Program-made: the position numbers and the translations under genes
Part shown: piece after piece, positions 1-42,853 of the stretch
Layout of the letters: each line of letters opens with the position of its first letter
Position numbering within the stretch: position 1 is the stretch's first letter
Notes under the pieces: generated by a model
What the model saw: only the letters and a program-made list of their open reading frames with translations
Databases searched by the model: none
What the model was told of the DNA's origin: nothing
Assembly: GCA_027624865.1 (NCBI GenBank)
Contig: JAQBTT010000003.1
Span: 1-42,853 of the forward strand
DNA length: 42,853 bases
Source: a bacterium
GTDB lineage: Bacteria > Patescibacteriota > Minisyncoccia > Minisyncoccales > UBA10102
Direction: 5' to 3'

Positions 1-1427
1 CAAAAGAAATTCAACCCTTGCCAACCGCCGGGCAAAACACAAAGCATACGGTAGAATTGCGCGCTGATGGCTGGTTTCCACAAGAGCTTACCTTAGAGAA
101 AGGAGACACCGTAACATTTACCACTGCGGGCGATAAATTTTTCTGGCCGGCAAGCAATATTCACCCTACTCACTCAATCTATCCTGAATTTGACCCCAAA
201 AAGCCAATACCCGTGGGGGAGAGCTGGAGTTTTACGTTCAATAAGCCCGGAACATGGAGGTTTCATGACCATATACAGGCCTCAAACATAGGAGAGATAA
301 TTGTCTTGGGCAATGGGCAGGAAAGCGCGAATGAGAATTGCCGGGATTTAGAAAAGCTTGAGAGCCAGCAGCGTGAGCAGTGCTGGGATGCCCTTCTTTC
401 TGACGCGTTAAAGAAAAAAGGTGTTGCAGCCGCCTTTAGCGTATTTACTGACCTGTATCAAAGAGACCCGCTCTTTTCTTTTACGGGATGCCATTGGTAT
501 GCCCATCGGATTGGGGAGGAGTTTTACGCGCAGGAATATCCTGCCTATGAAGATAATATTGAATCATTCAAGTTTCCTGCCGAGACGTATTATTGCGGGT
601 TTGGCTTTTTCCATGGGTGGCTTGAGCATATGCTGCGAGACGATCTGGACGTTAAAAAAGCAAAGCTCATTTGTGAGTATTTAGATAATCAACTTTCCCA
701 TGTGCGCCCGCGAATACGCTTAAACTGCTACCATGCCATAGGCCATGGGTTTATTAATGAGCCATATGATCCTTTGCTGTGGGGAAAGCCCCAAGAAATA
801 ATAGATCCTGCTCTTAAAGTTTGCGGCAGTGTCTCCAATAATCCAAATGAGGTTCGAGAATGCCTTCAGGGAGCTTTCAATGTTCTTGCTGATTGGACTT
901 TTAGAAAGGAGTACGGCCTTTTTCCTCCTGCCAAAGATCCTCTCATGTTATGCCATGCGCAGGGTACAGATGAGCATAAGCAGGCATGCTATTATGAAAT
1001 GGCTATGCATTTAAACAGCCTGGTTGGCGATGACCTTGTCAAACTTGCCGAGTTTGCAAAAGATATTAAAGATGATCAAAGCGCCTGGACTGTCATAGAT
1101 GTTGTGGCTGCGGGCGCCACGCAGCGAGCCCTTGGGAAAGATGATTATAGCGAATATATCCATGCGTGCCACAGTGTTCCAGAACGGCTGCGGCTTGGCT
1201 GTATTCATGGCTTTGCGGGAGGGTTTATGGCTCACGGCGAACCTGAAAAAGAGTATATTGAAGCATTGAAGTTTTGCGATTCAGAGGAGCTACTGGAAGA
1301 CGAGAGGCACGTTTGCTACAAAAACATTATTAGAACGTTTAAGGGTTCCTACCCCCGCGAAAAAGTAGAAGATATTTGTTTAACTATTGATGAAGAATAT
1401 CAGCCCTATTGTTTATACGAACCATGA
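1..1427 (+). CDS. Cupredoxin/plastocyanin-like domain fused to Cys/His-rich helical repeats; 5'-partial
   Basis: N-terminal 'FPQELTLEKGDTVTF...HPTHSIYPEFD...SWSFTFNKPGTWRFHDH' resembles a cupredoxin fold, followed by CHWYAHRIG, CYHAIGHG and CIHGFAGG motifs. The frame is open back to the window edge. Confidence 0.65.
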   Translation, partial: KEIQPLPTAGQNTKHTVELRADGWFPQELTLEKGDTVTFTTAGDKFFWPASNIHPTHSIYPEFDPKKPIPVGESWSFTFNKPGTWRFHDHIQASNIGEIIVLGNGQESANENCRDLEKLESQQREQCWDALLSDALKKKGVAAAFSVFTDLYQRDPLFSFTGCHWYAHRIGEEFYAQEYPAYEDNIESFKFPAETYYCGFGFFHGWLEHMLRDDLDVKKAKLICEYLDNQLSHVRPRIRLNCYHAIGHGFINEPYDPLLWGKPQEIIDPALKVCGSVSNNPNEVRECLQGAFNVLADWTFRKEYGLFPPAKDPLMLCHAQGTDEHKQACYYEMAMHLNSLVGDDLVKLAEFAKDIKDDQSAWTVIDVVAAGATQRALGKDDYSEYIHACHSVPERLRLGCIHGFAGGFMAHGEPEKEYIEALKFCDSEELLEDERHVCYKNIIRTFKGSYPREKVEDICLTIDEEYQPYCLYEP

Positions 1428-2371
1428 ATTTTAAATACCATAAACTCATAGTAATTGTGCTAGCATTGGCCGGAGGATTTTTGGCGGGAATGTTTTTTGA
1501 AAAGACGATGCCCTATAATCTTTTTCCTAAAGCCAGCAAGGAGCAGCCAAGGACAGTTGCAACGCCAGAGGGCGTTCAGTTCTCAACGTTCTTTGACGCC
1601 TGGAACATGATAGAGGCAAACTTTATGGGAGCCGCCAGCCTTAACAAAACAAATATGGAATATGGCGCCGCGTCCGGCTTGGCAGAGAGCTTGGGCGATC
1701 CCAATACAAGATTTCTTGACCCAGAGGAAACAAAGCGCTTAACAGAGAATATTGTTGAGGGAGCAGAGCTTAATACCGTAAAATGGGAGTTGTTGGAAAG
1801 AGATATTGCCTATGTAAAACTGTTTCGCTTTACCAGAGCCGCTGATAGTGATTTTGCAAGTATGGTTCCTGCAATTTTGCAAAGCAAAGCTACAAGCATA
1901 ATTTTGGACTTGCGAGACAATCCTGGCGGAGCGACTGATGCGTTTTTAAACATTGCAGGCAGGTTCTTTAAAAAAGGAGAGACAATTGCAATTGAGAGTT
2001 TTGGAGAGGGCAGGGGAGAATTTGTTCATGCATCGCAAGGCAAAGGGGAGCTTGAAGCATACCCGGTAGTTATTTTAATCAACGCGAAAACCGCCTCTGT
2101 TGCCGAAGTGTTTGCACATGCTATGCAAGAGAGCAAGGGCAGTCAGCTTGTGGGGGAGCCGTCAATGGGCAAGGGCACGGTGCAAAAGATATTAACTTTA
2201 AGCGGCGATACTGCTTTGGTGCTTACTACTTCAGAGCTGTTGTCTCCAAAAAAACACGCGGTTTCAAAAAGTGGCTTGATGCCAGATGTTGAAGTTGGTA
2301 CACTAGAAGGCGGAAATGATGTACAGCTTAAGCAAGCAATTCAAGCTATACGAAGCATTGCTAATTTCTAA
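1424..2371 (+). CDS. S41-family (CtpA-like) C-terminal processing peptidase, apparently lacking the PDZ domain
   Basis: ILDLRDNPGG, TASVAE (catalytic Ser) and GKGTVQ (catalytic Lys) motifs; N-terminal anchor; ATGA overlap with the upstream stop at 1424-1427. Confidence 0.8.
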   Translation: MNFKYHKLIVIVLALAGGFLAGMFFEKTMPYNLFPKASKEQPRTVATPEGVQFSTFFDAWNMIEANFMGAASLNKTNMEYGAASGLAESLGDPNTRFLDPEETKRLTENIVEGAELNTVKWELLERDIAYVKLFRFTRAADSDFASMVPAILQSKATSIILDLRDNPGGATDAFLNIAGRFFKKGETIAIESFGEGRGEFVHASQGKGELEAYPVVILINAKTASVAEVFAHAMQESKGSQLVGEPSMGKGTVQKILTLSGDTALVLTTSELLSPKKHAVSKSGLMPDVEVGTLEGGNDVQLKQAIQAIRSIANF

Positions 2372-2392
2372 TTTTTATATGAGACTTGTTGT

Positions 2393-2902
2393 ATGAAACA
2401 TATATATATTGCAAGCATACTCTTTTTTGGTTTACTATTTGGGGCGCTGCATGTTTCTGCCCATTCAACAGGCGTCTCACTCGAAAAAACCATTGATGAG
2501 TACAGGGTAGATATAGGGCAAAACCCTCCAGTGCTTGAGACAGAAAATCCTGCGGTATTTGATTTTGATCTGGTTTTTGAAAAAACAGGTGAGAGGGCAG
2601 AGTTTAGCGATATATGGGTACGAATTGTGCAAGGTAAAAAGACGGTGTTTGCAAGCGGCATTAATAAGCCGGATTTTGGCAACACGACTATGGTATATAC
2701 TTTTCCCCAAGGCGGGGAATACGAGTTGAATGTGCGCTTTCAAAAAGCAGGTGAAAAAATTGTTGAGGCATCTTTTCCCCTTGCTATTGAGGGGGTTACT
2801 ACGGATTCCGGGTTCAATCTTCCTTTGCTACTGCTAGGATTTTTCATTGGAACTATATGTGGGTTTTTAGTATCATTTATCTTGCTTAAAAAGAAAACCT
2901 AG
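2393..2902 (+). CDS. Exported, C-terminally membrane-anchored hypothetical protein (Ig/YtkA-like beta fold possible)
   Basis: Signal peptide ending VSA followed by His, beta-rich body, C-terminal TM helix and KKKT tail. Confidence 0.55.
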   Translation: MKHIYIASILFFGLLFGALHVSAHSTGVSLEKTIDEYRVDIGQNPPVLETENPAVFDFDLVFEKTGERAEFSDIWVRIVQGKKTVFASGINKPDFGNTTMVYTFPQGGEYELNVRFQKAGEKIVEASFPLAIEGVTTDSGFNLPLLLLGFFIGTICGFLVSFILLKKKT

Positions 2903-2918
2903 TCTCATAAAAGAGCAA

Positions 2919-3053
2919 CCTAAACTTGGTTTGGCCAAGTTATCCCCACCTAAGCTAAGCTTAGGAGCTTGGGTGAGATTGCTTCCCCTGGGGAAGCAAT
3001 AGGTTAAGCAATAGTTATAGAGGCAAAAGCGGGGTCTAACCCCGCTTTTGCCT
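2919..3053. repeat. Intergenic cluster of different REP-like palindromes (degenerate A, A, C, D)
   Basis: cctaagctaagcttagg 2949-2965; attgcttcccc-t-ggggaagcaat 2978-3000; aggcaaaagcggggt-cta-accccgcttttgcct 3021-3053. Confidence 0.85.
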
Positions 3054-3102
3054 TTGATTCAGATGTAGTTTTTTGGCGTAATTTTATGGTATAATTACAA
3101 TT

Positions 3103-3615
3103 ATGATCAGGCAATTTATTAAAGGCAGAGTGTATGTTTTTGTAGATGCTGCGAATATTTTGTATTCATAGCAAACTTTGCGTTGGCGAGTGGATTATGC
3201 AAAACTTAAGGAATATTTTGAGCAAGAATGCGATCTCCAGGCTATTTATTTCTATACTGGTCGTGTTGGGGAGAATAATAAGCAAAACTCTTTTCTTAAA
3301 AAGCTTGAACGTTTTGGATATATCGTAAAAGCAAAAGAGGTAAAAAGGATTAAAGTTTCAAAAAGCACCTACGAATGGAAGGGTAATCTCGATGTAGAGC
3401 TTACCATTGATGTGCTTGGAAGTATTAATAATTTTGATACCCTTATTTTAATGTCAGGAGATAGCGATTTCGCTCCGCTTTTAGATGCGGTAAAAGCTCA
3501 ACACAAAAGAGTGCTGGTTATGTCTACGAAGGGTCATGTTTCAAAAGAGCTTTTAGATCGCGCGAAATACATCAACGTAAAGAAGTTAAAGGATTTTATT
3601 TCGTATTATAAATAA
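3103..3615 (+). pseudogene. NYN-domain (LabA/DUF88, PIN-like) protein with one in-frame TAG
   Basis: ATG 3103 reads MIRQFIKGRVYVFVDAANILYS*QTLRWRVDY (TAG 3169-3171) in the same frame as ORF 3178-3615; KGNLDVEL and LMSGDSDF motifs; TGgTATAAT at 3087-3095. Confidence 0.8.
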
Positions 3616-3723
3616 AAAAAATCCCCCCGCTGAAGCGGGAAGAGGTTTGACATTTTCTATTATAGCAAATACATATACCCTGTCAATGGCAAATTTTGGG
3701 GATACTATTGCCGGCGGCTATCC

Positions 3724-3792
3724 CTGCCTAAGCTAAGCTTAGTTATCCCCACCTAAGCTAAGCTTAGTTATCCACAGCTAAGCTAAGCTTAG
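3724..3792 (+). repeat. Three tandem family-A palindromes (25-nt period) with DnaA-box-like spacers
   Basis: ctaagctaagcttag at 3728, 3753 and 3778; spacers ttatccccac and ttatccacag. Confidence 0.9.
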
Positions 3793-3872
3793 TTTTTGAC
3801 AGAGGCGGTTGGATTTGAGCATAGTGAGTTATAGAAAGGTCGTTAGTGTATACAAGGGTAACATTTAAAGTT

Positions 3873-4097
3873 ATGGCAGAAATAGTTAACTCACCAATCG
3901 TTTCCAAGATTGTAAAAGGAGGAAGTAGAACATACTTTTTGGATTTGCGGGAAAGTAAAAAGGGTAGCAAGTATGTGCAACTCACCGAGTCTCGCCGCGG
4001 GCAAGACGGTGAGAATATCCGTAGCAGTCTCTTTCTTTTTCCAGATCGGATTCCTGAATTTCAGAATGCCTTGAGTGAAATTGTAGAACAGATGTAA
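3873..4097 (+). CDS. PUR-alpha-like (DUF3276-type) single-stranded nucleic-acid-binding protein
   Basis: SKIVKGGSRTYFLDLRESKKGSKYVQLTESR matches the PUR repeat pattern; ATG at 3873. Confidence 0.75.
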   Translation: MAEIVNSPIVSKIVKGGSRTYFLDLRESKKGSKYVQLTESRRGQDGENIRSSLFLFPDRIPEFQNALSEIVEQM

Positions 4098-4104
4098 GAA
4101 TTGT

Positions 4105-4134
4105 GGGCGTTGCCTATCTTGTTGAGCAGCGCCC
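4105..4134 (+). terminator. Possible terminator hairpin
   Basis: gggcgttgc...gcagcgccc just after the stop; the U-tract is weak. Confidence 0.35.
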
Positions 4135-4143
4135 CTTCTGTAT

Positions 4144-4195
4144 CTCTGCCTAAGCTTAGCTTAGTTATTCACAGCTAAGCTAAGCTTAGGCAGAG
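4144..4195. repeat. REPIN-like inverted doublet of family A, upstream of RAYT-1
   Basis: Perfect 21-bp inverted repeat (4144-4164 / 4175-4195) around the spacer ttattcacag. Confidence 0.9.
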
Positions 4196-4227
4196 CAAAC
4201 AAGAGACATTTGCAGTATACTGTTTTT

Positions 4228-4947
4228 ATGGCAAGAAAAACAAAGTTTAAAGTAGGAAATATATACCACGTGTTCAATAGAGGCGTCGAAAAACGCGATA
4301 TCTTTTTGTCGGACGGAGACCGATGGAGGTTTCTTCAAGGGCTTTATCTTTTTAATAGCGAAGATGGATCGGCAAATCTTTTGTATCGCTTGGAGCAAGA
4401 GAGAGGGAGGATGCATTTTGGGGTTTTGCGCGAATACTTAGCAAAAGCAGGAATAAGGCGTAACCCATTGGTGCGTATTATGGCAGATTGTCTCAAGCCC
4501 AATCATTTCCATTTACTTTTGCAGGAGCTTCAAGAAGGCAGTATTTCCAAATTTATGCAAAAGCTCGGGACAGGGTATACAAAGTATTTTAATAAAAAGT
4601 ACGAACGTGTGGGCAGTCTATTTCAAGGCACGTTTAAAGCAGTGGAAGTGAACAAAGACACTCAGCTTCAGTATCTTCTTGCGTACATAAACGTGATTAA
4701 TCCGGGCCAGGAGCTGGAACCCGATTTAAAATCGGCAGCGCAGGATCCAGAAGAAATTTTGCGGTTTGTAGAGAACTATCCTTGGAGTACCCACCCAGAA
4801 TATCTTGGGAAGCGCACCTCTATTATTGCCGACAAGGGTGTTGCGGGCAAAATGTTTCCTACACCGGCAAAGTACAAGGCATTTGTGGCGGATATTATAC
4901 GAGGTAAACAGCCTTTCCTATTACGTAAAGAAACGTTGTTGGACTGA
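4228..4947 (+). mobile_element. RAYT-like HUH/Y1 transposase (RAYT-1), intact, 239 aa
   Basis: YHVFNRGVEKRDIF, CLKPNHFHLL (HUH), YFNKKYERVGSLFQG, YINVINP and YPWST motifs; family-A palindromes on both sides; TATACT 4216-4221 supports ATG 4228. Confidence 0.9.
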
Positions 4948-4950
4948 CCC

Positions 4951-4977
4951 GTGGAAAACTAAGCTTAGCTTAGGCAG
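4951..4977 (-). repeat. Family-A palindrome downstream of RAYT-1
   Basis: Minus strand reads ctgcctaagctaagcttag-ttttccac. Confidence 0.85.
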
Positions 4978-4980
4978 AAT

Positions 4981-5730
4981 ATGAGAGAGATATTGGAAAA
5001 AGTGAAAAATGGGGTGCTGGATGTTGTGTTTCCGACAATGTGTATGGGTTGCGGGAAGGAAGGGCATTACATATGTATGCGCTGTGAAGGATTTGTGGGT
5101 GAAGTTGCTTTGATTTGTCCGGTTTGTGGGCAGTCCAGTTTAACTGGGCAACAGCACCAAGCTTGCAGGTCGCTCTATGGCTTAGATGGTTTGGCAAGTT
5201 GTTTTGAGTATGAAGGAGTTGTGAAAAATTTATTGCATCACATAAAATATAATGGCATGACTCACGCAGTAAAAGAAACAACAGCTCGCGTACTTGGGAT
5301 TATGCTGGAAGACACAGCGCGATTTTATCCATTTCTCTCATTCTTGTCTTCTCAAAATATACATATAACATATGTTCCTATGTATAAAAAAAAGGAAAGA
5401 GATAGAGGATTTAATCAAGCAGAAATGTTTGCAAAAGAGATTGCAAAGAGCATGGGAAAGGAAGTTTTTACTATGCTTGAAAAGATAAAAGATACAAAGC
5501 CACAGGTTGCATTGAAAAAAGAAGAACGACTGCAAAATGTGAAAGATGCGTTTGCAGTTAGCAGGGTTAGCCCGCATAGCGCTGTAGGGGCTGACTCTAC
5601 TCTGCCAGAAAAGGTGATTTTGGTTGATGATGTGTGGACCACGGGAGCTACTATGAAAGAGTGCTGTAGAGTTTTGAAAAAAGCCGGGGCAAAAGAGGTG
5701 TGGGGCTTTACGTTAGCGAGAACTTCTTAA
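4981..5730 (+). CDS. comF: ComF family competence protein (double zinc ribbon + PRTase-like domain)
   Basis: CxxC motifs, RGFNQAE, VILVDDVWTTGAT. Confidence 0.92.
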   Translation: MREILEKVKNGVLDVVFPTMCMGCGKEGHYICMRCEGFVGEVALICPVCGQSSLTGQQHQACRSLYGLDGLASCFEYEGVVKNLLHHIKYNGMTHAVKETTARVLGIMLEDTARFYPFLSFLSSQNIHITYVPMYKKKERDRGFNQAEMFAKEIAKSMGKEVFTMLEKIKDTKPQVALKKEERLQNVKDAFAVSRVSPHSAVGADSTLPEKVILVDDVWTTGATMKECCRVLKKAGAKEVWGFTLARTS

Positions 5731-5733
5731 AAG

Positions 5734-6186
5734 AATTAACCTAATTGACCTAATTTCTAATTAACCTAAACAATCTCCAATGCCCAATGACAAATACGAC
5801 CTTGAAGAACGAACTGCTATGTTTGGGGAAGAAGTAATAAAGTTTTGCAGAGACTTGCCTAAGAATGAAATCACTAGACCCATTATTAACCAGCTAGTAA
5901 AATGTGGTACGAGTGTAGGCGCTAATTATTGTGAAGCTGACGACGCAGAAAGCAAGGATGATTTTAGACACAAAATAGGGATTTGCAAAAAAGAATCTAG
6001 AGAATCAAAGCATTTTTTGCGAATGGCAGCGGTAGCTGTTTTTGAAATGGCAGACAAAGCAAGAAAACTTTGGATTGAAGCAAAAGAGTTAAACCTGATT
6101 TTTAACTCGATATATAAGAAGGTTAAAAAAAATTAGAAATTGGTGCTTGTTTAGAAATTAGGTTAATTAGAATAATTAGGTTAATT
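5734..6186. mobile_element. Putative element: four-helix-bundle gene between inverted arms of 7-9-mer repeats
   Basis: Left arm aattaacct-aattgacct-aatttct-aattaacct-aaacaa (from 5734); right arm ttgttt-agaaatt-aggttaatt-agaataatt-aggttaatt (to 6186). Confidence 0.65.
5780..6136 (+). CDS. Four helix bundle protein (23S rRNA IVP / TIGR02436-like)
   Basis: DLEERT...QLVKCGTSVGANYCEA...SKDDFRHKIGICKKESRESKHFL...EAKELNLIF pattern; 118 aa. Confidence 0.9.
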   Translation: MPNDKYDLEERTAMFGEEVIKFCRDLPKNEITRPIINQLVKCGTSVGANYCEADDAESKDDFRHKIGICKKESRESKHFLRMAAVAVFEMADKARKLWIEAKELNLIFNSIYKKVKKN

Positions 6187-6190
6187 AAAA

Positions 6191-7081
6191 ATGTTGACGG
6201 AAGAGAAAAATGTTGTCAAAAAGGAAAACTCTCGCTACCCCTCATTGCTTGGGGATATTTCTGATGCGCCAAAGCAGTTATATTATAAGGGTACCTGGAA
6301 TCTAGAGCTTTTTGATACATGTTTGGCAGTGGTAGGAACTCGAAGGATGACAAGCTATGGAAAGCGCATGACAGAAGATATTGTAAGCAAAGTAGCAAGA
6401 GCTGGCATAACTATTGTTTCTGGATTTATGTATGGTATTGATGCTGTGGCGCATAAGGCTGCAGTGAGCGCGGGCGGAAAAACCATTGCAGTAATGCCAT
6501 GCGGTATTGATATTGTTCACCCAGAATATCAAGCAGATTTGTATCAAGAGATTTTAGATACCGGTGGGTTAGTGCTTTCAGAATATGAAGGAACACACCC
6601 TCCAGCAAACTGGACATTTCCAAGAAGAAATCGCATTGTTGCAGGGTTGTCACAAGCTACGCTAGTGGTTGAAGCAGGAGAAGGCAGTGGCGCTTTAATT
6701 ACTGCAAATCTTGCTAAAAAATATGGAAGAAAAGTGTTTGCCGTGCCAAATCCTTTAACAAGCGCGGTTTCGCAGGGAGTGACGCAATTGCTTCGTGAAG
6801 GAGCAACTGTGGTAGGTGGCGCAGAAGATATTTTGCAATATTATGGGTTGCGAGATCGTGTGCCTAAGCTAAGCTTAGGAGCTCCTAAGCTTAGCTTAGG
6901 CACGGGAGTACAAGATGAACTGGAGCAAAACATTGTAGAGCAGTTAGAAAAACAATCGCTTCATGTAGATGAACTTGCTCGAAGGCTTGAGGTTTTACCA
7001 GCCAAATTGGGTGCTGCAATTTCAATGCTACAACTGGAGGGGTATATTAAAGAGGAGCAAGGGAGATACTATGTTAATTGA
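6191..7081 (+). CDS. dprA: DNA processing protein DprA (no N-terminal SAM domain) with an in-frame palindrome insert
   Basis: AVVGTR, IVSGFMYGIDAVAH, FPRRNRIVAGLS, VVEAGEGSGALIT; C-terminal winged helix. Confidence 0.95.
   Translation: MLTEEKNVVKKENSRYPSLLGDISDAPKQLYYKGTWNLELFDTCLAVVGTRRMTSYGKRMTEDIVSKVARAGITIVSGFMYGIDAVAHKAAVSAGGKTIAVMPCGIDIVHPEYQADLYQEILDTGGLVLSEYEGTHPPANWTFPRRNRIVAGLSQATLVVEAGEGSGALITANLAKKYGRKVFAVPNPLTSAVSQGVTQLLREGATVVGGAEDILQYYGLRDRVPKLSLGAPKLSLGTGVQDELEQNIVEQLEKQSLHVDELARRLEVLPAKLGAAISMLQLEGYIKEEQGRYYVN
6860..6903. repeat. 44-bp perfect palindrome (family-A doublet), in frame in dprA
   Basis: gtgcctaagctaagcttaggagctcctaagcttagcttaggcac; encodes VPKLSLGAPKLSLGT. Confidence 0.95.
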
Positions 7082-7218
7082 CCTAATTAACCTAATTTCT
7101 AATTGACCTAAACAAATTCTAATGCCCAATAATTCAATGATCAAAAGAAGCTTTAGGCATTGGTTTTTAGACATTGGAGATTGTTTAGAATAATTAGAGC
7201 AATTAGAATAATTAGAAT
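7076..7218. mobile_element. Gene-less copy of the four-helix-bundle element arms
   Basis: Same aattgacct/aattaacct/aatttct-aaacaa left arm and ttgtttagaataatt right arm with no ORF between; contains the dprA TGA stop. Confidence 0.7.
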
Positions 7219-7229
7219 AGTTTTATCCT

Positions 7230-8765
7230 ATGTTATTTAAAGTACAATCTATTGCAAATTCTGGCATGGAAGCGCTTGGAGTAGATATTGAGGTGAGTGT
7301 TTCAAGTAGAGGTTTGCCGGGTTTTGATATTGTGGGGCTTCCCGATAAGGCAGTGCAAGAAAGCAAGGAGCGGGTGCGCGCTGCAATTGGAAATTCAAAG
7401 ATTGAATTTCCACAAAGAAAAATTACGGTAAATTTAGCTCCAGCCGACATTCCAAAGGAGGGCTCTTTGTATGATTTGCCTATTGCGGTTGGAATTATGG
7501 CTTCTGTCTTGCAGTATGAGATTCCCAAAGACAGTTTATTTTTAGGCGAACTTTCTTTAGATGGCACGTTGCGTCATACAAAAGGGGCTGTGCTCATGGC
7601 GCTCTTTGCAAAAGAACAGGGATTTTGCAATGTTTTTGTGCCAGCAGAGTCTGCCAATGAGGCCGCAATTGTGCAAGGTGTAAATGTATATGGAATAGAA
7701 AATTTAGAGCAGATAGCGAGTTTTCTTTTGGGGAATCAAAAAATAAAAAAAGTGGCGTATTCTGCTCCGTTACTGACTGGGGCGGCTGATGCCGAGTTTG
7801 ATATGGCAGAAGTTCTTGGGCAAGAAACTGCTAAGCGAGCTATAGAGATAGCCGCGGCGGGAGGGCATAATATTTTAATGATAGGGAGTCCAGGTTCTGG
7901 GAAAACCATGCTGGCGCGAGCGTTGGCAGGCATCCTACCAAAATTAAATGAAGAAGAATCGCTTGAGGTGACAAAACTTTATTCTATTGCAGGAAATATT
8001 CCTCCGCGAGGGTCACTCATTACAGCTCGTCCTTTTCGCGCGCCGCATCACAGTGTTTCTCTTATCGGGTTGATTGGGGGAGGCCAAAAACCTCAGCCAG
8101 GCGAGGTGAGCTTGGCGCACAGAGGAGTATTGTTTTTAGATGAATTTAATGAATTTCCCCGTAGTGTGCTGGAAAGTCTTCGCCAGCCTGTGGAAGATGG
8201 CATGCTTACTATTGCGCGAAGCAGACAGCGAGTAACCTACCCTTGCCGATTTATGTTGGTGGCATCTTGTAATCCTTGTCCATGCGGATACCTTACTCAT
8301 CCAAAGAAAGCTTGTGTGTGCACGCCAAGAGAAGTAAAAAAATACAAAAAGCGAGCCTCGGGGCCGCTTTTAGACCGGATTGATCTGCATATTGAAGTAC
8401 CAGAAGTTGACATACAAGAGTTTCAAGATAATCAAAAGGCTTCACTTTCCAAAGAAAGTTCGTTTGCCATGCGAGAGCGAATTGAAAAGGTACGAAAGAT
8501 GCAAGAAGTAAGGTTTGCAGGGGAACCTATACATGCTAATGCCGAAATGAAGAATAGCCATATTAAAAAATACTCTTTGCTTTCAAAAGAAGCAGAGCAG
8601 ATATTGAGTCGAGCGGCTCTTTTGTATCAACTCTCTGCAAGGTCTTTTATGAAAATGATAAAAATAGCACGTACCATTGCAGATCTTGCAGGGGCAGAGC
8701 ACATTGAAAAAAGTCATATGGCAGAGGCTTTGCAGTACCGCCCCAAAGCATATGAATTTGATTAA
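7230..8765 (+). CDS. comM: ComM/YifB Mg-chelatase-like AAA+ helicase
   Basis: VGLPDKAVQES, NLAPADIPKEGS, GSPGSGKT, PFRAPHH, LFLDEFNEF, NPCPCG. Confidence 0.95.
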   Translation: MLFKVQSIANSGMEALGVDIEVSVSSRGLPGFDIVGLPDKAVQESKERVRAAIGNSKIEFPQRKITVNLAPADIPKEGSLYDLPIAVGIMASVLQYEIPKDSLFLGELSLDGTLRHTKGAVLMALFAKEQGFCNVFVPAESANEAAIVQGVNVYGIENLEQIASFLLGNQKIKKVAYSAPLLTGAADAEFDMAEVLGQETAKRAIEIAAAGGHNILMIGSPGSGKTMLARALAGILPKLNEEESLEVTKLYSIAGNIPPRGSLITARPFRAPHHSVSLIGLIGGGQKPQPGEVSLAHRGVLFLDEFNEFPRSVLESLRQPVEDGMLTIARSRQRVTYPCRFMLVASCNPCPCGYLTHPKKACVCTPREVKKYKKRASGPLLDRIDLHIEVPEVDIQEFQDNQKASLSKESSFAMRERIEKVRKMQEVRFAGEPIHANAEMKNSHIKKYSLLSKEAEQILSRAALLYQLSARSFMKMIKIARTIADLAGAEHIEKSHMAEALQYRPKAYEFD

Positions 8766-8770
8766 AATAT

Positions 8771-8793
8771 CTGCTTAAGCTTAGCTTAGGCAG
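8771..8793. repeat. Family-A palindrome (one mismatch) between comM and yraN
   Basis: ctgcttaagcttagcttaggcag. Confidence 0.85.
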
Positions 8794-8802
8794 TAACAAG
8801 CC

Positions 8803-9189
8803 ATGGCACTGCACAATATTATAGGGAAAGAAGGGGAGGAGATTGCAAGGAAGTATCTTAAAGGTAAAGGATATATAATTCTAGAAGAAAACTATCAGAC
8901 AAAGAGAGCGGAAATTGATATTATCGCTCGACTTCGCCATGGATTCCTTGGGCAAGGCAAGGATATTCTTGTGTTTGTTGAGGTGAGAACAAAGTGTAGC
9001 GAGCAATTTGGAACCCCAGAAGAGACAATTTACTACCAAAAGCGTATGAAGCTTAAAAGAAATGCCGCTGCCTATGTTTATCGCAAGAAATATTATGGCG
9101 CTTATCGCATAGATGCTGTGTGCCTTGTGATAGATGAACATATGGGGCTTAAGCGCATTAATCATTATGAAAATATTGTTGAAACTTAA
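8803..9189 (+). CDS. yraN: YraN family (UPF0102) nuclease
   Basis: GKEGEEIARKYL, EIDIIA, LVFVEVRTK, RIDAV. Confidence 0.92.
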   Translation: MALHNIIGKEGEEIARKYLKGKGYIILEENYQTKRAEIDIIARLRHGFLGQGKDILVFVEVRTKCSEQFGTPEETIYYQKRMKLKRNAAAYVYRKKYYGAYRIDAVCLVIDEHMGLKRINHYENIVET

Positions 9190-9231
9190 TCTAGTGGATA
9201 ATGTAACCGGATTAAGGATATAATAGGTAGC

Positions 9232-11499
9232 ATGGGGGACCTCTTAAATTTCACTACAAGGGCGAGTATTTATCTCATTGTATTTTTGGTTCCTTTGGTA
9301 TGGAACCCATGGACCTTTGAGTCTTTTGAGTTCCCAAAGCAGTACGTATTGATATTTCTAGTTTTGTTGGGCTTAGGCACCTGGCTTGCAAAGATGGTGT
9401 TTACTGAACGAGAGCTCCATTTTAAAAGAACTCCACTTAATCTCCCCATCTTACTACTTGCTGCGGCTCTAGTGCTCTCAAGTATATTCTCAGTTGATAT
9501 ATGGTCTTCTTTGTTTGGGCATTATGGAAGATTTTCTGATGGGCTTTTTGGCGTGCTTGCCTCCATTGGACTATATTTTTTAATTACCAATACGATAGAG
9601 AAACCTAGCTTTTTAGTTCGTCCTTTTTTGCTTGCAAGCGGGGTAATCATCACAGCATGGTACCTCTCTTTGTTTGGGGTAATAAAGCTACTTCCTTGGC
9701 TTTCATCTTTTATCCCACAAATGGGAGTAAGCCCTATATCCCAAAGCCAAGAGGGGTTTTTAATATTCTTAGCTTTTCTGGTATCCTTTCTTGCTCTTCT
9801 TTCTTTGCGCCCCGCTTCAGAGAGGCGAGGCTCGCCCAATGAAATTGGGCGGCCTGAGATAAAGCAACTTCCGCGAGCAGGGAATCTTTTGTTGCTTTTT
9901 TCTGCCTTTGGAATTCTTTTAATTGGAGACTCAAGCGTAGCCTGGACTGTTTTGCTTGCCGGTCTTCTTTTGGCGATTCTCTCTTTTCTATTCTTGCGAA
10001 CTCTTGCTGGAGAGACAATGAAGATAAGGCGTTTGTGGCTTCCCCTCGTTCTTTCATTCTTTGTTGTTATTTCTCTTTTTTCTGGCGTCTCCAGTGCAGG
10101 ATTTTTGCAGCAATTTGAAAAGGAATCAAAACTCTCCCATCAAGCGTCTTTTAGCATTGCTGGAAAAACACTTGGCGCAAGTGGCAAAAACCTCATGTTA
10201 GGATCTGGTCCTGGGACCTTTGCATTGGATGTTTCGTTGCACAGAGCAGCTGATTTAAATGAAACTAGTCAGTGGCAAATTCAATTTGATAGGGCTGGCA
10301 ATCACCTTGCAGAGTTACTTGCCACGATGGGTATCTTGGGATTTTTGCTTTACCTTGGAATTATTATTTGGTTTTTACTCATCTCTTTATTTTTTGTAAA
10401 GGATAAAAAGAATTTCCCGTTTGCTCTTGGAGTACTTGTTCTTTTCATAGCTCAGATTGTGTATTATCAAATTACAGCGTTGCAGGTTGCTTTTTGGTTG
10501 TTTTTCGCGCTTGCTGTAATCTCTTTTGATATTCCAAAGAGGGAATTTCGGGTTTCTTTAAAAAAGTTTTTTGAGATAAATATTGCAGTAAAGCTCATAC
10601 TTTTCGCTTTACTATTTATGGTGGGAGCCGCCTTCTTTCTTGGAGCAAGGTTCTTTCTTGCTGATATACGTTATGTTGATTCTCAAAATACCTTACATAA
10701 TGAAAAAGGTATTGAGAAGGCTCTGGAAGCTGTACGTTTTAATCCATGGCAAGGGGAGTATAAGGTATTTCTTTCAAGATTGTATCTTCAAAAAGCCATG
10801 GAGGAGCTCAAGAGGAAAGAGAGTTTACAGGATCAAGAGCAGATTGCAAAAGATGTAAAAAAAGCCATTGCATACGCAAAGGGAGATTATTTGGAAGGTA
10901 CAAAGATTACAGGTGCAATAGAATTAAGTCCCAATAGAGCTTCTTTTTGGGAAGCCTTGGGAGATGTGTATTATGATATTCAGTTTGTTGAAGGTGCTGC
11001 TACCCAAAGCATTGATTCTTTCACTACTGCTATTTTACTTGACCCAACAAATCCAGCGCTATATACCAAATTAGGGAAACTCTATATAGTAAAAAAGGAG
11101 TTTAAAACAGCACGAGAATATTTTGAGAAGGCAGTTCAGCTTAAGCAAGATTATGCAGAGGCTCAGTTGCAAATTGCTCTGTTAAAAGAACGAGAAGGGG
11201 AGACCAAAGACGCCTTATCTATTGTAGCAAAGATAAGTTTGAGGTATCCTTTGAGTATAGACGTAGGGTTCCAATATGGTCGCCTTCTATATAATGCAGG
11301 CAAAGTGGAGGAAGCTGTTGCGCAGTTTAGGAGCGTAATCAAGCTTGCTCCTAGTCATTCAAATGCGCTCTTTGCCCTGGGGACTGCTCTTTTGAGTCAG
11401 GGAGAGAACGAAGAAGCAAAAGCGTGGTTTGAAAAAGCGTTCCAGCTTAACCCTGAAAATGTAGCCTTGCAAGAAATATTGCAAGGATTTGGCAAGTGA
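9232..11499 (+). CDS. Polytopic membrane protein (O-antigen ligase/Wzy_C-like) with C-terminal TPRs
   Basis: Many hydrophobic helices, GSGPGTF loop motif, TPR-like C-terminus (ALYTKLGKLY...AREYFEKAVQL). Confidence 0.75.
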   Translation: MGDLLNFTTRASIYLIVFLVPLVWNPWTFESFEFPKQYVLIFLVLLGLGTWLAKMVFTERELHFKRTPLNLPILLLAAALVLSSIFSVDIWSSLFGHYGRFSDGLFGVLASIGLYFLITNTIEKPSFLVRPFLLASGVIITAWYLSLFGVIKLLPWLSSFIPQMGVSPISQSQEGFLIFLAFLVSFLALLSLRPASERRGSPNEIGRPEIKQLPRAGNLLLLFSAFGILLIGDSSVAWTVLLAGLLLAILSFLFLRTLAGETMKIRRLWLPLVLSFFVVISLFSGVSSAGFLQQFEKESKLSHQASFSIAGKTLGASGKNLMLGSGPGTFALDVSLHRAADLNETSQWQIQFDRAGNHLAELLATMGILGFLLYLGIIIWFLLISLFFVKDKKNFPFALGVLVLFIAQIVYYQITALQVAFWLFFALAVISFDIPKREFRVSLKKFFEINIAVKLILFALLFMVGAAFFLGARFFLADIRYVDSQNTLHNEKGIEKALEAVRFNPWQGEYKVFLSRLYLQKAMEELKRKESLQDQEQIAKDVKKAIAYAKGDYLEGTKITGAIELSPNRASFWEALGDVYYDIQFVEGAATQSIDSFTTAILLDPTNPALYTKLGKLYIVKKEFKTAREYFEKAVQLKQDYAEAQLQIALLKEREGETKDALSIVAKISLRYPLSIDVGFQYGRLLYNAGKVEEAVAQFRSVIKLAPSHSNALFALGTALLSQGENEEAKAWFEKAFQLNPENVALQEILQGFGK

Positions 11500-11546
11500 G
11501 GTAGAATAATTAAATCGTATTATTAACTAATTTTTGTTTCATATCT

Positions 11547-13874
11547 ATGATTCAGTCAGTTTCATTGCTAGAGAAGATTTCAAAAGGGGCTCTGTACGCC
11601 GCAGTATTCTTGCTCCCTCTATGGTTTTTGCCTGTAACTCAAAATGTTCTTTTATATCAAAAGCAAACCTTACTAGTTTTGTTGGTGTTCCTTGGTTTGG
11701 TCGCTTGGCTAGCTAAAATAGTGAGCCAGGGTGAAATTCGTCTGCGCCTTTCCCCTCTATATATCCCAGTTGCTTTGCTTTTGCTTTCAGTTGGAGTATC
11801 TACCATGTTTTCTCGCTGGGTTGCAGGTTCCTTTTGGGGATGGCCACTTAGTTTGACTGATAATTTTCTAACGCTCGTAATCTTTGCCTTATTCTCATTC
11901 TTGGTTCTTCAAGTAGTTGAGAATGCAAAGCATCTTTTTAACTTACTCTTAACCTTATTGGTTTCTTCTGGCATTGCAGTTTTATACACCTTGCTCCAGG
12001 CCTACCAGCTCTATCTTCTTCCTTTTGACTTTGCCAAGGTTGCAACCTTTAACACACTTTCAAATATGAATGGTGTTGCTATTTTTTCAGCAATACTCTT
12101 GCCCTTGGCTTTAGCCTTAGCTTTTGTATCAAAGATGCTTTTGCGATGGGCGCTATGGATTGTGGCAGCTGTATTGCTTGCCTCGCTTGTGCTTTTAAAC
12201 TTTCAAACAGCCTGGATTATTCTTACAGCTGGCCTCTTGGTACTTTTGGCCTTTGGTATGTGGAATATGAAAAAGAAGGGTGAGTTTGGATGGACTTCTT
12301 TTCCTATGGCTTTAATCATTGTGGCTGTGTTTTTTATGGTATTTCAGGTTGCCCTGCCTGGGGCTCCAAGAACTTTGCCAACTGAGGTTTCGCTTAGCCA
12401 AGGCGCAACTTGGAATGTTGCAAAAGAAACCTTAAAGAACCATGCACTCTTTGGAGCGGGACCCGGTACCTTTGTTTTACAATATGCCAAGTTCAGGCCA
12501 GCGGAACTTAATCAAACTGTGTTTTTTGGTACAAGATTTTCTTCAGGAGCCTCTGAAATTTTAAACTGGTTAGTAACGAAGGGTGCTGTTGGTTTCGTAG
12601 TACTCTTGGGCCTATTTTTGACGATAAAAGTTCTTGGAATCAAATCATTACTTCGGTTTGAAGAAGAAAACTTTACATGGATGTTGGGCCTTGGAGCTTT
12701 TGCTTCCCTCACCGCCCTTATTGTTTCTACGTTCCTCTACCCTGCTTCCTTTATGGTGTGGTTTCTATTCTGGACCTTACTTGGAGCTCTTGCCTTTACG
12801 GGAGCAAAAAAGGTTTCACATTTTACCGTTACTACATATCCATTCCTTGCCCTGGGCTCTTCTTTTATCTTTTTGATTGTTCTTATCTTTGGCCTTGGTC
12901 TCATGTTTGTTGGTGGACAAAAGTATGTAGCAGAAGCTCAGTATCTTAAGGGGGCACGAGCATCGGCAGTAGGAAATTTGGACGTGGCAATTGCAAAGAT
13001 TCTTTCTGCAGCAAATTTAAATCCCGCAGTGGACCTCTACTGGAGAGATCTTTCTCAGCTTTACTTAACAAAGGTAAATCAGATTTCAGCAAATCAGGAA
13101 CTTTCAAAAGAGGAGCGCCAAGCGCAAACACAGACTGCGGTTTCAAATAGCATCGCATCTGCTCGCGCCGCAACAAAGGTGGCACCAGCAAACGTTGCAA
13201 ACTGGAACGTTCAAGGATTTGTGTACAGAAGCCTTATTGGTATTCAAGGAGCAGAAGCCTTGGCGCAAGAAGCATATCTTGAGGCAGCAAAATTGGAACC
13301 TACCTCTCCGTTCCCGTGGACAGAATTGGCTCGTTCCAAGATTGTGCAGGCTCAAGCTCTTGCTACCAAAAACGCTGAGGAGACAAGAGCACAAGTGCTT
13401 CTGGAGGCTCTTGAAAATCTTAATAAAGCCTTGGAGCTAAAGGAGGACTATGCTCCTGCTCACTTTTTGACTGCTGTGGTATATGATCAACAGGGAAAAT
13501 CAGATGAAGCTGTGGCAAAGCTTGAGGAAACAAAACTTATTTCTTCGCCTGATGATATTGGTTTGGCGTTTCAGCTGGGAGTTCTCTATTGGCAGCGAAA
13601 GGAGCTTGCAAAAGCTGAAGTTGAACTTACGCGAGCAGTTGGGATTAACCCTGATTACTCCAATGCAAGATATATCTTAGGATTGGTGCATGATGCAAGG
13701 GGGGACAAGGTCGCAGCAAAGATAGAGTTTGCCGAGGTAGAAAGATTGAATCCAGATAATCAGGAGATAAAACAAATTCTAACAAACTTGGAAAATGGCC
13801 GTCCGGCTCTGGAGGGTATCCAGGTTTCAGCCCCTCCTATCAAAGAGGCCCCACCTGAAATTCCAGGAGCGTAA
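11547..13874 (+). CDS. Paralogous O-antigen-ligase-like membrane protein with TPRs
   Basis: Same architecture as 9232-11499; GAGPGTF motif; TPRs. Confidence 0.75.
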   Translation: MIQSVSLLEKISKGALYAAVFLLPLWFLPVTQNVLLYQKQTLLVLLVFLGLVAWLAKIVSQGEIRLRLSPLYIPVALLLLSVGVSTMFSRWVAGSFWGWPLSLTDNFLTLVIFALFSFLVLQVVENAKHLFNLLLTLLVSSGIAVLYTLLQAYQLYLLPFDFAKVATFNTLSNMNGVAIFSAILLPLALALAFVSKMLLRWALWIVAAVLLASLVLLNFQTAWIILTAGLLVLLAFGMWNMKKKGEFGWTSFPMALIIVAVFFMVFQVALPGAPRTLPTEVSLSQGATWNVAKETLKNHALFGAGPGTFVLQYAKFRPAELNQTVFFGTRFSSGASEILNWLVTKGAVGFVVLLGLFLTIKVLGIKSLLRFEEENFTWMLGLGAFASLTALIVSTFLYPASFMVWFLFWTLLGALAFTGAKKVSHFTVTTYPFLALGSSFIFLIVLIFGLGLMFVGGQKYVAEAQYLKGARASAVGNLDVAIAKILSAANLNPAVDLYWRDLSQLYLTKVNQISANQELSKEERQAQTQTAVSNSIASARAATKVAPANVANWNVQGFVYRSLIGIQGAEALAQEAYLEAAKLEPTSPFPWTELARSKIVQAQALATKNAEETRAQVLLEALENLNKALELKEDYAPAHFLTAVVYDQQGKSDEAVAKLEETKLISSPDDIGLAFQLGVLYWQRKELAKAEVELTRAVGINPDYSNARYILGLVHDARGDKVAAKIEFAEVERLNPDNQEIKQILTNLENGRPALEGIQVSAPPIKEAPPEIPGA

Positions 13875-14017
13875 AGCCATAGTAAGGGGGGATGAGGCTT
13901 GTTGATAACCTGGGGAAAAGATTCTTTGATAGAGAGGGGTTGACCCAGCACCATTTTTCTATTATGACTATAATGAGCTAATAATTGAGTTTTTGGTTGG
14001 GCTAAAATGGTGCTGGG

Positions 14018-14046
14018 TTGACATTTCTAGCAATATCCTGTACACT
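14018..14046 (+). promoter_or_regulatory. sigma70 promoter of rpoBC
   Basis: TTGACA (14018-14023), 17-nt spacer, TACACT (14041-14046). Confidence 0.7.
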
Positions 14047-14155
14047 ACTTCACAGCTAAATATATTGTAGTTTATCTCATCTTGTCTTCTTTTTTAATAT
14101 AGTAGTAATATAGTTTTACGGGACCTTTTTTGAATGGAAAGGGACCTTTGTTTTT

Positions 14156-17100
14156 ATGGCAACTCCCCAACCTCTTTTTAAAAATTTTACAAAGACTCAA
14201 GTTCACTTCCCCTTGCCTTACCTGCTTTCGGTACCGCAAAATAGTTGGAACAAGTTTTGGGCTACAGATTTTAAGGAACTATTGCAAGAAGTGTCTCCCA
14301 TACGGGACCACACAAAAAAGGAGTTTGAACTTTGGTTTTTGGATTTTAAAATAGGGAAGGCAAATCATGCCTCTGATCTTGAAGCAAAAGAAAACGATGA
14401 TTCCTATCAAGCGCCACTGCGTGTGAAGGTTCGTTTGGTAAACTTAAAAACAAAAGAGCAAAAAGAGCAGGAGATATTCCTCGCTGATTTTCCTTTAATG
14501 ACCGCGAGAGGTACGTTTATCATCAATGGAGTGGAACGTGTTGCAATTAGCCAGCTCATCCGTTCCCCTGGAGTATTCTTTACCGGTCAAAACGTTACTG
14601 CTACAAAAAAGATTTTTGGAGCAAAAATTATCCCTAATCGAGGGGCGTGGTTGGAATTTGAGACTGAGGCTTCAGGATTTATTGGTGTTCGTATTGATAG
14701 GAAAAGGAAAGCGCCCGTTACAACGCTTTTGCGTGCCTTTGGCATGGAGACTGAGGAGGCAATACGGAGTGCATTTGGCGACGTAGATACAGGAGAGGTA
14801 AGTTACATTACAGAAACTTTAAAAAAGGATATTACCAAAGGACAAGGAGATGGGTTAATGGAGATTTACCGAAGGCTTCGCCCTGGGGACTACGTTACCC
14901 CAGAGACAGCAAAGGAACTTATTTGGAACATGTTCTTTAATTTTGAGCGGTATGATTTTTCTCGAGTTGGAAGATGGAAAACACTGCAACGCTTGCCAGC
15001 TTTAAAGCCAAAAGACAAGAAATCAAAATCTGCTGAGGCAAATGAGGAGATTAGCATTGAAGACCGTGTGTTGAAACTGGAAGATGTAGTAGAAGTGCTT
15101 CGTGAAATTATTCGTTTAAACAATACTCCGGGAGCTGCGCCCGATCAAATTGATCACTTAGGGAATAGGAGAGTGAGAACCTTTGCTGAGTTTTTGCAAA
15201 ATAGGTTGCGCGTTGGATTTATGAGGATGGAGCGGATTATAAAAGACAGGATGTCTACCTTGGATTCTGCTACCCTCACCCCAGCGCAGTTGGTAAATCC
15301 AAGGCCGGTTATGGCAATGATTAAGGAGTTTTTTACGTCTTCTCAAATTACTCAATTCATGGATAATGAGAACCCTCTAGCTGAACTTGAGCACAAAAGA
15401 AGAGTGTCAGCTACTGGACCTGGTGGATTAACCAGAGAACGAGCTGGATTTGAAGTGCGAGATGTGCAACCTTCACACTATGGAAGAATTTGCCCTATCC
15501 AAACCCCAGAAGGTCCAAATATTGGGTTGGTGGGACACATGGCAAGTTATGCCCGCATTAACTCTCATGGGTTCTTGGAAACTCCATACTTTAAGGTAGA
15601 GAAAGGAAAGGTATTAAGTGAGCTAAAATATTTAAATGCCTTTGAGGAAGAGCAGGAGATTATATCTCACGCAGGTATTGCTTTGGATAAAAATAATAAG
15701 ATTATTCCAGAAAAAGTGCAGGCGAGAGTACGGGGAGAAGCAGGAACTGCCCCAAGAGACGAGGTGACGTACTTTGATGTTTCAGCAGAGCAGTCAATTT
15801 CTATTGCAACAGCCCTTATCCCATTTTTAAGAAACGATGATGCAAACCGTGCACTGATGGGCTCTAACATGCAGAGGCAAGCAGTTCCTTTAGTAAAACC
15901 TCAAAGCCCATTAGTAGGGACGGGGCTTGAAGAAAAAGTAGCGCAAGATTCAGGGCTTGCAGTCATGGCAAAGGAAGATGGCACCATTACACAGGTGGAC
16001 GCGCGTCACATAACGCTCAAGCCTCAAAAGGGGCATATCATAGTAGAAACACTTAAGAACTTTGTTCGAACGAACCAGTACACTTCTTTTCACCAACGTC
16101 CCATCGTAAATGTTGGAGATAAGGTAAAGAAAGGGCAAATCATTGCAGATGGAGGTGCTATTGATCAAGGACGCTTGGCCCTAGGAACGAATCTATTGGT
16201 TGCATTTCTCCCATGGAGAGGAGGCAACTATGAAGATGCTATTGTTCTTTCAGAGCGCTTGGTAAAAGATGATAGGTACACCTCAATTCACATTGAGGAT
16301 TTTGTGGCAGATATTCGTGAGACGAAACTTGGACCTGAGGTTACTACTTCAGATATTCCTAATGTTGGAGAGGAGAAACTAAGAGATTTGGATGAAGAAG
16401 GAGTAATTCGTGTTGGAGCTGAAGTGGAACCTAATGATATTTTAGTAGGAAAGATTTCTCCTAAAGGAGAGGCAGATCTTACTGCAGAGGAACGCCTGCT
16501 TCGTGCTATTTTTGGTGAAAAGGCACGAGACATTAAAGATAGCTCTCTTTTGATGCCTCACGGAAAACGTGGAAGAGTGGTATCTGTGAAAGTATTTGAG
16601 CGTTCCTTGGGGCACAAACTTGAGCCTGGAATTATAAAACGTATTCACGTTGAGGTTGCACAACTTCGAAAAATACAACCTGGAGATAAGTTAGCTGGGA
16701 GACACGGGAACAAAGGAGTGATTTCTTTTGTCTTGCCAGAAGAGGATATGCCATTTATGGAGGATGGAACCCCAGTGGATATTGTTTTAAATCCTTTGGG
16801 GGTTGCATCTCGAATGAATATTGGGCAGATTTTGGAAACTCACTTAGGGTGGGCAGCAAAGAAGGGCGGGTACTATGCGATAACCCCTGGACTTGCAGGA
16901 GCTACTGAAGAAGATATTAAAGAGGCATTGCGCGAGCAAGGGCTTCCAGAAGACGGAAAGATAACGCTATTTGATGGACATGATGGGAAGCCGTTCCCTC
17001 AAAAAATTACCGTGGGGTACGTGTATATGCTCAAGTTAATTCATATGATTGAAGACAAGATTCATATGCGTTCTATTGGTCCTTACTCTTTAATCACTCA

Positions 17101-17413
17101 GCAACCACTTGGTGGGAAGGCTCAGTTTGGAGGGCAGCGTTTCGGGGAAATGGAAGTATGGGCACTGGAAGGATATGGAGCGGCACATATTTTGCAAGAA
17201 ATGCTTACGATTAAATCAGATGATGTTCCAGGAAGAGCTGCAACCTATGAAGCAATCCTGCGAGGGCAACCTATTCAAACCCCAAATCTTCCAGCTTCTT
17301 TTAGCCTTCTTTTAGGTGAATTAAGATCCTTGGGTCTCAATATTGAAGTGAAAGAGAGTAAATCCGAAGCACGAAATCTGAAGCACGAAACAAATACGAA
17401 TGACAAAAATTAG
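14156..17413 (+). CDS. rpoB: RNA polymerase beta subunit
   Basis: GTFIINGVERV, HYGRICPIQTPEGPNIGL, GDKLAGRHGNKG, GGQRFGEMEVWALE. Confidence 0.99.
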   Translation: MATPQPLFKNFTKTQVHFPLPYLLSVPQNSWNKFWATDFKELLQEVSPIRDHTKKEFELWFLDFKIGKANHASDLEAKENDDSYQAPLRVKVRLVNLKTKEQKEQEIFLADFPLMTARGTFIINGVERVAISQLIRSPGVFFTGQNVTATKKIFGAKIIPNRGAWLEFETEASGFIGVRIDRKRKAPVTTLLRAFGMETEEAIRSAFGDVDTGEVSYITETLKKDITKGQGDGLMEIYRRLRPGDYVTPETAKELIWNMFFNFERYDFSRVGRWKTLQRLPALKPKDKKSKSAEANEEISIEDRVLKLEDVVEVLREIIRLNNTPGAAPDQIDHLGNRRVRTFAEFLQNRLRVGFMRMERIIKDRMSTLDSATLTPAQLVNPRPVMAMIKEFFTSSQITQFMDNENPLAELEHKRRVSATGPGGLTRERAGFEVRDVQPSHYGRICPIQTPEGPNIGLVGHMASYARINSHGFLETPYFKVEKGKVLSELKYLNAFEEEQEIISHAGIALDKNNKIIPEKVQARVRGEAGTAPRDEVTYFDVSAEQSISIATALIPFLRNDDANRALMGSNMQRQAVPLVKPQSPLVGTGLEEKVAQDSGLAVMAKEDGTITQVDARHITLKPQKGHIIVETLKNFVRTNQYTSFHQRPIVNVGDKVKKGQIIADGGAIDQGRLALGTNLLVAFLPWRGGNYEDAIVLSERLVKDDRYTSIHIEDFVADIRETKLGPEVTTSDIPNVGEEKLRDLDEEGVIRVGAEVEPNDILVGKISPKGEADLTAEERLLRAIFGEKARDIKDSSLLMPHGKRGRVVSVKVFERSLGHKLEPGIIKRIHVEVAQLRKIQPGDKLAGRHGNKGVISFVLPEEDMPFMEDGTPVDIVLNPLGVASRMNIGQILETHLGWAAKKGGYYAITPGLAGATEEDIKEALREQGLPEDGKITLFDGHDGKPFPQKITVGYVYMLKLIHMIEDKIHMRSIGPYSLITQQPLGGKAQFGGQRFGEMEVWALEGYGAAHILQEMLTIKSDDVPGRAATYEAILRGQPIQTPNLPASFSLLLGELRSLGLNIEVKESKSEARNLKHETNTNDKN

Positions 17414-17493
17414 AATGGCCAAAACAGGTTTTGAACATTTGAATATTATAACTTTGAATTTGTTTCGTATTTCGACATTCGAATTTCGAATTT
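17360..17493. repeat. Heptamer-arm inverted element overlapping the rpoB 3' end
   Basis: aaatccg-aagcacg-aaatctg-aagcacg-aaacaa ... ttgttt-cgtattt-cgacatt-cgaattt-cgaattt. Confidence 0.8.
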
Positions 17494-17500
17494 TTATCAT

Positions 17501-20500
17501 ATGAGAGTAACTGATCTTGAATCCATACGAATAAGGTTAGCTTCTCCAGAAAATGTTCTGGCGTGGTCTTTTGGTGAGGTTACAAAACCTGAAACTATTA
17601 ACTATCGTACGCAACGCTCAGAGAAAGAGGGATTGTTTGATGAACGTATCTTTGGACCAGAAAAGGACTATGAATGTTCTTGTGGGAAATACCGAAAAAT
17701 CAGGTACAAAGGTGTTGTATGTGATAGGTGCGGAGTTGAAGTTACAAAGTCTTCTGTGCGGCGCGAAAGAATGGGGCATATCACATTAGCTTCACCTTGC
17801 TCTCATATTTGGTTCTTGCGAGGACTTCCTTCTCGTATGGGGTTGGTTCTGGATATTCCAGCAGCATCTTTGGAGCGTGTCATTTATTTTGCTTCCTACA
17901 TCATCACTGAGGTAAATGAAGAGGAGAAACAAAAAGCAGCGCAAGAGATTGAGGAAGAGTTTAAACGAAAAACAAAAGGACAATCAGATGAGGACAAAAA
18001 AATCATAAAAGAAGCAAAAGACAAGGCAAAGGATGAGCTGAAAGGATTTGTGAAGATGAAGATTATTTCAGAAGCTGAGTATCAAAACCTTTCTTTAAAA
18101 TATGGTCAGGTTTTTGAGGCAGGAACGGGAGCTGAAGCACTACGGAAAATCTTTGAGGAGGTGGATCTAAAGAAACTGCTTACTCAAGTAAAAAAAGATT
18201 TACTCACTGCAAGTACGCAAGCAAAGCGTAAGCTTTTGCTGCGCCTTCGTTTGTTGCAAGGTATGATTGAGGCAGAGATTCGTCCCGAATGGATGTTCAT
18301 GACACATTTGCCAGTTTTGCCTCCTGATTTGCGTCCCATGGTGCAATTGGATGGAGGAAGGTATGCATCCTCTGATTTAAATGATTTGTATCGTAGAGTT
18401 ATTAACCGAAACAATCGATTAAAATACCTACTTGAGATTGGAGCACCAGACGTAATTGTGCGAAATGAAAAGAGGATGCTGCAAGAAGCAGTGGATGCTT
18501 TGATTGATAACTCCATGAGAAAAGGACAGATGACTCAGGCAACAACTGGGGGACGCCGTTTGCTTAAATCTTTAGCTGACATGCTCAAGGGAAAGCAGGG
18601 AAGATTCAGACAAAACCTTCTTGGAAAGCGTGTAGATTACTCAGGGCGTTCAGTAATTGTAGTTGGACCCACGATGTCTTTAAATAACGTGGGATTACCA
18701 AAACATATGGCGCTTGAGCTTTTCAAACCCTTTGTTATCAATCAGATTCTAGAGAAGGAACTTGCGTTCAATGTGAGGGGAGCAAATCGTCTCATTGAAC
18801 AAAAGACTGATGATGTGTGGGCAATCTTGGAAGATGTGGTAAAAGACAAACCTGTACTTTTAAACCGTGCTCCTACTTTGCACCGCTTGGGAATTCAGGC
18901 ATTTTACCCTCAGCTTGTAGAAGGAGAGGCAATTCGTTTACATCCCTTGGTATGTCCTGCGTTCAATGCGGACTTTGATGGAGATCAGATGGCAGTGCAT
19001 GTTCCACTATCCAAGGAGGCACAAAAAGAAGCAAAAGATCTTATGCTATCATCTCAAAATCTACTCAAGCCAGCTACTGGAAGTCCAGTGGCCGGCCCCA
19101 GGCAAGACATGGTGCTTGGATGTTACTATCTTTCGGGACTTGACAAGGAGCAAAAGGAAGTGAAACAAAATTTTGGTAGTACACAAGAGGCAATGCTTGC
19201 AATGGAAGCTGGTGTTGTAGGGATTCGAGAACTTGCGAATGTTCGTCTTGCAAAAAATTGGGGAGGTGATGGAGTTTCGCTTACCCAAACCACAGTAGGA
19301 AGAATTATCTTTAACGAATCTTTGCCTACAGGATTTCCTTTTGTGAACGACCAAATTAACGCAAAGAAAATGGAGCGGTTGGTGGCAGATATTATTAAAG
19401 ATTACCCTGCCATAGAAGCTCCTGATATGTTGGATAAAATAAAAGAGCTTGGGTTTGAATACGCAACCAAGTCAGGAATAACTTGGGGAATGGATGACCT
19501 TATCGTTCCTCCAGAGAAAGCAGGATTACTCAAAGAAGCAGATAAGGAGGTTGAGGTTATTGATTCACATTTTGCAAAGGGATTTCTTTCCAAAGAGGAG
19601 AGATCTAGCAAGGTTATTGAAATTTGGCAGAGAGTAAAGTCTAGCATTGAGAAGCTCGTACCAAAGACATTACCAGAAGGTGGTTCTGTGTTTTCTATTA
19701 TTGATTCTGGCGCAAGAGGTTCTTGGTCACAACCCGTACAGATGGCAGGAATGAAAGGGTTGGTGATAAACCCGGCTGGACGTATTATTGAGCTCCCTGT
19801 TACCAGTTCCTTTAAGGAAGGGTTTAACGTGCTGGAATACTTTATCTCAACGCATGGTGCACGAAAGGGAACTGCAGATACTGCACTTCGAACTTCTACT
19901 GCTGGATACCTAACTCGTCGTCTTATTGATGTTTCACATGATGCCTTAATAACGTTACATGACTGTAAAGATACCATTGGCATTATTGCTTCAAAAGACG
20001 AGGCTGAAGAGCTTGGGCAAAATATTGCTTTAAAGCTCGCTGGACGTATGTCGCTTCAAGATATAAAGGGAATCGTAAAGAAAGGAGAATACATTGATTG
20101 GGATATGGCGCAGAAAATAGGAGAGAAGGAAGATGTAAACGAAATTCAAGTTCGCTCTCCTTTGTCTTGCAAATCAATTCGTGGACTATGTCAGCGATGT
20201 TACGGGTGGGATATGGGAAGAAACGAGGAAGTTGAGATTGGAGCAGCCGTTGGTATTGTAGCTGCACAATCCATTGGAGAGCCTGGAACTCAATTAACCA
20301 TGAGAACGTTCCACACTGGTGGTGTTGCTGGAGGTGGGGATATTACACAAGGTCTTCCTCGAGTGGAAGAGATTTTTGAGGGAAGAGTTCCTTCAGGAAG
20401 AGCAGTGGTCTCAGGACTTGATGGAAAGGTAATAGAAATTAGCGCTGATGGTCTGGTAAAAGTTCAAGGGAAAGATCTTGATGCAAAAGCAAAAAAGGAA

Positions 20501-21052
20501 GAAGTGTTTGAGTATCAGATTCCAGCAAAAATGGCTTTATGGGTAAAGACTGGAGATTTGGTAACAAAAGGACAGCAACTTTGTGAAGGACATCTTGAGC
20601 TTCAAGAAATCTTTGCTTTAACAGGAAAAGACAGGGCTGCAAAGTATATTGTAAGAGAGGTGCAAAATATTTATAGCTCGCAAGGTGCTTCTATTCATGA
20701 CAAGCACATTGAAACTATCACGCGTCAGATGTTCTCTCGAGTACGAATTAAGGATTCTGGTGATACGAAATTCACCGAGGGTGAAATCTTGGAGCGAGCT
20801 ATATTGCTTGAAGAAAATGATAGAGTCAAAAAGCTTGACAAGAAAGGAGCTGAAGCGACGCAACTTCTTTTAGGTATTTCAAAGATTGCTCTCACTACAG
20901 ATAGCTTTTTGTCCTCTGCTTCTTTCCAGGAAACTTCCCGTGTTTTGATTAAGGCTGCTATGGAAGGGAAGGAGGATCACTTGCGAGGACTAAAAGAGAA
21001 TGTAATTATTGGAAAACTTATCCCAGCTGGAACGGGGTATAAACAGAAATAG
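17501..21052 (+). CDS. rpoC: RNA polymerase beta' subunit
   Basis: NADFDGDQMAVH, GEVTKPETINYRT, SIGEPGTQLTMRTFH. Confidence 0.99.
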   Translation: MRVTDLESIRIRLASPENVLAWSFGEVTKPETINYRTQRSEKEGLFDERIFGPEKDYECSCGKYRKIRYKGVVCDRCGVEVTKSSVRRERMGHITLASPCSHIWFLRGLPSRMGLVLDIPAASLERVIYFASYIITEVNEEEKQKAAQEIEEEFKRKTKGQSDEDKKIIKEAKDKAKDELKGFVKMKIISEAEYQNLSLKYGQVFEAGTGAEALRKIFEEVDLKKLLTQVKKDLLTASTQAKRKLLLRLRLLQGMIEAEIRPEWMFMTHLPVLPPDLRPMVQLDGGRYASSDLNDLYRRVINRNNRLKYLLEIGAPDVIVRNEKRMLQEAVDALIDNSMRKGQMTQATTGGRRLLKSLADMLKGKQGRFRQNLLGKRVDYSGRSVIVVGPTMSLNNVGLPKHMALELFKPFVINQILEKELAFNVRGANRLIEQKTDDVWAILEDVVKDKPVLLNRAPTLHRLGIQAFYPQLVEGEAIRLHPLVCPAFNADFDGDQMAVHVPLSKEAQKEAKDLMLSSQNLLKPATGSPVAGPRQDMVLGCYYLSGLDKEQKEVKQNFGSTQEAMLAMEAGVVGIRELANVRLAKNWGGDGVSLTQTTVGRIIFNESLPTGFPFVNDQINAKKMERLVADIIKDYPAIEAPDMLDKIKELGFEYATKSGITWGMDDLIVPPEKAGLLKEADKEVEVIDSHFAKGFLSKEERSSKVIEIWQRVKSSIEKLVPKTLPEGGSVFSIIDSGARGSWSQPVQMAGMKGLVINPAGRIIELPVTSSFKEGFNVLEYFISTHGARKGTADTALRTSTAGYLTRRLIDVSHDALITLHDCKDTIGIIASKDEAEELGQNIALKLAGRMSLQDIKGIVKKGEYIDWDMAQKIGEKEDVNEIQVRSPLSCKSIRGLCQRCYGWDMGRNEEVEIGAAVGIVAAQSIGEPGTQLTMRTFHTGGVAGGGDITQGLPRVEEIFEGRVPSGRAVVSGLDGKVIEISADGLVKVQGKDLDAKAKKEEVFEYQIPAKMALWVKTGDLVTKGQQLCEGHLELQEIFALTGKDRAAKYIVREVQNIYSSQGASIHDKHIETITRQMFSRVRIKDSGDTKFTEGEILERAILLEENDRVKKLDKKGAEATQLLLGISKIALTTDSFLSSASFQETSRVLIKAAMEGKEDHLRGLKENVIIGKLIPAGTGYKQK

Positions 21053-21054
21053 AT

Positions 21055-21106
21055 CATCAAAAAATCGCCTTTCTGGGGTATGTGTCAAGCCGGCGATTTT
21101 TTGATG
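21055..21106 (+). terminator. Inverted repeat after rpoC, probable terminator
   Basis: catcaaaaaatcgcc / ggcgattttttgatg, 15-bp perfect inverted repeat. Confidence 0.6.
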
Positions 21107-21179
21107 CTATAGGTTGGGGATAATCAGGCCTTGATTTCTTCTGCTAGCAAAACGTAACTCTGTATGATATACTGATGGT

Positions 21180-21494
21180 ATGAAGCATGAAGCGTGCAGT
21201 CGATTTCCAAGACATTTTCAGGGTTTATTGTGGTCCAAACCCATAGAGAAGCTCGATCTTACAAAAGATAAGGTGTATATTATTCACCAGATTTTAGCTT
21301 TTGGTTCTTTTGAAGATATTAAAGTTCTTTTTCGTCTCTACTCAAAAAAAGAAATTCGCACAGTTTTCACACATTATCCAAAACAGATATACAAAGCTGC
21401 AATGTTTTCTTTCGTAAAGAATTTTATCCTCGGCCTAAAAGATACTATTTTAAATTCCCAGCGCTATGTTCAAGCTTCAGTGGGAAACAATTGA
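21180..21494 (+). CDS. Small DUF6922-like protein (typical partner of AbiEii-like nucleotidyltransferases)
   Basis: LLWSKPIEKLDLTKDKVYIIHQILAFGSFEDIKVLFRLYS pattern; TGaTATACT at 21165-21173. Confidence 0.6.
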   Translation: MKHEACSRFPRHFQGLLWSKPIEKLDLTKDKVYIIHQILAFGSFEDIKVLFRLYSKKEIRTVFTHYPKQIYKAAMFSFVKNFILGLKDTILNSQRYVQASVGNN

Positions 21495-21614
21495 AGAGTC
21501 ACAACGAAAGGCCCTTGCCTCGCTCAAGGAGTTTTCCTCGGTGGAGGTGCGCTTGCGCCAGACAAAGTGACGAGATTTTTTAAACAGGAAATGAAAAAAC
21601 TCAACGTATTGTAA
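21466..21614 (+). pseudogene. Internally deleted remnant of an AbiEii-like nucleotidyltransferase
   Basis: MFKLQWETIEESQRKALASLKEF, then out-of-frame FLGGGALA (cf. LxGGTAL), then a C-terminal-like KVTRFFKQEMKKL. Confidence 0.5.
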
Positions 21615-21671
21615 GGAATTTCCGTGTTAAAGACTCGCCTTTTTGGTGATTTTTTAGTATAATATTACAAC

Positions 21672-23852
21672 GTGGCAAAAAAGAAACGAAGCAAAAAAAG
21701 TGGTACTCAAGGAGGGTTAAACATTCATGTTCCAGATGACGCAAAGCGCAAAATAGCGGGTGTATTGTTTTTTGTTGTCGCCCTTATCTTCACCTTTTCA
21801 TTTTTCCAAATGGCAGGCAGTGCTGGATCACTGCTGTTTTCTGCAGGAACATTCCTCATTGGAAAGGCGGTATTCTTAATCCCGCTATTTTTGGTAATTG
21901 GAGGATTGATATTTTTTGGAATGCGCTATTGGGGGCTCTGGCAGGTGTTGATTGCTTTAGCTCTTTTGTTTTTGGGTACTGGAGGAATCCTCGGGGTTAT
22001 GGCTCGTTCGCAAGAATTAGATATTCAAGAGGTAGGAGGGTGGCTTGGATTTTTAGTTTCCTGGCCTGTGTTTCTTGCTTTTGGATTTTGGGTAGGAGAA
22101 ATCATCTTTGGAGCGCTTGTTGCGGTTTCAGGTATTATCTTTTGGCAACTGCTGGACCATGAAAAAATTAAAGAGTCTTCGTTCACGCAAGGAGCAAAGG
22201 AGAAAGTAAAGAAGATTTTTGAGTCAAAGCTTGATGTAAAATCCATAGAAGATGAGGAGGAATTACAGATAGAGGAGCAAGGGAAACAGCAAGAAGAGGA
22301 CAAGGAAGAGAAGTTTTCCGGCAAAAAGAAAGAGGAGAAGGATAGGAATTTTCAACCTCTACCTTTGGCTGGGAATTATAAATTTCCTCCTTCTGATATC
22401 TTGGAAGCAGAAACTGGAACTCCTAATGCAGGAGACATTAAGGTGTATTCTGCGATTATTAAAAAGACGATGGCCAACTTTGATATTTCAGTAGAGATTT
22501 CTGAGGTGAATATTGGGCCTGCAGTTACTCAGTATGCGTTTAAACCTGCTGAGGGGGTAAAGCTCTCGCGCATTACTGCTCTTGCAAATGACTTAGCACT
22601 GTCTTTGGCAGCACACCCAATTCGTATTGAAGCCCCCATTCCAGGAAGGTCTCTTGTTGGAATTGAAATCCCAAACAAGGCGCGTACCACGGTTCGTCTG
22701 CGTACGCTCATTGAAAATCCAAAGTTTAAAAGTTCCACCGATACACTGCTTATGTCCTTTGGAAAGGATGTTGCAGGAAATGCTGTATTTACGGATTTAG
22801 CTCGCATGCCCCATCTCTTGGTTGCAGGAGCCACAGGGACTGGGAAGACAATTGCTTTAAGTAACCTTATCTTAAGCCTCATCTATCGTAACTCGCCATC
22901 AAACCTTAGGTTCATTTTAATTGATCCAAAACGCGTAGAATTCCCTATATACAACGATTTACCACACTTGCTCACCCCAGTCATTTTGGATCCACAACGC
23001 GCTATAAACGCCTTAAAATGGCTTGTAAAGGAGATGGAGCGGAGGTTTCAAGTGCTCGCTGAGGCAAAGGTGAGAGATATTGGCAGTTACCATGTATTTT
23101 GGGAGCAGGAGCAACAAAAGAAGAAAAAGCAAAAGGACGAGGAAGAAACAGAGCAAATGCCCTACATTGTTGTTATCATTGATGAGCTCGCTGATTTAAT
23201 GGCCTCTCGCGGGAAAGAGGTTGAAGCCCTTATTGTACGACTTGCGCAGATGGCGCGAGCCGTAGGTATTCATTTGGTTCTGGCAACCCAACGTCCTTCT
23301 GTTGAGGTTATCACAGGACTTATTAAAGCCAATGTGACAGGGCGTATTGCTTTGCAGGTTGCTTCTCAAATAGATTCAAGAACTATTTTAGATGCAGCTG
23401 GCGCAGAAAAGCTTTTGGGAAGAGGAGATATGCTATTTACTTCTGCTGAATTTTCGCGCCCAAAGAGAATTCAAGGTGCCTACATATCAGACAAGGATGT
23501 AAAGAATGTAGTGGAGTGGATTTTAAAGAATACGAAGAATTTTGTGCGAGAGGAAATTGCAGAGGACGAACTTGAGAAATCAACTGGCGGGAGCACTGAT
23601 GGCGGTGGTGCATTTGGAGATGATGATGCTTTGTATGAGGAAGCAAAGCAGGTAGTTATAGAAGCTAAGAAAGCATCGGCATCTTTGCTCCAAAGACGTC
23701 TGAAAGTTGGGTATGCAAGAGCGGCGCGCCTTTTGGATATCTTGGAAGATAGAGGAGTGATTGGACCAGGAGAAGGAGCAAAGCCAAGAGAGGTGTATGC
23801 AAGTGCTTCTCAGGAAGAGAGTAAAGGAGCATCAGATTGGTTTAGTCCTTAG
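21672..23852 (+). CDS. ftsK: FtsK/SpoIIIE DNA translocase
   Basis: N-terminal TMs, PHLLVAGATGTGKT, IDELADLM, LATQRPS, gamma domain SASLLQRRLKVGYARAAR. Confidence 0.97.
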   Translation: MAKKKRSKKSGTQGGLNIHVPDDAKRKIAGVLFFVVALIFTFSFFQMAGSAGSLLFSAGTFLIGKAVFLIPLFLVIGGLIFFGMRYWGLWQVLIALALLFLGTGGILGVMARSQELDIQEVGGWLGFLVSWPVFLAFGFWVGEIIFGALVAVSGIIFWQLLDHEKIKESSFTQGAKEKVKKIFESKLDVKSIEDEEELQIEEQGKQQEEDKEEKFSGKKKEEKDRNFQPLPLAGNYKFPPSDILEAETGTPNAGDIKVYSAIIKKTMANFDISVEISEVNIGPAVTQYAFKPAEGVKLSRITALANDLALSLAAHPIRIEAPIPGRSLVGIEIPNKARTTVRLRTLIENPKFKSSTDTLLMSFGKDVAGNAVFTDLARMPHLLVAGATGTGKTIALSNLILSLIYRNSPSNLRFILIDPKRVEFPIYNDLPHLLTPVILDPQRAINALKWLVKEMERRFQVLAEAKVRDIGSYHVFWEQEQQKKKKQKDEEETEQMPYIVVIIDELADLMASRGKEVEALIVRLAQMARAVGIHLVLATQRPSVEVITGLIKANVTGRIALQVASQIDSRTILDAAGAEKLLGRGDMLFTSAEFSRPKRIQGAYISDKDVKNVVEWILKNTKNFVREEIAEDELEKSTGGSTDGGGAFGDDDALYEEAKQVVIEAKKASASLLQRRLKVGYARAARLLDILEDRGVIGPGEGAKPREVYASASQEESKGASDWFSP

Positions 23853-23866
23853 TCTGTGCTATATTG

Positions 23867-23988
23867 AAATCTCAAATCCCAAATAACAAATTACAAACAA
23901 ATAACAATGACCAAAATTACAAATCAAAAACTAGAACCGTTTGGAATTTTGAATTTTTTTGTAATTTGGTGCTTGAAATTTGTAATTT
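23867..23988. repeat. Heptamer-arm inverted element between ftsK and recA
   Basis: aaatctc-aaatccc-aaataac-aaattac-aaacaa ... ttgtaattt-ggtgctt-gaaattt-gtaattt. Confidence 0.8.
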
Positions 23989-24009
23989 CTTTTACGAAGT
24001 AAAAGCTAT

Positions 24010-25023
24010 ATGGCAAAAAAGAAACAAGAACCAAAGGAGCTTGCAGACTTGCAAGAAGCGATAGATGAGATTAAGCAGAGGTTTGGCGAAGGAGCCATCA
24101 TGCGACTTTCAGAAGCAAAAGCCATGGATGTTGAGGTTGTCTCAACAGGGTCAGTTTCCATTGACCTTGCTTTGGGGGCAGGAGGGCTCCCCAAAGGACG
24201 TGTTATTGAAATCTATGGCCCGGAAGCTTCTGGAAAAACTACGTTGGCACTCCATACTATTGCAGAAGCCCAAAAGAAAGGAGGGGTGGGAGCATTTATT
24301 GACGCGGAACACGCCTTAGATCCTGACTATGCAAAGAGAATTGGGGTGAATGTAAATGAGCTTTTAATTTCGCAACCAGATTCTGGTGAGCAGGCTCTGC
24401 AGATTTTAGAAACGCTTGTGCGCTCAGGAGAGGTTGATGTGATTGTTATTGATTCTGTTGCAGCTTTAACTCCCAAAAGTGAGATTGCAGGGGAAATGGG
24501 AGAGTTTCCAGTTGGTTTGCAGGCAAGGCTCATGTCTTCAGCATTGAGAAAACTTTCTGCTATTGTTTCAAAGAAAACAACAACCGTTATTTTCATCAAT
24601 CAGATTCGAATGAAGATTGGGGTGATGTTTGGAAATCCAGAAACTACGCCAGGAGGACTTGCATTGAAATTCTACTCTTCTGTTCGTATTGAGCTAAGAC
24701 GCATAGCGCAGTTAAAATCCGGAGATCAAATTATAGGGAATCGTGTTCGAGCAAAAATTGTAAAAAACAAAGTAGCACCACCTTTTAAAACTGCTGAATT
24801 TGATATCTACTACAATGAGGGTATTTCTGCCACGGCAGATTTGTTGAACGCGGGTCTGAAAGAAGAAATAGTTACAAAAGCAGGTTCCTGGCTTCAGTAT
24901 AATGATGCAAAGCTAGGGCAAGGCATGGAGGGCGCAAGAAAGTTTCTTGCAGAGAACCCAAAAATAGCAAAAGAGATTCGCGCAAAATTACTGGGACTTA
25001 GCGGAAGCGGAAAGCAGTCCTAG
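24010..25023 (+). CDS. recA: Recombinase RecA
   Basis: [39 protein letters not shown]. Confidence 0.99.
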
Positions 25024-25191
25024 GTGACGAGCTCTCTTTACTGCTTTTGCTACGCGACGCTGATGAGTAGAGCATAGTCCTGTTTTTGTTTTAGGACGTA
25101 TCTTTCCCATTCCTGAAACGTAGGTTCGAAAGAGTTGAGTCTCTTTAAAATCAATCTCTTTGACATTCTTTTTACACAAATAACATTCCAT
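24988..25191 (-). CDS. rpsR: 30S ribosomal protein S18 (Zn-binding Cys type)
   Basis: [33 protein letters not shown]; ATG at 25191; 36-nt convergent overlap with recA. Confidence 0.92.
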
Positions 25192-25215
25192 AATTTGTTC
25201 GCTTGCGCTCACTAT

Positions 25216-25293
25216 CGCTGATTAATACGGATTAAGCTGATTAATGCTGATAAAATTATCCGCATAAATCTGTAGAATCAGCATAAATCCGCG
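25216..25293. repeat. Inverted arms of 9-10-mer 'aatcag/ctgatt' units
   Basis: cgctgattaatacggattaagctgattaatgctgataa ... ttatccgcataaatctgtagaatcagcataaatccgcg. Confidence 0.75.
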
Positions 25294-25309
25294 AGATATT
25301 CCATTTTAG

Positions 25310-25765
<456 letters not shown>

Positions 25766-25802
25766 TTATTCAAGAGCGGAGCGATTGATATAAACGAGTA
25801 TG

Positions 25803-25898
25803 ACCCCGCCCTCTTAGCTTTATTTATTTATGTTGACGACCCGTAAAAGATGTTTTCTTAAGGAGTTTTTCTTACGCATACAGTGTAGAGGGCGGGGT
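25803..25898. repeat. 12-bp inverted repeat with a 72-nt spacer between rpsF and ssb
   Basis: accccgccctct 25803-25814 / agagggcggggt 25887-25898. Confidence 0.7.
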
Positions 25899-25910
25899 TC
25901 CACTTGGAAG

Positions 25911-26327
25911 CTACACTTCCTCGCGGAAGATTTCTGCTAACCTTTTATCAATATCTTCCAGCTCTACTTTTTCAAGTTCTGTTGGCTCTTTTACTATTGC
26001 GGCCACAACAGTTTTTAGAATAGTTCGTTCCTTTGCTTTGCCAGGGGCATAGGAGAGCAAGGTGAATCTGAGGATGCTCTCTTTTTCTCTCAATTTCTTA
26101 TCCATAACCTCAATTTTTTGAGGGTCTATGGTGAATTTTATCACAGCAAGTCGTGCCTCAGCGTGCTTTTTAACAGGAGCAAGAAGAGCACGTTTTCCCT
26201 TACTATCTTGACTTGTAATCAAAGCACCCTCATCTTGAAGCATAGATGATATTTCTCCCAAAAGTCCCTGCAGTTCAGACTCCACTACATCTGTCCTGAG
26301 GAGCAGTGTAAGCTCATAGTTTCTCAT
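25911..26327 (-). CDS. rpsF: 30S ribosomal protein S6
   Basis: MRNYELTLLL, GKRALLAPVKK, ILRF; canonical rpsF-ssb-rpsR order. Confidence 0.9.
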   Translation of the reverse strand: MRNYELTLLLRTDVVESELQGLLGEISSMLQDEGALITSQDSKGKRALLAPVKKHAEARLAVIKFTIDPQKIEVMDKKLREKESILRFTLLSYAPGKAKERTILKTVVAAIVKEPTELEKVELEDIDKRLAEIFREEV

Positions 26328-26357
26328 ATATTTGATATCATGGTACTATATGTGGCA

Positions 26358-27842
26358 ATGAAAGTCAATCCTACTGTTTTTCGAGAATATGATATCCGAG
26401 GCATTGCTGGAGAAAAGTATTCTGCTAAGGAAATCGCAACTTATGAGAAATGGTATGGTCCTTTTCCTGGTATCACTCTTACTCCAGAGGTAGTTTTGAA
26501 TATTGGAAAGGCCTATGGAACTATTATTCGGCGAGCAGGAGGGAGTAAGGTAGTGGTGGGGTATGAGGTACGCCCACAAGCAGAGAAGTTAAGAGAGCCG
26601 TTTATTGAAGGAATACTCACCGCAGGGTGCAATGTCCTTGATGTGGATGTGGCGCTTACTCCTCTTATATATTTTGCTACTGCGTTTTGGAATCTTGATG
26701 GTGGAGTCAATATTACTGGCTCCCACAACATCTATTTTTATAATGGGTTTAAGCTAATGAAAAAAGATGTGTGGCCACTATTTGGCGCGGAGCTACAAGA
26801 GATGCGAGAAATGATAGAAAAAGAAGATTTTCTTGTGGAAAAGAAAGGTGAGCGTACCCCCTTTTTGGCGTTTCCTACGTATGAGGAATATATTATTTCC
26901 CACACAACGCTGCAGCGTTCACTGAAGATTGTTATTGATGCTGGAAATGGGTCAGCAGGAATCTTTGCTCCCGAACTTTTTCGGAAGCTTGGGTGTGAGG
27001 TTGTAGAGTTGTATTGTGAGCCTAATGCTCCTTTTCCTAATCATGATCCAGATCCAGAGAATCCTCATAATGTAGAGGACTTGGGGAAAAAAGTGCGAGA
27101 AGAGAAAGCCGATGTAGGGATTGCTTTTGATGCCGATGGTGATCGTGTGGGATTTGTGGATGAACAAGGGAGTTACATCCCAGCCGACCTTCCATTGTTA
27201 GTATTTGCAAAAGACGCCCTATTAAGAAATCCTGGGAAAAAGATACTCTTTGATACGAAATGTTCCCAGCTCTTAGAAGAGTTAGTCCCTCAATATGGCG
27301 GAGTGCCTTTTATGCATCGCACTGGTCATGCTCCAATTAAAAGAACCTTGAGAGAAGACTCTGAGGTTATTCTTGCAGGAGAGCAGGCAGCCCATTTTTA
27401 TTTTGTTGAAAATTATTTCAAAATTGATGATGGATTGTACGCTGCAGCAAAAATGCTTGAAATCTTCTCTTCTACAAAAGATTCTTTTTCTTCACTTTTT
27501 GCTGATATCCCACTTCGAGTGAGAACACCGGAGATAAAGCTTCCTTGCGTGGATGAAACAAAGTTTGAGGTAGTAAAGAGGATTACAAAAAATCTTAAGG
27601 AACATTATCCCTCTATTCTTCTTGATGGTATTCGTATCCAGGTTACAAAAACTGCGTGGGGGATTGTTCGAGCTTCCAATACCTCTCCGTATATCACCGT
27701 GCGTGTGGAAGGTATTTCTGAAGCCGAGGTTTTGCAGGTAAAGAATATTCTTGCAGATGAACTAGAAAAACACCCTGAAGTGCAGGATCAATTAAATAGA
27801 GAGAAGGTTGCGGTACTGGAGGGAAAGCTTGCTTGGGTATAA
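26358..27842 (+). CDS. Phosphomannomutase/phosphoglucomutase
   Basis: FREYDIRG, ITGSHN (phospho-Ser), FDADGDR, VRASNT; TGgTACTAT 26341-26349 supports ATG 26358. Confidence 0.93.
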   Translation: MKVNPTVFREYDIRGIAGEKYSAKEIATYEKWYGPFPGITLTPEVVLNIGKAYGTIIRRAGGSKVVVGYEVRPQAEKLREPFIEGILTAGCNVLDVDVALTPLIYFATAFWNLDGGVNITGSHNIYFYNGFKLMKKDVWPLFGAELQEMREMIEKEDFLVEKKGERTPFLAFPTYEEYIISHTTLQRSLKIVIDAGNGSAGIFAPELFRKLGCEVVELYCEPNAPFPNHDPDPENPHNVEDLGKKVREEKADVGIAFDADGDRVGFVDEQGSYIPADLPLLVFAKDALLRNPGKKILFDTKCSQLLEELVPQYGGVPFMHRTGHAPIKRTLREDSEVILAGEQAAHFYFVENYFKIDDGLYAAAKMLEIFSSTKDSFSSLFADIPLRVRTPEIKLPCVDETKFEVVKRITKNLKEHYPSILLDGIRIQVTKTAWGIVRASNTSPYITVRVEGISEAEVLQVKNILADELEKHPEVQDQLNREKVAVLEGKLAWV

Positions 27843-27856
27843 TCAGCTTACTAGCT

Positions 27857-27887
27857 GGGCTAAAACCGTTTTAGCCCGTTTTAGCCC
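27857..27887 (+). repeat. Family-B palindrome upstream of RAYT-2
   Basis: gggctaaaaccgttttagccc plus a duplicated half gttttagccc. Confidence 0.88.
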
Positions 27888-27903
27888 TAATATTAAATAC
27901 ATT

Positions 27904-28623
27904 ATGTTTAGAAAACATCCATTTGTTGTAGGGACAATCCATCACATCTACAATCGTGGTGTGGCGAAGTGTTCCATTTGCGACAAAGAAACGGACTACT
28001 GGCGATTTCTGTAGGGTCTCTGTCTTTTTAGCGATACTAAGAGTACGGCAAGTATCCTTTGGCACTTGGAGCGTGAGCGAGGGCGGCTCTCCATGAATGT
28101 TTTAAAGGAATATCTTACACACCAGGGTATTGCTAGAGACTCATTGGTGCGTATTTTGGCCTACTGTGTTTTGAATAATCATTATCATCTTTTGATAGAA
28201 GAAATTAGCGAAGGAGGCATCACACAATTTATGCGTAAGCTTGGAGTTGGTTATGCAAAGTATTTCAATAATAAATACAAGCGGGTAGGGAGTTTGTTTC
28301 AGAATGTTTTTAAGAACGTTCTCGTGGACGACGATCGATACTTTCAATATCTTCTTGTGTATATCAATGTATTGAATCCAGCAGGCATCATTGAACCCAA
28401 TTGGAAAGAGGAAGGTTTTCAAAATATTGAGAAAGTGCTGGAGTTTGCGGAGCGCTATCAATGGAGCTCACATTTGGATTATCTTGGCAAACGCGGCTCT
28501 ATCATTTTAGACAAAGGCGTAGTGGCTACAATCTTTCCTACTCGCGAGTCATATTTTGAGTTAGTGAGATCGGTATTAGAAGGGAAACATTATAGAGAAA
28601 TTGAACATCTCGCTCTTGAATAG
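27904..28623 (+). pseudogene. RAYT-like HUH/Y1 transposase (RAYT-2) with an in-frame TAG at codon 37
   Basis: HHIYNRGVAK...YWRFL*GLCLF...CVLNNHYHLL...YFNNKYKRVGSLFQ...YQWSS; TAG 28012-28014; both ORF pieces are in one frame; 720 nt, the same length as RAYT-1. Confidence 0.88.
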
Positions 28624-28632
28624 CTGGGTGCT

Positions 28633-28653
28633 GGGCTAAAACGGTTTTAGCCC
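28633..28653 (-). repeat. Family-B palindrome downstream of RAYT-2
   Basis: gggctaaaacggttttagccc, the exact reverse complement of 27857-27877. Confidence 0.88.
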
Positions 28654-28668
28654 ACTCCCTTGAGTGAG

Positions 28669-29652
28669 TTAAAGACGCAGGAGGCCTATTTTTTCTCGAA
28701 CTTCTTCCATGGTTGCTTTTGCAATGGAACGCGCTCTTTCTTCACCTTGATGGAGGATTTCTTTTACGTACAGTTCGCGCGAATCAAGCTCTTCTTTTTT
28801 CTTTCGCAAAGGCGCCAGTTTTTTTATAAGAAGATCAACTAAAGATTTTTTAAAAACGGAGTATTCCTTTCCCTTAAATCTCTTTTCTGCTTGCGCTAAA
28901 GATTCATCTGAGAAGAGAGAGTATATGGTTAGGAGATTTGAAATTCCTGGTTTTTTCTTTGCGTCGTATTTAATTTCCTTGCCAGTATCGGTAACGGCGC
29001 TACGAATCTTTTTTTGGATACTTCCTGCTTCTTCAAAAACACCGATGGAAGATTCTGGAGAATCTGATTTGGACATCTTTCTTGCTGGTTCAGTGAGAGA
29101 CATAATTTTTGCCCCTTCTTTTACGAGCAGAGCTTCTGGCTCGGGGAATATCTTCCCGTACATGGAGTTAAACTTTTTTGCGATGTTGCGAGCAAGTTCA
29201 ATGTGTTGTATTTGATCTTTCCCCACAGGAACTCCTTGCGTTTTGTATAGTAAAATATCTGCTGCTTGAAGTACGGGGTATGTTAAAAGCCCTGCATTTA
29301 TATTTTTTACATTTTTAGCAGACTTATCCTTAAACTGAGTCATGCGTTCCAGCTCTCCTAAAGGGGTTAGAGTATTGAATATCCAAGCAAGCTCTGTGTG
29401 CTCTTTTATGTGAGATTGTACGAAGATAGCACATTTTTCAGGGTTGAGTCCTACGGAAAGAAGCTCAATGAACTTTGAGAGTGTGGTTTTGGAAAACTCC
29501 TTTGGGTCTTGGAGGGCGGTGAGTGCATGTAAATCAGCTATCATAAAAAAGGAGTCATGATTGTTTTGCAGCTCAGTCCAATTTTGGGTAGCCCCCAGGT
29601 AGTTGCCAATATGCAATTGTCCCGTAGGCTGTATGCCACTGAAGATACGCAT
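28669..29652 (-). CDS. trpS: Tryptophan--tRNA ligase
   Basis: SGIQPTGQLHIGNY, YPVLQAADIL, KMSKS. Confidence 0.98.
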   Translation of the reverse strand: MRIFSGIQPTGQLHIGNYLGATQNWTELQNNHDSFFMIADLHALTALQDPKEFSKTTLSKFIELLSVGLNPEKCAIFVQSHIKEHTELAWIFNTLTPLGELERMTQFKDKSAKNVKNINAGLLTYPVLQAADILLYKTQGVPVGKDQIQHIELARNIAKKFNSMYGKIFPEPEALLVKEGAKIMSLTEPARKMSKSDSPESSIGVFEEAGSIQKKIRSAVTDTGKEIKYDAKKKPGISNLLTIYSLFSDESLAQAEKRFKGKEYSVFKKSLVDLLIKKLAPLRKKKEELDSRELYVKEILHQGEERARSIAKATMEEVREKIGLLRL

Positions 29653-29660
29653 AGTGAATC

Positions 29661-29744
29661 AATTTCTAATTTTTAATTTCTAAACAATTTTTAAATTTAA
29701 AATTTTGAAATTGTTTTAGCATTTGAAATTTATCATTTTATCAT
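29661..29744. repeat. AT-rich heptamer-arm element between rnj and trpS
   Basis: aatttct-aattttt-aatttct-aaacaa ... ttgtttt-agcattt-gaaattt. Confidence 0.6.
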
Positions 29745-31492
29745 TATACCTCAATAATGACAGGGAGCACCATGGGATGACGGTTCATTTTCTTTTGCAA
29801 AAAGTTTGCAACTTCCTTCTTTATGTCATCTCGTACATGTACCCAGTTTACTGCTCCCTCAGCTTCCGATGCTTTATTTACAACGCTCACAACTCTACGC
29901 CGTACATCTCGCAAAAGGTCCTTGGATTCCCTTAGGTAGATAAAGCCACGGGAAATAATATCAGGGGAGCCTTGTACTGTTCCTTTTTGGCGATTTACCA
30001 CAACGATAATAACGAACATGCCATCTTTGGCAAGGTTCTGACGGTCTCGCAAAACAATCTCCCCAACGTCTCCTACTCCAAGGCCATCTACCATGATGAG
30101 GTTTGTAGGAACTGTCTTTTTATCAATAGAGATTTGAGAGGAAGTTAGATTCACAATATTTCCATTTTCTGGAACCACAATATTGCTTTCAGGGATACCT
30201 TCTTCCTTTGCAAGATCAGCATGAGTGTACATCATGGAGAATTGTCCATGAATTGGCATGAAGAACTTAGGCTTTATATATCCTATGATTTCTCGCAATT
30301 CTGCTTGTCCAGCGTGTCCTGAAGCATGAATATCCATCATCTTGTAGTGGAAAACAGTGGCCTGCTGGCGGTAGAGTTGATCTTTCACAAATTGAACGGT
30401 TCGTTCGTTTCCTGGAATAACAGAGGAGGAAAAGATGACAGAGTCACCTTTATGGATACGCAAAAGTTTGTGCTCTTTGTTAATGACACGCATCAATACT
30501 GCATTTTCCTCTCCCTGAGCTCCAGTAGAAAGAATAGTTATCTTTTCTTCGGGGTATGTGAGAAGCTCTTTTGTTGTAAGTATGGTTCCACTCTTTGCTT
30601 TAATGTACCCAAGTTGCTTTGCAATCTCTACGTTAGTTTTCATGGAGTACCCTTCAATAGCAACCCTTCTGCCGTGTTTTTCAGACAGCGTTATAATCTG
30701 CTGGATTCGATTGAGCAGGGAACCAAAGGTTGCGGTGATGATTCTCCCCTCTGCCTGTTTGAAAATTTCGTCCAGGTTTTCCATGATGACTTTTTCAGAA
30801 AGAGAATGATTGGGTTGCTCTGCATTTGTGGAGTCTGACATGAGCAGTAATATTTTACTCCTGCCAATCTTTTTCAAGCGTTCGTAGTCAGTTGGGGGAT
30901 CGTTTACCGGATTGTCATCAAACTTAAAGTCTGATGTGTGGACGATATTTCCCTGCGAGGTGGTGATAACAAATCCAAAGTTATCATTGATGTTATGATT
31001 TTGACGGAAAGGCTCTACGGAAAATGGCCCTATCTTCAGTATCTTTGCGTCCTCCACTGGAAAGATTTTTAGCTTGGGTTGTGCAGTGAAATCTTCTTGG
31101 CGCTTTGAAAGAATACCCTTGGCGAGGGGAGAGGCATACATAGGAGGGTTCCCAAGCTTTCCCACCAGGTAAGGGATAGCTCCAATATGGTCTAAGTGAC
31201 CATGGGTTATGAGAATTCCAACAATGTCTTTCTCTCTCCCCTTAAGAGAGATGATGTTTGGAATGATGTAGTCAATTCCTGGCATGTCTTCATCTGGCAT
31301 ACGAAGACCCATATCAACGATGAGGATTTTTCCTTTATCCTCAATAACCATCATGTTTTTTCCAACCTCTCCAAGTCCACCCAGTGGAGTAATTTTTATC
31401 CCAGGAGTGGCCGGCTGTTTTGTGTGTTGCTGCACAGCAGTCTCTACTCGTTTTATCGTAGGGACTACTTGTCTTGTTTGTGTTTGTATCAT
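29744..31492 (-). CDS. rnj: Ribonuclease J
   Basis: PLGGLGEVGKNM, THGHLDHIG, DSTNA, HASGHA. Confidence 0.97.
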   Translation of the reverse strand: MIQTQTRQVVPTIKRVETAVQQHTKQPATPGIKITPLGGLGEVGKNMMVIEDKGKILIVDMGLRMPDEDMPGIDYIIPNIISLKGREKDIVGILITHGHLDHIGAIPYLVGKLGNPPMYASPLAKGILSKRQEDFTAQPKLKIFPVEDAKILKIGPFSVEPFRQNHNINDNFGFVITTSQGNIVHTSDFKFDDNPVNDPPTDYERLKKIGRSKILLLMSDSTNAEQPNHSLSEKVIMENLDEIFKQAEGRIITATFGSLLNRIQQIITLSEKHGRRVAIEGYSMKTNVEIAKQLGYIKAKSGTILTTKELLTYPEEKITILSTGAQGEENAVLMRVINKEHKLLRIHKGDSVIFSSSVIPGNERTVQFVKDQLYRQQATVFHYKMMDIHASGHAGQAELREIIGYIKPKFFMPIHGQFSMMYTHADLAKEEGIPESNIVVPENGNIVNLTSSQISIDKKTVPTNLIMVDGLGVGDVGEIVLRDRQNLAKDGMFVIIVVVNRQKGTVQGSPDIISRGFIYLRESKDLLRDVRRRVVSVVNKASEAEGAVNWVHVRDDIKKEVANFLQKKMNRHPMVLPVIIEV

Positions 31493-31514
31493 AGTTATAA
31501 GTTAGTTATTATTT

Positions 31515-31581
31515 TGGTGCCTAGGGCGAGACTTGCCATATCATTCGATATGGCACCCTATCGGATGATAGGGTGAACTCA
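31515..31581 (-). pseudogene. tRNA 3'-half remnant with a 40-nt double-hairpin insert in the T-loop
   Basis: Minus strand: gagttc-[40 nt]-aagtctcgccctaggc-ACCA. Confidence 0.7.
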
Positions 31582-31585
31582 TCTG

Positions 31586-31667
31586 TGCTCTCGGTGGGAT
31601 TTGAACCCACAAGCCCTGCGGCATACGGTTCTGAACCGTACGCGTATACCAATTCCGCCACGAGAGC
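31586..31667 (-). tRNA. tRNA-Leu(CAG); CCA not encoded
   Basis: gctctcg acceptor stem, tggcggaattggtatacgcg D arm, tacgg-tt-CAG-aa-ccgta anticodon arm, long variable arm, gtgggttcaaatcccac T arm. Confidence 0.95.
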
Positions 31668-33674
31668 CTAGAAATTCCAAACTCTTTTTGTTTTAATGTA
31701 CCAATCTAAAATTCCAGAAAATCTCTGTGAAGGCTCAGATAGAAGTTGTCCTGCAATCCCCTTGATATCTTTTGTGGCAACATATTGGTATGGCAAATCA
31801 TAGAGAGCTATTGCAGGCATATCTTGCGAGAGCAGTTCTTGCAATTGAAATAGAAAATTACTTCGCTCGCTCTCATTGAGGGTTCTGCGAATTTGCTCCA
31901 AAAGAGTATCAGCTGCTGCGCTGTCGTACCCAGAAAGATTGAGTCCTGGGTCTTTTGTTTGAGAGGAGTGCCAAAAGGGAAGAGGGTCTGGAACTCTGCT
32001 GAGAATCTCTCCAAATAGGAGTACTTCAAAGTTCCTTGGTTTTAGCACATCTCGCTCCATTTCACCAGGGGCAAGGAGATTTATTTCAGTTACAATCCCT
32101 AGCTCCTCCCATGAGGATGCTATGAAGGAAGCTACGTCTTTTAATGGAGATTGATCCAACGTAGTAAGAATAAGTCGCAATGGTGCGTCTTCCTTTGCAA
32201 TGGAGCAAAGCTCATTTAGCTTGTCGCGAGTTGAAGGACCTACTGTTCCTGTTCCTTTTTTTAGCCCAAAAGGAGCTAGGACATCCTCTGCATATTTTTC
32301 TTGAAAGGTAATCACTGCTTTTTGAGTTGATGGACCAAACACTCCATTTGTAGTGCCCAATGGGTATACCTCAGGATCGCGGGCTAAACATTCTTGCAGG
32401 GCAGTAACTAAAGGACCTTGATTCCCTTGGCGAAGGTCCTTTGAAAATTCACTGGACACAAAAACCTTTACCAGGTCTCCTGATTCTGTTTTTTGATACC
32501 CTTCTTTGCCAAAGAGCGCGAGCGCTTCCTCAATATTTTTTACAACAAAAGGAGGAGCGGGAAAGGAGAATAGGTCAGGGCGCAAAAGAGAGGAGAGGAG
32601 AATTGCATTCCCATCAAATATTTTTGTATTCAGTTCTTCCTGGTCAAGGCTTACGGCAAGCGCCTCTCGTATGTTTTGCTCTGTAATTGGGGAGTTTGAC
32701 TCAAGGTTAAAGAAGAGTGAGTAGGAGCGAGGGATAGAGAACTCATATATCTTGAGTGCAGGATTGCGAAGGCGTCCTGGAGAAGGGTTCTCCAGAGAAA
32801 AGCTCTGCAGCTTTCCAGCATCAGCGGTGCGCAGTAGTTCTTCTTCTGTTGCAAAGAACTTGAATATGAGTTTTGCAATGTATGGTCCTTCAAGATGATA
32901 TTTTGCATTAATCTTCAATTCCACTTCACTCACCGAGCCTGACTTGGTGCGCTCTACATTTATTAGGCGATAGGGTCCAGTTCCTACAGGCTGGAGGTTG
33001 TATATAGAGAGGGCAAAGTTTTCAGGGCTAATATCTTCCCATATATGTTTGGGAATAATTTTTAATGTGAGGCGTTCAGGAAAGGAAGCAAAAGGATCCT
33101 TTAAGATAAAGCGTATTTTTGTGGGAGATATCTTTTGAATGTTCACCCCTACCCAGTTTGCTCGCACTGGGGACTTATAGCGAGGGTCTTGAATAGTTTG
33201 CACGGTAAAGAGAACGTCATCTGCATCAAATCCATACCCATCATGCCATCGTACATCTTCCTTCAAGTTTACCTCAAATATTCTTCCACCTTCTAGGATG
33301 CTGTAATCCTTTGCAAGGTCGGAGATGAGGTTCCCTGTATTATCATACCGAAGTAGTCCAGAGAAGATAAGTTGACTGAGACTTCTATCAACGTCATTTA
33401 CCTGTGCATACACTGGGTTTAAAAATCGAGGGGAGCCTATCATCCCTTCAGTTACTGTTCCTCCTCGCGTTGGCGTGAGCACGGTGTAGGTCATGTATAT
33501 ATTAGAAAGCAAGAACAGAAAAGAGCCAAAGAACACAACTGACAAAAGAAGCACTCCCTTTTTTTCTTTTGTGGAAAGCACCAAAGGGAGTTTTTTTATC
33601 TGACTAAAAGAAGGGAACTTAGTGTTCCGCAAAAAATCAGCAAGGTTGTTTATGAGAGGAAATTTTGGAAGCAT
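31668..33674 (-). CDS. Family 5 ABC (oligopeptide) substrate-binding protein with an internal peptidoglycan-binding-like domain
   Basis: LIFSGLLRYD, WHDG..FDADDVLFT, PVGTGPY; insert LRQGNQGPLVTALQECL...GVFGPSTQKAVITFQ. Confidence 0.85.
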   Translation of the reverse strand: MLPKFPLINNLADFLRNTKFPSFSQIKKLPLVLSTKEKKGVLLLSVVFFGSFLFLLSNIYMTYTVLTPTRGGTVTEGMIGSPRFLNPVYAQVNDVDRSLSQLIFSGLLRYDNTGNLISDLAKDYSILEGGRIFEVNLKEDVRWHDGYGFDADDVLFTVQTIQDPRYKSPVRANWVGVNIQKISPTKIRFILKDPFASFPERLTLKIIPKHIWEDISPENFALSIYNLQPVGTGPYRLINVERTKSGSVSEVELKINAKYHLEGPYIAKLIFKFFATEEELLRTADAGKLQSFSLENPSPGRLRNPALKIYEFSIPRSYSLFFNLESNSPITEQNIREALAVSLDQEELNTKIFDGNAILLSSLLRPDLFSFPAPPFVVKNIEEALALFGKEGYQKTESGDLVKVFVSSEFSKDLRQGNQGPLVTALQECLARDPEVYPLGTTNGVFGPSTQKAVITFQEKYAEDVLAPFGLKKGTGTVGPSTRDKLNELCSIAKEDAPLRLILTTLDQSPLKDVASFIASSWEELGIVTEINLLAPGEMERDVLKPRNFEVLLFGEILSRVPDPLPFWHSSQTKDPGLNLSGYDSAAADTLLEQIRRTLNESERSNFLFQLQELLSQDMPAIALYDLPYQYVATKDIKGIAGQLLSEPSQRFSGILDWYIKTKRVWNF

Positions 33675-33727
33675 TACCTATTTTAAGCAAGGCGAGAGCC
33701 AAGCTTTGTAAGCGAAGTGAAAGGTTT

Positions 33728-33943
33728 CTATATAACAAGATTAAGGAGAGCAAGACCAACAAAGAGAATTGCAAGGACAATAGTTGCGTAGTGAAGTTTC
33801 TGTTGCAAGCCACGCTTTGCTCCAAAAGAGCCACCATCTGAGCCTCCAAAGGCGCCCCCCAATCCTCCCCCACGCTGTTGCAGAAGAATAGAAATCACCA
33901 AAAGGACTGCTACTACTATTTGTATTATTGGTAAGTATGACAT
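33728..33943 (-). CDS. secG: Preprotein translocase subunit SecG
   Basis: ILLQQRGGGLGGAFGG between two TM helices; ATG at 33943. Confidence 0.92.
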   Translation of the reverse strand: MSYLPIIQIVVAVLLVISILLQQRGGGLGGAFGGSDGGSFGAKRGLQQKLHYATIVLAILFVGLALLNLVI

Positions 33944-33956
33944 GTATTTTTTAGGT

Positions 33957-34298
33957 TTACACTTTTCCTCTTCCAAATAGGGAAAGGACTATTGTAGCTC
34001 CAGCTACTGCAAGGCCGGTCCATAGAAGAGAAAACAAGTTTGGAATATCAAATTCTGGGAAAATAATATCTAGCACCCACAGTCCCGCAAGAACGAATAC
34101 TGTTAAGATGACGAGTTTTATAATCAAAGAAAAAACATTGAGGAGGGGACGCGATACAATAATGATGATACCAAGAACGCCACCCAACATCAAGAAGCTC
34201 TTTATATCTCCTGTAAAGCTTACTCCTGGGATAAATTCAGTTGCTATCCATAGGCCGGCAAATCCTGCGAGCAGCGAGAGCACAACAGTATGAATCAT
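33957..34298 (-). CDS. 4-TM 'phage holin family' (DUF360/YvlD-like) membrane protein
   Basis: LWIATEFIPGV...LGIIIIVSRPLL pattern; TATACT 7 nt upstream of ATG 34298. Confidence 0.65.
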   Translation of the reverse strand: MIHTVVLSLLAGFAGLWIATEFIPGVSFTGDIKSFLMLGGVLGIIIIVSRPLLNVFSLIIKLVILTVFVLAGLWVLDIIFPEFDIPNLFSLLWTGLAVAGATIVLSLFGRGKV

Positions 34299-34445
34299 TA
34301 ATAAAAGTATACCTTTTTTCTGTATATACGTCAATCAGACTCTGTCACCTTTTTCGCGTGAAGAAGTCTATGATACGTAATGGTCGCTTGTCGACCAAGT
34401 CTCCTCGCTCCTTAACAACCTTCGGTTTTTAATATTTTTCCACCA

Positions 34446-34634
34446 CGGGGTCAAATACAACTGCTTGTCTTTGACGGGCAATTTAGGCGAAGCTCCTGCG
34501 GAGCCGTTATAAATTGCCCAGGGGTCGCCGTGAGGCGACTACTTTCTTATAATGTACCCGGTGCGTTCTTTCACGCAATTTGAGGACAAATTGCTAGAAC
34601 GCCCGTCCAAGCAAAGCAGTTTGCTTGGACCCCG
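34446..34634. other. 189-nt structured element bounded by 33-bp imperfect inverted repeats (REPIN/MITE or ncRNA candidate)
   Basis: 34447-34479 matches the reverse complement of 34601-34633 at 26/33 positions; three internal hairpins. Confidence 0.6.
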
Positions 34635-34641
34635 ACCCCTC

Positions 34642-35964
34642 CTATGCATTTCGTATCATCGCCTTTTTTCTCAAAAGTCTATGATACGAAATGGCAAAGC
34701 GGTGCGCTTCATCTCGAATATGAAGGAACATATGCTCCAAAGGTCTTGGGAGGTCTTTTAATAGTATTGGTTTTGATTTACCAGGAAAAAATAGTTCATT
34801 TTGTTTTTTTGCCAAAGCCACCACTTGGATGCTGCTGCCTAAGCTAAGCTTAGGCAGCGCTTTGAGGGCTGAGCTGAGCTGACCTTTCCCTCCATCAATA
34901 AGTATAATTTGAGGATAGGGCCATTCGGGGTGGCTGAGACGTCTTTTTACAAGTTCTTCCATCATAGCAAAATCATTTGCCTTACCTGTAATATGTATCT
35001 TGTACTTTCGGTAGTGTTCCTTTGCAGGAACTCCTTTTACAAAGGTAACTTGTGACCCTGTTGATTCCTTCCCTTGAATATTTGAGATGTCGTATGCCTC
35101 AATACGGGTTATTTTTTTTGTAGTGGAAAATAGTTTTGCTAGGTCCTTTTCCATTGTGCTCCAATTTAGGGAAGGTGAGCCTTCAAGAGCAAGAAGTCTT
35201 GCGTGTGAGACAATACGCTCGAGCGCCAGAAATTGATCGCGAAGTTCTACGGCTTTTTCAAAGTCCTGATTCTTTGCGGCAAGGCCCATATCTTTTTCAA
35301 GTTTCTTTAAAACAGAGGTCTTCTTTCCTTTTAAAACAGCAATAAGGCCTTGGATATTTTTTTTGTATTTTTTTGTATCAGGAGCAGGGCCAGGGCAAAG
35401 TTGTAAATGGCAGTACTGGCACAACAAAGGTGGGTGCTTTTTTGCAGTGTACCCAGCTCCACTGCGCTGGGGCTGGGTGTAGTAGGGGAATACCTTGCGT
35501 AGTAATCGTAATACTCGCTTAATTGCCTTTCCCTCTACAAAGGGACCAATGTACTCTGCGGTGCCTAAGCTTAGCTTAGGAGCTCCTAAGCTAAGCTTAG
35601 GCACAACTGGCTGATGCGTCAAAAATACTCTTGGGAGCTCTTCTTTTGTGATAGCAACATAGAAATACTTTTTATCATCCTTCCACATAACATTGTACCT
35701 TGGTTGCCCCTTCTTTATGAGACGAGATTCCAGGAGCAGTGCATCAATATCTGATTCTGTTTTTATATATCCAATTTTCGTCACAGATTTTATAAACAAA
35801 TCATCTCTGTATGTTGGTCCCGTGAAATGGTTTTTCACCCGTTCTTTCAGATTTGATGCTTTTCCTATATATAAGATGGTTTTGGGGGATGACAAAGCAT
35901 ACACGCCGGGTGCCTTTGGGAGTTCATTGAGCTTTGACTTTGGGGAATATATGAATTTCTCCAT
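34642..35964 (-). CDS. uvrC: Excinuclease UvrC (no C-terminal HhH) with three in-frame palindrome inserts
   Basis: GIY-YIG (PGVY..ILYIGKA), RIEAYDISN, LIDGGKGQL, RDEAHRFAI. Confidence 0.93.
   Translation of the reverse strand: MEKFIYSPKSKLNELPKAPGVYALSSPKTILYIGKASNLKERVKNHFTGPTYRDDLFIKSVTKIGYIKTESDIDALLLESRLIKKGQPRYNVMWKDDKKYFYVAITKEELPRVFLTHQPVVPKLSLGAPKLSLGTAEYIGPFVEGKAIKRVLRLLRKVFPYYTQPQRSGAGYTAKKHPPLLCQYCHLQLCPGPAPDTKKYKKNIQGLIAVLKGKKTSVLKKLEKDMGLAAKNQDFEKAVELRDQFLALERIVSHARLLALEGSPSLNWSTMEKDLAKLFSTTKKITRIEAYDISNIQGKESTGSQVTFVKGVPAKEHYRKYKIHITGKANDFAMMEELVKRRLSHPEWPYPQIILIDGGKGQLSSALKALPKLSLGSSIQVVALAKKQNELFFPGKSKPILLKDLPRPLEHMFLHIRDEAHRFAISYHRLLRKKAMIRNA
34834..34858. repeat. Family-A palindrome, in frame in uvrC
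   Basis: gctgcctaagctaagcttaggcagc; encodes LPKLSLGS. Confidence 0.92.
35447..35481. repeat. 30-nt hairpin insert with a 5-bp direct repeat, in frame in uvrC
   Basis: gtgta at 35447-35451 and 35477-35481; stem acccagctcca/tggggctgggt; encodes YTQPQRSGAGYT. Confidence 0.8.
35561..35604. repeat. 44-bp perfect palindrome (family-A doublet), in frame in uvrC
   Basis: gtgcctaagcttagcttaggagctcctaagctaagcttaggcac; encodes VPKLSLGAPKLSLGT. Confidence 0.95.
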
Positions 35965-36012
35965 GACTGCATTGTACCCTTTTTACATGTGAAAGCCCGC
36001 GAAGCAGGGCTT

Positions 36013-36189
36013 TTAGGTGATCCAATGCCATAATCCTTGAAAGATAATTGGCCATGGATCATTGATTATCTCTTGTACCTTCTCGTTGGGGGGAAAGTGA
36101 AAGAGAATGAAAGCTACAATACCGATTATGATGAGTAAAGCAGCTGTCTTTGCTGTATAAATCCATTGTTCTTTTTTTACTCTACTCAC
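36013..36189 (-). CDS. Small membrane protein (58 aa), below the ORF-track cutoff
   Basis: GTG start after AGGAGA; MSRVKKEQWIYTAKTAALLIIIGIVAFILFHF...WHWIT; overlaps the upstream stop; followed by a hairpin at about 35992-36014. Confidence 0.5.
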   Translation of the reverse strand: MSRVKKEQWIYTAKTAALLIIIGIVAFILFHFPPNEKVQEIINDPWPIIFQGLWHWIT

Positions 36190-36475
36190 GAAGTTCTCTC
36201 CTGGTAGTAAATTGTGGGTTGCCCCACAAAGGGATGATGCTTACCAGCATGCCAAATTGTATTGCGAGCTCTTTTAAGAGCCACGTGAGTTTTTTAAGAG
36301 GGGGAAAGAGATTGATTAATTCTCTTTGAGAATGCTTCCATATCTCAATAGGCGCCTCCATATTCTCTGTTGGATGATTAAACATCACAATTGCATAAGA
36401 GACAGGGAGGATGAGCACGAAGACTGCTAATAAGACAAGAAGCTGCACGAACCAGGTTAGCATATCTGAAAACAT
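36182..36475 (-). CDS. Hypothetical membrane protein
   Basis: Strong SD (aaggagg) upstream; N-terminal TM helix. Confidence 0.55.
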   Translation of the reverse strand: MFSDMLTWFVQLLVLLAVFVLILPVSYAIVMFNHPTENMEAPIEIWKHSQRELINLFPPLKKLTWLLKELAIQFGMLVSIIPLWGNPQFTTRRELRE

Positions 36476-36566
36476 GATTATTCCCTCCTTTCTTTATTCT
36501 TATGATAGGTGCCGTGTTACTTTGAGTAAAGCAAAATGACAGGTTTTTGCAAGCCCCAGGTATCTA

Positions 36567-36595
36567 TTGAAATTACTTGCAATATCATGTATAAT
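36567..36595 (+). promoter_or_regulatory. sigma70 promoter of uvrA
   Basis: TTGAAA 36567-36572, 17-nt spacer, TATAAT 36590-36595. Confidence 0.7.
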
Positions 36596-36605
36596 TGTAG
36601 AGTTT

Positions 36606-39575
36606 ATGGCTCAAGACTTCATCACAATTAGGGGAGCTCGCGTACATAATCTTAAGAATATTGATGTTGATATTCCAAAGGGGAAACTTGTTGTTATAAC
36701 AGGGCTTTCTGGATCTGGGAAAAGTTCTCTTGCCTTTGACACACTGTATGCGGAAGGACAACGTAGGTACGTTGAGAGTCTGAGCGCCTATGCTAGGCAA
36801 TTTCTTGGCATCATGCAAAAGCCTGATGTAGATAGCATTGAGGGCATTTCACCTGCTATTGCAATTGACCAAAGAAAGGGAGCACATAACCCAAGATCTA
36901 CTGTTGGAACCAGTACGGAGATTTATGATTACCTCCGTCTTTTATTTGCCAGAGTCGGTATTCCTCATTGCCCAAAGTGCAGAAAGGTGGTTTCCAAGCA
37001 ATCTGTTTCACAGATTGCAAGTCAGGTGCAAAAACTTCCAATGGGAAAAGAGATTTCTATTCTAGGTCCTGTTATTAAAGAAAAGAAAGGAGAACATCGC
37101 GGAGTACTAGAAGAGGTATTGCGTTCTGGGTTTGTGCGAGTTCGCGTGGATGGAATTGTAGAGCGCATTGAGGAAGCAATGGGACGCGAAATAGATGGCA
37201 AAAAGAAGCATTCCATTGAGGTTGTCGTAGATAGACTAACGATTGAAAAAGATTTGGATCGTCCTCGGCTTGTTGATTCTTTGGAAACCGCACTGAAACT
37301 TGGAAAGGGCATGGTGATAATAAATCACAAATCACAAATCACAAATCACAAACAAATCACAAATCCAAAAACACAAAACACAAATAATAAATCAGCATCA
37401 ATCAGTAGAAATCAGCATCAATCAGCGGCTGAAGACCTTGTCTTCAGCGAGCGGCTTGCTTGTGAGGAGTGCGGTATCTCATTGCCAGAGATTGAGCCTC
37501 GGGTATTTTCTTTTAACTCTCCTTTTGGAGCGTGTTTGTCTTGCCAGGGATTGGGAGAAAAATTGGAGGTTGATCCAAAATTGGTTATCCCCAACCCAAG
37601 ACTTTCCATTGCAGAGGGAGCTATTTTTCCTTGGGCTCACGCTTCACATAAAATTGGGAGGCAGGGATTCTTTTGGTGGAAGCTAGAAGACTTGGCAAAG
37701 GAGCGTAAGTTTTCGCTCAATAGTCCCGTGAAAGATCTCCCCTCTAGCGTGACAAAGTTAGTATTGCACGGAGATGGAGACTTTGAAGGGGTCATTCCTT
37801 GGCTCCAAAGACGCTACCATGAAACTGATTCTGAATATGCTCGGGAAGAAATTGAGCAGTACATGGTAGAGAAGATTTGCGAAGCATGCCAGGGGCAAAG
37901 ATTAAAACCAGAGGTTTTGGCAGTAACGGTTGGAGGAAAATCTATCCACGAAGTAGTAAGTCTTCAGTTAAATCATACAAAAGAGTTTTTTTCCAAGCTT
38001 GTATTAAAGGAGCATGAAAACAAAATTGCGCATCCCATTATTAAAGAAGTACTAAACAGACTACAGTTTTTAATTGATGTTGGGCTTGAGTATTTAACCT
38101 TGGCAAGAAAGGCAGGGACTTTGTCTGGAGGAGAGGAGCAGAGAATACGTCTTGCAACCCAGATTGGTTCCAAGCTTACTGGAGTACTATATATTTTAGA
38201 TGAGCCATCCATTGGACTCCATGCAAGAGATCAGCACGGGTTAATTGCAACATTAAAGCAACTTCGCTCGCTGGGAAATACCATTGTGGTTGTGGAACAT
38301 GATGCACAAACCATGGCAGCCGCTGATTGGATAATAGATATTGGCCCTGGAGCTGGAAAGCACGGAGGCAAGGTTACGTTTCGTGGTACCCCAAAGCAAC
38401 TATTAAAATCACATACCTTAACGGGAGACTATTTTTCAGGAAGAAAAACAGTAACGGTACAGCGCCGAACAACCGTTGCTTCCCCAGGGGAAGCAATCCC
38501 AGGAGGGGAAGCAACCCCAGGAAAAGGGCCATTGCTTCCCCTGGGGAAGCAATGGCCCTACTCAAAAGTAGGGTCAGACCCTACTTTGCAGATGGTTATT
38601 AAAGGGGCATCCCAAAACAATTTAAAAAATATTGATGTAAAAATTCCTTTAGGGAAGCTCGTATGTGTTACTGGGGTTTCAGGTTCAGGGAAGAGCTCTT
38701 TGGTAAATGATATCTTGGCAAAGGCATTGCTTAAAAAACTGTATCGGGCAAAGGAAGAACCAGGGGAACACAAAGCAATTGAGGGAGTTGAGAATGTAAA
38801 CAAAGTGGTGTTGGTAGATCAGTCGCCCATAGGAAGAACTCCAAGGAGCAACCCCGCAACCTATACAGGGGCCTTCTCTGTTGTGCGAGATTTATTTACA
38901 GGAACGAAAGAGGCAAGGATACGAGGGTATGCCTCAGGAAGATTTTCTTTTAACGTGAAAGGAGGAAGGTGTGAGTCATGTGAAGGACAGGGCTTAAAAA
39001 AGATTGAGATGTACTTTTTGCCAGATGTGTATGTTGAGTGTGAGGAGTGCCAAGGGAGAAGGTATATGAAGGAAGTGCTTGAGGTGCAGTATAAAGGAAA
39101 GAATATTGCAGAGGTACTGGACATGACTGTAGAGGAATCTTTGGACTTTTTCAAAAATGTTCCATCGCTTGCGCTAAGGCTAAAGACCTTAAACGATGTA
39201 GGACTTTCCTACGTTGAGCTAGGTCAGCCAGCGCCATCGCTGTCTGGTGGGGAAGCACAGCGAGTAAAACTGGCAACAGAACTTGCAAAGAAAGCAACAG
39301 GGAAGACTCTCTACATATTGGACGAGCCAACTACGGGGCTACATTTTGATGATGTACGAAAGCTTTTGCAGGTTTTAGGAGAACTTGTAGATAAAGGAAA
39401 CTCTGTGCTTGTTATAGAGCATAACCTTGACCTCATACGCGCTGCTGACTGGATTTTAGATTTGGGTCCTGAAGGAGGAGAGAAAGGAGGGCAACTCATT
39501 GCAGAGGGGACACCAAAAGATGTTGCGAAAGTAAAGAAGAGCTACACTGGGCAGTTCTTGCAAAAGACTAATTAG
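36606..39575 (+). CDS. uvrA: Excinuclease UvrA with two in-frame repeat-derived inserts
   Basis: [43 protein letters not shown], zinc fingers; ATG at 36606. Confidence 0.98.
37322..37427 (+). repeat. In-frame composite insert: AAATCAC heptamers plus aatcag units
   Basis: (aaatcac)x4-aaacaaatcac... then aatcagcatc-aatcagtaga-aatcagcatc-aatcagcg; encodes [35 protein letters not shown]. Confidence 0.9.
38476..38587. repeat. In-frame cluster of family-C and family-D palindromes in uvrA
   Basis: ttgcttccccaggggaagcaa 38476-38496; 35-nt palindrome 38525-38559; aaagtagggt-cag-accctacttt 38565-38587. Confidence 0.92.
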
Positions 39576-39619
39576 TGTGGTATAGTTTTATTGCGTATTT
39601 TTACATAGAGGTGATTGAA

Positions 39620-39814
39620 ATGGCTGATTGGAAGTATGTCTTGAAGTGAGAGGTTGACCTTCCGGGGAAGGACTCTCCTATTGTTGACTTTAATGATGAA
39701 AAAAGGATCATTGAAGTTAGAGGAGATGCAGAGCTGGAGACTGTGAATCAAATTAAAGCCATTGTAGAGCGGATCGGAATAAACTATGAAGTCCGACAAC
39801 TCTCATTAAGCTAG
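39620..39814 (+). pseudogene. Small 64-codon ORF with an in-frame TGA at codon 10
   Basis: SD gaggtga upstream; MADWKYVLK*EVDLPGKDSPIVDFNDEKRIIEVRGD...; TGA 39647-39649. Confidence 0.4.
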
Positions 39815-39825
39815 CTCTTTGGAGG

Positions 39826-40239
39826 GTGAAAATGCCAAGCAAAAGACGCAGTAGTCGCTCAAGAGGAAAGGACGCGAGTAAACCGACAGCGCGGTTGCCA
39901 AAAAAGCCTTTGCTTCCTCCTCAAGATAGGGCGAGCAAGAAGAGTAAAGACTCTTCTCAAAAAGAAGTCGCTCCTTTACAAGTTTCTGCTCTAAAAGAGC
40001 CTATAGCAAAGCAGGATTCCAGGAAGTGGGTTGATTATTTTGACCCCAAAGACATCTTGACGCCGGGTCTTTGCTGTCAAGAACATCCAAAAGAAGCTAT
40101 CAAGGAGATTAGTGAGAGCGTCGCTTTTTGCAGAGTTTGTTTTCAAGTGTTGAGCTTGCAAGGAGAACCTTCTTTACAGCAAAGTAGGAAAAGAGGATTC
40201 CTGCAGAAGTTAAGGAGAACCTTCTTTACAGCAAAGTAG
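39826..40239 (+). CDS. Hypothetical basic protein with CxxH/CxxC (B-box-like) motif
   Basis: SD ggagg; CCQEHP...FCRVC; C-terminus altered by a 52-bp duplication. Confidence 0.5.
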   Translation: MKMPSKRRSSRSRGKDASKPTARLPKKPLLPPQDRASKKSKDSSQKEVAPLQVSALKEPIAKQDSRKWVDYFDPKDILTPGLCCQEHPKEAIKEISESVAFCRVCFQVLSLQGEPSLQQSRKRGFLQKLRRTFFTAK

Positions 40240-40263
40240 GAAAAGAGGATTCCTGCAGAAGTT
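40160..40263 (+). repeat. Perfect 52-bp tandem duplication
   Basis: 40160-40211 is identical to 40212-40263. Confidence 0.95.
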
Positions 40264-40325
40264 GCTGAGAATATAAATACGAAGCACACTTCTTTAAACC
40301 CCGTCGGTGCATGAAACAGGCGGGG

Positions 40326-40353
40326 TTGACTTTTTTCTAAAGTCTCGTAAAAT
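40326..40353 (+). promoter_or_regulatory. Probable sigma70 promoter of groESL
   Basis: TTGACT 40326-40331, 16-nt spacer, TAAAAT 40348-40353. Confidence 0.5.
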
Positions 40354-40410
40354 AAGGACTGCAAAGAGTGCTCAAAGGTACATAATATTATTAATCTATT
40401 ATCAAAAAGT

Positions 40411-40701
40411 ATGATCATCAAACCATTATCAGACCGCGTATTACTTGAGCCTTTAAAAGAAGAACAAAAGACTAAAACTGGCATCCTATTGCCAGAGACG
40501 GTGGAGCAGGAAAAGTCAGAGCAAGGAACTGTTATTGCAGTGGGCCCCGGTAAGAAGGGAAAGGATGGCAAGATAACTCCTTTGGACGTTAAGGTAGGAG
40601 ATATAGTATTGTATGCAAAGTATGGCCCAAATGAGATGAAGGTGGAAGGAAAAGACTACCTCATTGCAGAGGAGAAAGATATCTTAGCGATATTAGAATA
40701 A
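40411..40701 (+). CDS. groES: Co-chaperonin GroES
   Basis: IKPLSDRVL, TGILLP, GTVIAVGPG, EKDILAI. Confidence 0.98.
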   Translation: MIIKPLSDRVLLEPLKEEQKTKTGILLPETVEQEKSEQGTVIAVGPGKKGKDGKITPLDVKVGDIVLYAKYGPNEMKVEGKDYLIAEEKDILAILE

Positions 40702-40705
40702 CAAG

Positions 40706-42462
<1,757 letters not shown>

Positions 42463-42475
42463 CTCACGAGAATGT

Positions 42476-42537
42476 TGCCTAAGCTAAGCTTAGTTATCCC
42501 CACCTAAGCTAAGCTTAGGCAGACTAGCTTAAGCTAG
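42476..42537 (+). repeat. Two tandem family-A palindromes with a ttatccccac spacer, plus ctagcttaagctag
   Basis: Cores at 42479-42493 and 42504-42518. Confidence 0.9.
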
Positions 42538-42538
42538 G

Positions 42539-42574
42539 AACAACGCCGCCTTGTATGGGCGGTGTTGTTTTTTT
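42539..42574 (+). terminator. Rho-independent terminator of groESL
   Basis: aacaacgccgcc / ggcggtgttgtt followed by a T run. Confidence 0.8.
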
Positions 42575-42600
42575 AAGGATTATTGGTAAGATATAGCTAT

Positions 42601-42853
42601 ATGAATACTATACAAATTATTATCGTAGCCGTTGCCCTTATCGTTGTGTTTGCCGTGGTTACCTACAACCGTTTAATTGCTCTAAAAAATCGCGCAAAAG
42701 AGGCTTTCTCTGACATTGATGTACAGATGAAGCGAAGGTATAACTTAATTCCAAACTTGGTTGAGGCGGTGAAGGGGTATGCTGCTCATGAAAAGGGAGT
42801 ATTTGAATCGGTGACAAAAGCTCGGGCAAATGCACTTTCGGCAGAACAGACAG
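42601..42853 (+). CDS. lemA: LemA family protein, 3'-partial
   Basis: TM helix then [43 protein letters not shown]; not in the ORF track because it runs off the window. Confidence 0.93.

Follow-up and report, generated by a model that had tools for sequence, protein, structure and literature searches.

A PF05635 gene within inverted short-repeat arms, and gene-less copies of the arms at dprA/comM and in 23S rRNA, in a patescibacterial genome

We consider it likely that the locus around dprA described here holds two members of a family of foldback cassettes of the intervening sequence (IVS) type, which are inserted as DNA without a transposase and whose stem is probably cut by RNase III. In one member, a long imperfect hairpin with arms made of tandem 7-9-nt units would hold a PF05635 gene at its apex, and the other would be a gene-less hairpin with the same arms; a third gene-less member would be an IVS in the 23S rRNA gene of the same genome. 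The window, that is, the whole stretch of DNA analysed, is 42,853 nt long. Genomes are designated by G numbers, G000 being the genome of the window.

Two copies of one arm family flank dprA

The initial annotation, made from the sequence alone, described a 118-amino-acid gene enclosed by inverted arms of 7-9-nt units, with its ATG and TAG inside the arms, and a gene-less copy of the arms downstream that supplies the dprA stop codon and holds an exact 17-nt reverse complement of the gene-bearing arm. Direct reading, a repeat search and scripted comparison bore out each of these statements (Table 1). In the gene-bearing copy, the outer arms (5727-5760 and 6151-6184) were 82% complementary over 34 nt and the inner arms (5766-5788 and 6132-6154) were 78% complementary. 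Because the inner pair is complementary, both the start codon (ATG, 5780-5782) and the stop codon (TAG, 6134-6136) of the gene lie in the stem. The predicted RNA fold pairs the arms around the open reading frame, with an energy of -103.7 kcal/mol compared to -85.1 +/- 5.5 kcal/mol for shuffled sequences (z -3.4; 1 of 100 shuffles as good). The bracketing score of the gene was 43, above the 99th percentile (37) of 562 ORF-based genes of the genome.

Table 1. Features of the locus, in coordinates of the window
Feature	Position	Strand	Details
comF-like gene, upstream neighbour	4981..5730	+	Pfam Pribosyltran and DZR_2; ORF list; stop 3 nt 5' of the left arm
Left arm, gene-bearing copy	5734..5779	+	Units AATTAACCT, AATTGACCT, AATTTCT, AATTAACCT, then junction CTAAACAATCTCCA; TRF period 9, 4.2 copies
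118-aa four-helix-bundle gene (PF05635/TIGR02436), at predicted hairpin apex	5780..6136	+	Profile matches; PDB 2RLD relative
Right arm, gene-bearing copy	6133..6187	+	TTAGAAATTGGTGCTTGTTTAG, then AGGTTAATT-type units; overlaps the stop codon; ends 3 nt 5' of the dprA ATG
dprA, between the two copies	6191..7081	+	Pfam DNA_processg_A; last codons and stop supplied by the gene-less copy
Left copy of duplicated dprA/comM overlap, ATACTATGTTAATT	7066..7079	+	12/14 identical to 7225-7238; single copy in relatives
Gene-less copy	7076..7224	+	Left arm 7076-7115, loop 7116-7166, inner right arm 7167-7190, right-arm units 7185-7219
Right copy of duplicated overlap, ATCCTATGTTATTT, includes comM start codon	7225..7238	+	Repeat search; junction comparison
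comM-like (Mg-chelatase-type) gene, downstream neighbour	7230..8765	+	Pfam Mg_chelatase, ChlI, Mg_chelatase_C

The gene product matched PF05635 in a Pfam profile search (44 bits, cut-off 33.8) and TIGR02436 in an NCBIfam profile search (68.5 bits, cut-off 24). Chain A of PDB 2RLD, which we take to be a four-helix bundle, is a sequence relative of the protein over residues 10-118 (E 7.7e-10); its depositors titled the structure 'uncharacterized protein'. G000 carries three PF05635 genes. The unit had been described as lacking a recognisable transposase, and this agrees with its coding content, as the 118-aa protein is its sole product in the ORF list and Pfam results.

In the gene-less copy, the dprA stop codon (TGA, 7079-7081) falls within the first arm unit, AATTGACCT (7076-7084), and the reverse complement of 5766-5782 has its one exact occurrence in the window at 7172. 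The left arms of the two copies (5734-5788 and 7076-7130) were 89% identical over 55 nt, ATGCCCAAT included, and the inner right arms (6133-6156 and 7167-7190) were 88% identical; the loop of the gene-less copy opens with a remnant of ATGCCCAAT at 7122-7130. The predicted RNA fold had an energy of -37.3 kcal/mol compared to -21.2 +/- 3.2 kcal/mol for shuffled sequences (z -5.0; 0 of 200 as good). A contig from an independent assembler covers 6909-7256, and with it the entire gene-less copy and both junctions. DNA contigs from one study contained no joints or skipped forms at this stretch.

We compared 18 junctions from relatives between the two genes bordering the gene-less copy, dprA and comM; in 11 of them, including 3 of 3 from the same genus, the genes overlap or directly adjoin. 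In G000 they are separated by 143 nt, and 11-14 nt of the former overlap are duplicated at the two sides of this stretch. Judged from these junctions, the gene-less copy is an insertion relative to the same-genus genomes.

The arms in 23S rRNA and in other genomes

A third gene-less copy of the same arms was found as a 188-nt insertion in the 23S rRNA gene of G000 (contig C5). Between two conserved 23S anchors, G000 has 221 nt compared to 33 nt in the same-genus genomes G002 and G004, and 197 nt stand in place of 8 positions (about 224-232) of the Rfam LSU model. The predicted RNA fold of the insert is a single rod whose outer stem measures ~20 bp (-70.1 kcal/mol compared to -33.0 +/- 4.4 kcal/mol; z -8.4). 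Going by its sequence, the 23S copy is a literal intervening sequence made of the window's arms, in line with the suggestion of the initial annotation that the arms form an IVS-like stem. One arm family therefore occupies three sites in G000 (around the gene, at dprA/comM and in 23S), and just two of its copies are gene-less. Both window copies lie between protein genes and the third resides in rRNA, as an IVS does; terminal inverted repeats with a stable predicted stem are common to all three.

Of 201 genomes of the order, 34 contained the arm motif CTAATTRACCTAA; a single genome had as many as 35 matches, compared to 0-1 for a reversed control pattern. We folded gene-less hairpins of 91-165 nt from two of these genomes, at least 9 in G159 and at least 10 in G037. 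One G159 element matched at least 14 other places in that genome at 79-95% identity. A copy in G159 lies between dnaK-like and dnaJ-like genes, a site that is empty in the same-genus genomes G222 and G220, and G159 also provides a second 23S site, at LSU model position ~583.

Homologues of the gene that are 71-77% identical and carry the same arms were found in G037 (5' of an rpoB-like gene), G058 (after a gyrA-like gene) and G059, where the copy is interrupted by stops; the names of the neighbours in G037 and G058 are a reading of their translations only. For comparison, dprA is 39% identical between G000 and G037. Comparison of the junction in relatives had been proposed as a check on whether the gene is fixed between comF and dprA, and it is not: the gene is missing there in the three same-genus genomes that hold the junction (G001, G003 and G004). 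In G007 a decayed copy with an internal deletion occupies the same spot. The cassette 3' half is 87.9% identical in nucleotides between G000 and G007, compared to 72.4% for dprA and 67.5% for comM, which suggests horizontal transfer of the cassette but is too weak to tell transfer from constraint. Four relatives have a conserved comF/dprA spacer of ~200 nt, in which we found no tRNA or tmRNA (4 loci) and no Rfam match (2 loci). Other cassettes are syntenic across genera, at pilT-like/pilC-like in G000, G001 and G005 and at atpD/atpC in G000 and G010, and many copies have therefore been inherited vertically over long periods.

These comparisons show that the units are inserted as DNA at transcribed, tightly packed sites, namely gene junctions and rRNA expansion sites, that their presence varies between close relatives, and that some genomes hold them in multiple copies. 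The proposal made at the outset, of a mobile unit that exists with and without the gene, is thus upheld by the dprA/comM and 23S insertions, the gene-less forms that are multi-copy in other families of the order and the homologues in other contexts. Since gene-less hairpins are inserted both between genes and in 23S, ribosomal IVS appear to be members of a broader family of insertion elements, with rRNA as only one among several landing places.

Arms were also found in the flanks of other PF05635 genes, which the initial annotation had proposed to extract in this and related genomes. Inverted arms at z>=4 flank 25 of 30 PF05635 loci in relatives, where the median score of an arm with its own partner was 39.5 compared to 17 with the partners of other loci. 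Across many phyla, 56 of 79 PF05635 loci bear inverted repeat-unit arms, a survey of the subfamily of the C1 paralogue and not of the window's own gene, because a narrower protein alignment replaced a first one that was too diverse. In this survey own partners scored 32 and cross partners 17, with own above the 95th percentile of cross in 57 of the 79 loci, and the repeat period was 7 nt in 41 of the 56 armed loci. Under this scoring, significant arms were missing from 5 of the 30 loci in relatives and 23 of the 79 across phyla. The AAACAA junction, offered as a mark of such genes, holds for the present arm family but not as a feature of the whole gene family. Inward-facing stop codons are abundant in the arms, which close 2.09 inward frames on average compared to 1.51 outward. 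Shuffles, the own-versus-cross partner comparison and the reversed-pattern control rule out chance or low complexity as the source of the arms.

Mode of insertion and alternative explanations

Target duplications vary: 11-14 nt are duplicated at dprA/comM and 4 nt in 23S, and no duplication can be seen at the dnaK-like/dnaJ-like site of G159. This rules out a target duplication of fixed length, and the inconsistency of the insertion signatures argues against a fixed staggered cut. After transcription, the arms would base-pair to form a stem of double-stranded RNA, and RNase III of the host, by analogy with the Coxiella IVS, probably cuts this stem; G000 has an RNase III gene (rnc). Cutting would remove the insert from rRNA or separate the flanking mRNAs, which would make an insertion harmless, and the stop codons in the arms may let an insertion terminate the upstream gene cleanly. 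Arm mismatches compatible with G.U pairing were not in excess on the sense strand of the gene (55 vs 67 of 260, p 0.32), so this wobble test gives no support to selection acting on an RNA stem of the sense strand; the complementarity of the arms could instead be maintained by a process at the DNA level. Putative roles of the protein are to bind the arms, to maintain the element or to assist its movement.

G159 has ~25 motif matches, and a search with the 118-aa protein as query found no homologue there; the protein is therefore dispensable for the persistence of gene-less copies, and perhaps for their spread as well. Gene-less copies being far commoner than gene-bearing ones, the hairpin may instead be the primary unit, a MITE-like mobile repeat moved by a host or foreign enzyme, and the four-helix-bundle ORF a secondary passenger at hairpin apices, comparable to homing-endonuclease genes colonising introns, and not its autonomous form. 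The many gene-less inverted heptamer pairs in G000, against its three PF05635 genes, fit this reading, as do the gene-less hairpins of G037, which consist of repeat units nearly up to the apex. We nevertheless regard it as unlikely: one protein subfamily accompanies one arm type across families (G000, G037, G058 and G059), high cross-partner scores occur mostly between loci of a common arm type, and the empty copy retains the first 9 nt of the ORF (7122-7130) together with the ORF-distal stem, like an internal-deletion derivative.

A Y1 gene lies at 4210-4947, two genes upstream of the cassette, and the 559-kb genome has 5 Y1_Tnp matches. Y1 enzymes (IS200/IS605, RAYT) act on single-stranded DNA hairpins without target duplication, a mode that would suit the duplication-free site of G159. 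We considered whether the hairpins are REP/REPIN-like sequences moved in trans by the genome's own Y1 tyrosine transposases (RAYT-like, IS200-type). The window's Y1 copy matches NCBIfam REP_Tyr_transpos weakly (25.9 bits, cut-off 80), and Y1-comF-dprA-comM synteny is conserved across the family. However, a different palindrome, CTAAGCTWAGCTTAG, flanks the Y1 gene and has 66 copies in the genome, which is the pairing expected of RAYT and REP; relatives without the cassette keep the Y1 gene in synteny; a survey of arms alone found armed cassettes in many phyla; and the dprA/comM copy has its 11-14-nt duplication. We regard mobilisation by Y1 enzymes as improbable.

Slightly less probable still is that the arms arose in place as regulatory RNA structures of the host, for example as sites of operon processing, as insulators or to control translation of the small gene, and are not insertions. 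The position of cassettes within operons, syntenic across genera at some junctions, the start codon sequestered in the stem and the inward stops would all be expected of such a function. Against it, filled and empty sites are clean within a genus at three places, one arm family is found at unrelated junctions, two 23S sites and many copies, and gene copies decay (the internal deletion in G007 and the stops in G059). We rejected the identity of the gene as the Avd accessory protein of a diversity-generating retroelement (DGR) as very improbable, even though PF05635 proteins resemble Avd (PMC10053308) and the C1 paralogue matches the Avd equivalog weakly (29.1 bits, cut-off 80), because the genome (98.9% complete) has no RVT_1 reverse transcriptase, the window's protein had no Avd model match at E<=0.001, and no template/variable repeat pair was seen around the gene.

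We return to the reading of the locus as IVS-type foldback cassettes. As a tentative extension, which we hold as possible rather than probable, PF05635 genes bracketed by inverted arrays of short repeats, most of them of 7 nt, may be pan-bacterial mobile cassettes without a transposase, with the 23S IVS as their rRNA-resident members, and the Avd-like protein may recognise its own arm units and promote their copying or insertion via DNA-level foldback or template switch. If this were true, the cassette family would be the source of the long-unexplained excess, in bacterial genomes, of heptamer arrays and heptamer hairpins, and a protein acting on its own repeat arms would represent a new, transposase-free way of moving DNA.

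Comparison with known elements

The gene-less copies resemble known inserts at gene junctions that are small, non-coding and multi-copy, contain inverted repeats, and are co-transcribed and cut by RNase III. Of the features of MITEs, small size, lack of coding content, inverted termini and many copies per genome were observed in G159 and G037; neither a fixed target duplication nor a related, transposase-bearing autonomous parent was found. The present arms also differ in being tandem arrays of short units and not unique terminal repeats, and the gene-bearing form has a four-helix-bundle gene. Eukaryotic foldback transposons have long inverted arms of short tandem repeats, and the element folds back on itself. 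The likeness is architectural only, since those elements are far larger and have no protein homology to the cassettes.

Paired inverted arrays of 7-9-nt repeats have been described for individual genomes, as GGGAATC pairs in Xanthomonas (Rehm et al. 2015, PMC4692102) and as paired sites in Geobacter metallireducens (Aklujkar et al. 2009, PMC2700814). Like the present arms, these are convergent pairs of tandem heptamer or octamer arrays, lying at varying distances from each other in intergenic spacers within operons, and they were read there as quadruplex-forming repeats or regulator-binding sites. The main texts of both papers make no mention of S23, 23S, four-helix or intervening-sequence proteins; their supplements may list the genes between arrays. 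In the literature searched, which did not extend to subscription journals and supplements, we found no link between PF05635 genes outside rRNA and repeat-unit arms.

The rRNA genes of CPR bacteria contain short non-intron inserts and, in some cases, 23S_rRNA_IVP ORFs, which belong to the PF05635 family (Tsurumaki et al. 2024, PMC11270868), and the 188-nt 23S insert of G000 belongs to that class. The portions of that study drawn on here concern rRNA genes only and are without repeat-unit arms, copies outside rRNA or filled-versus-empty sites.

The closest counterparts are the ORF-bearing 23S IVS, such as the helix-45 S23p IVS of Coxiella burnetii and those of Leptospira. As here, a PF05635-family ORF lies in the loop of a stem of terminal inverted repeats, tandem heptamers directly precede the start codon, no transposase is encoded, and the distribution is sporadic, which suggests horizontal transfer (PMC4990558, in the sections drawn on here). 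The same source reports that RNase III cuts the Coxiella IVS RNA, with its tandem heptamers before the S23p start, in the stem, and cites a structure of Xanthomonas S23p as a homopentameric ring (Warrier 2016). The origin of rRNA IVS is a question standing since 1990; the views that they are a 'remnant of transposition' or a 'mobile element whose ORF aids mobility' appear there as untested ideas. New here are the gene-less 23S copy and the dprA/comM copy as an insertion, both relative to same-genus genomes. Three states of one arm family in one genome, together with the empty sites of the same genus, make the mobile-element idea directly testable. The finding links a very large, DGR Avd-related protein family with the heptamer arrays of Xanthomonas, Geobacter and Coxiella and with the insertions tolerated in operons of compact genomes. 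One copy of the present arm family is a real 23S insert, like these IVS; unlike them, two copies, one with the gene and one without, are located between protein genes, gene-less forms are multi-copy in some genomes, and the rRNA insertion sites are different ones, at Rfam LSU ~224-232 in G000 and ~583 in G159.

The cassette, its gene and a gene-less copy

The source genome, G000 (558,841 bases in 38 contigs, 98.9% complete, 42% G+C), carries the window as contig C11 and resembles a CPR/Patescibacteria genome. The 118-aa protein scored 44 bits against PF05635 (cut-off 33.8) and 68.5 bits against TIGR02436, 'four helix bundle protein' (cut-off 24), and matched PDB 2RLD (E 7.7e-10). The initial annotation had proposed that the gene is enclosed by inverted arms of short units and that the same arms recur without a gene, and both arm sets were recovered. 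A search for repeats and complementary arm pairs placed the ATG and TAG of the gene within the paired region, as had been described, and the gene-less set does supply the dprA stop, a TGA that falls in its first unit. The reported exact reverse complement of 5766-5782 is 17 nt long and occurs a single time in the window, at 7172. The left arms of the filled and empty copies are 89% identical over 55 nt, a stretch that takes in the first 9 nt of the ORF.

Features of the cassette, its surroundings and the other PF05635 genes of G000
Feature	Contig	Position	Description
NYN-domain gene	C11		first of the ordered genes around the cassette
DUF3276 gene	C11		after the NYN-domain gene
Y1 (IS200/RAYT-like) gene	C11	4210-4947
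comF-like gene	C11	4981-5730
Left arm, filled copy	C11	5734-5779	9-nt and 7-nt units, then CTAAACAA
118-aa gene	C11	5780-6136	PF05635 and TIGR02436 profile matches
Right arm, filled copy	C11	6133-6187
dprA	C11	6191-7081
Gene-less arm set (empty copy)	C11	7076-7222
comM-like gene	C11	7230-8765
PF05635 gene	C1		between pilT-like and pilC-like genes (names by reading); arms of TAGGTTG-type units
PF05635 gene	C38		between atpD and atpC (names by reading); arms of 10-nt units ending GATATT or its complement

The RNA fold of the empty copy is a single long hairpin with imperfect pairing (-37.3 kcal/mol, shuffles -21.2 ± 3.2, z -5.0), and the arms of the filled copy pair around the ORF (-103.7 compared with -85.1 ± 5.5, z -3.4). 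When inverted repeats were scored across both flanks of the 562 ORF-based genes of G000, the 118-aa gene reached 43, where the median was 16 and the 99th percentile 37. An assembly artefact is excluded for the empty copy, since a contig from another assembler (public run) spans 6909-7256. Single-base variants in public contigs fall inside the four-helix-bundle gene at 5825 (G>T) and 6037 (T>C); each is found in a single low-depth contig of the only run covering the stretch and may reflect strain variation or error.

Insertions between dprA and comM and in the 23S rRNA gene

The Y1-comF-dprA-comM order is conserved in the family, and a search of 41 genomes recovered dprA in 30. Comparing the dprA-comM junction among relatives, as the initial annotation had suggested, we found dprA and comM overlapping or abutting in 11 of the 18 relatives whose junctions were compared; the spacer is 7 to ~550 nt in the other seven. 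The first group includes each of the three same-genus genomes with this junction (G001, G003 and G004), in which an 11-nt stretch of ATGTTATTTAA type is common to both genes. In G000, 143 nt of gene-less element lie between dprA and comM, and the former overlap is doubled, at 7066-7079 and 7225-7238 (12 of 14 positions identical). By this comparison, the empty copy is an insertion. Because the overlap is present twice, the comM start is kept, and the element provides dprA with two new final codons and a stop.

The comF-dprA spacer is variable among relatives. It holds a short hairpin in G004 and short AT-rich repeat-unit hairpins in G001 and G015, a conserved stretch of ~200 nt in G003, G017, G005 and G009, and almost nothing in other relatives. 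The conserved stretch (~1285-1490 of locus L007; also in L008, L015 and L020) is non-coding; its 3' end resembles a tRNA T-arm, and a word of CTGGCTTGTCA type recurs in it. ARAGORN searches of the four loci gave neither a tRNA nor a tmRNA, and Rfam searches of two loci gave no family. Among relatives, only G007, from another genus, has a four-helix-bundle gene at this junction, at a contig end. This copy (L011) is decayed, with residues 27-66 absent (~40 codons), and its right arm resembles that of G000. DNA identity between G000 and G007 is 87.9% in the 3' half of the cassette, 72.4% in dprA and 67.5% in comM; the higher value for the cassette fits either constraint or a later transfer to this site, and we do not rely on it.

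When the whole of G000 was searched for the arm units, one more cluster came to light, inside the 23S rRNA gene on contig C5. In the Rfam alignment this insert measures 197 nt, compared with 8 nt in the bacterial LSU model (approximately model positions 224-232). Its left units are the same as those of the window copies, its right units are of the same type, its loop is related to that of the empty copy, and it has an additional outer stem of ~20 bp. It folds as a single rod (-70.1 versus -33.0 ± 4.4 kcal/mol, z -8.4), and a 4-nt repeat, GTAT, marks its borders. Two conserved 23S anchors are 221 nt apart in G000 and 33 nt apart in the same-genus genomes G002 and G004, which makes the insert 188 nt by this measure. 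The anchors were surveyed in 21 loci, of which 20 gave a usable pair (one paired a spurious upstream anchor), 19 of them from relatives. Their spacing is 31-33 nt in 13 of the 19; the other six hold small unrelated hairpins, and the site therefore tolerates inserts. A second insert of ~205 nt lies in the same gene near model position 283 (L004 5210-5414, contig C5); it is gene-less and has another inverted unit pair, of GACGCGGA and TCTGCGT types.

Distribution of the arms

Of 201 genomes sampled from the order, 34 contained a 13-nt motif of the arms, CTAATTRACCTAA, with 20-35 matches in each of G037, G058, G059, G088 and G159; its reversed control pattern gave 0-1 matches per genome. The motif was not found in the five other sampled genomes of G000's family. 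Script folding of 10 stretches each from G159 and G037 delimited at least nine and 10 gene-less elements, respectively, of 91-165 nt, in which left and right units enclose a short loop; these elements are wedged in short spacers beside start or stop codons. With one G159 element as a query, at least 14 other matches at 79-95% identity were obtained in that genome. This element sits between dnaK-like and dnaJ-like genes (named by sequence reading), a site that is empty in the same-genus genomes G222 and G220, and it provides the stop codon of the upstream gene; no duplication was seen at this insertion in comparison with those two genomes. Another G159 copy lies in 23S rRNA near model position 583, a site other than that of G000, and has an outer stem of the same kind.

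The window's protein has close homologues in G058 (75% identity), G059 (77% and 74%) and G037 (71%); the dprA genes of G000 and G037 are just 39% identical. None was found in G159 with the window's protein as query. The homologues lie in different surroundings: the G058 gene follows a gyrA-like gene and the G037 gene precedes an rpoB-like one (named by reading translations). Each arm of the G058 copy consists of four AATTTCT units. Both G059 homologues contain stop codons; these decaying gene-bearing copies (L114 and L117, contig C5 of that genome) are adjacent.

G000 has two more PF05635 genes, on C1 and C38, each with inverted arms of its own, and the C38 arm family has a gene-less copy upstream of atpD. 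By our reading of its name, atpD is flanked by a gene-less copy on one side and a gene-bearing copy of this second arm family on the other (C38:12740-12843 and 14212-14720, L002), an arrangement that parallels that of dprA. PF05635 was matched in 17 of 41 relatives (0-5 matches each). The flank comparison proposed at the outset bore out the expectation of arms: inverted arms reached z>=4 against shuffles in 25 of 30 loci (31 examined, one excluded for a short flank), and 23 of the 30 scored at least 30. The median score was 39.5 with a locus's own right flank and 17 with those of other loci; the own partner ranked best of 30 in 21 loci, and high cross-scores were mainly between loci with a common arm type. 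At the pilT-like/pilC-like junction the units differ in G000, G005 and G001, and the right arm is complementary every time, so the arms change in concert.

A wider survey started from an alignment of C1-type proteins and covered 80 loci in public genomes of Patescibacteria, Bacteroidota, Clostridia, Acidobacteriota, Planctomycetota, Desulfobacterota, Gammaproteobacteria, Ignavibacteriota and others; one match near a contig end was excluded. Arms at z>=4 were present in 56 of 79 loci (by record title, 20 of 27 labelled CPR and 36 of 52 others). The median was 32 for the own partner and 17 for cross pairs (n=79), and the own partner exceeded the cross 95th percentile in 57 loci. The best upstream-arm period in the 56 armed loci was 7 nt in 41, 8 nt in nine and 9 nt in four. 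These arms show strand polarity with respect to the gene (TAG 266 versus CTA 45; AGT 264 versus ACT 29), which is limited to the sampled subfamily, since the window's own subfamily runs opposite by reading. The inverted-arm design is general for the PF05635 gene family.

Period 7 is also the commonest tandem-repeat class in G000 (49 of 146 arrays with at least three copies), and inverted pairs with no gene are formed by several arrays. At 37322-37394 of the window lie 10.9 copies of the heptamer AAATCAC, and there are further arrays of this unit on C5, C7 and C9. Two small genes, C8:5076-5357 and C1:13655-13912, are among the most strongly inverted-repeat-bracketed of G000 and appear GIY-YIG-like in our reading of their translations.

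Mechanism and relation to known elements

The cassette units are insertions at the DNA level, sit in transcribed places and fold into long stems. They encode no transposase. Duplications at three insertion sites measure 11-14, 4 and 0 nt, which does not fit one fixed staggered cut. Y1 enzymes could mobilise the cassettes in trans: G000 has five Y1-transposase matches, one of them two genes upstream of the 118-aa gene. However, that gene is flanked by a different palindrome family, CTAAGCTWAGCTTAG (66 copies), and is syntenic in relatives that lack the cassette, and we therefore consider this possible but unlikely. A diversity-generating retroelement was rejected, as no RVT_1 reverse transcriptase was found in G000 (98.9% complete) and the window's protein does not reach the Avd model.

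The REP-like CTAAGCTWAGCTTAG lies on both sides of the Y1 gene, with window sites at 3725-3800, 4145-4196, 4957-4978 and 6860-6903, and 14 of the 66 genome-wide copies are in the window. dprA itself contains a perfect double copy of 44 nt, which is in frame and encodes PKLSLGAPKLSLG. At 6820-6960 the word depth of public contigs rises abruptly, the behaviour expected of a repeat.

Arm mismatches are no more often G.U-compatible on the gene's sense strand than on the other (55 versus 67 of 260, p 0.32), which speaks against a purely RNA-level constraint. The lack of a sense-strand excess and the concerted change of units suggest that a DNA-level process keeps the arms complementary; we conjecture that, in a foldback, one arm might serve as the template for repairing or copying the other. 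At the RNA level, the stem would be cut by RNase III, whose gene, rnc, is present in G000. Cutting would make an insert in rRNA harmless, and operon transcripts would be split, not abolished.

We class the finding with IVS elements. In the Coxiella IVS, the S23p start is reported to be immediately preceded by tandem heptamers, the ends to be inverted repeats, and the stem to be cleaved by RNase III in vitro at the first repeat (Warrier et al. 2016, PMC4990558). ORF-bearing IVSs with inverted repeats and heptamers are already in print, and CPR rRNA genes are described as containing IVP ORFs and short unexplained inserts (PMC11270868). Convergent heptamer or octamer array pairs in Xanthomonas and Geobacter have been interpreted as quadruplex repeats or regulator sites, and the main texts on them make no mention of the PF05635 gene family. 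In the literature searched, we found no description of repeat-unit hairpins that carry PF05635 genes as cargo outside rRNA, or of gene-less copies of such hairpins as insertions. To these known elements the window adds all three states of one arm family within a single genome, three clean filled-versus-empty comparisons, and insertion signatures that are not uniform.
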